From a virus (lineage: Duplodnaviria; Caudoviricetes): DNA of 64,000 bases. The stretch is taken from positions 202,421 to 266,420 of the IMG/VR virus record IMGVR_UViG_3300021254_000020; one strand, 5' to 3'. The notes beneath the pieces were generated by a model. It saw only the letters and a list, made by a program, of their open reading frames with translations, was not told the origin of the DNA and searched no databases. This document shows positions 1-64,000 of the stretch, piece by piece. The translations under genes were made by a program, and so were the position numbers. Numbering within the stretch: the stretch's first letter is position 1; each line of letters begins with the position of its first letter.

Positions 1-192
1 TAATCTTGGAGATCTAGCATAGTCCCACAATCTTTGAATAACCCAGTCTGGGATATAAGATCTTATAGGTGGTCTACTCAATAAATTCCAATACTTAGTA
101 GGATCAGTAGATTGGTTGGCAGCTATTCTACCACTAATCCTGAAGATATCGGATTGTTGGTTTATTACGCCGTTCCTCTCTTTAATATTCAC
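1..192 (-). CDS. hypothetical protein (N-terminal part, runs off window start)
   Basis: Read manually: GTG start at 192 after an AGGTG RBS, open frame VNIKERNG...ARSPRL to the window edge; follows 207..2147 in the same orientation. Confidence 0.6.
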   Translation of the reverse strand, partial: MNIKERNGVINQQSDIFRISGRIAANQSTDPTKYWNLLSRPPIRSYIPDWVIQRLWDYARSPRL

Positions 193-206
193 TAGTATTC
201 ACCTAC

Positions 207-2147
207 TTATTTATAGATTGCTGATAACTGCACATGTCCTTGACTATTCAAACAATGATTTTCAAACTGTTTGAACTGATCAGTCTGTAGCATATTATTC
301 AGATCTATAACTTGGCCATTGGATGGTGTTCTAGGATCTTGAGTACCCATCCAAGTAGGACCACATGGACCATAGTTAGCAAAGTTCTGAAGAGCTGTTT
401 GATACGTCTGTCTATTACTCATAAACATAGCTTGTCTAGCTCCCTCAGCTTGCTGTCTCTCTACTTCCATTACGTGAATTCTATTATTCAGGAAATAGAG
501 ATTCTCCATCATTTCCATTGCACTCATATCTCTTCTTACAGATCCTTGAGTGAATTGATTAATCGCATTATACATAACTGCATTTGCCCATTCTCTTTCC
601 TTAATAGGATCGAATGGTACATAATGATCTAAATACTGTATATTTCTAGCTGTCATCTGTTGAATCCATATGTCACGAGAATATGCTTGCCTCTGATCTA
701 CCATCTGTGGATTGTTATTCACAGTATGGTTCATAGGAGTTCCAAACCACCAAGCATTAAATTCCTCATCATTCATCTTATGTCTTAAGGCATATTTGAA
801 GAATTCCATATTAGTATTATAGGCTTTCTTCTCTTCCTTCATTTGATGAAGACGAGTAGCCAACGGATCATAGGGATTATACTTCTCTTCAACCTCTTTA
901 GGTTTCTCAGGCTGAGCTAGATCTTTATTAAGTTCAGCTAGATCAATACCCATAAGTCGTTTGGCACCATCCATCATTTCAAAATAAGCTCTATCTACGA
1001 AGATATCCCATTCCTCTTGAGTCAATTCTCTACCACGATCATATTCATAATCAGGTTTTCCTCCTAATCCTATTCTTTTAAGGACTATAGGAACTGGCTG
1101 ACTCATATCTGGTCTTACACCAGATGGGGAAGATGGATCTTCAATTACTGGAGGTAGTGGTCTATTTCTATAAGGAGCACGATAATCTATTTTAGGATTC
1201 ATCATCTCCTTCTGTCTATATTCTTGTACTATATTTATTAGATAGAGCTTAAAATATTCATAATCCTCTCTGGTACATCCTTTAAACGTAGGAATGTTCC
1301 ATCCACAATGAGCTAATGCCTTATCATAGATTGCTACATCTTTGCATATCTTTTCTAGCTCTACATCATCCTCTTGTGTCCAATTTAGAGGTGTTTCAGA
1401 TATCACCTTAATATAAGTTCTATCTGGAACCAACTCATCATCAGTATATGGAGTTCCTGGTTCATGCTTAGGAACTGGAGGTTTATAAATTTTATAATGG
1501 ATCTTTCTATTCTGAGAGTTCAGAATAGGAGGTTGTTCTTTCTTCTCCTCTTCTTTCTTAGAGGATCCTTTTACTATCCTCACAGTAGTAGTTATACCAT
1601 GAATGATCTTATCTAAATAAGCTATACCAGTCACCTTAGGAATATCTTCTTTTGGTTTAGGTTCTGGTCTCTTTCTAGAACCTCTAGTGATTTTAACCTT
1701 GACCTCAAACCTAGATCCAGGTCCTGGAATCATAAAGCTATCTAGATTATCATCCATGGCATTTACTACCATAGGAGCACCACCATACCAAGTACCACCA
1801 TATGCAGGTCTGTTAAACATAGATGGATTCATCCATTGGTTCTGCTGAATCAAATTTGGATTGTTATATGGATTGGTATATCCATATGGGTTTAGTATGG
1901 TAGTATTAGCCATATTAGGTACCGCACCCATCATCTGAGGAGGAGGTATCTGTGGCTGTTGATAAAACTGTTGTGGTTGTTGCATCTGAGCTACTTGCTC
2001 AGGATTGCTGAAGTCTACATATGGTTCTAACATTGTTGGATTATCCTTTCTAGCCTGCTGGTATATTTGGCTGGCTCTATATTGATTTAAGGCTTCTTGC
2101 CTATCTCGTTCAGCCAGCGATTCTGGGCTAAACATACTCTCAAACAA
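207..2147 (-). CDS. hypothetical protein with Q/N/P/Y/M-rich low-complexity N-terminus
   Basis: 646-aa ORF with a GGAAAGAG-like RBS; low-complexity segments; no recognisable motif. Confidence 0.8.
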   Translation of the reverse strand: MFESMFSPESLAERDRQEALNQYRASQIYQQARKDNPTMLEPYVDFSNPEQVAQMQQPQQFYQQPQIPPPQMMGAVPNMANTTILNPYGYTNPYNNPNLIQQNQWMNPSMFNRPAYGGTWYGGAPMVVNAMDDNLDSFMIPGPGSRFEVKVKITRGSRKRPEPKPKEDIPKVTGIAYLDKIIHGITTTVRIVKGSSKKEEEKKEQPPILNSQNRKIHYKIYKPPVPKHEPGTPYTDDELVPDRTYIKVISETPLNWTQEDDVELEKICKDVAIYDKALAHCGWNIPTFKGCTREDYEYFKLYLINIVQEYRQKEMMNPKIDYRAPYRNRPLPPVIEDPSSPSGVRPDMSQPVPIVLKRIGLGGKPDYEYDRGRELTQEEWDIFVDRAYFEMMDGAKRLMGIDLAELNKDLAQPEKPKEVEEKYNPYDPLATRLHQMKEEKKAYNTNMEFFKYALRHKMNDEEFNAWWFGTPMNHTVNNNPQMVDQRQAYSRDIWIQQMTARNIQYLDHYVPFDPIKEREWANAVMYNAINQFTQGSVRRDMSAMEMMENLYFLNNRIHVMEVERQQAEGARQAMFMSNRQTYQTALQNFANYGPCGPTWMGTQDPRTPSNGQVIDLNNMLQTDQFKQFENHCLNSQGHVQLSAIYK

Positions 2148-2189
2148 CTACTCTTTCCTCCCTTCGCAATTATAGTATGCAACCATAGA

Positions 2190-2849
2190 TTAGAATGGAT
2201 ATCCGTCCTTATACCTAGGGAGATTACTATTGTAATTCCATGGGTATGCGGTATAAGAATATGGATTTGGAGTACCGATGTAACCGCCTCCGCCATAGTA
2301 GTATGGATTATATCCATAATTGTAACCACCATAGCCATATCCATTATACTGATTCGGACTCATATAGAATCCTCTAGAGTCTTTGTTTGGGTGCCACCCA
2401 TGAGGATACTGTATATTAATAACCTCTGGTAGCTTATCTAGTTTAAGTTCATACCCATCCTTCTCATCCCAAATTAATCGTTCACCACCAATTGATATAT
2501 TCCTTACTTCTGGAGTATCCTTTTCTGGAACATATTCGGTAGGTTTCCAACCAAAATACTGCTGATTAGGATCAATAGGTTTGTAATCAGATCTGAATTT
2601 ATCTTGCCACTTTGCATACATCACATGAAACATATTTGTTATTTTGCCCATATGAGACACACCATCTACAGGAACTAGATTCCCTTCTGGATCTGATTTG
2701 AGATTTACATATGGGAATAAGATAACGAGATCTTTCAGCTCATTGCTTCTAATCATAGATTGGAACCATTGTTCATATCCATAATCAGATGGGTTTACAG
2801 CTATAAATCTTCTCCCTAACTTATCCACATATTCTTCATATTTTTCCAT
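2190..2849 (-). CDS. hypothetical protein with G/Y/N-rich C-terminus
   Basis: 219-aa ORF, AGGAGG RBS, early-type promoter motif upstream at 2887-2895. Confidence 0.8.
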   Translation of the reverse strand: MEKYEEYVDKLGRRFIAVNPSDYGYEQWFQSMIRSNELKDLVILFPYVNLKSDPEGNLVPVDGVSHMGKITNMFHVMYAKWQDKFRSDYKPIDPNQQYFGWKPTEYVPEKDTPEVRNISIGGERLIWDEKDGYELKLDKLPEVINIQYPHGWHPNKDSRGFYMSPNQYNGYGYGGYNYGYNPYYYGGGGYIGTPNPYSYTAYPWNYNSNLPRYKDGYPF

Positions 2850-2899
2850 TTTCTACCTCCTTCTTGATTTATTCCCCTTACATCTTTATAGTATATCAT

Positions 2900-3718
2900 T
2901 TAAGACACTTTTGGTCTTTGAATAGATATTGTTCCTGGTTTGACCATTAACATCTCTGCTGCGTTAGGTCTCTGATACATGGGGATACATACCAGACTAA
3001 ATCCGGGTTGCCATCTGATAGGAAACTGTTTATCAGGACCTAGGATTAGAGTAGAACTAGCATAATTGATATCATCTACTATGCTCTTCTCATAACCATG
3101 AATCCAGTTTCTAGTATAGATATCTATAACAGTATTGAAAGTAGAAGCATCAGCTATTACTCTACTAACCTCATCACTATGAATATCTGGATGATAAGAC
3201 TGGTTGATCTGTACCATAGTATTAGCCTTCTTAGAGAGATGATTCTTATCTCTTAGATTCACATGTCCAGGAGTATAGAATACTCGTATTGGGCAGAAGT
3301 TCTTGAAGATCATTAAAGCTACATTATAGCAGATAGATCTCCAGTCACTAGGAATCATAAAAGGCTGATTTGCTATGGCATTAAGTTGATCTGGAGTACG
3401 ATTTGTAGCCAACCAATCTCTCAGATACTTGTATATATTACAAACTACAGTCTTACTATCAGTGAAGACATTAAAGACTGGGACTTGTTTTGTGTAATTG
3501 CAACAAGCCCATTGTACTGCCATATATACTCCCATAGCTTCTCCGAATAATACATCCTCGTCGATATATACTGCTAGATTACTCTCACCAGTCATCGCAG
3601 ACCTATAAGTCACAACGTAACCAGGGCAAGCGACACGTAGCTTGCCCCTAGTTGTTTCTATATCCATCGTTGATGTATCTGTGAAAATATTGATACATTG
3701 ATCATAGTGGATTCCCAT
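2900..3718 (-). CDS. RNase H-like protein
   Basis: RNase HI-type motif order IFTDTS...GEAMG...VFTDSK...YTPGH...NTVID (D-E-D-H-D). Confidence 0.75.
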   Translation of the reverse strand: MGIHYDQCINIFTDTSTMDIETTRGKLRVACPGYVVTYRSAMTGESNLAVYIDEDVLFGEAMGVYMAVQWACCNYTKQVPVFNVFTDSKTVVCNIYKYLRDWLATNRTPDQLNAIANQPFMIPSDWRSICYNVALMIFKNFCPIRVFYTPGHVNLRDKNHLSKKANTMVQINQSYHPDIHSDEVSRVIADASTFNTVIDIYTRNWIHGYEKSIVDDINYASSTLILGPDKQFPIRWQPGFSLVCIPMYQRPNAAEMLMVKPGTISIQRPKVS

Positions 3719-4529
3719 TAAGTTTCACTCCTTCTATCATTGGTTTATTCTTTATATGAAAGGCAGGTTGTATTACCTCAGGACGGATTCCTAATACAGA
3801 TGACTTATCTTCTCTATAACAAATAGGAGTTAGAGATTGTATTTCATTAGCATAGAATCGTAATGGGAAATAACGTGATTTTCTATCAGGAATAGATTCC
3901 ATACTATTTATTACTTCCCTTATCCCCTTGATTTTATTAAATAAAATACAGTTGGATATTCTATCACTCATCTGATTACCAAATGATGGCTGTCTTATAG
4001 ATTTGCATCCATTATCCATATCAGTAGCAACTAATCCTAGCTTATCATTCTCATGTGCTGCCTTAAGAGATATATCTTTATAGTTATAACTCATCTTTTC
4101 TGGATGAGCAGGTTGATATCTAAATCGTAATGGGTAAAAAGAAGTGTATGCCAATAGAGCATTATTGTAACATAAATGTTTGAAACCATTTGCTGGCTTC
4201 AAACCTTTTGGTCTTTTTTCTCCAGACATAAACTGACTCAAGATATCAAGAGTTTCTCCTAAAGCATAAGTAGAATCAGAGTAGATTATAGCTCCTCTAT
4301 TCTCTGGAATGGCTGGATTAGTAAAATCAAAAAGAGCCATATTAATGGCAAATGCTTCTGCAAAATTGATTGCCTCGTCCACTAATATGTATGACTTGGT
4401 TCCAAGAAGCTCATTAGTATCATAATCTATTACAGTAACAGATGAGCATGATACCCATATTGCACCATGCTTTGTATTAGGTTGATAACTACTAGCATCA
4501 GTGGCTATTATATACATCTTTTCATTCAT
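3702..4529 (-). CDS. RNase H-like protein (second paralog)
   Basis: IATDAS...AEAFA...IYSDSTY...YQPAH...GNQMSD motif order; GGGAGG RBS; early-type promoter at 4566-4574. Confidence 0.75.
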   Translation of the reverse strand: MNEKMYIIATDASSYQPNTKHGAIWVSCSSVTVIDYDTNELLGTKSYILVDEAINFAEAFAINMALFDFTNPAIPENRGAIIYSDSTYALGETLDILSQFMSGEKRPKGLKPANGFKHLCYNNALLAYTSFYPLRFRYQPAHPEKMSYNYKDISLKAAHENDKLGLVATDMDNGCKSIRQPSFGNQMSDRISNCILFNKIKGIREVINSMESIPDRKSRYFPLRFYANEIQSLTPICYREDKSSVLGIRPEVIQPAFHIKNKPMIEGVKLNGNPL

Positions 4530-4582
4530 TTATTGTAATCCTCCCTATAGTCTCATTATCATAAATATAGTATATGATTGAC

Positions 4583-4618
4583 AAAAAAATTACCACTGCT
4601 CCATAGAGAAGCAGTGGC
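4583..4618 (-). terminator. Rho-independent terminator
   Basis: CCACTGCT/AGCAGTGG stem followed by a T-run on the minus strand, after the baseplate operon. Confidence 0.65.
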
Positions 4619-4647
4619 TATGGCTTATTTTAAGGTCTTTTTGTATC

Positions 4648-5259
4648 TCATTTTTTAAATATCTTAGGATCTACCTTTAATGGGAAAGATCTAATCTTCC
4701 CATTAATATCATACTGGTTAGCAGAGCAGAGAACTAGTACCTTATATACTTTCTTCTCATCAAACACTATCCAGCAAATATATTTATTATCAAGATATAC
4801 AGGCAAGAAGTATCTAGTAGTCCAGTCTTTAAAGTATTCTAGATTTACTGCTTTGACCTTCATATATACTAGATAGAACAAGAGTAGATCCTCTCTAGAT
4901 GATCTCTCATCTTTAGCAAGTTCTTCTTTATATTTCAAAAGAAGATCTCCACCATTAGCAGCCCAGTTACGATCCATGAGTCTCATAGTATCATCAAACC
5001 TAGGAAGATCTAATGGTTGGAAGATATGATTACTCTTAATCCTCTCTTCTACTGCATCTCTCATTGCATCTATCTGCTTATCTCCTAGAGTATAGTAGTT
5101 CAAGAACTCACTAATAACTCTATGGAACTTGTCTTGATATGCTTCAAAGTCACCCTTCTTATTACTACTAATAAAGTCTTTGAAGTTCTTTATAGTATAT
5201 CCAAGGGATTCATTCACCGATACAGTATTCGGGTCTGAAAATGAGCTTAGATAACTCAT
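4648..5259 (-). CDS. hypothetical (probable virion) protein
   Basis: 203-aa ORF, last gene of a late-promoter operon; N-terminal SVNES resembles the putative head-protease site. Confidence 0.7.
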   Translation of the reverse strand: MSYLSSFSDPNTVSVNESLGYTIKNFKDFISSNKKGDFEAYQDKFHRVISEFLNYYTLGDKQIDAMRDAVEERIKSNHIFQPLDLPRFDDTMRLMDRNWAANGGDLLLKYKEELAKDERSSREDLLLFYLVYMKVKAVNLEYFKDWTTRYFLPVYLDNKYICWIVFDEKKVYKVLVLCSANQYDINGKIRSFPLKVDPKIFKK

Positions 5260-5270
5260 CTCTATACCTC

Positions 5271-7958
5271 CTATTCTACTACATTGAATGTTATATCCGG
5301 ATCACCAGTAGTCAGAGTATGCACATTAATAAACTCAGGCACTGTCTGAGTATAAGCGAAGTAATCATTCTTCAATACTGGATTCTGATAAATAGACTGC
5401 CAGAGAATATTGGAATAACTGTTAAGACCAATAAACTTAATATACTCAATAGAATCAGTGTATAGATTCTTTACGTACGTAATCAGGTTAGGCATATGGA
5501 GAGCCTTATCTGTAGAGTTGAAATCCTCAATGTATGCTTTAATAACCTGAATAATCTCAGGAATGAGCACAACTTCGTTTCTAGTAGCAAACTTGATTTC
5601 AAACTTGAGACTAATATTAACCCTATCAATGTTTTCATATTTATCAATATTCCAACTAGAGGAGGGTCCATAAGTATTATATAGTTTGAAATTGATACCA
5701 AAAGAATCTTCTAGTAAATACAAAGACTCTTGAATGTATCTACGTCTATAATCTACTAGATAGAAGAATGTTTGTACCTTATCTTCACTATCTAACCAAA
5801 GAGTACGAACAACAGGAATGCTGTGGATATTGTATACGAACTTACTCTTGTTTCTATTCAGTTGGATATAAGACGTCATAAGATCAGTATAATCATAGAA
5901 GAAATCAATACCAGTAGTAGTTGCTTCATAGATATTAGTCAGAGTATATCCTTCTAATCCAGGAACTAGATCATCTACACTATACTGACTCTTATCTCCA
6001 TACTTTCTTCCATGTTCAGCATCCTCTTTTACGAGGATAAACAATTTAGCAGGCATATTAGCCATGAGATAGCTAGGAGTCTCATCAGTAGTACCTATAT
6101 TATATAGACCAGAATTAAACATCATATGAGTTGTACGACCACCCATTACATTGCTAGTAGTAATAACAAAATCAAAGAGATATGTAGATGTATTAGCGTC
6201 ATACTCTATTAGGTTTCCTACAATATAACGGTATTCGTACATGTCTCTATCTTCATCACTATTATAGAGAACTATGATTGGTTTAATGGCACATTCAATC
6301 AATTCACCACTCTCATCGAAAGTCAAGATATCATAATCAGTTTCTATATTTTGAGCCATAGCTATCTGAATATGGAGTTCTCCTTTCTCATTATCAAAGT
6401 AGTTTCTATATACTCTCATATTATCTACAACGAACTGTAAGTCAGACTCCTCATTGATATAATCAAAGAATAGAGTGCGAGTATAGTTGACGAAGATATT
6501 ATAGTATGATAGATAGAATGGATTCTTATTAATCACCATTAGATATGGACAAGTATAGACAAACCCATGCTTGTTCTCCAATCTCTCATAATCCGTTTCC
6601 TCATCAGTTATAGGAACTGCATATTCACTGCCAGCCGCTAAATGGAATGGTATACCAGGGCTGATAACATAATTATCTTTGCTAGTAGAAGTAAATATAT
6701 TACTATCAACTTGAACGTCTATAGTGTTGGTTGGGATTACATTACCATCCATCTTCATCAATAGGTATGAGAAGAAGATATGCTCAATCTGATTGTATAC
6801 TCGTTCTAATACTGTCATCTTACAATCTTCAGTCTGAATGATATTGAAGAAAGTCATTAGATCTGTATAAGTAGAGTAAGATCCTCTTGCCAATGCTTCT
6901 CTAGGAATGAGTTGTTTTAGTTGTTCTAGATTAGCCCTATCTTCACCATACATAGATGATGAATTAGTGATAACCGATACATAAAATCCATTATATGTAA
7001 ATCTATCACTAGTAAGAATTCTAAGTACCTGAACTGGTGAGGTGAGTTCATAGTTGCAAGTGGTTCCTAGAGTAGTATATACATGAATCTCTATTTCAGA
7101 ATTATATCTAGGCTGATAGGAAGATTTATTGAACTTAAGTCTTATATTCTTCTCATCAATATATGTGTAATTAATAAACTCATCATCAGATTGGTAATCA
7201 TATAATCCTTCATAAATAGGCTTTAAAACGTGTTCTACGATATTACCATCATTATCAGTCTCTTTTACTTTCACGTAGAAATATGCTAGTTGATCCTCAA
7301 AAGAGAAACTCATAGTCTTAGTTTGAATAATATTATCACTAGCATATGAATCATAAAGGATTGTATGAGAGAGCTGTCTCAATGTAGTTTTAATACTAAT
7401 AAGACGTTGGTTATTGGATTGAATAGTTCCAAGAGATGGTAAATAAGGATTAGTTTTAGAAGCGTATGGATTAGTATCATCTAATTCATACATAGCCGTA
7501 TATACTATCTTACCATTAGGAAGTATATTCCTCTTGATAGTAATATCATAATCTAAACGATATGGATATTCATTCCTATCACCGATCAAGAATGTATAAT
7601 CCTTATCTATCGTAACCTTATCATCTACCATATTTTGAATAAGGTTCTCTTCTGGGAAAGCTAGTATTACATCAAGCTGGGCTGGTGTAGCAGTAATCTT
7701 ATTTATACCAAGAGCCAATGCATGAGATATTACATTCCTCTCATACTTAGCTTTAGTAGGAATAGCCTCTAGACTGTATTCACTAGCCATTATTGCAGTA
7801 TTTTGAGTTAGGTTAGATAGTACAGAACTAAGATAACCATATACACCAAGATATAGAGTATCTTCAGATATATCTATATATTTCTGTTTTATTGCCTCTA
7901 AAAAATTGGAGACTTGAAATATGTCTTGAGACAAGACATTGGTTGTTTCTGAAGCCAT
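5271..7958 (-). CDS. baseplate wedge protein (T4 gp6/baseplate J-like)
   Basis: 895 aa; segments AIPTKAKYERNVISHALALG and GEDRANLEQLKQLIPREALARGSYSTYTDL resemble the gp6/BplJ conserved blocks; structural-gene context. Confidence 0.7.
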   Translation of the reverse strand: MASETTNVLSQDIFQVSNFLEAIKQKYIDISEDTLYLGVYGYLSSVLSNLTQNTAIMASEYSLEAIPTKAKYERNVISHALALGINKITATPAQLDVILAFPEENLIQNMVDDKVTIDKDYTFLIGDRNEYPYRLDYDITIKRNILPNGKIVYTAMYELDDTNPYASKTNPYLPSLGTIQSNNQRLISIKTTLRQLSHTILYDSYASDNIIQTKTMSFSFEDQLAYFYVKVKETDNDGNIVEHVLKPIYEGLYDYQSDDEFINYTYIDEKNIRLKFNKSSYQPRYNSEIEIHVYTTLGTTCNYELTSPVQVLRILTSDRFTYNGFYVSVITNSSSMYGEDRANLEQLKQLIPREALARGSYSTYTDLMTFFNIIQTEDCKMTVLERVYNQIEHIFFSYLLMKMDGNVIPTNTIDVQVDSNIFTSTSKDNYVISPGIPFHLAAGSEYAVPITDEETDYERLENKHGFVYTCPYLMVINKNPFYLSYYNIFVNYTRTLFFDYINEESDLQFVVDNMRVYRNYFDNEKGELHIQIAMAQNIETDYDILTFDESGELIECAIKPIIVLYNSDEDRDMYEYRYIVGNLIEYDANTSTYLFDFVITTSNVMGGRTTHMMFNSGLYNIGTTDETPSYLMANMPAKLFILVKEDAEHGRKYGDKSQYSVDDLVPGLEGYTLTNIYEATTTGIDFFYDYTDLMTSYIQLNRNKSKFVYNIHSIPVVRTLWLDSEDKVQTFFYLVDYRRRYIQESLYLLEDSFGINFKLYNTYGPSSSWNIDKYENIDRVNISLKFEIKFATRNEVVLIPEIIQVIKAYIEDFNSTDKALHMPNLITYVKNLYTDSIEYIKFIGLNSYSNILWQSIYQNPVLKNDYFAYTQTVPEFINVHTLTTGDPDITFNVVE

Positions 7959-7969
7959 ATCAAAACCTC

Positions 7970-9229
7970 CTAGTTAGTTTTAGTTGTGGTTGCAGACTGA
8001 GTATTTGCTGTAGCTGTTGGGATCGGTACCCACAATAATTTGAATTGTCTAAACTGACCATATCTATTGGCTCCTGTTTCATTATTACTATCAGCCTTAT
8101 CGTAATATATGAATGGATAGTCCATCAGTTCTTGAGATACCATCCCTATTTCATCATCCCATAAAGCAGCAGCATTGTTACCCTTCCATGGTTGAGAACC
8201 TATCCAAGCCTCTATAAGAGTATTGAAGTCAGCTACTATATTAGGAGTAGAGTCTTCAAGCCAACCAGATACTTTAAATCCTACAGTTATTTTAAGAGGA
8301 CCTTTATCTTGAATCTCACTAAATGATGATCTGGATATACTCTTAGGATATACACCTATTGCTTTACTCATATACAAAATAGTGTTACCATCGGTAGATA
8401 CTAAGAACTTATATACAGAAATGTGGTCATAGAGAATCTTATAATAACAATAGTCAGCATAATGAGCATAAGGGATATTATTAATCTCAGAAATGTTTGA
8501 TCCTGGACCTAGCATTCCTAGCCATTTGAGTTGTCTATAATAATCCCAAGTTTTGAATAAATGATAGATCTCTAAATATTTAGTATCCTCAAATTCAATA
8601 GAAAAATCCACATTCTCATCACTAGACATAGAACTCTTTGGATAAAAAATCTTAGACCCAAACATGTTTACTGCCGTTTCCATCTCTTCTACGTTAATAT
8701 CAGGCATATCCATATTAGAGGTCTTTCTATTTGAAAGTATTCTCATAAATGGACAGCCATCTATACCAACGGCTGGATTGGCATTACCATAGGCAGAGCA
8801 TAGATTCCAAAATACACTCTTTCTATATCCAGGAGAATCTGCTAAATTATTGAAATAAGATACTTTTTTAGCATCCGGTAATAAATCACCTTTATCATCT
8901 AATAAAGGTAGATCTGGTTTGGTGAAGAATAAATATTCTCTTGCTCCATCTACATAATTAAATGGGTCATTTCTAGGAAATCTATAGAATCCCCTATTAA
9001 AGTCCATATCTCTAGGTTCAAATATACCATTAGCTCTTAATGTTCTTCTCAATAATGAATCAGACTTATCTAGATCTTCTATTAGTTTATTCTTATCAGT
9101 ATCTTTTTTGCCACCATCAGCTCCATCAGTAATAGTAGATGTATATGGAGATTTGAACTCAGCTGGTCCGTCTAAGACTTCTGAGACATTCCCATTTTTA
9201 TCATACATAAGAGATGCCATTAATTCCAT
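7970..9229 (-). CDS. virion structural protein (tail-tube/baseplate-hub-like)
   Basis: 419 aa; beta-rich pattern DFSIEFED...HLFKTW...GVYPKSI resembles tube-fold proteins; late motif upstream; adjacent to the wedge gene. Confidence 0.55.
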   Translation of the reverse strand: MELMASLMYDKNGNVSEVLDGPAEFKSPYTSTITDGADGGKKDTDKNKLIEDLDKSDSLLRRTLRANGIFEPRDMDFNRGFYRFPRNDPFNYVDGAREYLFFTKPDLPLLDDKGDLLPDAKKVSYFNNLADSPGYRKSVFWNLCSAYGNANPAVGIDGCPFMRILSNRKTSNMDMPDINVEEMETAVNMFGSKIFYPKSSMSSDENVDFSIEFEDTKYLEIYHLFKTWDYYRQLKWLGMLGPGSNISEINNIPYAHYADYCYYKILYDHISVYKFLVSTDGNTILYMSKAIGVYPKSISRSSFSEIQDKGPLKITVGFKVSGWLEDSTPNIVADFNTLIEAWIGSQPWKGNNAAALWDDEIGMVSQELMDYPFIYYDKADSNNETGANRYGQFRQFKLLWVPIPTATANTQSATTTKTN

Positions 9230-9244
9230 CTCCTTTCTTATTCG

Positions 9245-9258
9245 ATTACCACGATGTC
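9245..9258 (-). promoter_or_regulatory. late-type promoter motif GACA-N6-TAAT
   Basis: GACAtcgtggTAAT upstream of the baseplate operon; the same motif recurs before other structural genes. Confidence 0.7.
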
Positions 9259-9304
9259 TCGGATTGCATTTTTAAGCCTACCTCCTATAATAAATAGCTG
9301 GTAA

Positions 9305-9318
9305 GACATCCACATAAT
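9305..9318 (+). promoter_or_regulatory. late-type promoter motif GACA-N6-TAAT
   Basis: GACAtccacaTAAT, divergent from the 9245 motif, upstream of 9364. Confidence 0.7.
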
Positions 9319-9363
9319 GTCCCTAAACGGATAGAGCTAAAAAATATAGAGGAGGAATATACT

Positions 9364-10788
9364 ATGCAGCAGGACTTCAGAACTGTTCATGAAGCAGGTC
9401 TATTACAAGATATTCTAAGTCTGATGTCTGGGTCTGAAATTCCATATATCTCTGATATCGGGAATAGGATCCTCGGTAGAAAATCCGATAATATAAATAT
9501 CAGTCGGAATATCGCTAAAAGTGCTTCTGCTCTTACTGCTACTTTCCCAGTTATCGTAACTGAGGCAACTGAATTGGAACATGCAGTAATGGTTAGTAAA
9601 GCTATTGAAAGAAAGGCAGTAGAGATGTTGCGTATGCTCTTCGCTGCTAATCAAATTACTAACGTGACTGGAGCGCAGGATTATCTCAATAAATTCCATA
9701 ATAATATCGACACTGGTATCGATTATAGTAAGATGGATGTAGATGATGTTATTGATGTAATGAATAACTTCACCGAAGCTACTGACTCCGTTCATGATGC
9801 TGCTATAGCTGAGGCTATTAAAGCAGTATGTGAGGATACTAAGAATAATATCCATCATGTACTTGAGACCGGTATTAGACAGACTAGCATTCGAGACTTC
9901 CGAGTTCGTGGAAGTCTGCAAGAAGCGGATGTTTGGAATGGAGAAGGCAGTGTACTCAACGAGTATGAGGTAGGTTCCAATCAAAGAACAAGTACTAGAA
10001 TGGAATGGCGTGGCGGTAGAAATCCGAGTATCTTTAATACTAGTCATAGCCGTACTGTAGAAGAGATCGATCCGAATGATCCAGATAGGATGCAGAAGGC
10101 ATACGAAATCATGAACAAGTCAGTTATTAAGACTGACGTTCAGAAAGCTAATGAAGCTGTTCCTAGTATGGTTATCATCAATTTCGTATCTACTCTTGAG
10201 GGTGGACGTACAGTAAGCAGCTCAGCAGTTATTGGAGTAAAGGCAGTTCTTCATTATGTATCTAGTGAAGATATGGTTAATCGTATCATCTTGAAGAATG
10301 GTGATAAGAGTGGTTTGTTCAATCTTATTCGTGCCACCACTAGAGAGATTAGCTTCTTCAAAGACTTCTTATTCGCAGTTAAGAGAGCTAAGATTGATGC
10401 TATTGCCAAATCTGGTAGAGGTAGTAATAGCAAGATCTGGAAAGTCTTGGAATTGAGAGCTCATAAGAGTGATCTTAACCGTGCTAGTGGTAAGAACAAT
10501 ACTGATTGTGCAGCTATCACTAGTATTATTATCTCTAAGGCAGAGGTAGAATTGATTAAGAAAGAACACCGTATTGATCTGATGAAGGTTGGTACTCTCA
10601 TTGGTATCATGCGTGGATATAATTTGATGTGTGCGGTTATTGTTGATGACGTAGCTGAACGTGTAGACTTCTTGTATGATGATGGCGAGAAACAGTTCGA
10701 AACTCTGTCATTCATGAGTCTTGAGAGAGAAGATTCTAATGGTCAGCTTAAGAAAGTTATCAATGTTCTAGCCGCTCGGGGGAGGTAA
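9364..10788 (+). CDS. virion structural (probable head) protein
   Basis: 474 aa, GAGGAGG RBS, late motif; several hydrophobic-X-E sites (VHEA, FTEA, LQEA, LNEY). Confidence 0.65.
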   Translation: MQQDFRTVHEAGLLQDILSLMSGSEIPYISDIGNRILGRKSDNINISRNIAKSASALTATFPVIVTEATELEHAVMVSKAIERKAVEMLRMLFAANQITNVTGAQDYLNKFHNNIDTGIDYSKMDVDDVIDVMNNFTEATDSVHDAAIAEAIKAVCEDTKNNIHHVLETGIRQTSIRDFRVRGSLQEADVWNGEGSVLNEYEVGSNQRTSTRMEWRGGRNPSIFNTSHSRTVEEIDPNDPDRMQKAYEIMNKSVIKTDVQKANEAVPSMVIINFVSTLEGGRTVSSSAVIGVKAVLHYVSSEDMVNRIILKNGDKSGLFNLIRATTREISFFKDFLFAVKRAKIDAIAKSGRGSNSKIWKVLELRAHKSDLNRASGKNNTDCAAITSIIISKAEVELIKKEHRIDLMKVGTLIGIMRGYNLMCAVIVDDVAERVDFLYDDGEKQFETLSFMSLEREDSNGQLKKVINVLAARGR

Positions 10789-10793
10789 ATATT

Positions 10794-11984
10794 ATGCCAT
10801 TTACTAGCATCACAGACCCGAAAGACTTTGTATTGAAAACTAAATTGAATGAGTCTGAAGCATTGGCTAATGATAGTATCAATACTCCAGTTCCTGATTC
10901 TAATAAACCTGATACTGATACAAAAGAGAAACCGTTGATCATCAACCAGTATGATCCTAACGCTAAGAAAAACATTCGTATGAATGAAGCTACTAAAAAA
11001 TTGATCTGGGAATATATGGATATGACTGATATTCCTACAGTCAATACTGTATGTGCTATGAATGAGGCTGAACATAACACTATGCTGGTTAGCCTTACTA
11101 ATAAGCTATACGAGATGATTGTAGACAAGGTCGATTCAATTGATTTCGGTGAGATTCCTCAGACTAAGGGCGATATTTCTAAGTTGAGTAAATTTGAACA
11201 GCTCAATGAATGTCATAGAGTACTGCGGGAAATCTTTGAACAATACCATGAGAATACTAAACCTATCTTGGAACTAGAAAATGCAGTTACCAATATTGAG
11301 AGCATGAAAGATATCTTTATTGGGGCTTATCTCTGTAAAGCTAACTTCCCTATAACTGTATATCAGACTATGACTCTTGCTGTTCTTAATGCTACTAGCT
11401 TTATGATCGCTAGCTGCATTGAATACATTAAGAATCCTAAGGCTGAAGGGCTTACTATTGTTCTTAATAAAACTGGTGTGGCTAAGGCTAAAGACCATCT
11501 TGTATATGAGACATTGGTTGACTTCAATGAAGCTTGCCGTAAGGGTGATGTACAAAACGCATTGAAGCCGTTTGTTCAGCATAAGATTCGTGGCTTTGCT
11601 ATGACAGCTGCTCTTGGTATCAAAGCAGTACTGGTTATTGGTGCAGTAGTTTTGGCTATTCTTCCGATGATTAAAGACTTGGTATATTTCTACTACAGTG
11701 CTCGTGCTAGAGTATCTCAGTACTTTGATATTCAAGCTAAGCTGCTGGAGATGAATGCTCAGGAACTCAAAGATAATCCTGATATTCAGACGGTGGATGA
11801 TCGTAAATCGGTTATTAGTCGTCAGCTCAGTATTGCTAGAAACTTCCATGACCTTGCTAACTTCATTGGAGTAGACGCTAAGACTAGTGAAGTTAAAGCA
11901 ACTAAAGAGATCAAGAATGATTCTCGTAAATATAAGATCGATGATGTAGAGACTAATCCATCTACAGATGGTCCCCTATTCTAA
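10794..11984 (+). CDS. virion structural (probable head/ejection) protein
   Basis: 396 aa; LNES, MNEA sites; hydrophobic segment AVLVIGAVVLAILP; same operon as 9364. Confidence 0.6.
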   Translation: MPFTSITDPKDFVLKTKLNESEALANDSINTPVPDSNKPDTDTKEKPLIINQYDPNAKKNIRMNEATKKLIWEYMDMTDIPTVNTVCAMNEAEHNTMLVSLTNKLYEMIVDKVDSIDFGEIPQTKGDISKLSKFEQLNECHRVLREIFEQYHENTKPILELENAVTNIESMKDIFIGAYLCKANFPITVYQTMTLAVLNATSFMIASCIEYIKNPKAEGLTIVLNKTGVAKAKDHLVYETLVDFNEACRKGDVQNALKPFVQHKIRGFAMTAALGIKAVLVIGAVVLAILPMIKDLVYFYYSARARVSQYFDIQAKLLEMNAQELKDNPDIQTVDDRKSVISRQLSIARNFHDLANFIGVDAKTSEVKATKEIKNDSRKYKIDDVETNPSTDGPLF

Positions 11985-11999
11985 GAAGGAGGGTATACA

Positions 12000-13115
12000 A
12001 TGATTATGGATTTAAATTCTCCCTCTAATGCAAGTCTAATTTTGGAGAAACTGAAAGAGGAAGAAGCAATTCAGTTATATCCTAAACAGAAACCTCTTAC
12101 TGAGGCTGAAGAATATATCAAAAATATGCAGGAACTCTATGAAAGCACTCAGAAAGGTATCGATGCTAATAATGAATATAATCGCAATATCGAAGTAGCT
12201 AAAGAGGCTACTAAAGCAGAACTGCTAACTGCTGGCCTGTATAATACCTTTGTAGAACCTGTATGTGAGTCTCTTTTGGCTACCAGTCGTGAAAAAGATG
12301 TAGCCTATAACATTATTAGAGATATGGTTCAAGAAGAGGGTACTGATAATCTGCTATACAAGATGAGATATACCAATCAGTATCTTGCTGAAGCAGCGCA
12401 TAGATTGGATCTCATGTATGACTCCTATTGTGAAGGAGTAGAATGTAAGATCAAAGAAGGATTGTCTGAAAAGGACGTTTGTGATATTGAAGATAAAGAT
12501 ATCAAAAAATATATCGACGACTGCAAAGATAACTCTAATAAGGATCTTACTAATATAATCTTCCGCAGAGTTGAAGGAGCTGTATCTGACTTCATTGATG
12601 ATAAGAAGAAATCACAGTTCCGTATCAAACAGATCTATGATGATGCTAAAAAGAAGATTGAAGATTACAATCAGGCTAGCAATGCTGTAAACGCAGTTAA
12701 GCAGACTGATGGTGAAACGATGGACGGTATGGATCCTGATGCAATGGCTGGTGATACTCTGAATGCTAAATTGGATAACCAGCAGAATCAGGAGATTGTA
12801 GGTGCTGGCATGACTCCCGCTCAGGAAGCTATGGCTTGGGCTAAGGGTCAAGAGAGTGATATCTTAGATGAGCACTATAATGTGTTCGATGCTATGGTAC
12901 GTGTGTTGGTAGAATCCACCCATCGTAATGACAAGATCAAATCGCAATACATTAATGAATCAAATAAATTGAACTTCAATAAGATTATCGGAGACGTCCG
13001 TGGTATGTATACTGTATTGGAAGCATTCAATACTGTATGTCTCATTGATGCCAACGAGGATTATGTGAAGAATATGATTCATGAAATGTATGAAAATGCA
13101 AAATCCTCTATATAA
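12000..13115 (+). CDS. virion structural (probable head) protein
   Basis: 371 aa, acidic/helical; LTEA and INES sites; last gene of the late operon. Confidence 0.6.
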   Translation: MIMDLNSPSNASLILEKLKEEEAIQLYPKQKPLTEAEEYIKNMQELYESTQKGIDANNEYNRNIEVAKEATKAELLTAGLYNTFVEPVCESLLATSREKDVAYNIIRDMVQEEGTDNLLYKMRYTNQYLAEAAHRLDLMYDSYCEGVECKIKEGLSEKDVCDIEDKDIKKYIDDCKDNSNKDLTNIIFRRVEGAVSDFIDDKKKSQFRIKQIYDDAKKKIEDYNQASNAVNAVKQTDGETMDGMDPDAMAGDTLNAKLDNQQNQEIVGAGMTPAQEAMAWAKGQESDILDEHYNVFDAMVRVLVESTHRNDKIKSQYINESNKLNFNKIIGDVRGMYTVLEAFNTVCLIDANEDYVKNMIHEMYENAKSSI

Positions 13116-13127
13116 GCTCTAAAAAGG

Positions 13128-13163
13128 GTTGGCGTGTGTAGGAACACACGCCACTCTATTTTG
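13128..13163 (+). terminator. Rho-independent terminator
   Basis: GGCGTGTGT/ACACACGCC stem followed by a T-rich tail. Confidence 0.65.
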
Positions 13164-13265
13164 TATGTAATTTACAAAAAATAAAGGATCTAATTCAAGC
13201 TCACTCCCTATAATTAAAAAAGAGATACCCCAATAAGGGGTATCTCTAAAATGCTGGATAAATTC

Positions 13266-14228
13266 TTATCCACGAAGAGCCTCAACAACTTCGCCGAGAG
13301 CTGCTGCATCTTCTTCGTTGAATTCGGGATCTCCGCCAAGAGTTTTCTTCCATACCCATTTACCACCGACAAACAACAGTACGCCAGTTCCTGCTGCTGC
13401 TGCCAAGCTCGTTTTCGGATGCTGGAACATCCACAGCTTCATGCTGTCAGTCCAACCAAACTGACCATTCTGATTCGGCTGTATACCCATCATCATAGCT
13501 GCCTGATTCGCCAGCTGCTGTCCAGTTACCTGAGCCTGAGGCTGAACTACCTGCTGATTGATCGGCTGCTGCGGAATGGTCTGCTGTTGTGCCTGGGGCT
13601 GAGGCTGCTGAACTGCCTGCTGTACCGGCTGCTGATACTGACCCATCATCTGTGCTGCTGCATTGTTATTCATTTCCATGATATATCTCTCCTTTACTTT
13701 CTGACCTAAGTCGGTCACCTTCTGAAATAAACTTCTGTTTTGTTCCATTTGAGGAACCTCCCCATTTGCCATTCTTGGTAACAGACGTGCATCATAGGAG
13801 GGGAACCTATTCTGCATATCTACTAACTGTTCCCATCTAATGTATCTTTCAATATCTATAGGATGTGCTCCCATAGGTAATGAAGGATCATAGTCAGGAA
13901 CCATAATTGGTGGTATTTGGATACCTTTTTGCTGTGCTGCTGAAAGTACCCAAGCTACCTTTTGACGAGCTTGCTCTGCAAGTTCTGGTGTCCATTGAGG
14001 AAGGCTACCAATAGGTACTCTGGTTACCACATCCATCAATGGACCTTTGTACACACCTTGGTTTTTCAATTCAGCTAATCCCTCCTCAATACTATTTGGT
14101 TGAGTTACTGTAGTATAGTACCACGGAACTATTCCCGCATACTTAAATACATTCTCCCAACCATGCATGGATGACTGTCCAGCTGTCGCAGTCATATGTG
14201 GGACAGCTTCGTAGTTTTTACTCATCAT
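13266..14228 (-). CDS. Gln-rich protein with C-terminal membrane anchor
   Basis: 320 aa, poly-Q region, hydrophobic LAAAAGTGVLLFVGG; AGGAGG RBS; early motif at 14307-14315; terminator hairpin at 13215-13248. Confidence 0.8.
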   Translation of the reverse strand: MMSKNYEAVPHMTATAGQSSMHGWENVFKYAGIVPWYYTTVTQPNSIEEGLAELKNQGVYKGPLMDVVTRVPIGSLPQWTPELAEQARQKVAWVLSAAQQKGIQIPPIMVPDYDPSLPMGAHPIDIERYIRWEQLVDMQNRFPSYDARLLPRMANGEVPQMEQNRSLFQKVTDLGQKVKERYIMEMNNNAAAQMMGQYQQPVQQAVQQPQPQAQQQTIPQQPINQQVVQPQAQVTGQQLANQAAMMMGIQPNQNGQFGWTDSMKLWMFQHPKTSLAAAAGTGVLLFVGGKWVWKKTLGGDPEFNEEDAAALGEVVEALRG

Positions 14229-14339
14229 TATACCTCCTTTCTTCTATGAGTAAAAAATCCAAGGTTAAAATGGTCGAATAGAAGCATTCCTGCTTCTATT
14301 CACTTCTATAATATACAATCATATTTTCGTTTACCAAGC

Positions 14340-14470
14340 AAAAAATTAAGTAGGTAATAACACGGCAATATTATTTCTCTACTTAATTCTTTCGTTGATA
14401 AGGTTAGCCTAGATACCAAAATATAATATTTAATTTAATGAGGTTCCCTATTCCTCGTATCCTTATCATT
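14340..14470 (-). ncRNA. candidate small structured RNA
   Basis: ORF-free segment between an early motif (14473-14481) and an AATTAAGTAG/CTACTTAATT stem plus T-run; internal TGATAAGG/CCTTATCA pairing. Confidence 0.35.
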
Positions 14471-14544
14471 ATTATAGTATATAGCTGTAATTTGCTTTAC
14501 AAAAAAATACCTCCCAAGTGGGAGGCAAATTATTATTATCACAA

Positions 14545-15138
14545 TTAGGCGAGCATGGCATCAAACCATGTCCAATCTTTCTTATAGTATTTCTTATCAG
14601 CGAAAACAGCTTCAATCGGTTTGATCTTGCCTTCTGAATAGGCAATCGCATCAGACTCTAATCTGCCCAATCCATAGATCCCCCATTTTTCATCTTTATG
14701 ATATGCACCCATATCTAATCCATTGTCGATGATATACCGGAATTGCATACAGTGTCGATACTCATGTGCTATAGTTCTATGGATACATTCTCTCAGCTTA
14801 TCCGCAGAAATTCCAACACCAAGTGTAGTAGCCATCCATATAATGCTATTAGCTACTGTTTTTGGTATATTATTTGATTCTGAAATATCTTTTTGAAAAT
14901 TGTAAATAATACTTTCTGGATAAAATGAAACACCGCATAACTCATCTGGGATATTTCTTCTATATGTTACTTTCGTATGGGTCATACCCATAGCTTTATA
15001 ATTTCCAAAACAGAATCCAGATGAACTATGTTTATTATCTGGTAATCCTTCTCTAATCTCCACTTTGCATGGGAAATCAAAGTCTCTCAATTCCTCTGCA
15101 AAAATCTTTGCGATGTTTCTCTCATTTAATCTAAACAT
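14545..15138 (-). CDS. zincin-type metallopeptidase-like protein (HEXXH)
   Basis: TIAHEYRHCMQ followed by LESDAIAY (third-ligand E). Confidence 0.7.
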   Translation of the reverse strand: MFRLNERNIAKIFAEELRDFDFPCKVEIREGLPDNKHSSSGFCFGNYKAMGMTHTKVTYRRNIPDELCGVSFYPESIIYNFQKDISESNNIPKTVANSIIWMATTLGVGISADKLRECIHRTIAHEYRHCMQFRYIIDNGLDMGAYHKDEKWGIYGLGRLESDAIAYSEGKIKPIEAVFADKKYYKKDWTWFDAMLA

Positions 15139-15140
15139 GA

Positions 15141-15449
15141 TTACTCCTCCTCCATTAAGCTATCAATGACGATTGACATATGTTTGCTATCATTTGGATC
15201 ATAATTCTTAATGTACTTCCATGGGTCTTCATATGGTGGTAAATAACATTGTTTCTTATTAACCCTCATATGATATGGAATCCATCCCCTCACATTCCAT
15301 GGACCAACACATATAGATATTTCCCTATGTTGGAAATGATCATCGATCTCATGCTTGAGATCTAAGAATACGGTTGGTCCTCCTAGAATTATTGCTACAA
15401 TTATTAGGAATATGGTTCTAGGTATGAATTTGCTGTCCATCTTACTCAC
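15141..15449 (-). CDS. small membrane protein
   Basis: N-terminal hydrophobic helix IFLIIVAIILGG; early motif at 15475-15483. Confidence 0.7.
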   Translation of the reverse strand: MSKMDSKFIPRTIFLIIVAIILGGPTVFLDLKHEIDDHFQHREISICVGPWNVRGWIPYHMRVNKKQCYLPPYEDPWKYIKNYDPNDSKHMSIVIDSLMEEE

Positions 15450-15546
15450 CTCCTAATATGGACTTATTCACTACTATAATATATTAATAAAAAATAGGCA
15501 AGTTACAAAAATAAGGAGAGGCCAATTAAGGCCTCTCCCATTGATA

Positions 15547-15906
15547 TCATTTAGCTTCTCTCTCCATTATTTCTTTAAGTATAACTTCCTGAATATTGTT
15601 GTAGTCATTGGTCTCTTCAAATATAGTACCAATAACAGCCTTATGATCTGGTTTAGATACATCAATTAGATTCTCAAATCCATCTAAAATTGGACCTATA
15701 TCTGCCCATGTTAGTTTGTCATTACATCTCTTATTTATCTCATTTATGATATTAAGTATACGAGCTGCATACTCACTCATAATCTGATGATATTTTAGGC
15801 TATGTTTCACATCATTCATTATAGATAACAATTCTTCTTTTGGGGTTGGCACTAGGTCTTCTACATTCAACTCCTTTTTACTAAATAGATCGAACACTTT
15901 GGACAA
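15547..15906 (-). CDS. hypothetical protein
   Basis: 119-aa ORF, TTG start with GGAGG RBS, early motif at 15949-15957, terminator hairpin downstream. Confidence 0.7.
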   Translation of the reverse strand: MSKVFDLFSKKELNVEDLVPTPKEELLSIMNDVKHSLKYHQIMSEYAARILNIINEINKRCNDKLTWADIGPILDGFENLIDVSKPDHKAVIGTIFEETNDYNNIQEVILKEIMEREAK

Positions 15907-16010
15907 TTCTCATTTCCTCCTAATAATATATTTTTGGTATACCACTTCTATAGTATATAACTGACAAAGGATTACCCTAGGGAATCAAATCCCTAGGGTA
16001 ATATACAACC

Positions 16011-16427
16011 TCATACACGAATGACATATTCTCCAGGACCATAAGATTCTAGGGATGCGAATATTGGTAGATAACTATAATGGGAGATTCGATTTAGAAC
16101 AAAGCATTGTTCTTCATCAGTCAACAGATGGCGATACGTATTAAATTGATTTAATACATAATGAGTCCATACTGATGCTAGATCTCTAAACTCACGTACC
16201 TTATCACTACTATTAATAGTAGATAAGATATGAATAGCTCGATCTACTCCAATATCTATACCCTTAAGAATATACTGACTTCCTAATGTGAATCTAGATA
16301 AACTATCATTACTGAACATACCAGCTCTTAATAGCTTAATCTTAATAGTGCTCAGCATGTTTAAATCATTTCTCATGATATCCGGAGTTTCATTAACGTA
16401 AGGTAAGTTTGTATACAACGTACTCAT
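16011..16427 (-). CDS. hypothetical protein
   Basis: 138-aa ORF coupled (ATGA overlap) to the resolvase gene; hairpin at 15970-16001. Confidence 0.7.
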   Translation of the reverse strand: MSTLYTNLPYVNETPDIMRNDLNMLSTIKIKLLRAGMFSNDSLSRFTLGSQYILKGIDIGVDRAIHILSTINSSDKVREFRDLASVWTHYVLNQFNTYRHLLTDEEQCFVLNRISHYSYLPIFASLESYGPGEYVIRV

Positions 16428-17143
16428 TCCTTCCTGAAATAGGTTACGTTGTCCGCATTTTCTACTCTTTTTACTACTGAATCATACTGTATTCTGTTGT
16501 AGAGCATATTGAGGTATCTTAATGATATCTCAACTCTTGGTAGAATAGAATAGTATTTAGCCATACTAGATTCTATAACTAGAGCATCGTCTAGCCATAC
16601 ATTACCATTATACATATCACTATACTTCTTCTCTAAGTTATCAAAATCTGGTTTAGTAATTGGTCTAATCATTCCCAATTCTGCCAAGTAAGTATCAATC
16701 GCATTAAATTGACTAGGGGTGTGGATATATGCTTCGTAGTGTACAATACAAGGAGTATTAATCAGGTAGTCGGCCTCTAATAGTTCTTGTTCAGATAATA
16801 ACCGTTTCATAAAAGTTCTATCAGCATCACCAGTAATAGAATAAATCTGTATAAATCCAGGATTGGCTTTAGCTGCTGCCACGGCATTACTACGCTTTAT
16901 ATATCTTGCTCTTGGTCTTGGTGCTCCTTCTGGTTCTTCGTATAGAATTATTTTTAGCTCCTTAGAGAATCGTAATGCACCCATCATTTCGTTTCTCATT
17001 TTAAAAATAGTATCGGCCTTGGCTGGAGTTAGGTGTAGATGCTCATACATCCAATCTAGCCTTTGTTGATAGTCTCTAGGGATCTCGCTATACTTTTTAG
17101 CATAGATCTCTTCTTTTTGTTTTCTTGATTTAGATACTGCCAT
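16424..17143 (-). CDS. rusA: RusA-family Holliday junction resolvase
   Basis: PEGAPRPR...KPDFDNLEKKYSD...VWLDDALV...KYYS..PRVEI, the canonical RusA motif set. Confidence 0.85.
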   Translation of the reverse strand: MAVSKSRKQKEEIYAKKYSEIPRDYQQRLDWMYEHLHLTPAKADTIFKMRNEMMGALRFSKELKIILYEEPEGAPRPRARYIKRSNAVAAAKANPGFIQIYSITGDADRTFMKRLLSEQELLEADYLINTPCIVHYEAYIHTPSQFNAIDTYLAELGMIRPITKPDFDNLEKKYSDMYNGNVWLDDALVIESSMAKYYSILPRVEISLRYLNMLYNRIQYDSVVKRVENADNVTYFRKE

Positions 17144-17258
17144 ATATAGCTCCCTTTTTTAATATATTGACACGTATATCGAAACGCATCTTTACTATCC
17201 AGTATAATAAAAAATAAAAAATAGCAGCCCCAATACGAGGCTGCTACCCTTTTCTCTC

Positions 17259-17552
17259 TTAACGAGAAGCATAAGAGGAGTTCAACATCATTGCATCCTG
17301 CCAGATCTGAGGACTCAGTTCCTCATGATAGATAATCCTAAGACGTGCTTCATACAGCTTCAAGTTCTCGATAAGGGTTCCTTCATGGATCCACTTAATC
17401 AGTAACTCCTGTGTCTGCTGCTGAATGTGCTGTTTGGACTGCTCTTGCTGTCTCAGCATCTGAGTAGTAGCCTCGACATTCTCTCTCACCTTATCGCTTC
17501 CAAAATACATTGTGGCTGCCCCGGCAGCAAAACCAAACACGAAACCCAACAT
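17259..17552 (-). CDS. small protein with N-terminal membrane segment
   Basis: MLGFVFGFAAGAATMYF; GGAGG RBS; early motif at 17611-17619. Confidence 0.75.
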   Translation of the reverse strand: MLGFVFGFAAGAATMYFGSDKVRENVEATTQMLRQQEQSKQHIQQQTQELLIKWIHEGTLIENLKLYEARLRIIYHEELSPQIWQDAMMLNSSYASR

Positions 17553-17642
17553 AAAAAATACCTCCTTTGATTATACGTATAGAGACATCCTAATTGTCTC
17601 TATTCACTATTATAGTATATAATCAAAGAGAGGATTGACTTA

Positions 17643-19823
17643 TCACATTTTGTTTCTGCTGAAATTCCAGAAATTCTGAACTAATGAGAATGTATTCTTA
17701 ACTATATCTACTGGTACACTTACTATAGCATCTTGAAGTCTATTAGCACCTTTAATCATCCACCACAGTTCTAGTGTACGGCTCAAGCTGGCTGGTGCTA
17801 CGTTTACTCCGCAGAGATTGGCTAAATAATCTAATTGAGCAGGATTGGAGAGAATAGTATTATTACTCTTACCCATAGATTGTGTCATAACAGAATACAA
17901 GTCTTTTATAGATAGTTGCACTGTTATCTGAGTAGGTAAACCTTCTTGAGTCCAGCATCCCTGATCACCTTTAACTATTTCACAAGAGGTTACTATACCC
18001 ATATCTATATGGAACATTGATTTATAGAATGCTCTAACTAGAAATGGGGAAATATATGTATTATCACCTGCACAACGAGGTAGGCAGAATCCCATAATAT
18101 GAATTAGAGGAACTAGTATATTTAGGTATATTGACAATGGATCGCAATCTGGGGAGTCTAATTTGATAGTAACATTATAACTTCTACCAAATTGAGAATC
18201 TGCCCAAATCTCTGGGAAATACATTCTACCACCAGCTAGTAGTGAAGTAATATTACCTACAATTGAATTGAACAACCCTTTACCATTACCTATTTTACTA
18301 TCTTCTCCTGATAATTTGGAAGTAGCACTAGTAGTATCAGTCTTAGATCCTATTCCAGTGAGATCAGTCATTGATGATTGCAACCCACCCATTATAAACA
18401 TTGCTTCCATAGCCTTATCAGAAATACCATTGATTTGTCCAGCTATACCTGATTGTCTGGTTTGAGTTCCTAAACTTTCTTGTACTTGAGCTTCTGAGTT
18501 TATATAGAATTGTACTGCTCCATGGTAGTACGATGCTATATTAAATCCTGAATTAAATGCCCAGTTGAATGACCCTAGTTTATCACCACTACCAACTTTC
18601 ATAGCTTCATTATATGCTGAACCAAAAATTTCTCCAGATGAATTATCTCTAGATGCCGCATTAATACTAGGAACGCTTACTTTATCTAGTCCTAAGAATG
18701 TAGCCACAGCTCTGCAAGCAGAATTAACGGTATAATAGTATTCTGATGATGCTAATTTGAAGGAGTAGTATTCTCCTCCATTACCATTGATAATTTTTTC
18801 TAACTCATCACTACCAGTTATACCAACTATTGCTTCCCCTATCTTTTCTTTTGCACTATTAGTATATCCTCGTAGAAATATAGCCTCACCAGGCTGCATA
18901 ATCATAATAGGAGCTCTACTAACTATCTTCTCTCTATATTTTCTTCCAAACATCGTTAAATCGCTAGTAGCTTTTCTAACATCGTTTGCTGGGCGAAGAT
19001 CTGTACTGGGTAAGAATTGATATGGCATACCAAATACATGTCTGATATCACCATCTTTAAGATTCAAAGCTGCTTGCCTATATGCAGCAGTGGATCTATC
19101 TCTTAGCATATCCAATTCTTCCATTATAGAATTACTATATTTCTCTCGTTCCTCCATATCTTGTCTTTCAAACTCATTATAGGTTATTCCACTAGCACTA
19201 CCATTACTAACAGCGTTACCTAATTTGGCATCAGTAGCTTTCATAGTATACGTCTTGCCATCTTTCTCAAATGTGATATTACCATTCTCATCAGGACCGC
19301 TGGTTAAAATACTCATATTATTAGAATCAGTTATCCCAATCTCTTCTGCTGTATAAGTAGTTCCATCTTCTGCTACTACCTGAGCATTTTTATTGGTAGA
19401 TATGATTTCTGAACCATTGATGCTATCTGAGCTATTTGCCTCTTCTTGTTTAGCAGTATCACTGTCTGCAGGAATACCATCTGTGGTTGTGGATGTATCA
19501 ACAGTAGCTATACCAACCTCTTCTGTATCTGGAATTGATTCGCCATCGTATATTGGATTACCATCATCATCTAATATAGGATCTGAAGTAAATCTCATCA
19601 TTCTTATTTTAGGAATTGCTTCTCTATAGTTAGCTGGGTCTTTATCTATACTTAGATCATTAGTCTTAAATATATAATTACCAGCAGAGGTTCTCAACCA
19701 ACCTGCTTCTTCTGCTGCTACATATACTAGCTTATTCTTGCCTATTACATTTATTACTCTAGCATCACCGCTAGGTGTTTGTCTAACAAGTACCGGTGCA
19801 CCAGTAACCTTATATATTACCAT
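17643..19823 (-). CDS. virion tail/baseplate protein with N-terminal SH3b-like domain
   Basis: N-terminal VLVRQTPS..ARVINVI.K...VAAEEAGWL fits SH3b; C-terminal FPEIWADSQF.RSY...SPFLVRAF...GIVTS...GLPT tube/hub-like block; follows the tape measure gene; late motif at 19850-19863. Confidence 0.6.
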   Translation of the reverse strand: MVIYKVTGAPVLVRQTPSGDARVINVIGKNKLVYVAAEEAGWLRTSAGNYIFKTNDLSIDKDPANYREAIPKIRMMRFTSDPILDDDGNPIYDGESIPDTEEVGIATVDTSTTTDGIPADSDTAKQEEANSSDSINGSEIISTNKNAQVVAEDGTTYTAEEIGITDSNNMSILTSGPDENGNITFEKDGKTYTMKATDAKLGNAVSNGSASGITYNEFERQDMEEREKYSNSIMEELDMLRDRSTAAYRQAALNLKDGDIRHVFGMPYQFLPSTDLRPANDVRKATSDLTMFGRKYREKIVSRAPIMIMQPGEAIFLRGYTNSAKEKIGEAIVGITGSDELEKIINGNGGEYYSFKLASSEYYYTVNSACRAVATFLGLDKVSVPSINAASRDNSSGEIFGSAYNEAMKVGSGDKLGSFNWAFNSGFNIASYYHGAVQFYINSEAQVQESLGTQTRQSGIAGQINGISDKAMEAMFIMGGLQSSMTDLTGIGSKTDTTSATSKLSGEDSKIGNGKGLFNSIVGNITSLLAGGRMYFPEIWADSQFGRSYNVTIKLDSPDCDPLSIYLNILVPLIHIMGFCLPRCAGDNTYISPFLVRAFYKSMFHIDMGIVTSCEIVKGDQGCWTQEGLPTQITVQLSIKDLYSVMTQSMGKSNNTILSNPAQLDYLANLCGVNVAPASLSRTLELWWMIKGANRLQDAIVSVPVDIVKNTFSLVQNFWNFSRNKM

Positions 19824-19863
19824 TGGGATCCTCCTCCCTATCTATTTCAATTACAGCAATGTC

Positions 19864-19893
19864 AGGGGTAGCGGAATTTACCGCTACCCCCAA
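19864..19893. terminator. Rho-independent terminator-like hairpin
   Basis: GGGGTAGCGG/CCGCTACCCC perfect stem just after the tape-measure stop. Confidence 0.6.
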
Positions 19894-19905
19894 CTAATTT
19901 GTGTG

Positions 19906-22900
19906 TTATTTAGGTTCTGATATCCAGTCTAGTGATTTTGCAATAGGAGTATAGGACTTACCGTTCAGCTCAGCCATATACCCACTATTACCACCAAACA
20001 CACTCATTCCAGGAACATTGGGAGTGGTTTGTTTAGTAGTTCCTTGTCCATTAGCAACGATAGCCTTAAGGATACCTTCTAATAGACTATTAGTTTTCTT
20101 CTGTTCTTCTAGCAACTCAGTAAAGTTAGTAGGAGCTTCTGCTACCTTCTGGGTAGCTGTAGTTCTCACAGGAACTCTGCTTGCTCCAGTAACCTTGTTT
20201 ACTGTTGTAGAAGTATTAGTAGTGTCTTCTTCACTAGTTCCGCTAGATTCATCTCCTATAATCATCGATGTATTAGACGTTTGACTCTTAGCTGTGTTAC
20301 CAAGATTTATAGCCTCCTGCATAGATGCTCTAGTAGGATTGAAAATGTTAGCAATATTATTGAAGATTTGAGAGAATGGATCCATAGGTCTACCAGTCTT
20401 TGCTGTAACTTTGGCTTTCTCTCTTGGAGTTAGTTTCTTGGTATACCTCTTATCTTTAGATAAAATATCAATAGCTTGCTCTTTGGTATAACCTTGTTTG
20501 AGTAGATAATCTACATCGTTCTTCGTATATGGTAAACCATTAGGACCTACTCCATATGGAGCAGTCTTGTCACCATCTTTTGAAGTTTTCTGAGTATACC
20601 TCTTATCTTTAGATAGAATATCGATAGCTTGCTCTTTGGTATAACCTTGTTTGAGTAGATAATCTACATCGTTCTTCGTATATGGTAAACCATTAGGACC
20701 TACTCCATATGAAGCTTCTGTCTCAGTAACCTTGGCATTCCGATTAGCTCCAGAGAATATATCCCTTACAGTACCAGCAATTCTATTGAACCATCCACCA
20801 ATTCCTCTTTGCTTTTTGGCATCAGATTTTGAAGTTTTCTGAGTATACCTCTTATCTTTAGATAGAATATCGATAGCTTGCTCTTTGGTATATCCCTGTT
20901 TGAGTAGATAATCTACATCATTCTTAGTGTATGGTAAACCATTTGGACCTACTCCATATGGTGCCTGAGTAGTAGATTCTTCCCTCTTACCCCCAGAGAA
21001 GAAGTCTCTTACAGTACCCGCAATTCTATTGAACCATCCACCAATTCCTCTTTGCTTTTTGGCATCAGATTTTGGTTTGTCTTTAACAGCTTCTTCCTTC
21101 TTCTGTTCTGCATTAGCAGGATTTGGAGTAGGACCAGCCGCTTTCCCTAAGATTGTAGGATCAGAGAACTCTGTTGCCTTCTTCGCTTCTGGTTTGATAA
21201 CCTGAGAAGGAGGAACAGGTTCTGCTTTTGGTACTGGAGGTACTGCAGCAGCAGTCTTAACTGGTTCTTGTACAGGCGTAGCCTGAGCAGCTGGAGCTTC
21301 CTTGATGAAGGCCTGTCTTCTCATCTTAGTAAGAGTAGATTCATATACTCCATTATTGGTCGGATTAGCACTAGGAACTGTAGGTTCTGCTTTGGGAACT
21401 TGAGGAACAGCGGCAGGTGTTGCTGATTTATTAATAAATGCCTGTTCTCTCATCTTAGCAAGATTCGACTTATATACTCCGTTATTTGCAGTATCAGATG
21501 TTGGAGTATTAGTAGCAGGAGATGCTGTCTGAGCTTGAGCTGCTGTACTAGCTGGTGCAATTGTAGGAGATACAGTAGTTCCAGGAAGGTTGCCAGTAGA
21601 GAATTTAGTATCTACGACACTAACTCCGTGCTGAGATAGAACCTGGGCTACTTTGCCAGCCAATTCTTTAGATTCTTGCTCTCCTTTAGGACCATGCTTA
21701 AAGAAGCCTTTCCATCTACCACCTTTAACGAAAGAACTATTAGAGAGAGTTACTCCGCATTGAGATTCTACGTCTCTAGTGATAGTTATTTTAGAAGCAT
21801 CTCTAGGCATACCATCAGCAAAGATAGTGAATCCAAAGTATGCACCTCCACGACCAAACTTACCTCTACCATATTTTCCTTGCGGATATTCATTAGAGCT
21901 CGGATCATCGTAAGAATCAGCGTTATAATCATTAACGTGATAATTACCATTCTCAATCTCTTCTTGAACCCGTTCTGCAGAATCTGCCACCATGGAAGCA
22001 CCATTTACGGCAACACCTAATGGATTAGTCATACCAGCAAGAGTCATTCCTGCGCTGACTAATGGGTCATCTAGAATAGCTTCGGCAGCAGGACCGGCAA
22101 CAGCCTTGATTCCATTCTTTGCTTGATCCCAAGCTCCTCTACCGTATTTACCACGTCCGTATTTTCCTTGTCCTTGACTTCTTAAATACTGTACAGCTTC
22201 TGAAGTTGAGTAACCTTGGTTGACTAGATAATCGATATCATTCTTGCTAAATACAGTTCCGTTAGCATTGTTTTGCTTAACGAAATCATGTTCTTGGCTA
22301 TAAATATCTGCATTACCATTCTTATCAACTTTTCCTTCATCTCCTCCACTACTAGTAGCTACTGCATCTTCTTTCTTAGATTCTGCAGCCGTATTGGAAG
22401 AAGCTGGGGTAGCAGGATTAGTAGTCTGAGGAACTGAAGCATTCTTTACTCCACCACTAGATGCTTTCTTAACGATATCGTCAAGTTTAGAGTATAGATT
22501 AGCTCCTGGACAAGAGGTTTCGTTTACCTCTTTATGACCAATAACATGTTTTCTATCTACTGGTATATTGTATTTCTTACAAAGGTCTCTAATCAAATTG
22601 ATGAGAGAGCCTATTTGAGCCTCTGTAGGTTGATACTCTTCGAAAGCACCACCTACATGAATACCAATAGAATCACTATTAGAACCTTGGGCATGAGAAC
22701 CAACCATTTCTTCAGGACGTCCACGTTCAATAGAACCGTCTTTCCTTATAACGAAATGGTACCCAATCCCTGACCATCCATTCTTTTGATGCCAACCATG
22801 AATAGTTTTGGCATCTGGATCTGTTTTATCATCTCCAGGACCGGTATGGTGTACTATGATTCTATTAGTAGCACTTCTCTTTTCCAATTCACCACTGAAT

Positions 22901-25900
22901 GTGAGTCCAGTTTCTTTTACTCCAGCTAATGATGAACCAGCAGCTGCATTCGCTCCACCACTAGATCCACTATTACCAGAGCTATTAGGCGATCCGTATA
23001 CGGCTCTCCAGATGGCACCTGCAGGACTGCTGGATATTTGTTTATCCAGTTCAGTTTTGAACCATCCCATCAGCCCAGCATCTTTCTTAGCGGATGATCC
23101 AGAAGAACCATTTGTACCTCCAGAGAAGCTACTGTCTGAGCTTACACCTTGACCTTCCTTATCATAGAATTCTCTAGCAAATACTGCTCTTCTTTGTTTC
23201 TTCTGAGCATCATCGGCAGAACGTTCGAACTGATCATGGAAGGTTATAGCAGCATCTTCAGGACTCTGGCTATCCATGGTAGCAAACATATCCTTTACGT
23301 TACCATCTTTGCCAGACAACATATAGTCTATCTGAGTCTTCCAGTCAGAGTCTTGAGTACCTTGTGATTTTGCAAAGTCTTTCAGTCTCTGCTGTCTATC
23401 ATCAGAAGTCCACTGTGCTAAGCCATATCCAGTAACGCCATCAACAGGACAATTGTCGGACCCGTTGCTTGGATCATGATTTTGAAGTCTATCTGAGTAG
23501 AGTGAGGATTCTGCCATGAAGTTACCAAGAATACCTGCAGTCGTCTGATTAGACAAACCTTTAGATTTCATGTAAGTCCACAGCTTACCACCGTCATTGC
23601 CAGTAGACTTTTCTCTACCATATTTTCCTTGACCAAAAGCATATGTTCTTTCGGCTTTAGTTTCTCCGAAATTAGTAGTGGGTTTAAGTTGAGCAGAGAT
23701 ATCCTTGATAGGATCCATAGAATTGGCCATAGCCAAATCTTGCATCATAGTGGAATCTTGAGAACCTCTGCCATACTTTCCTTGACCAACTCCGGCATTG
23801 GAGCTACCAGCATCAGCATTCATTTCTGCTTGTGTTCTAGTTGTTGCATCATTAGATACTACACTATTACCACTACCAGTAGCAATGTATCCTTGTACGC
23901 TGGAATAGTGACCAGAAATGGAATCACCATGAACAATCTTGTTCTTACTTGAGGAGTTACCCCAATATCCACCTTGACCATCTGCTATTATAACATGGCC
24001 ATGATCATTACAGATACATACGTCTCCTTCAGCACCGCCTTGAGATGCATCCTTGAAGTATCCCTTATCTTTTGCCCACTGTTCAAGAGTAGGAACCCAC
24101 ATAAGAGTTACAGCTTTGGTATTATCTACACTAGGTGGAATATGGCTTGCTGCAGCCTTTACTTCCTCCTGGATAGGACTGCAGTCTTCCATATAGTCAC
24201 CCAGTTTATGACCAGCCTTCTTCAGATATCTCTTAACAAATTCGGTGCAGCCATTATTTCCGTAACCAGTAGTGCCTTCCATTGATTTAGCCCATTTACT
24301 TGCTTCAGCAATGTTTCCTCCACCAAATGAGCTATAAGGTCCACTAGAGGATGAAGATCCCGTTGAACCACCATTAGAACCGAATGCATCATTACCGAAT
24401 ACATATCCTACCATTGATCCAGGGAGAAGTGCCTTTACAGCATCCCAGAATGCTCCAAGTAATCCACCATTTCCTCCTCCTCTACTGCTTCCACTAGCAT
24501 TTCCTCCTTTGGAACCTGATCCTCCAGTCATACTAAGAGGTGCAGCATCGCTAGGACGATTTTCTTGTAATCTCTTTACAGCTTCTGGATCTCCTTTAAT
24601 AATGCCTTCAATATTAGAAGCATATTGCCCTTCATCTGCAGTATAGTATCCACCTCTCTTAAGAGCAGCAGCCCATTCTGCAGGAGATTTTGCCTCAAGT
24701 AATCCTTCATCTTTATAACGAGGATAATACCAACTCATGTAGTTTACGAAAGATTGGTCATTATCGAAGAAGCTATGATGTCTATTATCCTCACCAGTTA
24801 CAGTCCAAGTGTAATTATCTTGGGTTCTTGGATTATTAAATCCTGCATCACCCTCGGCTGATTTAACACCACCATAGTTATGCTCTTTAGCCAGATCAGA
24901 TTCAAAATGACCTGTCTCTAGGCTCATCTGTGCCCAAATCAATTCTGGAGGTAATTTAGTATTCTTAGAGATCTCGATAGCAATCTCTTCTGGATTCATG
25001 AAGTCCTTACCACGGCCAAACCACCATGGATATTTTCCCTTACCCTTCATGAATGCTTTTCTTCTCATCTTAGTAAGATTAGAAGTGAATACACCTCTCT
25101 TATCTTTAGTACCTTTACTAAGGGATACAGCATTGGTCATTCCATTAGAGATATCCTTAATTGGGTATTCTCTAACTTGGCTTTCCTCAGAATCGTATAC
25201 CTTAGCATATCCAGGTTTGGATCCTTTTTCGAACTGTTCATAATGCATGCCAGGACCCCAAGGACCACCAGGCTTGTTAGACTGACCCATACCGATTACT
25301 TTCTTACCACTATTAATGGCATTAGCAAATTCGGATTTGTTTACGTCTTTAGCCTCATATCCTCTAGAGGTTGCTGCTTTATGAATGAATCCAGGATCTA
25401 CACCATCATCCTTGTGTTTAAACCTCAAGGATTCTTTTACAAGAGAACCGATTCGTTTACCAGAAGGATCTTGGCCTTCTAGACCATTGAATGCATTCTC
25501 CAAAGAGTATGCAGCGCATGCTGAACTACTTACAGTTTCTTTAGAAGTATCTTGAGATGTATTGAATCTTTTGTTAGCGAGAGGGCCTACGTCCTGTCTA
25601 GCTATAGGTCTTTGATCTTTAGCTATAGGAGCAGATTCCTGAGCAGATTTGAACTCAGACTTGATTTTCTCTTGTGCAGCTTGCTTAGCTTTGACTACAG
25701 TCAAGGAATCATTCTGTTTATCAATCTTATTATACTCAGGTACCGCTTTGGTCGGCTTAGATACTGGTTCTGCTGTAACAGGTTTGGATTCTGCAATCTT
25801 GGCTTCAGCTTTAGCTTTCTCTTGGGCAGCTTGCTTAGCTTTGATTACAGTAATAGAATCATTTTGCGGATCAATCTTATTATAATCCGGAGTTGCTGGA

Positions 25901-28900
25901 GTAGGCTTAGATACTGGTTCTGGAGTAGTCGGCTTAGATGTTTGCTCTGCTACAATAGGCTTAGATACTGGTTCTGCTGTAACAGGTTTGGATTCTGCAA
26001 TCTTGGCTTCAGCTTTAGCTTTCTCTTGGGCAGCTTGCTTAGCTTTGATTACAGTAATAGAATCATTTTGCGGATCAATCTTATTATAATCCGGAACTTC
26101 TTCTCCTCTACCAAACTTACCATTACCGAACTTGCCACCGTGGGTATCTTTATTCTTATCATTACCCCAGAAACTATCCCATTTCTCGCTAGCCCAGTCT
26201 AATCCACGTCTTACAAGAGACTTACCTTGAGGCTTGTCGTTTCCTTGCATCTTATTGACTGCATCTTCGCCAGCCTTCTTAGTAATAGCTACCTGTTCAG
26301 AAATGGATTTCTTATGCATTTCCTCATACTTCTTTTTATCGAAGTTAGGATCATCCTTGTGTTTCTCTGCGGTAGTCTTGACTCTCTGGTCAATATCTTT
26401 TCTTACACTGTCAGAGATATTCTTATCCCAGTCTCCATCTTTACGATGAGCAGTCTGTTGCTGTTGTAGATAATCATTCTGCTTGGCTACGAGTTTATCG
26501 TCAGCCATATCTTTGGTGAGCTTATCATCCTTCTCTTTCTGCTTTCTGAGTTTGCGAAGATCTTCTGCACCAAAGTCGAATGCATCACATACCTTCATAG
26601 CAATATCTACCCACGTTTTAGCAGGAACTAATCCAAATATAGGAGCTGCTGTAATTACGCCAAGGATTGCGGCAAATGCCTTCATTCCTAAAGTAGCAGT
26701 ACCAGGAGGAATACTGAGTATCTCTTCAGTATGAACCAAACCTTCATATACACCAGAAGCTACGAAAGCAGCTGTAAGTACCCAACCAATAACTGGGATG
26801 AATCTCGAAGCTTGTTGAGCAACCTTCTTCTTGACAGTTTCAAAGGTTTGTTTAGAAAGAATATGTTTCTCGAATGCATCGCATAATACATTAATACCTT
26901 TCTTCCACTTATCACCACCAGGAATATATTTAGCTGCTCCATCTCTAATATATCCTATTACTTCCTTGATCTTAGTTATAAGACCTTTATTCTCCGCCAC
27001 TTCTTCAGCAGCCTTTGCTGCATCTTTAATGCCGGTTTTAGCAGTAGTTGCAATATTAGATGCTTTAGACGTTATTACATCTTTAGCGTCTTTGAAAGTC
27101 TTAGATGTTTTCTCCATGAAAGAAGTACTACTCTTTGCTGCATCTGCTGCAGCCTTCTCGCCAGCTTGTACTGCTTTTGTAGCATCCTTTGCTGTTTCAG
27201 CAGCTTTAGTAGCTGTCTTTCCAGCCGCTTTTTCTGCAGCACCAATAATACTCTTAGACTTATTGGTCAATTTAGAGATATCATTATTTAAGGTCTTCAT
27301 CTCTGCATTTAGCTTCCTGGCCTTAGATTTAGATGTAGCAGGATCCTTGAGCTCTTTCTCTATTTCTGCTTTTCTAACTTCTTTTGCCTTTATCTGCTCG
27401 GTAGCTTTATCTAGTTTATCAAGTTGCTCTGGAGAAATCTTGGCTCTAACGTCATCTGGTATTGATGAAGGAGCGGCTCCTTTCTTTCTCCAATCCATGT
27501 AAGTAGATACACCAGCAATACCAGTGTCAATAACCATGTCGGATACTGAGAAGTCTCCTCCCATGGCCATACCACCAGCTTGACCACCGATAACTGCACC
27601 TAGGATTCTGCTCTTCCAACCTCCTCCTAATCTAGCACCTAGCATTTCGCCTGCTTTAGCACCAACGATGTTACCACCGAGTTGCTTAATAGAATTCTTA
27701 GCTTCGTCCTCAGCACCCTCATCAGTGTTCATAATATAACTTCCACCGATGACACCAGTTCCTACAGCTGCTGCTTTGCCCCAAGTACCAAGGTGGCTAG
27801 CAGCCTCTCCTACTTTACGAATACCTTTAGCTATACCTTGCTTGGAGAATACTTTAATGCCTTCTTTTTCAGCAAAGTCTTGAGCTAGTTTACGTTGAGC
27901 AGCTTCAGGAGTCATACCTTTCTTAACTAGGTCCTTCACTCCCTTTTGGAATTCAGGTTTGGAATTATATTTATTTACTAAGTCTTGAACTGCATTATCT
28001 GCATATCTATTTGCTTTGTCTATACCCCAGTTAAAGGCTTTATTAGAAGCATACGTCAAACCTACGTTCTTGGCAAACCCAAGACCAGCATCTGCTGCTC
28101 CTTCATAGTCTCCATCAGCGAATTTATATGCTGTAGCTAAACCGCCAGATACCAATGAATGTTTAAATGAACCCTCTGGAGCTTTTGTCCACAATCTAGC
28201 AGCCTTATCAGAAGCTACGCTGATAGCTAATGATCTTCCACCAGACTTGAGAGTATCCCCAGCTGACGACAGAGTTTCGTCATTCTTAGTCCTAGCATTA
28301 CTATTACCCTTTTCGTCTTCTCCAAGACGTTTGCCATGATTGAGTCGACGTACTCGTTCCAACCAATTGAGAATTTCTTCAGGTTTCTTACCAGCTGCCA
28401 TATAGGCATCACACTGTGCTTGTTCCTTATATGATAACTCACCGAACTTATCATATGCTTCAGGATATGCTCTAATATTAAATAGAGTATCTCCTTTAAT
28501 ATGCTGAGCTCTCTCGCTATTATCATATACTGCCTTGGCAGCAGAACCGATACCTAATGCACCAGCTCCGATTGCTAAAGCTTTACCTAACTTACCAAAC
28601 TTTGGTAATCCTTTAACAATGGCATTACCTACACCAGTAGTACTACCTTTTCTCCAGCCATTAAGTCCAGCCAAAGCTGCACCACCAGCAGTAACACCAA
28701 GGGTGGAGAGAATGGGATGATCTTTGAATGTCTCCCAAGCTTTTCCAAATGGAGTTAAGAAGTTATCTACTGTTTTACCGATAAAGCCTTTATTTTCGTA
28801 GTCTTTACCAGTAATATCGTCATAAATACCAGATGCAGATACAGAATCATCTTTTCTCTTACCTGGTTTGGCTTTTTGAGCTTCCTTCTTATCCTCATTA

Positions 28901-31900
28901 TCTTTGTCTGAGCTAGAAGATGCGCTTGCCTCTGCTTTAGCATCATCATAGAGATTATACCCTAAGAATGCAGCTGCTAATGCGAGTACCTTACCAACTT
29001 TAGAACCAAATATGGTTTTGATCACGCCCTTAACAAGACCACCAGATTTGGCTCCAGCCTTAGCACCTGCTTTTGCACCAGCTTTAGCAGTATCTTCAGC
29101 CGCTTCTGCTCCAAGCTTTCCAGCTAACTTACCAAATGTATTTTTAATCGGACCTAGAACTGCTAAGAACAATGGACCAATAAATGGAAGAGCTCCTAAC
29201 GAATCTACAAGTCCTCCTAACACTTTAAAAGGCAATCCGGCTAATCCAAGTAGGCTGTCTAATAAACCGCCTCCAGCAGCTTTTGCTGCTCCTTTAACCT
29301 TCTTACCTGCATTACCCAACTTATTGGAGATCTTTTCTAGAGCGGTTAGAGATCTTTCTTTTCTATCTATATCCGCCTGCTCCTTGGCATCTACCTCAGA
29401 GTTGTCTTTGGTATGTGCCGCCATCATCCCACCATCTGTAGAGGATGTTGTGAAAGTCTTCGGTCCATATGCTGTTGGGATAATCATGGTTTCACCACGT
29501 TTGAGTGGTGCACTCATAGCCGAACCCATGACAGTATTGCCACTATGTATAGCTCCTATGGCAGCTCCTGCAGCCGTCGCTGCGTCTGAGGAAATACCAC
29601 CAGCGGTGTCCTGTTCAGCATCTGCGCTGTTGGACTCGTCTTTCTTTTCTTTCTCTTTTTCTTCTTCGTCGTCATCTCCACCAAAGAGAGACCCTAATAA
29701 TGTGCCACCAAATAGACCTTTGGCTACACCTTTCCAACCACCTTTTTCAAATGCTTTTGCACCTGTAGATATAGCTTTACCCCAAGCATGTTGAGGCATA
29801 CCCTTAGCTTTTCTAAGCTCTTTACGTAGACTCCTCTTTTCTTTCTTAGAAAGATTAGGATCCTTTAATTTCTCTTCTAGCTCTGATATCTTTCCAGATA
29901 CATCGTTTTCTTCTAGTTCCTTGGCTCGTTTTTGAGCACTTGTCATCGAGTCTTCAGCAAGCATTTCTCTGCTGCTGCCTATCAGTTCTTTGAATTTGCT
30001 TAATCCATCTTCTACATTTAATTCTTTATTATAGATAGCCTCAGCAATTTCATATGTTTCTTCAGGGTGATACATAGCTGCTATAATCATAGACTCTACA
30101 TTATCACCGAGCATAGTTGATACTTTCTCGATTATTTTATCACCGACGGTAGCATTCCATGCTTTTCTACCGTACAATGCACCAAGATCTTGGCTAAATT
30201 GAGGAGATGTAGCAATAGCATAACCAGTTCTACCAGCTGCTGCTAGATTAGAACCTAGTTTCATTCTACCAGTAGCTTTATCTGCTCCCCAGATACCTAT
30301 ATCAAGAGCCTTATTAGCAGCCCACTTAGATAATCCAAGAGCTTTCTTTCCTACGGTTTGAGCAGCACCAACAACTCCATTATATTTACCAGTAAGAGCA
30401 CCAATCTCAGCATTAGTAGTACCATTAGTAATAGCATCGAATTCTAAACCACTCATACCACCTTGTTTATACTGGTTCTTAATAGAATTACGATCTTCAG
30501 TACTCTTAGTAATACTATTCTGGAATACATGGTAGTTTGGATTTTTAGGATTGCTATATTCATCAACCCAACTGAAAGAGCTATCCAATCCTGCCTTATA
30601 AGCAAGACCTTCTCTATGCTCTCCTTCAGTCCACAGTTTCTGAATCTCATCAGCTATCATCTGCTGACCAATAGTGGTTACACTACCATCTTCAAGAGTA
30701 ACTTGAGCAGCAGCGAACTTGATCATGTTCTGAGCAACAGCAGGTTCTAGATCTTTAAAGATGGAGAAATCTTTTACTGGAATTTGCATCTTGACAAATT
30801 CAACAGCAGTCTTGAATCCATCATCATTCAGCTCAGCGATATCCTTATACTGATCTGGATCTATCTGCAAACCAAGAATAGTAAGATCAGCTATTCTGCT
30901 GAATGCCTGACCTGTCGGGTCTAACTTAAATAGTTTATCGAAGTCTTCAACAATAGCAGTATTTCCTCTCTCCAAGGCTTTATTGAGCTGAATAAATGAT
31001 TCACCGAATTTATTACGATGCTTACTATTAAGCACATAATCTCCAGCTTCTTCTGTAAGTCCTTGGACTGTTTGGAAGGCATTTACTCCATGTAACTTGT
31101 CAATATTGGCATTATATTCTGCATTGGTTGATTCCTGACCTCTTCTTAGACCTTCATTCAAATATGCTGAACTCTTCTGTTTAGCATAAGAAATGCCTCT
31201 CATATCTTTTACTAAATCTAGAGACTTAGCAAACTTAGTAGGATTCTCTCCTCTAAGAGTAGCAGTAAGATAATTAAGAGCATCAGTGTTCTCGGCAGTA
31301 GCCTGCATTTCCTTAACCTTCAATTCCAAATCTTTTTCAGGATCGAACATTGAAGCATCCATTACTCCGCCAGCCTTGGCTATATCTTCGGCATATCTAC
31401 CTTTTACTTTGTCTCTATTAGCATTCTCATTCTCTAATAGTTCAGCAAGGTTTGGAAGCATCTTGATGAGATCATCTTCATCAATACTATTATTGAAGTA
31501 TTTCTCTCTTATTCTTTTAAGAGATTTTTTAACTACTTCAGAGTCGCCGTCTTCTCTCCATTTTCTTCCTTCTCTGATTCCAGCAAAGGATTCATTCGAA
31601 GATTTGAAAAGCTCCTCTAATTCTTTTCTATCCTGAATACTAAAGTTGGAATTCCTCATGATACGTTCGAGTTCATCACCAACATTTATTTTCTCACTGT
31701 CATCTCCACTTCTCAGTTTCTCAGCGAGATCCATAAGGTCAGAATGAACTAGAGTAGCATTTTCAGTATATTCAGGATTTTCCGTTATCTTACTAATAGT
31801 GCTTTGGAGATTAGAGAAGATCTCTCCCTCTTTTCTCTTACTAGCATTACCAGTTCCTTTATCATAAAACTCGGCTAAAGCTCTAAGATTCTTGGCTTCA

Positions 31901-34900
31901 TTAGTAACTTCATCACGTCCAAGATGCGAAATTACATCATAGCCAACTCCCATCTTATTATCTTTTATACCGCGTTCTTTTAACTCAGCAGATAGTTCGG
32001 CAGCTGATTTATCAGTGATTTCAGCATTTCCTAATTGAGCACTTCTTAGTCTATTACCAAATCCTTCAACTAAGCTAGCAACTCCACCTACAGCTCTACC
32101 TACTGTATTTTGTGCTACCCACTTACCAAATCCACCTGCTTTTCTTACACCACCAAAAGTGAAGTCTAAGATCTTCTCCATAGTAGATCCACCGGAGCCT
32201 CTTAGTACTCCTTCAATAGTGTCTAGTACGGATTTAGATCCCTTCTTAAGAATATTCTTCACTTCATCGGCTACTGGTTTGAGACCTCTCCCTAATGGTT
32301 TAGTAACGTCATCTCTAAACCACTTACCGAAATCCTTCTTCATCTTATCCATATTTTTCTTGAGAGGATTAGTAATATGACGTCTAATAGCACCAGCGAG
32401 GCCACCATGACGAACACCATTCTTATCCTTAGCACCAAGAAGGGTCTTCTTGAAGAGTTCAGTAGTAGATAGTAATCCTAGACCTGCTCCAAATACAGCA
32501 TTTCCTAACAGACCGAATGGGCCTAAGAAGAATGTGGATAATACGCCAGCAGCGATATTCGGGAAGGCTTTCTTGATAGCTTGCTTTCTATCCTTGTTCA
32601 GCAATCCACCCTTATCACCAAAGATGAATTTATTAGCTGATTCATTATTCTTGATATAGGAGCCAGCTATACCCATCATTAACCCACCAAGTGGACCAAA
32701 TCCAGTTACAGCTCCTAGTAATGTACCAGCTATACCATATTTCTTAGCGTCAGGAACATACTTCTCTAGAGACTTAACAAACTTGGCAGAGATTAGACCA
32801 TTCTCTTTTCTCTCACCAGTCTTATTACCATTAGCATCTACAATCTCTTCACCAAACATATAATCCATAAAGGATTTATTGTTAGATAAGAGAGACACTG
32901 CAGCACCAGCAGCTGCACCAAATAAAGGACCTCCCAATGGGAATACAGTCCCTAAGAGAGCACCAGCCATACCACCCTTCATCAGCTCAGGAGTATTATG
33001 AATAATATACTTCTTAGTCTCCTCTAAAGCTTTAGCAGGGTCGGTACCTGTAGCTTGAAGAGCAAACTGCTGCATACCATTAGCAATACCAGTCTGACGT
33101 GAGTAGTCTTGGTTAAGCATCTCTTCATTAGAATCAAGTTTACCTTCATATCCTCCAGCTCTTATTGCTTTTTCAGCAAATCTCTGAAGATTTGGATTGT
33201 TTCTTATAGCAGGAGAATGCCATACGTATTGAAGAGCATTATTAAGCATCTCCTTATCATCAGGAGTGAGGTCTAGCTTATTTATAAACCCTCCAGCTTT
33301 GCCTCCAGCATAATCTGCTACAAGATCGATAGCTAGATTAGGATCTAATCCATATTTCTGCAATAGACTTTGAACAGGACTAATAGCACCAGCCAATTCA
33401 TCTGGGGAGATCTTCTTGAATAAATACGATACAAGATTCTCTTTACCTTCTGCAAATCCAGGGAGGTTCTTACTATATCCATCTCCATTAGATCCACTTA
33501 TTCTACTAGTGATTCTATTCCGTATTCTATTCTCATTCTGATAATCAGCCATAGGATTAGCACTCATTCGGCTAGGATTCCAAGGATTCTGATCAGATGG
33601 AATAACTACAGAATCATCATCAATAGTGGTAACACCACTCTTAGTGACATTAGTGGTTCCACTACCATCAGAATTGAAGACAGCTTCTCCCTTAGATACT
33701 ATTGCCGGAAATTGGCCAAATGCTCTACCAGGGATATTGGATTCTCCTTCAGTTTCAGGAGCTTCTTCCTTATTCTGCTGATTGAATTTACCTTCTTTGA
33801 TATCAGTATAGGTACCCTTTATTGAGTTCTTTACATCATCAAGTATAGACTTAGCTGAATTTTTTGCATTGTTTCCAAAGAAGGATAGCTTATCTTTAGC
33901 CTTAGCAGTGAAGTCATCAATATCTAAGTTAAAGTTGTCTTTAACAAAGCCTTTAGCTTGTCCCCACCACTTACCTTTATTATCATTAATCTTATTAGCA
34001 ACGTCTGATATAGCATCGCTCAGAGTGATACCAGCTTTATCCATTTCGTGTATCATCTTACCAAAGAAGCCTTTGATTGGTTTGCCATCGGAACCAATTT
34101 CATCGGTATCTTTGCCAAAGAGCAGTTCATACATCATTTGGTCTGCACTAGTGAGAACTGATGTGAACATTGCTCTAGGAGATGCTAATAACTTATTTAT
34201 ATTAGCTGAGATTACTCCCATCTTATCTCCTAATGTACCTGCAGCTGCTAATTGTTTGAAGAATGGATCTTTAGCATTGACTCCTTTAATCTTATTGAGC
34301 TTTTTATTAATCTCATCAACGCTAACGTCAGAACCTAGAATAGAATCAGTAATACTAGTATCGTATTCCATCTGGTAGTCTCTAGGACCTTTTTGGGCTT
34401 TTTCCCAATTTCTATTCATTTCGGTTCTAAAAGTATTGAACTCATCAGATCCTTGTTTGTGTAGTACGTTATCAATATTACCGACATTCATGCTAGTACG
34501 AGCATTATTTTTAATGCCATATTCTCTAGCATTTAATACGTCATAGGTAGCATTACGTACTATTGCCCCTTCTCTGGTAAGAGTGTATTTATCTAAAGCA
34601 CCGACGCTATCTAATAGATGAAGCATCCTAGAATATTCGTCGTCTCCATTACCTCCGCCGTCACCATCTCCGCCATCATCGTCCCCTCCTGATGAGGATC
34701 CTCCACCCCCACCATTTGGTCTATTATTTCTCTTCCCTTTCTTACGTTTACCTTTACCAGGTTTGCCAAGACTTCTAGTATCTCTGATTTGGCATAGTAC
34801 ATCATATATCCTAGATTGCCAATCTAACAAACTCATTTCATTTCTATTACGAGAATTAACGATATTATCAGTTTGCCTAATTCCACCAATAACTCTGGTA

Positions 34901-36828
34901 TTATTAGTTTCACTAGTTTTGGTAGTAGATGTACCACCAATATTCTTCATAGCCTCTCTAATAAGTATGGCCCTATCACTATCGCCTTGAGCTTCTGCAA
35001 TTTTGGCTTGGGTTGCCATACTATCATACAACCCCAACTCTCTACCATTAAGGTCGCTATTAGTTGCAATCCAATTTTCTACATCTGTAAGATTACCACT
35101 AGTACGTCTCTCATACTCAGCGTGTTTAGAATTGATAACGTTGCTATTAGTACCTAAAACAATACTACGAACTTTTTGATCAGTTTCAGCTCTTTTCACT
35201 AAGTCAAAGATCAGCTTCAATACATTCTCATTATTTCCATAAACATTGTTTGGATTATTAAGAATATCTTTGTATTGTGCATTATCTCCGACACCTACCC
35301 CTAATCCACCTTGTTTCTGAACTCCTAATGCGAAGTCTTTAATAAGAGCATTTAACTCTTCTACATTCTTCTTAGAATTAGGATCTTTCAAGTCTATATT
35401 AAGAGTAGAATAGAGAGATTGTTTTAAATAGTTCTGAAGCTCTGCTGTATTTGCATCTGCTAATTCTTGTTCATGTTGACGATATTTTTGACTCATCATA
35501 CTAGCAGTAGTCCACTTACCAGTATCGGTAGAGAAATGTCTAGCTTCATTACCATTAAGAGCTGATTCGATATTTGCTAAGTAACTTGGAATAACTTTAG
35601 TCAGAAAATGGTGATCTTCAGCATCCCACTGTCTAGGCCCCTTTAGAGCGTTACTCATGTCAACAGTTCTTACATCAACACTTTTAGTCTGGATACCAAA
35701 GATTTTACCAATCTCTCCTAACAGACCTGACTCAGAACTGTTACCCCAATTAGCTAACTTAGCCAAACCAGTCTGCAGCATCCCTGTAATATTCTTATCG
35801 AATCCCTTCATTGCACCTCTAAGAGCAGGTCCAAGGAATCCCTTAAACAGTTCTTTGGTTGCAAAATGAACTGGATTAGCAACGATTCCGGCAATCATAG
35901 CAGGGATACCTGCTAGCATCATACCAGCTAATCCAAAAATGCTATCATCAAAATTAGATTTGATTACATTCAGATATTCTTTTAAATCAAAGGCTCCACC
36001 ATTACCGAATGGATTCTTCGGTCTACCTTCAGTATCTGCACCAGTCTCATTCTTAAATTGAGCTCTCTTCATTTCAATGAACTCTTTTAAGATAGCATTG
36101 TTCTCTGTAGCTAGCCTATGCATCTCAGTATAATACTGCTGACTATTCTTTGCGTGCTGTAAGATGACTTCTTGATTAAACTGCATTATATTGTTAAACC
36201 CTTCGGTCATCTTTCCAAAACCTTGAACCATAGTATGGGTTTGACGTTCCATCATCCGATTCTGTATATTGGAAATAGTACGCTGAGTAGCCATTTGAGC
36301 TTCGGCTATTCTAGTCTGAGCATCTACAGAAGCATGAGTTGCTCTTCTCTGTTCTCTAGCCATAGTAGTAGCTACTACAGCATCTCCTGTAGTTATAGTA
36401 GTCTCAGGCTTGACCGGCATATCCTCCATCTCTTCTGGAGTTAATTCATCATCCCCATTAAGAAGATCCATCAAATCTTCCATGCCCTCTTCTGCTAAGA
36501 GAGCTTTCATCATATCCTGAGCGCCTTGTTCTTCTGCTTTTGAAGCTCTGTCAGGATGATAGAAATTACCAGATCTAAGATCAGCCTTTAGATTCTTCAT
36601 CAGCTGATTAGCAGGTTTGAAGAGATAAGTATCTTGCATATTTTTCAGCTTCTGCATCTGGGTCTTAGATTGAGTAATATCCTTAAATAAATCTTTGGCT
36701 GTCTGTGCATTATTTTCTATAAGAGAACTAGTAATGGGCATAGTCTCTTTAATAGCATCAAAGGCACCGAATGCCATAGACTTACCAACTCTTTTAGTAT
36801 ACTCTAAAATGGATGGCATTTTAGCCAT
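19906..36828 (-). CDS. giant tape-measure protein with multiple peptidoglycan-hydrolase domains
   Basis: 5640 aa. Long helical A/G/K-rich N-terminal part with hydrophobic GxxxG segments. C-terminal modules: C39-like (SSACAAY..HY..D), GH73 glucosaminidase (AQMSLETG..HNYGG..GYYTAD), CHAP/NlpC-like (GCTEFV..HGHV), phage-tail lysozyme (AGILGNFMAESS..GYGLAQWT), Amidase_2 (IIVHHT..IGYHF..GSHA..HKE..CPG). Late motif at 36854-36867. Confidence 0.85.
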   Translation of the reverse strand: MAKMPSILEYTKRVGKSMAFGAFDAIKETMPITSSLIENNAQTAKDLFKDITQSKTQMQKLKNMQDTYLFKPANQLMKNLKADLRSGNFYHPDRASKAEEQGAQDMMKALLAEEGMEDLMDLLNGDDELTPEEMEDMPVKPETTITTGDAVVATTMAREQRRATHASVDAQTRIAEAQMATQRTISNIQNRMMERQTHTMVQGFGKMTEGFNNIMQFNQEVILQHAKNSQQYYTEMHRLATENNAILKEFIEMKRAQFKNETGADTEGRPKNPFGNGGAFDLKEYLNVIKSNFDDSIFGLAGMMLAGIPAMIAGIVANPVHFATKELFKGFLGPALRGAMKGFDKNITGMLQTGLAKLANWGNSSESGLLGEIGKIFGIQTKSVDVRTVDMSNALKGPRQWDAEDHHFLTKVIPSYLANIESALNGNEARHFSTDTGKWTTASMMSQKYRQHEQELADANTAELQNYLKQSLYSTLNIDLKDPNSKKNVEELNALIKDFALGVQKQGGLGVGVGDNAQYKDILNNPNNVYGNNENVLKLIFDLVKRAETDQKVRSIVLGTNSNVINSKHAEYERRTSGNLTDVENWIATNSDLNGRELGLYDSMATQAKIAEAQGDSDRAILIREAMKNIGGTSTTKTSETNNTRVIGGIRQTDNIVNSRNRNEMSLLDWQSRIYDVLCQIRDTRSLGKPGKGKRKKGKRNNRPNGGGGGSSSGGDDDGGDGDGGGNGDDEYSRMLHLLDSVGALDKYTLTREGAIVRNATYDVLNAREYGIKNNARTSMNVGNIDNVLHKQGSDEFNTFRTEMNRNWEKAQKGPRDYQMEYDTSITDSILGSDVSVDEINKKLNKIKGVNAKDPFFKQLAAAGTLGDKMGVISANINKLLASPRAMFTSVLTSADQMMYELLFGKDTDEIGSDGKPIKGFFGKMIHEMDKAGITLSDAISDVANKINDNKGKWWGQAKGFVKDNFNLDIDDFTAKAKDKLSFFGNNAKNSAKSILDDVKNSIKGTYTDIKEGKFNQQNKEEAPETEGESNIPGRAFGQFPAIVSKGEAVFNSDGSGTTNVTKSGVTTIDDDSVVIPSDQNPWNPSRMSANPMADYQNENRIRNRITSRISGSNGDGYSKNLPGFAEGKENLVSYLFKKISPDELAGAISPVQSLLQKYGLDPNLAIDLVADYAGGKAGGFINKLDLTPDDKEMLNNALQYVWHSPAIRNNPNLQRFAEKAIRAGGYEGKLDSNEEMLNQDYSRQTGIANGMQQFALQATGTDPAKALEETKKYIIHNTPELMKGGMAGALLGTVFPLGGPLFGAAAGAAVSLLSNNKSFMDYMFGEEIVDANGNKTGERKENGLISAKFVKSLEKYVPDAKKYGIAGTLLGAVTGFGPLGGLMMGIAGSYIKNNESANKFIFGDKGGLLNKDRKQAIKKAFPNIAAGVLSTFFLGPFGLLGNAVFGAGLGLLSTTELFKKTLLGAKDKNGVRHGGLAGAIRRHITNPLKKNMDKMKKDFGKWFRDDVTKPLGRGLKPVADEVKNILKKGSKSVLDTIEGVLRGSGGSTMEKILDFTFGGVRKAGGFGKWVAQNTVGRAVGGVASLVEGFGNRLRSAQLGNAEITDKSAAELSAELKERGIKDNKMGVGYDVISHLGRDEVTNEAKNLRALAEFYDKGTGNASKRKEGEIFSNLQSTISKITENPEYTENATLVHSDLMDLAEKLRSGDDSEKINVGDELERIMRNSNFSIQDRKELEELFKSSNESFAGIREGRKWREDGDSEVVKKSLKRIREKYFNNSIDEDDLIKMLPNLAELLENENANRDKVKGRYAEDIAKAGGVMDASMFDPEKDLELKVKEMQATAENTDALNYLTATLRGENPTKFAKSLDLVKDMRGISYAKQKSSAYLNEGLRRGQESTNAEYNANIDKLHGVNAFQTVQGLTEEAGDYVLNSKHRNKFGESFIQLNKALERGNTAIVEDFDKLFKLDPTGQAFSRIADLTILGLQIDPDQYKDIAELNDDGFKTAVEFVKMQIPVKDFSIFKDLEPAVAQNMIKFAAAQVTLEDGSVTTIGQQMIADEIQKLWTEGEHREGLAYKAGLDSSFSWVDEYSNPKNPNYHVFQNSITKSTEDRNSIKNQYKQGGMSGLEFDAITNGTTNAEIGALTGKYNGVVGAAQTVGKKALGLSKWAANKALDIGIWGADKATGRMKLGSNLAAAGRTGYAIATSPQFSQDLGALYGRKAWNATVGDKIIEKVSTMLGDNVESMIIAAMYHPEETYEIAEAIYNKELNVEDGLSKFKELIGSSREMLAEDSMTSAQKRAKELEENDVSGKISELEEKLKDPNLSKKEKRSLRKELRKAKGMPQHAWGKAISTGAKAFEKGGWKGVAKGLFGGTLLGSLFGGDDDEEEKEKEKKDESNSADAEQDTAGGISSDAATAAGAAIGAIHSGNTVMGSAMSAPLKRGETMIIPTAYGPKTFTTSSTDGGMMAAHTKDNSEVDAKEQADIDRKERSLTALEKISNKLGNAGKKVKGAAKAAGGGLLDSLLGLAGLPFKVLGGLVDSLGALPFIGPLFLAVLGPIKNTFGKLAGKLGAEAAEDTAKAGAKAGAKAGAKSGGLVKGVIKTIFGSKVGKVLALAAAFLGYNLYDDAKAEASASSSSDKDNEDKKEAQKAKPGKRKDDSVSASGIYDDITGKDYENKGFIGKTVDNFLTPFGKAWETFKDHPILSTLGVTAGGAALAGLNGWRKGSTTGVGNAIVKGLPKFGKLGKALAIGAGALGIGSAAKAVYDNSERAQHIKGDTLFNIRAYPEAYDKFGELSYKEQAQCDAYMAAGKKPEEILNWLERVRRLNHGKRLGEDEKGNSNARTKNDETLSSAGDTLKSGGRSLAISVASDKAARLWTKAPEGSFKHSLVSGGLATAYKFADGDYEGAADAGLGFAKNVGLTYASNKAFNWGIDKANRYADNAVQDLVNKYNSKPEFQKGVKDLVKKGMTPEAAQRKLAQDFAEKEGIKVFSKQGIAKGIRKVGEAASHLGTWGKAAAVGTGVIGGSYIMNTDEGAEDEAKNSIKQLGGNIVGAKAGEMLGARLGGGWKSRILGAVIGGQAGGMAMGGDFSVSDMVIDTGIAGVSTYMDWRKKGAAPSSIPDDVRAKISPEQLDKLDKATEQIKAKEVRKAEIEKELKDPATSKSKARKLNAEMKTLNNDISKLTNKSKSIIGAAEKAAGKTATKAAETAKDATKAVQAGEKAAADAAKSSTSFMEKTSKTFKDAKDVITSKASNIATTAKTGIKDAAKAAEEVAENKGLITKIKEVIGYIRDGAAKYIPGGDKWKKGINVLCDAFEKHILSKQTFETVKKKVAQQASRFIPVIGWVLTAAFVASGVYEGLVHTEEILSIPPGTATLGMKAFAAILGVITAAPIFGLVPAKTWVDIAMKVCDAFDFGAEDLRKLRKQKEKDDKLTKDMADDKLVAKQNDYLQQQQTAHRKDGDWDKNISDSVRKDIDQRVKTTAEKHKDDPNFDKKKYEEMHKKSISEQVAITKKAGEDAVNKMQGNDKPQGKSLVRRGLDWASEKWDSFWGNDKNKDTHGGKFGNGKFGRGEEVPDYNKIDPQNDSITVIKAKQAAQEKAKAEAKIAESKPVTAEPVSKPIVAEQTSKPTTPEPVSKPTPATPDYNKIDPQNDSITVIKAKQAAQEKAKAEAKIAESKPVTAEPVSKPTKAVPEYNKIDKQNDSLTVVKAKQAAQEKIKSEFKSAQESAPIAKDQRPIARQDVGPLANKRFNTSQDTSKETVSSSACAAYSLENAFNGLEGQDPSGKRIGSLVKESLRFKHKDDGVDPGFIHKAATSRGYEAKDVNKSEFANAINSGKKVIGMGQSNKPGGPWGPGMHYEQFEKGSKPGYAKVYDSEESQVREYPIKDISNGMTNAVSLSKGTKDKRGVFTSNLTKMRRKAFMKGKGKYPWWFGRGKDFMNPEEIAIEISKNTKLPPELIWAQMSLETGHFESDLAKEHNYGGVKSAEGDAGFNNPRTQDNYTWTVTGEDNRHHSFFDNDQSFVNYMSWYYPRYKDEGLLEAKSPAEWAAALKRGGYYTADEGQYASNIEGIIKGDPEAVKRLQENRPSDAAPLSMTGGSGSKGGNASGSSRGGGNGGLLGAFWDAVKALLPGSMVGYVFGNDAFGSNGGSTGSSSSSGPYSSFGGGNIAEASKWAKSMEGTTGYGNNGCTEFVKRYLKKAGHKLGDYMEDCSPIQEEVKAAASHIPPSVDNTKAVTLMWVPTLEQWAKDKGYFKDASQGGAEGDVCICNDHGHVIIADGQGGYWGNSSSKNKIVHGDSISGHYSSVQGYIATGSGNSVVSNDATTRTQAEMNADAGSSNAGVGQGKYGRGSQDSTMMQDLAMANSMDPIKDISAQLKPTTNFGETKAERTYAFGQGKYGREKSTGNDGGKLWTYMKSKGLSNQTTAGILGNFMAESSLYSDRLQNHDPSNGSDNCPVDGVTGYGLAQWTSDDRQQRLKDFAKSQGTQDSDWKTQIDYMLSGKDGNVKDMFATMDSQSPEDAAITFHDQFERSADDAQKKQRRAVFAREFYDKEGQGVSSDSSFSGGTNGSSGSSAKKDAGLMGWFKTELDKQISSSPAGAIWRAVYGSPNSSGNSGSSGGANAAAGSSLAGVKETGLTFSGELEKRSATNRIIVHHTGPGDDKTDPDAKTIHGWHQKNGWSGIGYHFVIRKDGSIERGRPEEMVGSHAQGSNSDSIGIHVGGAFEEYQPTEAQIGSLINLIRDLCKKYNIPVDRKHVIGHKEVNETSCPGANLYSKLDDIVKKASSGGVKNASVPQTTNPATPASSNTAAESKKEDAVATSSGGDEGKVDKNGNADIYSQEHDFVKQNNANGTVFSKNDIDYLVNQGYSTSEAVQYLRSQGQGKYGRGKYGRGAWDQAKNGIKAVAGPAAEAILDDPLVSAGMTLAGMTNPLGVAVNGASMVADSAERVQEEIENGNYHVNDYNADSYDDPSSNEYPQGKYGRGKFGRGGAYFGFTIFADGMPRDASKITITRDVESQCGVTLSNSSFVKGGRWKGFFKHGPKGEQESKELAGKVAQVLSQHGVSVVDTKFSTGNLPGTTVSPTIAPASTAAQAQTASPATNTPTSDTANNGVYKSNLAKMREQAFINKSATPAAVPQVPKAEPTVPSANPTNNGVYESTLTKMRRQAFIKEAPAAQATPVQEPVKTAAAVPPVPKAEPVPPSQVIKPEAKKATEFSDPTILGKAAGPTPNPANAEQKKEEAVKDKPKSDAKKQRGIGGWFNRIAGTVRDFFSGGKREESTTQAPYGVGPNGLPYTKNDVDYLLKQGYTKEQAIDILSKDKRYTQKTSKSDAKKQRGIGGWFNRIAGTVRDIFSGANRNAKVTETEASYGVGPNGLPYTKNDVDYLLKQGYTKEQAIDILSKDKRYTQKTSKDGDKTAPYGVGPNGLPYTKNDVDYLLKQGYTKEQAIDILSKDKRYTKKLTPREKAKVTAKTGRPMDPFSQIFNNIANIFNPTRASMQEAINLGNTAKSQTSNTSMIIGDESSGTSEEDTTNTSTTVNKVTGASRVPVRTTATQKVAEAPTNFTELLEEQKKTNSLLEGILKAIVANGQGTTKQTTPNVPGMSVFGGNSGYMAELNGKSYTPIAKSLDWISEPK
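20440..21075 (-). repeat. intragenic repeats in tape measure C-terminus
   Basis: Three near-identical copies of YGVGPNGLPYTKNDVDYLLKQGYTKEQAIDILSKDKRYT and two of KSDAKKQRGIGGWFNRIAGTVRD, visible at DNA level. Confidence 0.9.
25665..26097 (-). repeat. intragenic repeats in tape measure
   Basis: Three copies of P(D/E)YNKID(P/K)QNDS.TV.KAKQAAQEK; two are almost DNA-identical. Confidence 0.9.
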
Positions 36829-36853
36829 ATCTAATCACCCTCCTTTCGTCTCA

Positions 36854-36867
36854 ATTATAGCTATGTC
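36854..36867 (-). promoter_or_regulatory. late-type promoter motif GACA-N6-TAAT
   Basis: GACAtagctaTAAT upstream of the tape measure RBS; terminator hairpin at 36880-36908 just upstream. Confidence 0.7.
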
Positions 36868-36922
36868 GAGGCAGTAAAATCTCCCTAGGACCTTAAATCC
36901 TAGGGAGAAAAGGAGTGTATAT

Positions 36923-37537
36923 TTAATGAATTACAAACCAGCAAAAAACAATACCAGTACCAACGCCTCCACAGAAATAAATAAGTCTATGATATTCTAC
37001 AGCAAAATCTAAATCCTTTTTGCTATAAATAGGCTTATCAGGATCTGCATCTAAGATCTCATCTAACTCATCATCAATCTGATTGTTGCTCTCTTTCGTT
37101 TTCTTCTCGTTCTCCATCTCTTGAGCCCCTAGAGATTCTGACTTCTTCGATTCTCCAGGGGCATTCAGATTTGGGTTATCGGCCTCTAGTTCTAAGGTTA
37201 TATGAGTATCATTGGTACCTTCACCGATCTCCTTAATAGCGTTAGATAGATTCTGTAATCGTACAGCAGTCCAACCAGAATGGTCTAAAATATATTTGAT
37301 TCTCTGATAATAAGCATCAGTTTCCTCGTGTATGTTTTGGGCCTGACATACTGCATTGGTGATAGCCTCATTAGCTTGGTTGATCTGCATTATAGCTTGA
37401 GCTATTCGTGCTTCTATTACTGGTACGTTTAATCTCTTTAACTTCTTATCAAAGTCCATGACTTTCTTAATCAGCATAAGAGATATTACTGACAGAAATA
37501 TCACCATTATCCATACAGAATCAATGGTTATTTCCAT
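36923..37537 (-). CDS. membrane protein with coiled coil
   Basis: N- and C-terminal hydrophobic segments flanking a helical region; GAGGTG RBS. Confidence 0.75.
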   Translation of the reverse strand: MEITIDSVWIMVIFLSVISLMLIKKVMDFDKKLKRLNVPVIEARIAQAIMQINQANEAITNAVCQAQNIHEETDAYYQRIKYILDHSGWTAVRLQNLSNAIKEIGEGTNDTHITLELEADNPNLNAPGESKKSESLGAQEMENEKKTKESNNQIDDELDEILDADPDKPIYSKKDLDFAVEYHRLIYFCGGVGTGIVFCWFVIH

Positions 37538-37548
37538 AATAAATCACC

Positions 37549-37734
37549 TCACAGATTAGGATCGCCAACATTGTTACCATGATCATCTGGTTTCCAGGAA
37601 CTGGGGATGTGCTCTACAGGAACGTTTGGATGTTTTATTTTCTTATTGAAATTATACACCTGTTTTGCTAATAGCATAACTATTCCGAATAGAACCATTA
37701 TTACAGCCCAAAGAGGATCAATAATTATTTCCAT
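37549..37734 (-). CDS. small membrane protein (duplication-derived chimera)
   Basis: N-terminus parallels 36923 (MEI.ID..W..), C-terminus parallels the end of 37746 (NNVG.PNL). Confidence 0.6.
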   Translation of the reverse strand: MEIIIDPLWAVIMVLFGIVMLLAKQVYNFNKKIKHPNVPVEHIPSSWKPDDHGNNVGDPNL

Positions 37735-37745
37735 AATAAATCACC

Positions 37746-39272
37746 TCACAGATTAGGACCGCCAACATTGTTTACCCTAATCATCTGCTCTCCAGGAGCT
37801 GGAGTATACTTAGCTGGTTGGACTTTAGGAGTCTTGTCAAGAACCAATGTCTTCTTAGCCTTAGGAGTGTTCTTACCAGCTATGATAACTTCTGAGCTAG
37901 AGTTCATACCTCTCTCTTCCAAGAACTTACGTTTAGCTGCATCCCCTACGAAAGCAGTATCTGGGAGGGTTATATTTACATGGTCAGATCTGCATCCCAA
38001 ATTGGTAGCAGATTCTGGTTGATACGGTTCGTCTAGAACCGTGACTTCGAATGTCTTGTAGTTATATACTACATTCTCGATCATAAGAGTATAAGCAGCA
38101 CGATTAAGAAGAATATCGTCGTGGTGATCATTTATATTGATATAACGATGTACTCCTTTGTGAGTGATATTAAATTGAGCTTCAGTATCGCCTTTAGAGA
38201 TAGAGCAATTAGCTCTAGTCCGTAATTTCTCCATCTCAATATTCTTCTCAATCTCACCTGAGCTGAGGGATACAGCTTGAGTAGGTTTAGCAACCTTCTT
38301 CTCAACTACTTTAGCCGATTCTGTCTTTTCATTAAGAAACCTAGGCTCTATCCTTGATTTAGGATCAAATTTAGGAAGTTCCGCTACTTCAGGCTTGGTC
38401 GATTCAAAGTACTCCTCTCTAGTTATCGGTTTAACAGTCTCATTATTTTCAGCAGACTTGGTACTCTCTAGAATCTCCTCTTTAGTCATCTTTCTAATAT
38501 AATCATCAGGATCGTATTTGATTGCGACTAGTTTTGGTTCTTCTTGAACTTGATCGAACTTATATTCAGGATTGTGTCTTTCCGTAGAGATAATAGGAGG
38601 AAGTTTCGATTTCTCTTTTACTTCCTCGACTTTTTCCTTCTCCGGTTTAACCACCAGTTTACTAGTCTCGTTGGAATTATCTTGTCTAGAATCGACGCAG
38701 TTATTATGTGTCGTAGCTCGATCCCTTCCATCTTCAACCAATATATCATGATTGTTGTCATTTGTCTTGGAGACACTATTCTGTACTCTTCCGTAAGGGC
38801 TCCCATTTTTGATAGTTGCGCTTTGGCTATTAGTGGCTTCATGCCAAAATCTGCTTTGCTTTTCAACTAGATCCCTCGCTTTCCACTTGTTTGAGATCAA
38901 TCTCTCAATATATTTTCTCTTACTCATCGAGAGGGAAATAAAGGTTACTCTGAATTGGTAACTAAGTGTACCATCTTTACGGTTGATAAATATCTTCCAA
39001 CCAAAAGCCAGAGAATCATCTGTGAGGAATCCTACTTCTTTAGCAGATATAGAGAAGGAGAGAGTATTTGGATATAACTCATTATGCGGAGAAGGAATAT
39101 TCTCATTGATAACTTTAGTCATGTGAGTAACTACATTATCATATGCTGGTACTATACCTCCATATACCTCTAATTCAGGAATTATCTTGATTAATTCCTC
39201 ATATCCTCTAGGAAAGTTATCGAACTCCTTTATATAAGTAAAGGTAGGATTTTTATCTCTTTTATTACCCAT
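37746..39272 (-). CDS. hypothetical protein
   Basis: 508-aa ORF with AAGGAG RBS and a K/E-rich central linker. Confidence 0.8.
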   Translation of the reverse strand: MGNKRDKNPTFTYIKEFDNFPRGYEELIKIIPELEVYGGIVPAYDNVVTHMTKVINENIPSPHNELYPNTLSFSISAKEVGFLTDDSLAFGWKIFINRKDGTLSYQFRVTFISLSMSKRKYIERLISNKWKARDLVEKQSRFWHEATNSQSATIKNGSPYGRVQNSVSKTNDNNHDILVEDGRDRATTHNNCVDSRQDNSNETSKLVVKPEKEKVEEVKEKSKLPPIISTERHNPEYKFDQVQEEPKLVAIKYDPDDYIRKMTKEEILESTKSAENNETVKPITREEYFESTKPEVAELPKFDPKSRIEPRFLNEKTESAKVVEKKVAKPTQAVSLSSGEIEKNIEMEKLRTRANCSISKGDTEAQFNITHKGVHRYININDHHDDILLNRAAYTLMIENVVYNYKTFEVTVLDEPYQPESATNLGCRSDHVNITLPDTAFVGDAAKRKFLEERGMNSSSEVIIAGKNTPKAKKTLVLDKTPKVQPAKYTPAPGEQMIRVNNVGGPNL

Positions 39273-39298
39273 TACAGATCTGTCTCCTTTCAGCCTGT

Positions 39299-40696
39299 TT
39301 ATTTTAAATTTTCGTTCTGTTGAATTAGCTTTCCAGCATCTTCAAGATTATCTACTTTGATAGGTTCTGGGTTGACAACAACCTCTTCATCTACATTGTC
39401 TATATCTACTTCAAACATCAACGGGTCTGTATCTTTTTTCGGAATATCACCGCGCCGGGCATCTGCTGCATAATTGATGAACTTCTCTCTGTCCTCATCA
39501 TTATGTATAACCAGGTCCATAGTCTCATTAGCTGCTAAACGAATCTCTTTTTGAGCTGATGAATGACAACGGAGCTGTAAGAACTTAGCCCAGTTAGTAT
39601 AGGTCATAGTCATAAGCAGTTGAGTAGTTACATTGCTAGGCAACCATGCTCTAGCATCTTCTTTGGTTATCTTATTACTGATTAGATATTTATACATAAT
39701 GAAGGGATCATTCTCTTTAATCTTCTCACGTACGTATCCAAAGTAAGGATGATCTTTATAACGTTCACTATAGTTCATGATTATAGGATCTACAAAGTCT
39801 ACCTTCTTATTATAATCATGAGTTACATAGCGTTGACTCTCTTGAGAAATACCATTACGATGACGAACCAACTGATGAGAACATGTACGGCTGATATCAT
39901 GGAAGCGGAAAGTAAGAGTAGCTACCTTGTAGGTATCATTTAAACCAAATCCATATTCATATAGAATATCTCTAATCTTCTTAAGAGGAGATTGATAAAC
40001 GAGATCAACTCGTTCTCCTTCTATCTCTTCTGGATCAGTATATTCACATTCAGCAGTATAGTTATCAGTACTATCCTTGGATTCTCTAGGATTCTTAACC
40101 TGAGTAATTTCATCCTTAGTGAGTTTGATATCCCCATCACCAAGATAAGTACACTTATCTTCTGCTAAGTAACAGTGTTCAATAGCACTAATGAGGAAGC
40201 ACTTCTCATAAGTATGATACATTGCCTCTTCAATCCAAGGGAGGAATCGATTATCATATTTTACTTCTCTTAAGAGATGCAGCCAAGCTCGTGCACTACC
40301 ACCAATAAGGAGTGCTGTTGCATCCACACTCTCTCTAACAGATACATTGCAGTATTTAGCCTGAGCAAGGATATCAGCGAAGTCTGCAGGATACAGAGAG
40401 ATATTATGATTAGGAATAGAGAGGATAACAATAGCATTGGTGTGTTCCATTACCGATTCGTGTCCTCTACGAGCTACCTTCTCAATATATTTCATTCTAG
40501 CTTCATTATCACCTTCTATTGGAAGTTTACCAATGCAAATTCTAGCCCCTCTATTGGCTAGATATACATTTGGGTTTACATGCACCACTCTTAGCATATC
40601 GTCATGATATGGAATAAAAGTATCTTCCACAGGCTTAATAGTAGTAGTATTAGAACTACCAAAAATTTTGTTCATTAGATCTTTTAAGATACCCAT
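39299..40696 (-). CDS. thyX: flavin-dependent thymidylate synthase (extended form)
   Basis: RRGHESVMEH, SRTCSHQLVRHR..SQESQRY, KEDARAWLP, FLQLR..SAQKEIR; ATG at 40696 fits the GGAG RBS. Confidence 0.92.
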   Translation of the reverse strand: MGILKDLMNKIFGSSNTTTIKPVEDTFIPYHDDMLRVVHVNPNVYLANRGARICIGKLPIEGDNEARMKYIEKVARRGHESVMEHTNAIVILSIPNHNISLYPADFADILAQAKYCNVSVRESVDATALLIGGSARAWLHLLREVKYDNRFLPWIEEAMYHTYEKCFLISAIEHCYLAEDKCTYLGDGDIKLTKDEITQVKNPRESKDSTDNYTAECEYTDPEEIEGERVDLVYQSPLKKIRDILYEYGFGLNDTYKVATLTFRFHDISRTCSHQLVRHRNGISQESQRYVTHDYNKKVDFVDPIIMNYSERYKDHPYFGYVREKIKENDPFIMYKYLISNKITKEDARAWLPSNVTTQLLMTMTYTNWAKFLQLRCHSSAQKEIRLAANETMDLVIHNDEDREKFINYAADARRGDIPKKDTDPLMFEVDIDNVDEEVVVNPEPIKVDNLEDAGKLIQQNENLK

Positions 40697-40845
40697 TGTC
40701 AACACTCCTTTGAGTATTATATAGAACCGTTTATATCTATTATCTTGTCAATTATAATAGAAAAAATAACAAGGGAGTCAAAAAAAATTTGGCCCACTAG
40801 GGGCCAAAATTATTATAAACTGTTTTTCATATATATGTAGTAGTA

Positions 40846-41022
40846 TCAGTGTTTTACAATCTGATCAGCTACGAACTGGTACCCTTTGTATAACCCGTAT
40901 AATCCTACAATTGTAAAGGTGGCTATAATACCTCCTCTGGTCTCAGCATCTCTAATTTGCTGATGCATAGCTTCCTTGAGTTCCTGAGCATTCTGGATTC
41001 CGTTATAAGTTTTCTGGCACAT
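40846..41022 (-). CDS. small membrane protein (58 aa, not in ORF track)
   Basis: Read manually: MCQKTYNG...GGIIATFTIVGLYGLYKGY...KH*; GGGG RBS; last gene of the operon, hairpin at 40785-40810. Confidence 0.6.
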   Translation of the reverse strand: MCQKTYNGIQNAQELKEAMHQQIRDAETRGGIIATFTIVGLYGLYKGYQFVADQIVKH

Positions 41023-41038
41023 AAGTCATACCCCTTTC

Positions 41039-41290
41039 TTATTTGCTTTCTACGCTTTTCTTATTCTGGCTTTCAACGAATTCATCAACCATCTGGTCAA
41101 CTTCTTTTGCTGCTTCAGCGTACAACTCATTTTTGGCTTCGTCCACTGCAGCACCAAATCGACCCATTGCCCAAATAGTAGCGACACCAGTAGCGATAAT
41201 CAAACCAACTTTTACTATAATTTCTTTCCCAGAAGGTTCCGGAGCTACCTTGACAATTGGATTCTGAACTTTGTAATTGAACTTTAACAT
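41039..41290 (-). CDS. small membrane protein
   Basis: IIVKVGLIIATGVATIWAM transmembrane segment. Confidence 0.7.
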   Translation of the reverse strand: MLKFNYKVQNPIVKVAPEPSGKEIIVKVGLIIATGVATIWAMGRFGAAVDEAKNELYAEAAKEVDQMVDEFVESQNKKSVESK

Positions 41291-41310
41291 GATTAATTAC
41301 CCCTTTCTAA

Positions 41311-41496
41311 TTATGCATTATTTTCTTTTGCTGGGAGAACTTTTGCCATTAAAAAGCTTCCTAACGCAGTACCAACGGCGCAGGCCATACCTGCAATGAA
41401 ATTGTCTTTAGCAATAATGAACTCGGCTTTGGATTTCTTTCCACCAGGAAGATTTGCTTTGAACTTTTCCCACTTGGTTTCTTTTTTCCAGAACAT
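41311..41496 (-). CDS. small membrane protein
   Basis: FIAGMACAVGTALGSFLM segment; GGAGG RBS; early-like motif at 41583-41591. Confidence 0.7.
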   Translation of the reverse strand: MFWKKETKWEKFKANLPGGKKSKAEFIIAKDNFIAGMACAVGTALGSFLMAKVLPAKENNA

Positions 41497-41657
41497 GGTA
41501 TTTACCTCCTTTAAGGTACCATTATAAGAGGATCATACTTATTTGACTAACATATGTGCTAATCTTATCCTCTTTTCACCTTAATAATATACAACCATAA
41601 AAACGCACTTTTACAAAATTTAACGTAGGTAGACTCTACGTCTACCTACACTTATTT

Positions 41658-42044
41658 TTATGCTTCTCTATTTAGCCATTCTTCTATAGTATTCCAGTCT
41701 ACTTTCCTATCTATATGATTCTTCTCATCAATATATAGGTCAGCATATACTTTTCGTCCATTATCTCCCCATCTAGCGATAGTAGATTTATGATCATAAT
41801 TTACATAATCTGGATAGAACCCAATTCCTGCTAGTTCATTAACAGCTCTAGATAATGAGTCTCCTGATCTACAAGTCCATAGGATTACGGAGCCTCCTCT
41901 TTTTTGGAAGTTCTTTAGAATACGTATAGCATTCATATCAAAGGTATAAGTTGTTTTAGAAGGATCGTCCTCGTTATTACCAAAGCATATGGTATCATCG
42001 AAATCCACTGCAATAAGATTTAGTTTATACTTCTTTCTAGGCAT
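41658..42044 (-). CDS. HAD-superfamily phosphatase (cap-less)
   Basis: IAVDFDDTI (DxD), ILWTCR, K..ADLYIDEK motifs. Confidence 0.85.
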   Translation of the reverse strand: MPRKKYKLNLIAVDFDDTICFGNNEDDPSKTTYTFDMNAIRILKNFQKRGGSVILWTCRSGDSLSRAVNELAGIGFYPDYVNYDHKSTIARWGDNGRKVYADLYIDEKNHIDRKVDWNTIEEWLNREA

Positions 42045-42089
42045 AGTAGTTCCCTCCTCTTATTATACTCTTTGATATGATGTCAATAA

Positions 42090-42275
42090 TTAATATCCAT
42101 CTTTGGCATTGTATCCATATATTTCTTGCTTCTTAAAGTATAGGTCTAATGATAATCTAATATCATCATCCGTTGGTCCAAGAACATTCCCATATTCAAG
42201 TAGATTTTGGATTTTTTTCATTTTGTAATACACATATTGCTCTAACTCTTCTTTGGTCATTTTCTTTCTATTCAT
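42090..42275 (-). CDS. hypothetical protein
   Basis: Internal ATG (MNRKKMTKEE) with GGAG RBS within track ORF 42090..42428. Confidence 0.6.
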   Translation of the reverse strand: MNRKKMTKEELEQYVYYKMKKIQNLLEYGNVLGPTDDDIRLSLDLYFKKQEIYGYNAKDGY

Positions 42276-42288
42276 ATCATATACTCCT

Positions 42289-42582
42289 TTATACACAAGA
42301 TTCATGGTATGATGCCAACAATCTATTTGGTTGGAGCAAACAATGATCTTCAGAAAAGAAACTGTAGTTATATCTATTATGGAAGCTATATTCTCCATTA
42401 GAGATATAATGGAATCTATTAATGCCACAATATAGATCTAGTATAACTAGTTTCTTTACCGTATTATTATCTAAATAGAACTTTATCTTCTCATTAGTCG
42501 TACGTTTAACAGCCAGAGCGTAAGTATGACCTGTATAAGTACGTATACGCGTATTCTGTATTAGTCTTTTTCTATTATTCAT
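42289..42582 (-). CDS. MNNR-family paralog
   Basis: Starts MNNRKR...TY, like the neighbouring paralogs. Confidence 0.7.
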   Translation of the reverse strand: MNNRKRLIQNTRIRTYTGHTYALAVKRTTNEKIKFYLDNNTVKKLVILDLYCGINRFHYISNGEYSFHNRYNYSFFSEDHCLLQPNRLLASYHESCV

Positions 42583-42659
42583 ATCTATTCCTCATAATAA
42601 AAAAAATAAAGAAGGTTATTCGCCCTCTTATTTAGAATTGATCTATTTTATTATTAACG

Positions 42660-42935
42660 TCAAGATATGTCGATTATACTATATCGAAATTTTTTGTTCA
42701 TCTTTACCCATATAAATTCTAATTTATCTATTTCATCATTATATATTAATTTTTGTTTAGCATTAATCAAGTATTCACCATCACCTGTACTTTCATATGG
42801 AGTCCAATATTTACTTTCTCTTAGTATTAGATCCAATATACCCTTTCTTTCATCTCTCAATGGTCTTCTATATACAACTACATGTTTATATGGGACTATC
42901 ATAGCCTTAATTATATTACGTCCTCTATTATTCAT
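42660..42935 (-). CDS. MNNR-family paralog
   Basis: Starts MNNRGR..KAM..Y. Confidence 0.7.
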   Translation of the reverse strand: MNNRGRNIIKAMIVPYKHVVVYRRPLRDERKGILDLILRESKYWTPYESTGDGEYLINAKQKLIYNDEIDKLEFIWVKMNKKFRYSIIDIS

Positions 42936-42983
42936 ATCTATTCTCCTAAATAAAAATAAAGAGGGTAATTAACCCTCTTTATC

Positions 42984-43322
42984 TTATAATCTTATTCTTG
43001 GTCCATTACTAGTATCAATGAGACCAATAACATCATCTAATGGATAATTTATGTCTTTAAAACTACTATATAGAAATGCTGCAAACATAGAATAGAGTTC
43101 AAGTACTCGTCTAGTTTCTTGAATAGTTATATCTGAATTATACACATAGTGTTTAAAAAGACTATCATAATAGAATGGAGCTACATATCTATCAGATAGC
43201 GAAGCAGTATAAGATATACTCATTATGTTTCGATTATCCATTTTCTTATCTCTATTGATATATACATTACCCATATATGTATCTAACATAGCCTTATATC
43301 TTGTTCTTTGTCTATTATTCAT
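42984..43322 (-). CDS. MNNR-family paralog
   Basis: Internal ATG MNNRQR..KAMLDTY with GAGGG RBS. Confidence 0.7.
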   Translation of the reverse strand: MNNRQRTRYKAMLDTYMGNVYINRDKKMDNRNIMSISYTASLSDRYVAPFYYDSLFKHYVYNSDITIQETRRVLELYSMFAAFLYSSFKDINYPLDDVIGLIDTSNGPRIRL

Positions 43323-43351
43323 ATTAATCCCTCTTATCAAGCAGTTATTGC

Positions 43352-43744
43352 TCAATCATATGCCCCATAGAATGAGTTCTCTCGGATTAATCTCATATGA
43401 CGTTCAAATGGAGTTTCTCCTTTTGAGAATGGTCTATCATCATATTCATTGGTAACCTTATCCAAGTTCTCTTTCATCCTAAAGGACATTTTTTCCATTT
43501 CTATACGGTGTTGTTTTTCTCTATTCCAAAGATTCATTATTTGAATATAGCTTCCTCTAGCAGCATTATAATAAAATGGAACAGGAGTTAAACTATCATT
43601 TCTAACCGCTAATCTAATACATTGATTGATTTGATCTTTCTCCATAGGAACCAGTACTCCAGTTATCAGATCTGTAGTCCATACCTTACCTTCTACATAT
43701 GTAGATAACATAGCCTTTCTTAGATTTCTTTGTCTATTATTCAT
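43352..43744 (-). CDS. MNNR-family paralog
   Basis: Internal ATG MNNRQRNLRKAMLSTYVEGK; C-terminal GETP..R..RLIRENS.YG. Confidence 0.75.
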   Translation of the reverse strand: MNNRQRNLRKAMLSTYVEGKVWTTDLITGVLVPMEKDQINQCIRLAVRNDSLTPVPFYYNAARGSYIQIMNLWNREKQHRIEMEKMSFRMKENLDKVTNEYDDRPFSKGETPFERHMRLIRENSFYGAYD

Positions 43745-43745
43745 A

Positions 43746-44132
43746 TTAACTCCTCTTATCAAGCAGTTCTTGCTCAGTAACACCATCTACTCCATACAGT
43801 GAGTTCTCTCTGATTAATCTAAGTCTTCGTTGCAATGGGGTTTCTCCTGTTGCTGGTGTTCCGGCCGTTTTATGGGCATACCAAGATATTTGTTCTAACG
43901 TAATTCTATTGCTTTTATTACATGCATCCATTTCGAATATATATTGTTTTCTTCCACTATTGTAATAAAATGGTGCACTTTCGTAATTCGTGAGACATAG
44001 GTTTATGTGATAAAGAATATAACATCTCTTCATAGGAACCAGGTTAGTAAATAGGGATTCTTTTCTAAGTACTTTCCCTTCTACATATGTAGATAGCATA
44101 GCCTTTCTTAGAGTTCTTTTTCTATTATTCAT
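43746..44132 (-). CDS. MNNR-family paralog
   Basis: MNNRKRTLRKAMLSTYVEGK; GETP..R..RLIRENS.YG. Confidence 0.75.
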   Translation of the reverse strand: MNNRKRTLRKAMLSTYVEGKVLRKESLFTNLVPMKRCYILYHINLCLTNYESAPFYYNSGRKQYIFEMDACNKSNRITLEQISWYAHKTAGTPATGETPLQRRLRLIRENSLYGVDGVTEQELLDKRS

Positions 44133-44136
44133 ATTA

Positions 44137-44655
44137 TCACCTACTCAATATTGCTTTATAGTTATTTAGTAAGAATACCTCTAAATAATCACATGACGTA
44201 TTTACCATACGAGTATCTACTGTTTGGTTGCAATACTTTTTAATTAGCTTGTTATATTCTATATAGATATTTCTATTAGTATAGATACTATCAAACACAT
44301 TTTCAAAAGATATAATATCTTGATGTAAGAAGTAATCATAATGAGCCGCTTCCTGAGATTCATATAATAAGTGTCTTTTTATGCTCTTCTTAATCTGTTC
44401 TTCCTTATACTGAGCTATTTCTTTATACTGTACCATAAATGGTACTAGATTGATTATTATCTCTCCATGTCTACCGTATATACTTCTAGCTTCTTCAGAC
44501 ATGTATAGTTTGGTCATACTATATTGAGTATCTGGCATGACTCCATGACAATCATATACACATGTGATTATCCAATTCTCATTGTTTAATTTCAACTCCT
44601 TAATACAATCACTCACCCATGTCTTAATAATATTTTTGATTTGATAGTCGGTCAT
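44137..44655 (-). CDS. hypothetical protein
   Basis: 172-aa ORF, AGGAGG RBS, early motif at 44681-44689. Confidence 0.75.
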   Translation of the reverse strand: MTDYQIKNIIKTWVSDCIKELKLNNENWIITCVYDCHGVMPDTQYSMTKLYMSEEARSIYGRHGEIIINLVPFMVQYKEIAQYKEEQIKKSIKRHLLYESQEAAHYDYFLHQDIISFENVFDSIYTNRNIYIEYNKLIKKYCNQTVDTRMVNTSCDYLEVFLLNNYKAILSR

Positions 44656-44742
44656 AACTATCTACCTCCTTCTTCATCTATATAATATATTATTCAAATG
44701 ATAATTGGGGTAGTCTATTTGACTACCCCCTATATATTCTTT

Positions 44743-46542
44743 TTAGAACGTTATTAGTCTTGGATCATACTTAGGAAGTCTCATATTAATATATTCAACT
44801 CTTCTCCCTTGATGACGTTGATACTTATCCATCTCTATTGCTTTTATCATCTCATCTCGTATTTTGTCTTGAGGGAGATATTCACAATAGGCTCCACTAC
44901 TACTAATCCCTACGCATGATACATTATGAGCAATACACCAATCAATTACTTTACTAATAGGCTCATTCATATAATAAGTTGGATTGTTTAGATATATGAA
45001 TACTCTATTAAGAGGATATCCATTCTTTCTCTCACTCATATGATATATAAATCTATTTAGTGATTGATAAGTAATAGCCATATTACGATAATCATATCTT
45101 ATAGGGACCTGGAATAGATTATTATCTTTGATCTTATAATTCTTAGCTAGATTATAGATATCAAAGTCACTTCTATATTGACCACCATATACAATATCTA
45201 AATCTATTTTTCTATAATATCTATCCAATAGAGTTACTAAGCTACTCTTTAATACGAATGGTTCATACATCCATATCGGTGATACTAGTATAGCAACTCT
45301 AGCCTTTGGTAATGGATGTGGATTAGGAACTGTTTTCTCTTCCTCTTTCTCTCCTTGTACGTTTATGGTACTATCCACAAATACACTCTTAGGAGTTCCT
45401 ACTATAATACTAGCTCGTAGTATCTCACTCCAAAACCATTGTAATGGATTCTCTTTAACTTTAATAGTAGCATCAAAATCATGATTAGTACTAGTAGCTA
45501 CATTTACACAAGCATTGAACTCTCTTCTAGTATATACACTCTCCATATTAGTAGTACAATCAATATCCGCATGGATTGTAGGTAATAGTACACAACTACC
45601 ATTTAGTACATCAAAATCTACATTATCCTTCTCTATTGTGATAGTACCTTCCATTTTAATCTCACCAAAGTAGTTATGGTCATCAACCATAATTGTACAT
45701 GGTATATTTACCTTAGAAGATGGCGGTACCTCTATTCTAGCCGTTAAACATTGGCATAGACATCTTCTCTTTACTAATAATCTACACGGTACATCCTTTG
45801 CTCTATATTGATTATATATCTTACACTTACCTTCTAGCAAAGTAATCTCTTCATCATCCTTCTCATAAGTGAGATTACCCATTATATTTTCATAAGCTTC
45901 TTCCTTATTTATATTAAGCTTACCAAATATATCATACTTTCCTTCTTCTTTTTCATATAATAGATTACCATCTAAATAGTGTTCTAGTATTCCCGGTCCT
46001 TCATAAGTCAATTTACCTTTTATTGATTTAGATACATCTATACCATCTATGGATACATGTCCATCAATATCTACTTGTCTTATTCCCTGTTCATAAGATA
46101 TCTTTCCTCGAATAGCTTTATCTAATCTTTCTTCATCAATCCATAAACTACCATTGATATCTTTCTCTAAACATGGAATATAGTATATATGGCCACTAAT
46201 AAGATCATTATTAGATTCACTTTTAACGTATTCTACTTTACCTTTTAGAATATCATTCTTATAGAAACTATATTCTATATTTGTTCTACCATCTACTTCT
46301 ATTCTACAATCATCATCTATCCATATCTTATCTATCTCTATTGTGCATGGAAATCCATAATCTACTATCCCTGTTTTCTTTAACTCTACTTTACCATCTA
46401 TATCCTCTTTTACCTCTATGGGATCTATTGTCATACTACCCCATATATAACTAATTATTTTAATACCATAATTAGTTTTTACACTAATGCTTGATGGTAT
46501 TGAATAACTATATCTTCTAGTGATTTCTTCTTCACCATTCAT
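44743..46542 (-). CDS. late protein with beta-strand repeats (probable virion protein)
   Basis: ~17-aa repeats of I/L-x-G-x-I/L-x-Y/V; CACA-N6-TAAT motif at 46567-46580; terminator hairpin at 44706-44730. Confidence 0.65.
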   Translation of the reverse strand: MNGEEEITRRYSYSIPSSISVKTNYGIKIISYIWGSMTIDPIEVKEDIDGKVELKKTGIVDYGFPCTIEIDKIWIDDDCRIEVDGRTNIEYSFYKNDILKGKVEYVKSESNNDLISGHIYYIPCLEKDINGSLWIDEERLDKAIRGKISYEQGIRQVDIDGHVSIDGIDVSKSIKGKLTYEGPGILEHYLDGNLLYEKEEGKYDIFGKLNINKEEAYENIMGNLTYEKDDEEITLLEGKCKIYNQYRAKDVPCRLLVKRRCLCQCLTARIEVPPSSKVNIPCTIMVDDHNYFGEIKMEGTITIEKDNVDFDVLNGSCVLLPTIHADIDCTTNMESVYTRREFNACVNVATSTNHDFDATIKVKENPLQWFWSEILRASIIVGTPKSVFVDSTINVQGEKEEEKTVPNPHPLPKARVAILVSPIWMYEPFVLKSSLVTLLDRYYRKIDLDIVYGGQYRSDFDIYNLAKNYKIKDNNLFQVPIRYDYRNMAITYQSLNRFIYHMSERKNGYPLNRVFIYLNNPTYYMNEPISKVIDWCIAHNVSCVGISSSGAYCEYLPQDKIRDEMIKAIEMDKYQRHQGRRVEYINMRLPKYDPRLITF

Positions 46543-46596
46543 AGAATACTCACTCCTTTATGTTATATTAATAATATGTGAAAGAATGGTAATTTT

Positions 46597-46990
46597 GGTT
46601 ATTATAGTCGTTTACTGGAAGATTCTGGAACGTAGTGACAGAATATCAAAAACGACTATATGCTTCGAAGAAGCATAATACCGAACGAAGTGAGGTGTCT
46701 GAGCGAAGCGAAGTGACCGAGTGAAACGAGGTCTATAGATAGGTCATAATTTATCTTTAATGACCTATCACACTAAATACCCGATTTAGAGGGTAAAAAA
46801 GTGATAGCTGTATAGTAACGATGTCGATTGATATGAACGATAACCTGACTTGACCTGAGTTACTATATAACTTTATTTTCTTTATTATTATATTACCTGA
46901 CTAACCTAACTTGAACTATCTTACTTACTAAGTGACTACCGAATGGATTTCTACTAGGCTATGAGGATTCCGTAGCGGAATGATCTGACT
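46597..46990. other. candidate replication origin / ssDNA-structure element
   Basis: Nested stems with five GNA-triloop hairpins (four with tandem GA/GA mismatches), followed by WRACCTRACT-like direct repeats in an ORF-free region. Confidence 0.45.
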
Positions 46991-47204
46991 ATACTCAGTC
47001 TATTTTTCTATTACTAAGCTTTTACAGATTATTATACATTACTATTGGTAGACTGAGAGACAGATCCTGACATGATGAAACTCATAGCAGGAATGAGGTA
47101 GGAACTAAACAGTGAAATATCAATCTTTTTTACTATACTATATAATTGACAGTTTCAAGTTTGTTCAAAAAATAAAAATGGGCCCGAGAGCCCATTTTTA
47201 TTCC

Positions 47205-47906
47205 TCACCATCCCTCCCAGCCTAAAGTTTTCATGTCTATACTAGACAATCCATATTTATGTTTGTATTCTACCTCGCATCTTCTAGAACAGAAATGTAC
47301 CTTTCTATCATTCCGTTCAACTACTTTATCACTATCTATGTATTTCCCATTAAGCTTTCTTCTCTTAGCATGAAGAATATGAAGCTTCCCACAGTTAGAA
47401 CACCATCCAGTAGTAGTAGAATATGGACTCAACTCCACATGAGCATGGATACCATCAGGTCCGAATATAATCATATATGGACACAATCTGGCCAACTGAA
47501 TCAGTAACCCTATTTCTGGATTTATATTAACCTGATTCTCTGCCCATATTTTGTAATCCTTTTCAGATAGAACAACTAATCTCTCGTACCCGTCTGGTCC
47601 AACAAATAAAGGTATCTCGTTTGCCAATGGATCTCTATTGAACGCTCTTCTAAACGCTCTAATAACATCGTCATTTTTATAACTGTACTCATCATCCATT
47701 TTTACAGAGAGGTAGGAGTCTCTAGGACAATCGTTTAATATCCTATAGTTTTCATCTTGAACCATAGGTTCTGCTATACATCCTATAGCTCTAGTATAAG
47801 GGTCTAATATATATTGACCATCAAAATTTATGCACTCTCTCATTACGTCAAGAGAGTACTTCTCTTTAAGATATCTTACTGGAACTCTGGTTACTATTTG
47901 CATCAT
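47205..47906 (-). CDS. Zn-finger (TRASH/MYM-like) protein
   Basis: CSNCGK...HFCSRRC; shares IHAHV with 47909. Confidence 0.7.
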   Translation of the reverse strand: MMQIVTRVPVRYLKEKYSLDVMRECINFDGQYILDPYTRAIGCIAEPMVQDENYRILNDCPRDSYLSVKMDDEYSYKNDDVIRAFRRAFNRDPLANEIPLFVGPDGYERLVVLSEKDYKIWAENQVNINPEIGLLIQLARLCPYMIIFGPDGIHAHVELSPYSTTTGWCSNCGKLHILHAKRRKLNGKYIDSDKVVERNDRKVHFCSRRCEVEYKHKYGLSSIDMKTLGWEGW

Positions 47907-47908
47907 TA

Positions 47909-48388
47909 TTATCTTCTCCTTATTCTACGTTCAAACTCTTCTTTGCATATATGATTACAGAAATGAAGATTTCCTAATCTATATACGTAATATAATCCTG
48001 ATCCTACAATTATGGGAGTATTACATATAGGACAGTTTACTGTTTTCTTCTCATCTATGGTTATTACATGAGCATGGATATTATCATCATTGAATACAAT
48101 ATCGAATGGAGTTGTCCTATAAAACTCCGTAATATCAATGGTATAATCGAATAGTACATACAACTTGTTTATTTGATATACGTCGTGTACTGATAATATA
48201 GCTAGTCTATTCTCGACTCCATTCACAATCAATATAGGAACTTCCCCGTTTTCTACAATGGGAGGATATCCAACTAATCTAGTATATTTAGAAACAAGAG
48301 CGTTTAGGCTTACTAGTTTCATATCGTTTGATAAATCTGTACTAGGATTAGTGATAATAATAGGATCTCCCCGATTTTCTACAATCAT
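47909..48388 (-). CDS. Zn-finger (TRASH/MYM-like) protein, paralog of 47205
   Basis: IHAHV...CPICNT...HFCNHIC; early motif at 48489-48497. Confidence 0.7.
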   Translation of the reverse strand: MIVENRGDPIIITNPSTDLSNDMKLVSLNALVSKYTRLVGYPPIVENGEVPILIVNGVENRLAILSVHDVYQINKLYVLFDYTIDITEFYRTTPFDIVFNDDNIHAHVITIDEKKTVNCPICNTPIIVGSGLYYVYRLGNLHFCNHICKEEFERRIRRR

Positions 48389-48520
48389 TAATCTTCATCT
48401 CCTGATTAAAAAAGTTTATTGATTTGATATAGCTTTAAGATGATGGACTACTCCTAAATGGAGTAGTCCTATTCACCCTATTCATTATTATAGTATATAT
48501 TCATTTTTGATATTGTCTAA

Positions 48521-48534
48521 GACAGTCCTATAAT
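48521..48534 (+). promoter_or_regulatory. late-type promoter motif GACA-N6-TAAT
   Basis: GACAgtcctaTAAT upstream of 48562 and the repeat array. Confidence 0.65.
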
Positions 48535-48561
48535 TATTATAGGGTATAAGGAGGAATTAGA

Positions 48562-49416
48562 ATGAAATCTATCAATCTTATATGGGTACCAAATATAAAG
48601 GAGATCACTAGTGATAATATTCCTATATATAGAGGTAATGGAGATCACATAGTAAAGATTATAGAGAAGATAAAAGAGAATTGTCAAAAAGATGAATTAG
48701 ATATACCTCTCTATATGGATGAGTATTCTAAAGAGAATAATCGTGTATCTCTTCTTCTTACAATATCAGATTATCTGAATGAAGAAGATAATGATGCTGA
48801 GGTGACTCAATACTTTGTTCTTCCTTATGGTCAGATTACCAAGATAAAAGACTTTGATAAGTTATCTAAATCTGTACAAACACTATGTGATAACTATTTG
48901 GAATCACTTACTAAGGATATTGATTCTACTAAGTCGATACTTTCTAAGGATGAGGCTAAGCTTAGTACATTAGACCCCAATCCTGATATTGATCTAGATA
49001 AGAAGCTTTGCTTACTTACAGAGATTGGATTCTGCTATGCTGCTATACAATCATATATGAATGATCATGAAGAAGAGATCCAGGATAGTTTTAATGATGC
49101 TATTAAAGAGTCTAGAGAAGAGGCTATTGAGGAAGAAGAAATTAAAACTGAGCTAGATATGATCAACTCTTCTATTAAGAGTATTCTAAAGGATAAAAAG
49201 GAATTTGAAAATGAAGAGTTTGTTCGTTGTATTTATAATCAACACGAAATCTCTCAGATTGATATGATAGAAGAACTCTCTTCTCATTACGTTCCTGAAT
49301 ATATGCCTAAGATTAAGAATATCAATGATACTCTAAATGATGAATATGAGATAGAAACTACTCATCTTATTATCACCAGAGATATTGGTGGTGGATTACG
49401 GTTAAAACGAAAGTGA
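48562..49416 (+). CDS. acidic hypothetical protein
   Basis: 284 aa, AGGAGG RBS; its stop codon overlaps the first array motif. Confidence 0.8.
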   Translation: MKSINLIWVPNIKEITSDNIPIYRGNGDHIVKIIEKIKENCQKDELDIPLYMDEYSKENNRVSLLLTISDYLNEEDNDAEVTQYFVLPYGQITKIKDFDKLSKSVQTLCDNYLESLTKDIDSTKSILSKDEAKLSTLDPNPDIDLDKKLCLLTEIGFCYAAIQSYMNDHEEEIQDSFNDAIKESREEAIEEEEIKTELDMINSSIKSILKDKKEFENEEFVRCIYNQHEISQIDMIEELSSHYVPEYMPKIKNINDTLNDEYEIETTHLIITRDIGGGLRLKRK

Positions 49417-50280
49417 TAATCACTATTAGCTATTAACCAATATAGCGGATAAAGTGGACTGTTCAGATTTATATCTATAAAAAATACAATGGACTAAAGG
49501 ACTGAAATTCTATATCAAAGGACAAATGTAACTATCAAAAAGTAGTTCAATGAAAAAGTGGAATGAAACTGCCAAGGAGTATACCAATACATTTTGTCTA
49601 ATGCAGAATAATTAAACGAATCCAATTTAGTGAGTGAATGCATTATTATAGGTTTTATCCAATTATGCATATTAATGAAAATGATGCTTTAGAAACCAAT
49701 TACAAGATGAAATGAACTACCACCATATATGATCAATGCGAGAACAGAGTGAGCTTAAGCCTATTAAACCAATAGTGCGTTGAAAAACGGATTATATTTT
49801 GTAATATCAATAATTCGATATAATGGACTGATATTCTATACTATCAATGAGTCGATAAAATGAATTATAATGAATAATTATCAATAGGAGCAAAAATGTA
49901 ATAAAAAAGTATATGGTCAATAATATAGTTTATTGGACTAATGCTGCAAAACCAATAAGCATGAAAATGATTATTTATTTTTTACCACATAGCAATATCC
50001 CAATTAGTGAGAAAAGTGAACTAATGTAATTGAACAAAATTGAAGGAGAGAAATGTAATAAAATCCTACAAACCAATATAACCATGCAATGAAATGCAAA
50101 TTAGTATAACCAATGATGAAAGTGATTGAATGGAATATAATAGAATTCAATAAAAAGGATAACTGGATTAGTATATTTATTTACAATACATGACCAAACT
50201 GAACTGAATATAATGAAATCAATAGACACACTCAATGAAATAGAATTATGTAAGACCAATATATAAAATAACTGAATATT
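49408..50280 (+). ncRNA. TIGR-like dual-spacer guide-RNA array (~22 units of ~37 nt)
   Basis: YCAAT-type anchors at 49437, 49474, 49509, 49547, 49584, 49622, 49659, 49696, 49733, 49769, 49807, 49844, 49881, 49917, 49952, 50000, 50036, 50073, 50110, 50147, 50183, 50219, 50256. Each is followed by ~9 variable nt, an nAATGRAHT motif and another ~9 variable nt. No credible ORF. Confidence 0.75.
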
Positions 50281-50294
50281 AGGAGGTAATCGAT

Positions 50295-50936
50295 TTGTTT
50301 GACAAATCTTCAAAATACTGGTTCTGGAAATTTCGTAAACGTATTAGAGATAGAGAAAAAGTAGATCCTAACTTTAAATCTCCGTTAATTAAAGAACCAG
50401 ATGGGCCTAAAGCCATATGTCCGAAATGTGGACGTATTTTCGCTACTAGAGAGATACATGGTCAAAGAACTAAATTCTGCTCCAAAGAATGCTATTACCA
50501 ATACCTACGTGACCTCTCTTCTAATAATCCATTAGAGAGACAAGCTAATGGTAGGAATAAACTACATCCAGACAGAATACGTATGCAGAAGTTATTAGGA
50601 AGACTCTTAAATCAAGATGAGATGGTATATCGCATTGGAGATATGCCGAATGATATACGAGTCATGACTAGACAAGATATCGGTAAGCTAACTAATAATA
50701 AGAACAATCGGTTTAAACTTGTAGAAGATGGAAACTATATGGCTCATGTAGTAGATAATGAAGCTAGTAAGATGAAACGAATCTGTCCTTGTTGTGGATG
50801 TGAGTTTACTAAGAAAAGTCCTACCCAAGTTTTCTGTTCTAAAAGTTGTGCTTCTCATGTTAAGGTACATAAGAAGAAGGAAGATGTAGTTCAGCTCAAG
50901 CAAGTAGCTTACTATGTTGATAGAGATAAACGATAG
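50295..50936 (+). CDS. Zn-finger protein with degenerate HNH-like domain
   Basis: Two CxxC...FCSxxC fingers flank HPDRIRMQKLLGRLLNQDEMVYRIGD, which aligns by eye with HNH HRxxMExxLGRxLxxxEVVHHIDG but lacks the His residues; TTG start with AGGAGG at 50281. Confidence 0.7.
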   Translation: MFDKSSKYWFWKFRKRIRDREKVDPNFKSPLIKEPDGPKAICPKCGRIFATREIHGQRTKFCSKECYYQYLRDLSSNNPLERQANGRNKLHPDRIRMQKLLGRLLNQDEMVYRIGDMPNDIRVMTRQDIGKLTNNKNNRFKLVEDGNYMAHVVDNEASKMKRICPCCGCEFTKKSPTQVFCSKSCASHVKVHKKKEDVVQLKQVAYYVDRDKR

Positions 50937-50954
50937 GATAGTTATATACTATAG

Positions 50955-51078
50955 AGTTGAGAAACAAGGAAGTTTCTTAAGACCTCTCGACGTAGTCATA
51001 TCCCTTGCTAAACCCTTGACTACGCAGCATAACTATAAAAAAGATAGGGCTTCTTCCTCCCTATCTTTTTTATTTTTT
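50955..51078 (+). ncRNA. candidate small structured RNA
   Basis: Early motif TATACTATA at 50945-50953, stems GAGAAAC/GTTTCTT and CGTAGTCA/TGACTACG, terminator AAAGATAGGG/CCCTATCTTT plus T-run; no ORF. Confidence 0.45.
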
Positions 51079-51241
51079 ATCATATAAATAACTAGATGAT
51101 AACAAGTAATAGTCCCACTTCACTATTATTTGTTCAATCATTGGTCTATTTCATTTATATTGGGTAGGCTATTATCTAGCCTACCCCTCTCTTTTTGACA
51201 TCTTAGTACTAAATAAATATAGTATAAAAGGAGGAATAGAA

Positions 51242-51871
51242 ATGAGCTGGAAAGTTAACTTAAAAGAAGTATACCAGATGGCTAGAGATGCCTACTGGCC
51301 ACTCTGGAATCTCGCCAAACAATATGGTAGGGACGTTAAGATTTATCTGCATTGGTCGAGTGGTCACTATACTACTGTATTTGATGATTATCACATTAAT
51401 ATCACTGGTGATGGTACATTGTACTGTACTGGTGATTTTGATGAAATTAAAAATGGGACATGGAGGCGTAATAGCGGTGCTATAAATATCTCTTTGTGCT
51501 GTGCTTATCGTGGTACTAGCAATGATCTAGGACCAGAACCACCTACTACCATTCAGATCGATCAAATGGCTAGAGTAGTCGCTGTTCTCTGTGATGCTTT
51601 GGATCTTACTATCGATATGAAACGAGTAATGACTCATGGTGAGGCTGCTGATAATATGGACGATTATACAGGAGCGTATCCGGACTCTGAAGTTTACGGA
51701 CCTGTCTACGGTGGTTGTGAACGATGGGACTTGCAGTATCTTGGTACAAATGAGTCTCCTAAATTCTTGAAGAATTATGATGATCCTCGTACTGGTGGTA
51801 ATGTATTACGAGGGAAAGCAAATTGGTTCCGTAACTATTGGAAGGAGCACCCGGAAGAAAGACCATACTAA
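51242..51871 (+). CDS. endolysin, N-acetylmuramoyl-L-alanine amidase-like
   Basis: IYLHWS..DYHINI..WRRNSGAINISLC..MTHGE amidase_2-type motifs; GACA-N6-TA motif at 51197-51208. Confidence 0.75.
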   Translation: MSWKVNLKEVYQMARDAYWPLWNLAKQYGRDVKIYLHWSSGHYTTVFDDYHINITGDGTLYCTGDFDEIKNGTWRRNSGAINISLCCAYRGTSNDLGPEPPTTIQIDQMARVVAVLCDALDLTIDMKRVMTHGEAADNMDDYTGAYPDSEVYGPVYGGCERWDLQYLGTNESPKFLKNYDDPRTGGNVLRGKANWFRNYWKEHPEERPY

Positions 51872-51933
51872 TAGTCATTAACTACTAGACAATGAGGTAG
51901 GTGCAGAGCCTACCTCATTGATTTAAATAGGAG

Positions 51934-52173
51934 ATGATTTGTATGCTAAGTATCTTTATGGACAACTTTGCTCTTTTACTATTAGATCTGTTTAATATAA
52001 ATCTAATAATAGGTTTAATAGGGCTAGTTATATCTCTTTTAGCAAATCTAGTAACTAAAGGAAAAAATAGTTTACTTAGATATTCTTTTGAATTTTTTAT
52101 AGCATATATAATTGCATTTGGTATAATGAGGATATTTCTAAATGCGATAGTATATGCATATAATTTAATATAG
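51934..52173 (+). CDS. small multi-TM protein, holin candidate
   Basis: Two hydrophobic segments, directly after the endolysin. Confidence 0.5.
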   Translation: MICMLSIFMDNFALLLLDLFNINLIIGLIGLVISLLANLVTKGKNSLLRYSFEFFIAYIIAFGIMRIFLNAIVYAYNLI

Positions 52174-52184
52174 GATGTGAATAC

Positions 52185-52454
52185 GTGGTGAGGATTTTTC
52201 TTTATACATTGATGGTATTGATATCACTTTGTTTAGGTTTTATTACTGAGTTATGTCTTAGTGATGCTGTTATGGGTCCAATTGCATTACGATATATCAA
52301 TATAATGATTAATGGAATAGTAGTGCTATGCTTACTTGGCATGATGCTTCTAATGTCTTATAATATCTATTATAAAGATAGATTAGATTATATGATTCTA
52401 ACCATAATAGTATTCTTTTCATATATAGGATTTGGGTTCTATATCAATAGATGA
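52185..52454 (+). CDS. small multi-TM protein, holin candidate
   Basis: Three hydrophobic segments in the lysis context; bidirectional hairpin at 52459-52484. Confidence 0.5.
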   Translation: MVRIFLYTLMVLISLCLGFITELCLSDAVMGPIALRYINIMINGIVVLCLLGMMLLMSYNIYYKDRLDYMILTIIVFFSYIGFGFYINR

Positions 52455-52490
52455 AAAAGAGGTAGACCATCATGGTCTACCTCCTCTATA

Positions 52491-55400
52491 TTATTTTTTA
52501 TCTTCGTCTTCTATACCATCCATGAGGATATCTTGTATGGGACGCCACTTTATCCCTAGCTCAGTCTGACAGGACCTGGCCAATTCGATCAGCCCCTTAT
52601 TAATCAGACCATTAGTCATACAACTAGACACCATACGACCAAAGACACCTGTAGAAGTAAGGAATGCACTGACGTACTCATTTGGGCGATACTCAGAGGT
52701 GGCTTCTTCCCCTTTAGGGATAAGTGTAGATACTACACCTTTCAGACCAGATAGGTATACTATCTTATCTCCTGATGCTAGCTTATCCACAGTCTTCAAA
52801 TAAAATTCTATGCGACAGCCGTCGAGATTTTTGAGCTTGCCCTCTTGAGGAAGTTTATAAGATGGTTCGAGTTCATACTCTTTATCTATCTTATAATCTC
52901 TCATTACCTTTTTGAGTTTATTAACCTTAGACTCATATTTCTTACAGATATGCTGTAAGGTATCACTCAATTTATTCATCTCTACTGTACGGTATACTTT
53001 GATATCTTGTACAATACCACTTACTTTAGCATGAACTTTCTTACGTCCAATATCAGATAATATTTCATTACCTTTAGTAAGACTCTTAAGAATAGCTGCT
53101 GCATCTTCTTCTTCAGCAGTATCAGAGAAGATAATGAGAGGTTCACCCTCTTGTACTTCTTGTCCTACTTCTACCATATGGAAAACGTTAGCATAAGATG
53201 CTAATGATACATCTTTTTGTACTACCAACTCAAAAGCCAATGCTTCAGAAATAGTATGATCCACTACACAAGAGTCTTCGAAGCCCATTGCTGTATTAAG
53301 TATACCTACTTTAGCAAGAGTACCGATATTATAACTAATATCGTTAGGATCTTTTCCATTATTTCCTACTGATGGTGAATAGGATGATTTGTTGTAGGCG
53401 ACGATATCGTTGTATTTGATCTTACTACCTTTTTTAATGCCAACATTAGGATCAAGCTTAGTAGTAATATAGAAGCCGCCGTCACTATTCTTTTGAATAG
53501 TCTCACGAAGATCAATATAATCACACTCCTTAGTATCATCATCTTGTAATACTATGTATTGATCCGTGACTTCTTTAACAGTTCCTCTCTTTCCTTTAAA
53601 CTTATAAGAGAATTTATTAGAGGTAAGATATGGCAAAGCCTGATCAGCACCAGTAGTAATAAGATTCGGCATACTCTTTTTGATCATCATTTGATGTTGT
53701 ACTGTCTGAGTGAAACCCATTGCTGTACGCATTGGGTCATCTCGATTTACTGCAAGAGGGGTCATAGCCTCCATGATAGAGAATGTAGATAGATTATCTA
53801 GATCCTTATTCTTAGAAGGAGTAATGAATCCACGCTTATTACGTACACCAGCATCTATTGTAGTCTGACGATTGATACCTACAGTACCAGCGAAACCTGT
53901 CGATAGAGATAATACACCAAGCATAGACTCATCATATGTTCTCTTTTCCATACTGAAGGCTCGTTCAGAGTTCATACCAGATAAACCCTTGAATGTTACC
54001 TTAGCTGCAGATTCTGCTTCTAGTAATGGAGATAGAGTAGATAGGTCTGAAGAAGTCTGGTCATGAGTCAGGATACTATCTATAACTGCTGACTTCTTGC
54101 AAGTGAAGGATACACTACCCTTGTTACGTTTAACACCATTGCGATAAGCACCATACTCTTTAGCCAATACACTATATAGATGGGCAACAATAACTTCATT
54201 TACACGAAGTCTATTACCAGTGATATCTGAATGACGGTTAAACTTAGTGTCTGTTAGCAAGCTACTAGCATATAGCAGAGCATCAATATACTCATGAGGA
54301 ATATGCAGTATCTTACAGATCTCTACAGTAATAGGATCCATCATTAGATCTGCAAAGTTATCCAGACCATCAGCTTTTATCCTACCACCATAGTCATCTA
54401 ATACTCCTAACCACATATCTTTGCTATTGATCTCACCAATACTATATTCAGTGGTATCAAATTGCATCATGCCATTCATGAGCATATTATCAGCATCAGA
54501 TCTAGGATAATAGATCATATAACCATCATTAAACTTAATATAGTTTTGACCCTTTGCTGGTCTCTTTTCAGAGAATTCGTATTTGATACCAACCTTACTC
54601 AGTACTTTCTGTAATCCAATAGTATATGCAGCTACTACAATAACAGGAATCGTCATATTTAGTATGGACGCTTCTGAGAACATTAGCCTATTAGCTACAG
54701 CTGAAGCAGCATATAATTCCTTGAACCTATCTGACTTCTCTCCAAGAAGTTCTTTGATATATTCATCTGCTGGCATATCAGCAGGGATAGGAATCCTCTT
54801 ACCATCCTTTACATAGATAGCTAGATATTTCTTAGCAAGATCTTCTTCCTTGAGTTTCTGATCTTCTTTAGGAAGACCAGTTCTATCAATAGGAATCTTA
54901 GATAGATTATCCATATTGAAAGAAATATAGCTATGATCCTTAAAGGAAATGGTACTAAATAGAGATGCCAAATCAATGAAGGATACTGGCAAGACGTAGT
55001 TGTTAGATACCTTACTATTGTCACCAGGGATTACTTTGAAATCATTACCATCCCACTTAGATAATACCTTCATTATCTTATTAACTACTGGAGTGGATTT
55101 ACCAAACCCAGAAGGAGATTTCCGTCTAATGAAGATTTTATTGTAGTTAGATACTATCTGTACAGTATCTCTATCAGTCTTTTCTATAGGAAGAAGCATC
55201 AACTGACCAATGAGTACTTTCTCATTACCACGGAGTTTCATAAAGCGACTACCAATCATACGAGGGATATCTACTTTAACAGTAGATCTCTTACCATTCT
55301 CTGCATCCTCATATTGTACAGTCCATGTATCTACATAATCTTCACTAGTAGATGTATTCTCTACGTCAATGGAGATAATATTCATAGGATGTGTAGTAGT

Positions 55401-56951
55401 GGTAAAGTGCTTAAACATAGCCACGATATCAGCTTGCATATCCTCTTTCGTATATATCTCATTAAAGTTAGGGAACTTAACGTGTTTCCAATGATCATCA
55501 ATAGAATCTATTGGTAATGCAGTTTCAGGGATATCATCATTGGATTCAAACTGCTTAATTATATCAGGTACTTTCTTTCCTCTAATCTGCTTTTTAAGTA
55601 GCTCTTTTTGCATGGCATCATATCTATCTGCTCTAGCCTTATCCATTTTGATACCATCTTCTGCTTGAAGAGAAAGCAATAGTTCTTTAAACTTCTCCTC
55701 TTCTTCAGCATCATTACTAGTATCTAATTCCTTTTCTGCGTCGTCCATAGTAGTAGCCTTATCTGCTATAGCATCAAGCTTATCTACTAACTCATCTCTC
55801 TTCAACTCTATATCAGTCTTGGAGTCATCATCTTCACTATCAATATCTTTCTTAACCAAATTAGTTATATTGATACCTCCATTTGCTAATTTAAGAGCAA
55901 GATGATTCATTATAACTAGTTTACTGTCCTTATCTATGAATTCTGCTTTAGAGAAATCATTTCTAGCCATTTTAGTAATAAGGTTAATGAATTTTGGTAC
56001 ATCGGTATTGTAGTTGAAGTTTTCACCAAGTCTAAAAGTGAAGAAACCACCATTAGAGATAATACAGATAAGACTCTTCTTCCAATCAGTGAATCTATCT
56101 ATTCTCATTTTAAGAGATCTGTATAAGAGACTGATAGGATTAGTATTCTCTTCATGATTGAGTATATTAGTAGACCCCTTAGCCCAATCATCGAAAGGAA
56201 TAATAATAGTTCTCTTAGTATAATCATCGAATCTATTATCACTTAGGAATCTAGATATGAATGCACCAAAGAGATCTAATGCTCTATCACCTTTATACAT
56301 TCCTTTATTCTGGAAGAATAATTCAGTATAGTAACTCAGGTCATAGAATAAGTTTCTATTCTTATATAGAGATGGATTAACAAACGTATATTTCAGTTGA
56401 GGGACTTGTTCCTTAACCTTCTCATATAGTTTCATTACTTCTTGCTGATTCTTCAATCTACCAGAGTATAGCATCTTTTTAAAGACGGAGGTTAGGTTAT
56501 ATTGACCATATTTAGTTTTAAGATTCTCTTCTTGTAACACATCTTCATTTAGTACTTCATCTACAAAGTCATTGAAGAATACTCTATTATGGGTTTCATT
56601 TGTAGAGTAATTCATACTAGCCTTGAAAAGTGATACATCATTATCTCCTAAAGAAAGAGACTCTTGAAGAGTAGAGAGAGCATCATAGTTCTCTCCATTA
56701 ATAATTAATTGATTATCTTCATTAAGTTTTTTATTTATAATTATATCTACGTTCTTTTCCAAGAAATAAGACTGGAAGTTATAAGAGTTATTACCAGCAT
56801 TCTTCGAATTCATCACTGAAATAGAAGATTGCATATTAGGAGTCATCAAATAAACCAAACTACCATTCATTCTATTAGTGGGGTCTATAGGAAATCTATA
56901 TTGACCCTTGTACATTGTGAGAGTTTTAGTCTCATCAAGATATACAGCCAT
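52491..56951 (-). CDS. rpoB: phage multisubunit RNA polymerase beta-like subunit (probably virion RNAP)
   Basis: Beta motifs LRGNEKVLIGQL, DDPMRTAMG..Q, GFEDS, GDK....GLKGVVS, GRM; lacks the extreme C-terminal GQRFGEME region (split subunit); late motif at 56980-56993 and N-terminal LNE/LQE sites. Confidence 0.88.
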   Translation of the reverse strand: MAVYLDETKTLTMYKGQYRFPIDPTNRMNGSLVYLMTPNMQSSISVMNSKNAGNNSYNFQSYFLEKNVDIIINKKLNEDNQLIINGENYDALSTLQESLSLGDNDVSLFKASMNYSTNETHNRVFFNDFVDEVLNEDVLQEENLKTKYGQYNLTSVFKKMLYSGRLKNQQEVMKLYEKVKEQVPQLKYTFVNPSLYKNRNLFYDLSYYTELFFQNKGMYKGDRALDLFGAFISRFLSDNRFDDYTKRTIIIPFDDWAKGSTNILNHEENTNPISLLYRSLKMRIDRFTDWKKSLICIISNGGFFTFRLGENFNYNTDVPKFINLITKMARNDFSKAEFIDKDSKLVIMNHLALKLANGGINITNLVKKDIDSEDDDSKTDIELKRDELVDKLDAIADKATTMDDAEKELDTSNDAEEEEKFKELLLSLQAEDGIKMDKARADRYDAMQKELLKKQIRGKKVPDIIKQFESNDDIPETALPIDSIDDHWKHVKFPNFNEIYTKEDMQADIVAMFKHFTTTTHPMNIISIDVENTSTSEDYVDTWTVQYEDAENGKRSTVKVDIPRMIGSRFMKLRGNEKVLIGQLMLLPIEKTDRDTVQIVSNYNKIFIRRKSPSGFGKSTPVVNKIMKVLSKWDGNDFKVIPGDNSKVSNNYVLPVSFIDLASLFSTISFKDHSYISFNMDNLSKIPIDRTGLPKEDQKLKEEDLAKKYLAIYVKDGKRIPIPADMPADEYIKELLGEKSDRFKELYAASAVANRLMFSEASILNMTIPVIVVAAYTIGLQKVLSKVGIKYEFSEKRPAKGQNYIKFNDGYMIYYPRSDADNMLMNGMMQFDTTEYSIGEINSKDMWLGVLDDYGGRIKADGLDNFADLMMDPITVEICKILHIPHEYIDALLYASSLLTDTKFNRHSDITGNRLRVNEVIVAHLYSVLAKEYGAYRNGVKRNKGSVSFTCKKSAVIDSILTHDQTSSDLSTLSPLLEAESAAKVTFKGLSGMNSERAFSMEKRTYDESMLGVLSLSTGFAGTVGINRQTTIDAGVRNKRGFITPSKNKDLDNLSTFSIMEAMTPLAVNRDDPMRTAMGFTQTVQHQMMIKKSMPNLITTGADQALPYLTSNKFSYKFKGKRGTVKEVTDQYIVLQDDDTKECDYIDLRETIQKNSDGGFYITTKLDPNVGIKKGSKIKYNDIVAYNKSSYSPSVGNNGKDPNDISYNIGTLAKVGILNTAMGFEDSCVVDHTISEALAFELVVQKDVSLASYANVFHMVEVGQEVQEGEPLIIFSDTAEEEDAAAILKSLTKGNEILSDIGRKKVHAKVSGIVQDIKVYRTVEMNKLSDTLQHICKKYESKVNKLKKVMRDYKIDKEYELEPSYKLPQEGKLKNLDGCRIEFYLKTVDKLASGDKIVYLSGLKGVVSTLIPKGEEATSEYRPNEYVSAFLTSTGVFGRMVSSCMTNGLINKGLIELARSCQTELGIKWRPIQDILMDGIEDEDKK

Positions 56952-57019
56952 AAGATATACCTCCTCAAATGATTACGATATTATGACAATGTCACCCATA
57001 CCATTATTAACTTGAGGCA

Positions 57020-57028
57020 TATATTATA
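57020..57028 (+). promoter_or_regulatory. early-type promoter motif TATATTATA
   Basis: Same motif seen upstream of more than 10 small non-structural operons. Confidence 0.65.
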
Positions 57029-57039
57029 ATAGTGAGGAG

Positions 57040-57222
57040 GTGAAATGGATGAAATCTAATGCTTGTTCGCACTGCATATGCTCAATCTGCGAGGATAAGG
57101 GATGCGTTGAATGTGCATTATGTAAAGGGCGATACAAGACAGACAGCTGCTCGGAAGCGTTTATAACTCCGAGAAAAAGGAAGAAGACAAATGATCGAAA
57201 GACTACCAATCGAAGACAGTAA
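57040..57222 (+). CDS. small Cys-rich protein
   Basis: CSHCICSIC...CVECALC...C; GAGGAGG RBS (the start may be the second Met). Confidence 0.6.
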   Translation: MKWMKSNACSHCICSICEDKGCVECALCKGRYKTDSCSEAFITPRKRKKTNDRKTTNRRQ

Positions 57223-57271
57223 TCGTGGGTAGAGAATTGTCAATCTCTACCAAAGGAAGGAGAAATTAGTA

Positions 57272-57727
57272 ATGAGTAACAAAGGACATGTGTCAATCGG
57301 TGACGAACTTTTATTCGAATTCAAATTGCCAGCAAATTGGACTAAGGAAGCACTATACAATAGACTCAGAGATGAGATAGGAGCTGCAGATGGAGGAGCA
57401 GCTGCGTTGTCTAAGAATAGAATCAGATTCTATATGAAGATAAAGGGTTATGTAGATCCAAACATTGTTCCTGAAGAACTGGCTTGCTTAGCTTGCCCTA
57501 AGAGATCTAGTTATCGTCGTTATGATGATTATAATGGACTTAGAGGTGTTAAACAACCAGTATTGGTATTGGATTCTGATTACGTTGATTTCCGTGATTA
57601 TAATATAATGTGCTCTTACTATACTGACTTAGGAGATGGAACTGAGTTTGATAACAATATCGAAGTCTGGGCAGATAGATCTAGCATCTGGAGATGGATT
57701 GGAAGAAAAACTGGGTTCTGCGCTTAA
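57272..57727 (+). CDS. hypothetical protein
   Basis: 151-aa ORF, AAGGAG RBS. Confidence 0.75.
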   Translation: MSNKGHVSIGDELLFEFKLPANWTKEALYNRLRDEIGAADGGAAALSKNRIRFYMKIKGYVDPNIVPEELACLACPKRSSYRRYDDYNGLRGVKQPVLVLDSDYVDFRDYNIMCSYYTDLGDGTEFDNNIEVWADRSSIWRWIGRKTGFCA

Positions 57728-57779
57728 AAATTAAATACCCCCCAACACCAAAATAACCAATTAAGAGAGGAGAATAGTA

Positions 57780-57926
57780 ATGGAGAAAACAGAATTTCTT
57801 AAACTAATCTCTAACCTATCTAGGGATCAAATTCAGCAAGTAATCAAAGAAAAAGAAAAATGCAGAAAGATGATTTACCCAGCAGTGTATATCTGTAGGG
57901 ATAAGAAAAAGGAGGATAAGAAATGA
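57780..57926 (+). CDS. small hypothetical protein (48 aa, not in ORF track)
   Basis: Read manually: MEKTEFLKLISNLSRD...EDKK*; GAGGAG RBS; ATGA overlap with 57923. Confidence 0.6.
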   Translation: MEKTEFLKLISNLSRDQIQQVIKEKEKCRKMIYPAVYICRDKKKEDKK

Positions 57927-58159
57927 GTTTATTGTATGATTACTTCTTACCTGTATTATACAATATCTTATTCATTTATATTCTCTTAAATGGATTAAGC
58001 GATAAGAAGTGGATAGACGTTCCTATACGTCTATTCGTTATTTGTCCGTTAGTTTGGTCCATCTTACACTTTGGGATTATCGTCGTTATAGTCACAGTAA
58101 TATTATCAATACTAATCATATATTCGAAGTTCTTTGGTGAGAATACAGGGGGTAATTAA
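57923..58159 (+). CDS. small membrane protein
   Basis: Two to three hydrophobic segments; GGAGG RBS. Confidence 0.7.
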   Translation: MSLLYDYFLPVLYNILFIYILLNGLSDKKWIDVPIRLFVICPLVWSILHFGIIVVIVTVILSILIIYSKFFGENTGGN

Positions 58160-58160
58160 A

Positions 58161-58739
58161 ATGCCGATGACAGTAGAACAAGTAATAGCTCAAATTCAGC
58201 AATCTAGACGGATGGCTGATGAAGCTGGTAAGAGAACGTATGACACTAAAAGCCAAAAGAATGAGCTAGCAGTAATGACTGCTATGCTTAATGACTGTTC
58301 ATATCAGGTAGGAGTATATAACAACTCAGGATATCAGGGGTTGTATTGTCCTGCTCAGTCATTCCGCAGACTAGTATCTAACTCAATGGCAGCAATGACT
58401 GGTATGAGCAGAATGGAAACTGATGGCTTAGTATCTAAGTATGAATTTGGTCCAAATGATTCTAAGGAGATGATTAACTTCTCTAAAGAATTCATTCATA
58501 CTTATCTTAAGACTGGTAGAAAGCTACCATTAGGTGGACGAGAGGCTAGTAATATTAGCCTAATGCTAAAACAAGTTCCTGGAGGTACAGTCTCTTATCC
58601 AGTAAAGGTAGGAGAAGATTCTCAAGGTCATGCTATCTGTGAGTCCAAGACTGCCTATGTGGGAGCATATGAAACGGTCAAGGTATACGGTCCTTGTCCA
58701 GCATGGAAAAAAGAAGAGGTTAAAAACGGTAATAAATGA
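58161..58739 (+). CDS. hypothetical protein (possibly DNA-binding)
   Basis: ATG at 58161 with GGGGG RBS; SKEFIHTYLKTGRKLPLGGRE block; function not established. Confidence 0.7.
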   Translation: MPMTVEQVIAQIQQSRRMADEAGKRTYDTKSQKNELAVMTAMLNDCSYQVGVYNNSGYQGLYCPAQSFRRLVSNSMAAMTGMSRMETDGLVSKYEFGPNDSKEMINFSKEFIHTYLKTGRKLPLGGREASNISLMLKQVPGGTVSYPVKVGEDSQGHAICESKTAYVGAYETVKVYGPCPAWKKEEVKNGNK

Positions 58740-58751
58740 GGAAGTAATATA

Positions 58752-59774
58752 ATGGATGTCGTAATATTCCCAAATGCAAGAAATGTAGGGGTAATGCCTC
58801 CTACCAATATCCTCACTAGTAATCTTATTCAGATGACTACTAAGGATATGGACAACATACTCAAGTTCCATAAAAAACAAAAGATAACCAATATCATTTT
58901 CAGATATGGGGATCCTATGGATATTGGAATAGAGTTCTTCATGCATCTATTAGATAAGCTAGATTCTGATCCTAAGTATGAGAAGACTAGAGTGACTATT
59001 GAGAGTCCTCTTATCTCATTCTTAAAAAGGTATGGGGCATGGAAGAATGTAATAGACCACGATCGTGTTCTAGTAAAAGCTACATTCAATTATGGAGAAA
59101 AGGAGAGTAGTGGTAGATTCTTCTCTGATTCGAATCTAATGGATGCCTATTCTAGATTTTGGTACAGCTTTCATTATCGTCCTGTGTTAATCTACTATAA
59201 GAGTTTTGATAATACTAGATATGCATCTCATATGGAAAGGTTAGCTCTGATGCTAAAAACTACATTAGAGGTTAGAGACACTACAACTTCAAAAGATGAT
59301 TGGTGCAAAAATGAGGCCTTCTACTTGAATGATTCATATCGGTATACGACATCTTGTGTATGGTTTGATCAAAATCCATCTAAGTATGAATCAAACTCTG
59401 ATACAGAGATCCATAACATCGAAAAGAAGAGGGATGAAGTTGCAACTAAACTCAAAGAGAGATCAGAGAAAGCAGAACGGCAAGCAGAAGCTCGTAGAAA
59501 AGAAGAAGAACGAGAGAATGCTATACTTAAGTCTATAAAAGTCTCTAAAGAAATCCAAGAGCTCAATAAACCAAAAGCAGTCACTAAAAAGAAGCGTACT
59601 ACTACTAAACCCAATTCAGGATTTACTAAGGAACAAAAGGAACAGCTTCATATTATTAGAGACAAGACTGTTAGTAAGCTGAATAGCGAGGTTTCTACTA
59701 AGAAACATGTAAAGCATCATATTGATCTCTACGAAGCAATAGAGAAGTTCAGGGCTACTAATAACTTAGGTTAA
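58752..59774 (+). CDS. degenerate radical-SAM-like protein
   Basis: VVIFPN...IIFRYGDPM resembles IKPT..CxxxCxxC...GGEP(L), but the Cys triad is absent. Confidence 0.45.
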   Translation: MDVVIFPNARNVGVMPPTNILTSNLIQMTTKDMDNILKFHKKQKITNIIFRYGDPMDIGIEFFMHLLDKLDSDPKYEKTRVTIESPLISFLKRYGAWKNVIDHDRVLVKATFNYGEKESSGRFFSDSNLMDAYSRFWYSFHYRPVLIYYKSFDNTRYASHMERLALMLKTTLEVRDTTTSKDDWCKNEAFYLNDSYRYTTSCVWFDQNPSKYESNSDTEIHNIEKKRDEVATKLKERSEKAERQAEARRKEEERENAILKSIKVSKEIQELNKPKAVTKKKRTTTKPNSGFTKEQKEQLHIIRDKTVSKLNSEVSTKKHVKHHIDLYEAIEKFRATNNLG

Positions 59775-59786
59775 GAAGGTATTGTA

Positions 59787-60209
59787 ATGGGAAAGTATCA
59801 TAATGTGATTCACAATATTCAAGAATTGGTTGATAATATTAGTTCTGATTCTGGTATAAATAAGATATTATCACGAGGAGTAGAAGAATACATATCATCC
59901 ATTCTTGATGAGATACTAGATTCCAACCCAGATATATTTGGTGAGACAAATCACATGTCTTACTTCTATGAGAATCATTTGGGGTACGAGGTTATATTTG
60001 AAAATATTGGCAAGGTTCAAATATATACCTTTAGATGTGGGAAGATCGATATCAATTTAGAAAAAGAATTGGTACGATCTTTGTGGGAAGTCTATACTTG
60101 TAGTGCTGATGCTGAAGATAAATCCATCAGCCAAAATGATGCTAACCATTTCGCTAACATTATGAAGTCATACTTCGATGTATCTGAAGTTCCTGTATTG
60201 ACTAATTAA
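59787..60209 (+). CDS. hypothetical protein
   Basis: 140-aa ORF in an operon. Confidence 0.75.
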   Translation: MGKYHNVIHNIQELVDNISSDSGINKILSRGVEEYISSILDEILDSNPDIFGETNHMSYFYENHLGYEVIFENIGKVQIYTFRCGKIDINLEKELVRSLWEVYTCSADAEDKSISQNDANHFANIMKSYFDVSEVPVLTN

Positions 60210-60224
60210 AAAGCGAAATGAGCA

Positions 60225-60233
60225 TATATTATA
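60225..60233 (+). promoter_or_regulatory. early-type promoter motif TATATTATA
   Basis: Upstream of 60309, followed by a GAGATGG/CCATCTC hairpin. Confidence 0.65.
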
Positions 60234-60308
60234 TTATTGAGATGGATTGGTCACCATCTCGCGACTATAATTGTATAAGCTACATAGTAGCTGAAAGGGG
60301 TATTAGAA

Positions 60309-62579
60309 ATGAAATTAATTAACCATGTTGAGCCAATCATGCAGCTCTTGAACTCTCCTCATGTAGGTCAGTTCTTAGAGTTCGAAGAAGGAGGTAATAT
60401 CTCTAAGAGTGATATTGAACACTTCGTATTGGTTCATCTCTCCCATCCTGGAGAACTTGATAATCTCCTTGATGTGAAAAAGAAGGCTAAGAAGAAGGCA
60501 GTTGTCGAAGAGGAAGAAGATGTGTCTGAAGAAGATGTGGTAAACATGTCTGAAGCGGAGACTCTTCAGTTGATTCGTCGTATCCGTAAAATCAACTGCC
60601 CGTCAATCAATGTGCTTAAAGACAATGGTTGGTTCCTTTGTCCGATCTATGCTGGTGTAACTGAACTGCGTCCTTTGATTTGCAAGAAGCTCCCTGCAAA
60701 GAAAGGATACAAACTGATTATCTTAGATGCATCTATTGGTAATATTGAGGGTCTCTTCACTAAAGACAATCTTAAGGAATGGGAACTCAATTCCATGCGT
60801 AAGCTGGATATGCACTTTGATAATAGTGGTCTTGGCTTCAAGTCCATGAGTGTGTTCATTCATAAGAAGGATGATATCTTCACCAAACGTATGCGTAATG
60901 CAGTAAATCGTTTAGAAACCACTCAGCGTACTCGTATTAAGTTGGGTAATATACTGGTAGATGAGGTTATCAGTATCGTTGGTCAGGAAGCTTATATTAA
61001 CAATAAGCAGAATCTGGCTAAGAGCAACAAGTCCAAGTCTTCTGTTACTGAATACGATACCAATGACGTAAAGATCATCAAATATATTGAGAAGGCATAT
61101 AAGCGTATCAATAAGACAGCTGAGAAGATGGACGTGAAGACTCCTATTCGTCGTCATAAATCTTTTGACGCTGTTATAGAACAGATTATAGCCGAAGAGA
61201 AACTTGAGCATCAGGATCGTGCAAACGCTTGGCTCAAGTCTATCAATGATGGAGTTGCTAATTTAGAGGCTTGGAAGAATGCTTCCAATGGTAATACTGG
61301 TATGCCTACCTTAGAGTATGCTATGAGCGTTGTCCGCAATGAGATTGATGAATCTCAGAAAGGTGATGAACCGATCGATATCCAGAAGCTTGCTCAGGAA
61401 TGGATCGATAATGTCAAAGTTGGTATTAATAAGCTCAAGGACTGGAAGGAATCCTATAAGCAGAATCTCATTGATGAAGGAGAAGATGAGGAAACTATCA
61501 GTGTGCCGGATATGCCGACAATGGAAGATGCTCTAGCTGAAACTAAGCAGCTTGGCGTTCATGACTACATTGAATCGTTCCTCACCTATGTAAACGTACA
61601 GAACTACATGCAGTATGTGAAATCTGAAAAGGATGCTGAACTGGTAGTAAATGAATTGGTTCATGAATCCTATCTCTGGGAATATATTGAAGGTATTAAG
61701 GGCTGTGGTGAGATCACTGCAGCATATATCCTTTCTGATATTGATTTCCGCAGCACTGTTCATGCATCTTCAGTAGTTAGATATCTCGGTCTTGATAATA
61801 TCACTACTGTTCCTGATCGTGAAGGCAAACCTGTTAGTGAAGAGCAGTTGCCGTTGATTATTCGTTTCCTGTTCCATAACTATAATCTCATCCGTACTAG
61901 AGAAGATAATTCTGATCAGGATGATATCGGTGTTCTGCCTCCGATTAGTGAAGATACATTCTATCGTTATGCTTCTGAAATGGTCGAGGATTGGAGCGAG
62001 TATAAGGCTATCGAAAAGGTTATTAAGACTAAGGGAGTCAATAAGATGGATCCCCATAAGATCTTAGAACTGGATACCAACTTTGCTGAACTCGTACAGA
62101 AAGTATGGGAGCATTGTGATATTATTGAATATCGCAATCAGCGTGGTGAGATGATTCCTACCATTAAGAAGCATGCTCGTTCCAAGAAAGATAGTGTTGT
62201 TACTACGTTCTTGGATAAGAACGGTAATATCTCCACTAAGAAGAGCCTTGGCTATAATACCAAACTCAAGGCTAGAATCATTGAGATCATGTTTGGTTCT
62301 ATGATGAAGGCTAAGAATGAGTTCTATTATGGTGAACTCTATCTCGGATTCAGAGAACGTAAAGTTAATGAATATCTTGCTCAAGGCAAAGATCCTGAGA
62401 TTCATAAGAATCATATCCATATGCAGGCTCGTCGTTATGCAGTGCAGATATTCATTGAGAATCTGTGGATGTGGGTTCGTCAGAAGAAGGGCTGGCCAAC
62501 GAATGGTGGTACCTATTATGAGGCTAAACTCAAAGGTACTCATGGTCATGGCTTAGCTATGAATAGCCCACTTAATTAA
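60309..62579 (+). CDS. IS110/Nop-domain RNA-binding protein, TasA-like (no evident nuclease)
   Basis: Coiled coil RMRNAVNRLETTQRTRIKLGNIL; Transposase_20/Nop-like block LWEYIEGIKGCGEITAAYILSDID..SSVVRYLGLD; GYNTKLK; HIHMQARRYAVQIFIENLW. No DEDD RuvC motif and no GLxP..SG serine loop. Confidence 0.75.
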   Translation: MKLINHVEPIMQLLNSPHVGQFLEFEEGGNISKSDIEHFVLVHLSHPGELDNLLDVKKKAKKKAVVEEEEDVSEEDVVNMSEAETLQLIRRIRKINCPSINVLKDNGWFLCPIYAGVTELRPLICKKLPAKKGYKLIILDASIGNIEGLFTKDNLKEWELNSMRKLDMHFDNSGLGFKSMSVFIHKKDDIFTKRMRNAVNRLETTQRTRIKLGNILVDEVISIVGQEAYINNKQNLAKSNKSKSSVTEYDTNDVKIIKYIEKAYKRINKTAEKMDVKTPIRRHKSFDAVIEQIIAEEKLEHQDRANAWLKSINDGVANLEAWKNASNGNTGMPTLEYAMSVVRNEIDESQKGDEPIDIQKLAQEWIDNVKVGINKLKDWKESYKQNLIDEGEDEETISVPDMPTMEDALAETKQLGVHDYIESFLTYVNVQNYMQYVKSEKDAELVVNELVHESYLWEYIEGIKGCGEITAAYILSDIDFRSTVHASSVVRYLGLDNITTVPDREGKPVSEEQLPLIIRFLFHNYNLIRTREDNSDQDDIGVLPPISEDTFYRYASEMVEDWSEYKAIEKVIKTKGVNKMDPHKILELDTNFAELVQKVWEHCDIIEYRNQRGEMIPTIKKHARSKKDSVVTTFLDKNGNISTKKSLGYNTKLKARIIEIMFGSMMKAKNEFYYGELYLGFRERKVNEYLAQGKDPEIHKNHIHMQARRYAVQIFIENLWMWVRQKKGWPTNGGTYYEAKLKGTHGHGLAMNSPLN

Positions 62580-62604
62580 GTTAGCTGTTGTTTAACATAA
62601 ATTA

Positions 62605-62643
62605 GTGAGGAGAGTCGTAATGACTCTCCTCATATTTTTTTTT
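62605..62643 (+). terminator. Rho-independent terminator
   Basis: TGAGGAGAGTC/GACTCTCCTCA stem followed by a T-run. Confidence 0.75.
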
Positions 62644-62661
62644 GATTTACTTTTAAATTAA

Positions 62662-62777
62662 ACATACCTAGGTGAAGTAAACGAATAATTTATGGACGTT
62701 CTTAATCAAAGGAGCATTTATCTTCAAACACGGACCCCATGAGGCAGGAAACTGCACAGTGTTTTACCTAGGTATGT
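62662..62777. ncRNA. candidate structured RNA
   Basis: ACATACCTAGGT...ACCTAGGTATGT closing stem around ~90 nt containing a GCAG-GAAA-CTGC hairpin; lies between two terminators. Confidence 0.35.
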
Positions 62778-62837
62778 ACTATATTGTTATATTTGTAAAA
62801 AATTAAGGGGAGTGCCCATAAGAGCACTCCCCTATTA

Positions 62838-64000
62838 TTATGAGTTTTTACCAGATTTAATACATTCGTATTTCCATCTAGTATCAATATCGACCACATC
62901 ACCAATCTGATACTTATGACCAGTCTTCATAAATCCAGATCTACGAAGTGCTGAATCATGAGCATCTTGATTAATATTATGAGAATCGATACTTCCTCTT
63001 AGACGATTAGTATAATCTACAACAAGGTCTTCAGCAGCACCTATAACAGTATTAGCTATACTATGCCCTATTTCGCTAGGAGCTACATTAGCAGTCTTAC
63101 CTTTGGTTATGCAGTGTAACTTCCAACGATTAGTCGGACTATTCGGGAAGTATACCTCATCACCAACGTTGTATGTACGGTTAGTTCCATGAGTTCCACC
63201 ATATACTTTGAAATGAGAAGCATCCGCAGAATTATGGTCGGAAATGGATTGAGCAACTTCTGTAGCAAGAAGTGCCAATTCAGAATCCGAAGGAGTCATA
63301 GTCTTGAACTGATTCATACGATTGGTAAGTTTTTGTACATCCAAGTCTGAATCAATAGTTCTACCAGCAGTAAATGCTGCAGGTCTAGTAGTAGAAGTGG
63401 TACCGCTAGTTGTAGCAACTAACACCATACCATTAGGAGCTCCAGGCACATAGACTTCTTGACCTTTGGTGAAGGCCATATTAGTCTTGTGCAAGAAACG
63501 TCCCATAGAAGAAGTAGCATGGTTATCATTGCTAGATGCATGGATAATCAAATCTTTCTGGATATCAATTAATCCACCAAGTCTAGCTTTAGCCTCGAGA
63601 TTGAGTCTACGACTACCAGTTCTACCACCAGTATTATTGCACTTAGCTTTATATACATGGTTGTAGATAGCTACGTCTCCATTCTTATAGTTAGTATTCG
63701 GTAAAAGAAGTTCATCTCTACCAAACTCATGACCATGAGTACTTTCAGTCTGATCATGATTTACTAACTTATTCTCGAGGTTAGTGATATATACATGTAT
63801 ATCTCTTTCATTAGCTCTAGTAACGGCTATAGAAGTTCTATTAGCCTCATCAATAGATTCTGGAGCTATATTAGCGGTAGTACCTGCTTTGATACATTCT
63901 AACTTATAGTCTCTATTCATATTAGGTGCTATTACTACATCACCTACTTTGTATGATTGAGAAGTCATATGTACCATACTATTAGCATTACTATAATAAT
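62838..64000 (-). CDS. tail fibre / receptor-binding protein (C-terminal part; start beyond window)
   Basis: Repeated Y.(V/I)GD.V...(Y/W)KL.C...G.T modules alternating with H-x5/6-H motifs; the frame stays open to 64000; terminator hairpin at 62807-62833. Confidence 0.65.
   Translation of the reverse strand, partial: YYSNANSMVHMTSQSYKVGDVVIAPNMNRDYKLECIKAGTTANIAPESIDEANRTSIAVTRANERDIHVYITNLENKLVNHDQTESTHGHEFGRDELLLPNTNYKNGDVAIYNHVYKAKCNNTGGRTGSRRLNLEAKARLGGLIDIQKDLIIHASSNDNHATSSMGRFLHKTNMAFTKGQEVYVPGAPNGMVLVATTSGTTSTTRPAAFTAGRTIDSDLDVQKLTNRMNQFKTMTPSDSELALLATEVAQSISDHNSADASHFKVYGGTHGTNRTYNVGDEVYFPNSPTNRWKLHCITKGKTANVAPSEIGHSIANTVIGAAEDLVVDYTNRLRGSIDSHNINQDAHDSALRRSGFMKTGHKYQIGDVVDIDTRWKYECIKSGKNS

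Follow-up and report, generated by a model that had tools for sequence, protein, structure and literature searches.

How does a phage use a stretch of its genome that carries no gene and in which short motifs return every 37 nt? The locus that raises this question lies on the + strand at 49438..50294 of the 64,000-nt stretch of phage DNA that was analysed (the window), measures about 860 nt and is built from about 23 units with a register of 37 nt. It is the largest of four arrays with a common unit grammar (A-D) in a phage genome of 266 kb that is complete by CheckV, and arrays A-C are located 166-211 kb from it. Array D does not follow the canonical TIGR layout. It is probably associated with a Tas protein, and we favour, with moderate confidence, a divergent TIGR-Tas guide-RNA array in which each unit holds two guides.

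Architecture of the repeat units

The initial annotation had placed an array with 23 anchors and a period of about 37 nt at 49408-50280. The array is real, and its limits had to be shifted: 49408-49416 is the end of an upstream 284-aa ORF (48562..49416, + strand), the array starts at 49438, and the last unit extends past 50280 into the ribosome-binding site (~50280-50294) of a 213-aa HNH-endonuclease-like ORF (50295..50936, + strand). As the stop of the 284-aa ORF is 21 nt away from the first unit, this gene is likely co-transcribed with array D. The autocorrelation at lag 37 (z = 6.1-6.2) is the strongest lag-37 signal of the entire window, with a weak signal at the half-period (lags 18-19, z ~1.6). 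CAAT occurs 24 times in the 857 nt of the array versus 5.8 times in shuffles, and 16 copies have a partner 35-38 nt downstream (0.16 expected, with a maximum of 2 across 500 shuffles). The composite pattern CAAT-N9-11-ANTGRA-N13-19-YCAAT was matched 10 times (0.13 expected), every time on the + strand within array D.

Each unit is composed of Y-CAAT (box C-like), a 10-nt segment 1, A-N-T-G-N-A (box D-like) and a segment 2 of 13-17 variable nt that ends in an A-rich tail. Units are about 35-39 nt long with a mode of 37, and the sole irregular unit of 48 nt is found, as had been proposed, at 49953..50000 (+ strand); the unit string that had been given as an example was located at 49696-49770. 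In-phase CAAT anchors are present in 20 of the 23 units. The other three (starting at 49475, 49510 and 50038) are degenerate, with TCTAT replacing YCAAT in two adjacent units near the 5' end (49475..49547, + strand), and ATTGA replacing YCAAT in the third (50038..50073, + strand), which retains the box D AATGTA.

A logo of 42 units from all four arrays of the genome shows the same two conserved cores, Y-C-A-A-T and A-N-T-G-N-A, with one YCAAU and one A.UG.A in each unit and a second box pair absent. The asymmetry of the motifs had thus been described correctly. The distance from box C to the TG is constant in 35 of these 42 units, and that from the TG to the next unit ranges from 17 to 22 nt. 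The proposed TIGR-like anatomy stands with regard to the ~37-nt unit, the two alternating motifs and the two variable segments. A second spacer of ~9 nt is less certain, as segment 2 is 13-17 nt long and has no conserved flanks. The variable segments are unique inside array D, and CRISPR had rightly been dismissed: no direct repeats reach 23 nt, the conserved cores span 5-6 nt and Tandem Repeats Finder reported nothing over the array. An Rfam search of array D gave no family at E up to 1, and a blastn search of phage GenBank with positions 47000-53000 of the window gave no match. A protein-coding reading was rejected on account of 27-29 stops in each + frame, as was an inverted-repeat (operator) reading, since box D (A-A/C-T-G) does not mirror CAAT.

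Folding of the array RNA yields a minimum free energy of -121.7 versus -133.5 +/- 6.9 in shuffles (z = +1.72), i.e. structure is avoided. Folded in this way, array D showed none of the palindromic stems of stem-loop TIGR arrays. A gene of the same direction lies just upstream of each of the arrays A-D, and a hairpin and T-run terminator in the box C-to-box D sense closes arrays A and B. Array C contains duplication blocks of two units. Another duplication connects distant arrays: both segments of the array D unit at 49697..49733 (+ strand) resemble those of an array A unit (genome position 41595) at 19/22 positions, although the two are 210 kb apart; at the start of segment 2 they agree in 12 of 13 nt.

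A Tas protein with large additions

The only tas gene of the 266-kb genome (60309..62579, + strand) starts 10.0 kb downstream of array D, which is the closest of the four arrays, and ~176-221 kb from the others. It is followed by a terminator-like hairpin and T run (62608..62645, + strand) as read from the sequence. The 756-aa product, which the initial annotation had taken for a Nop-domain protein of the Tas type, is a genuine Tas protein. A profile of its C-terminal domain together with relatives matches TaTasR (9MTY) at 2e-31 and SpTasH at 1.7e-23, and the family profile by itself finds TasH at 0.0035. The AlphaFold2 model aligns to TasR (VIA) with Z 15.8 over 220 residues (rmsd 2.7) and to TasH with Z 15.5, above IS110 recombinases (~10.8) and Nop56/58 (~8.5), and the Foldseek probability for the Tas fold match is 1.00. 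Profiles and folds were needed for this identification, as plain sequence searches against the PDB gave nothing for the three neighbouring proteins and Pfam Nop has no direct match to the 756-aa protein.

Residues 1-192 (60309..60884, + strand) form an N-terminal domain with conserved His, Asp and Cys residues and no recognisable fold. When this domain was folded alone (pLDDT 77) and compared with 48,161 chains, no match exceeded Z 2.8. No recognisable RuvC or HNH was detected, and a search of the protein for Pfam nuclease domains gave no match. Residues ~190-460 (60876..61688, + strand) make up a much expanded helical, coiled-coil region, whose long helices (model pLDDT 80) align to the Tas coiled coil, the predicted dimerisation domain. 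The Nop C-terminal domain (residues ~400-756; 61506..62576, + strand) carries an insertion of ~120 aa (~500-620) where TasR has its wedge. Near its end, residues 732-748 (NGGTYYEAKLKGTHGHG; 62502..62552, + strand) contain a putative Y/H pre-tigRNA processing dyad. The motif NGGTYYEAKLxGxHxHG is invariant across 25 family members, its Tyr aligns in the Tas profile with Y289 of SpTasH and a downstream His is placed as at H296, which together are the Y/H pre-tigRNA processing dyad of SpTasH (PMC13421893). Such a Tyr/His loop marks self-processing dual-repeat systems (preprint 10.64898/2026.09.09.750476 section 10; PMC13421893). By this alignment, the 756-aa Tas carries the processing motif of the dual-repeat class.

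Two other groups of RNA-binding proteins resemble this Tas more distantly. IS110 bridge-RNA recombinases (IS621, ISCro4) have a related RNA-binding domain (Z ~10.8), and Pfam Transposase_20 matches occur in 14 of the 25 family members, all of them sub-threshold. In contrast to IS110, no DEDD RuvC domain was detected in the 756-aa Tas, and the RNA partner would come from a long tandem array in place of one bridge RNA with two loops. Box C/D s(no)RNAs (Nop5, Nop56/58) likewise involve a Nop-domain protein, and the existence of half-mer RNAs among them is a further likeness to array D. In eukaryotic snoRNAs, one of the two box pairs is usually well kept and the other degenerate. Unlike these RNAs, array D units lack the K-turn consensus (RUGAUGA / CUGA), and the fold match to Tas is far stronger than that to Nop56/58 (~15.5 vs Z ~8.5).

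Comparison among phages and the number of guides

The link between the unit grammar and the Tas clade is seen in three genomes, in which the grammar co-occurs with Tas relatives and the box sequences differ. In locus L056, the gene of a 485-aa Tas relative (P0029) is directly preceded on the same strand by an array of ~55 units of 37 nt with its own terminator. Its unit, AACCU-N10-AAUGUAAU-N10-AYYA, has two variable segments that are both fixed at 10 nt, plus the semi-conserved AYYA. Phage G001 (290 kb; Tas 31% identical) contains at least 40 units of the form WYCATT-N10-ATAGAT-N15-20. Its segment 2 measures 14-20 nt and is AT-rich and of low complexity (GC 0.17 vs 0.28 in segment 1), and therefore looks like a linker. 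A 301-aa relative (P0083, L037) served as canonical control: the same methods recognised the textbook array that comes after it, whose 36-nt units each contain two CCA. Finally, loci L061 and L062 of two related phages have syntenic arrays of ~45 units each, with the same 284-aa gene upstream and the synteny of the 213-aa HNH-like ORF kept. Between these orthologous arrays the boxes are kept and the variable segments mostly differ.

These comparisons bear on two explanations in which array D has no connection to Tas. Array D could act as DNA, its phased CAAT-N10-ANTG sites serving as iterons, operators or centromere-like sites for a phage DNA-binding protein. We regard this as improbable. Such sites would agree with motifs that are short, conserved, regularly spaced and present as four arrays in the genome, and the 284-aa upstream protein has a match to a ParA helix-turn-helix, but this match is sub-threshold (E 0.0099, 16.5 bits versus a cut-off of 32.3) and a PHROG search for the protein gave no matches. 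The motifs do not form an inverted repeat (just 7% of units have the ATTG that would mirror CAAT), and a 37-bp period corresponds arithmetically to 3.5 helical turns. All four arrays run in the direction in which their surroundings are transcribed, and terminators of that orientation close two of them. The same layout adjoins tas in L056, and across the three genomes with Tas relatives the layout persists while the box sequences change, which likewise argues against a DNA site. Alternatively, array D might be transcribed and unrelated to Tas, either as a sponge or decoy RNA or as a decaying repeat field without function. Its distance from tas, its several degenerate units and the lack of targets in its own genome and in G001 would agree with this, which we nevertheless consider very improbable: the boxes C and D are kept over ~45 units in each of L061 and L062 while all between them changes, which points to the boxes being under selection, the grammar accompanies the Tas clade in three genomes and adjoins tas in L056, and the box order CCA-guide-UG equals the published polarity of tigRNAs (PMC12045711).

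Within a Tas-associated array, the main distinction concerns segment 2. Tas could be linked to units with one guide each (segment 1), in which the 13-20 nt after box D are a variable linker. The repeat would then read UGNA-linker-YCAAU and amount to a full box D/box C module whose loop is extended, and a Tas dimer would use two adjacent units (~74 nt) or two 37-nt half-mers cut separately, like the half-mers of box C/D RNAs. With a single box C and box D per unit, the box D-to-box C modules are complete and identical and would offer a symmetric dimer the equivalent sites that it requires (PMC12045711), and TIGR loops extended beyond 12 nt are known (preprint 10.64898/2026.09.09.750476, Extended Data Fig. 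1 legend). The fixed length of segment 1 (35/42 units) against the drift of segment 2 (13-17 nt, in G001 14-20 nt), the AT-rich, low-complexity segment 2 of G001 and the two-unit duplication blocks of array C point the same way, as do the orthologous units that share segment 1 (9 pairs versus 2.3 expected), whose segments 2 are unrelated. We nonetheless hold one guide per unit to be possible rather than likely. Segment 2 equals segment 1 in GC and complexity in this genome, and the unit counts of the four arrays (7, 6, 14 and 23) are not consistently even. No lag-74 signal beyond the harmonic is seen in array D.

Support for a second guide comes from the fixed 10-nt segments of L056, from the 5' part of segment 2 that is shared between phages, and from the duplicate in arrays A and D (41595 and 49697). 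Sharing between the orthologous arrays exceeds the null for the leading 10 nt of segment 2 (9 vs 3.9, p ~0.017) and does not do so for the last 10 nt. Several observations count against two guides per unit: the single box pair and its weak half-period signal, the variable segment 2, its linker-like counterpart in G001, the distance of tas from the arrays, and the outcome of a lag scan within 10 kb of tas in four relatives (L001, L003, L034 and L035; windows of 150-250 nt), in which no periodicity stood out and which can miss short arrays. Furthermore, related phages keep segments 1 and 2 in separate units and never jointly, which would be odd if both must match one site. The genomes of this phage and of G001 were searched for targets, either as segment 1 (up to one mismatch) accompanied within 45 nt by an 8-mer from anywhere in segment 2, or as adjacent 10+10 matches in all four orientations of segment 1 with segment 2 or of consecutive segment 1 pairs. 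Counts were equal to those of controls. Guides of 10 nt match too often by chance in large databases, and chance matches are likewise expected there for composite targets with about 20 specified bases.

Proposed function and relation to published TIGR-Tas systems

With two guides per unit, which we still prefer, array D would be transcribed on the + strand by read-through from the upstream 284-aa gene, and its precursor would remain unstructured. The Tas protein encoded 10 kb downstream would bind this precursor in trans and recognise Y-C-A-A-U (box C-like) and A-N-U-G-N-A (box D-like). Its C-terminal Tyr/His loop may cleave the A-rich tail before each box C and so release RNAs of ~37 nt. In each of these, guide 1 (10 nt) would be held by box C and box D, and guide 2 (~10-12 nt) would be anchored on its 5' side alone, by the loop. 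As neither RuvC nor HNH was seen in this Tas, the complex most likely binds DNA of the host or of rival elements and represses transcription. Repression of transcription has been shown for TasA and dead TasR.

The references for dual-repeat TIGR-Tas were TaTIGR-TasR (9MTY), SpTIGR-TasH (Salicola phage CGphi29) and FpTIGR-TasA (Faure et al. 2025, PMC12045711). With these systems array D shares tandem units of ~36-37 nt with two short alternating motifs and two variable segments, a box C (CCA-like) 5' and a box D (UG) 3' of the first variable segment, an unstructured array RNA, the lack of adaptation genes, and a phage-encoded Nop-domain Tas with a coiled coil and a C-terminal Tyr/His loop. Both published dual repeats begin with UG (box D) and finish with CCA (box C), with co-variation from edge to loop, and the two box pairs that Tas dimers read are equivalent (PMC12045711). 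Array D departs from this chiefly in the asymmetry of its units, in which a single box C and a single box D stand in for the two pairs. Its cores are also shorter (5-6 nt as opposed to 8-12 nt), segment 1 is longer (10 nt within a CCA-to-UG gap of 14 nt, against 9 nt), and segment 2 varies in length. The tas gene is 10-221 kb from its four arrays and not adjacent to them. According to preprint 10.64898/2026.09.09.750476, the dual-repeat class combines a compact Nop core with guides of a uniform 36 nt. Its Tas proteins have ~250-350 aa, unlike the 756-aa protein with its N-terminal domain of no recognised fold, its ~270-aa helical expansion and its ~120-aa wedge insertion.

Some of these departures are familiar from stem-loop TIGR-Tas, represented by PlTasA, PateTasR and CsTasR (PMC12045711; preprints 10.64898/2026.09.09.750476, 10.64898/2026.08.11.744272). 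There, too, the sequence from box D to the next box C is variable and non-repeat, 10-nt spacers occur, Tas proteins have large insertions, which co-vary with RNA features, and nuclease-free or dead effectors work as repressors, comparable to the role proposed here. On the other hand, array D is without palindromic stems, and its Tas retains the Tyr/His loop that all stem-loop clades lack.

First described only in 2025, TIGR-Tas systems are under development as genome tools that are compact and PAM-free; neither their natural targets nor the source of their spacers has yet been established in the field. Array D and its relatives indicate that the TIGR family reaches past the two published array grammars, and that a Tas of the self-processing type can bear very large additions, in contrast to the uniform picture given until now of the dual-repeat class. 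New here are array D itself, the unit grammar, the tas-adjacent array in a relative and the comparison between phages. Perhaps, and we put this forward tentatively, such arrays form a third TIGR class, with one box pair per unit, scattered arrays served in trans by one oversized Tyr/His Tas, and segments 1 and 2 that are exchanged independently between units, in that case probably by recombination at the conserved boxes. Independent exchange, if true, would create new guide combinations in TIGR arrays without adaptation machinery. The four arrays of one complete genome, together with the orthologous ~45-unit arrays of two phages, provide a data set for the turnover of guide segments.

Being asymmetric and 10-220 kb from the gene, such arrays would be missed by motif-based array finders that seek two box pairs near tas. 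A scan of IMG/VR with a strict two-unit pattern gave 29 loci, all of them isolated chance matches, and zero arrays. At the position syntenic to array D, L001 has a hairpin only and no array. The gene map of the P0030 contig shows a gap of ~1 kb upstream of its tas relative.

Arrays of one-box-pair units in four genomic locations

Between a 284-aa ORF (48562-49416, +) and a 213-aa ORF (50295-50936, +) lies an ORF-free gap of 878 nt (49417-50294) with a GC content of 27%, compared with 37% window-wide, and this gap holds the candidate guide-RNA array D (49438-50294, +). CAAT occurs 24 times in the array versus 5.8 in shuffles, and 16 of these are followed by another CAAT at a spacing of 35-38 nt, where 0.16 were expected and 500 shuffles gave a maximum of 2. 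The autocorrelation of the array is highest at lag 37, with z = 6.2 relative to dinucleotide-shuffled sequence, and nowhere else in the 64-kb window is the lag-37 signal as strong. The ~37-nt period and the 23 units reported in the initial annotation were both recovered, with 20 units carrying in-phase CAAT anchors and three being degenerate (49475, 49510 and 50038); the unit at 49953 is 48 nt long. The pattern CAAT-N9-11-ANTGRA-N13-19-YCAAT was matched 10 times (0.13 expected), always within array D and on the + strand. Each + frame of the stretch contains 27-29 stop codons, an Rfam search of it returned no match and Tandem Repeats Finder made no call. All variable segments are unique within the array, and the unit at 49697 has 19 of 22 variable positions in common with a unit from array A, at a distance of 210 kb.

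A genome-wide scan of the surrounding virus record (266,420 bp, complete by CheckV rating) revealed four arrays with one grammar: array A (genome 41415-41670, +, 7 units), array B (genome 46715-46942, -, 6 units), array C (genome 85709-86182, -, 14 units) and array D (genome 251858-252714, +, 23 units). Across 42 clean units from the four arrays, the sole conserved positions are a box C-like Y-C-A-A-U and, after 10 nt (segment 1), a box D-like A-N-U-G-N-A. The latter is followed by a weak Y-U preference within the longer variable segment 2, and an A-rich tail precedes the next unit. Spacing between box C and the UG is fixed (16 in 35/42 units), and the spacing between the UG and the following unit ranges from 17 to 22. 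No second box pair per unit was found, lags 18-19 not being significant (z about 1.6). Each array lies directly 3' of a co-directional gene, and arrays A and B are closed by terminators (hairpin plus T-run) oriented in the direction from box C to box D.

With the arrays masked, segment 2 ten-mers taken from all four arrays gave 91-102 matches in their own genome versus ~60 +/- 11 in mononucleotide shuffles, an excess that may be a word-composition effect as this control is crude; segment 1 ten-mers showed no excess (70 versus 71).

A distal Tas protein with an extended architecture

The 756-aa ORF at 60309-62579 (+) is the sole Tas gene in the complete 266,420-bp genome. Its only Pfam match was a sub-threshold one to Transposase_20, and a profile of 25 full-length homologues gave SpTasH as the only meaningful PDB match (E 0.0035). 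Exhaustive phmmer searches recovered 442 relatives, mostly of 280-500 aa, which align to residues 420-500 and 620-748. A profile of the C-terminal domain together with 57 of the phmmer relatives matched TaTasR (9MTY) at 2e-31, SpTasH at 1.7e-23 and IS621 at 0.048. The best Foldseek matches of the AlphaFold2 model (pLDDT 80) were Tas chains (probability 1.00), and VIA-align scored TasR highest (Z 15.8, 220 residues, rmsd 2.7), followed by TasH (Z 15.0-15.5), IS110 recombinases (about 10.8) and Nop56/58 (about 8.5), a ranking that fits a Tas protein. Sequence profiles and fold comparison therefore identify this ORF as a Tas protein, in agreement with the Nop-domain assignment made initially. The C-terminal NGGTYYEAKLxGxHxHG is invariant across its family and aligns with the SpTasH stretch containing Y289 and H296, the dyad that processes pre-tigRNA (PMC13421893).

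The protein is also enlarged by a helical region of ~270 extra residues in the model, by ~120 residues inserted at the site of the TasR wedge, and by an N-terminal addition of 192 residues that found no fold match among 48,161 chains (best Z 2.8). Neither a RuvC nor an HNH domain was detected in it, and the N-terminal domain may contain a new nuclease.

This N-terminal domain (60309-60884, +) folds confidently (pLDDT 77), has the motifs IEHFV.VH and DNGWFICP with H38, H43, D105, W108, C111 and P112 invariant, and may represent a new effector or DNA-binding domain. Downstream of the gene, between its terminator (62608-62645) and that of a convergent gene, an element of ~115 nt (62664-62778, +) closed by a 12-nt stem, ACATACCTAGGT...ACCTAGGTATGT, could be a separate small RNA adjoining tas.

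Related arrays and their turnover

A 485-aa Tas relative (P0029; E 4.5e-19) shares the LNGGTY.E.KL...H ending and is directly preceded on the same strand by a 2.8-kb gene-free stretch. On this 161-kb contig (L056), an array of ~55 units of 37 nt (L056:7750-9900, +; AACCU-N10-AAUGUAAU-N10-AYYA) ends in a terminator just ahead of the tas promoter region and is the clearest tas-adjacent example of the array class of array D. The only IMG/VR relative is G001 (IMGVR_UViG_3300045988_100587), a phage of 290 kb that has terminal repeats and a Tas of 31% identity; at least 40 units of WYCATT-N10-ATAGAT-N15-20 (151092-153000, +) lie ~23 kb from its tas gene. A textbook 36-nt array, each unit of which has two repeats ending in CCA, lies downstream of the gene for a 301-aa relative (P0083) and served as positive control. 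Taken together, three genomes with this Tas branch have the layout of box, 10 nt, box and longer variable stretch in common, with differing box sequences, a co-occurrence (n=3) that does not amount to a statistical association.

Two phages whose upstream 284-aa gene is 72-73% identical carry arrays of ~45 units each at the position of array D (L061:4860-6560 and L062:4860-6680), flanked by that gene and by ORFs of 190 aa and 211 aa, respectively, in the place of the 213-aa ORF (matched by position only). In the more distantly related L001, no array is present there. The YCAAT-N10-ANTGNA grammar is kept in both phages and the variable segments mostly differ. Among the three arrays, segment 1 is common (>= 8/10 positions) to 9 unit pairs versus 2.3 under a column-preserving null. 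For segment 2, 9 pairs share the initial 10 nt versus 3.9 under the null (p about 0.017), and sharing of its final 10 nt does not exceed the null. Pairs sharing segment 1 and pairs sharing the 5' part of segment 2 do not overlap at all, and such sharing of one or the other but never both hints at an exchange of half-units via the conserved boxes. In direct alignment, conserved patches span unit borders.

Placement among TIGR-Tas systems and possible guide content

The initial reading of array D as a TIGR array was partly supported: the 756-aa Tas shows the protein-level features of the published class including the Tyr/His loop, and the array itself departs from the published layouts. Dual-repeat arrays have two equivalent box pairs per unit and adjoin tas, whereas array D does neither; these systems are described as combining a compact Nop core with uniform 36-nt guides (preprint 10.64898/2026.09.09.750476, Discussion). 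Stem-loop arrays are defined by stems, which array D lacks. Its RNA is less structured than its own shuffles (z = +1.72), which fits guides that need to stay single-stranded and counts against the stem-loop class. None of the papers searched treats TIGR-Tas together with jumbo phages.

On the presumed transcribed strand, the polarity of array D agrees with that of published tigRNAs, namely CCA-like box, variable segment and UG box (PMC12045711). Based on this polarity and the unstructured RNA, array D would be a precursor bound in trans by the distal Tas, which would cut it near the A-rich tail via the Tyr/His loop. Each unit may supply two guides, as suggested by the two fixed 10-nt segments in L056, the conservation of the 5' part of segment 2 between phages and the retention of segment 2 in the intragenomic duplicate unit. 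Alternatively, a unit may consist of one guide plus a linker, for which the single box pair, the variable length of segment 2, its very AT-rich composition in G001 (GC 0.17 versus 0.28 in segment 1) and the independent inheritance of the two segments would argue. As Tas proteins without a nuclease repress transcription (preprint 10.64898/2026.09.09.750476, section 12 and Discussion) and neither RuvC nor HNH was detected here, DNA binding and repression would be the most likely outcome. Candidate target matches in the phage's own genome or in G001 did not exceed controls, and the actual targets probably lie in the DNA of the host or of competitors.

The 213-aa ORF next to array D, whose ribosome-binding site overlaps the last unit, contains CxxC pairs and has matches to PHROG families of HNH endonucleases (E 6e-9 and 2e-8); its product could be a homing endonuclease or could act together with the nuclease-free Tas. 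An ordinary phage lysis gene lies at 51242-51871 (+); its 209-aa product has an Amidase_2 domain and matches a PHROG endolysin at E 7e-31.
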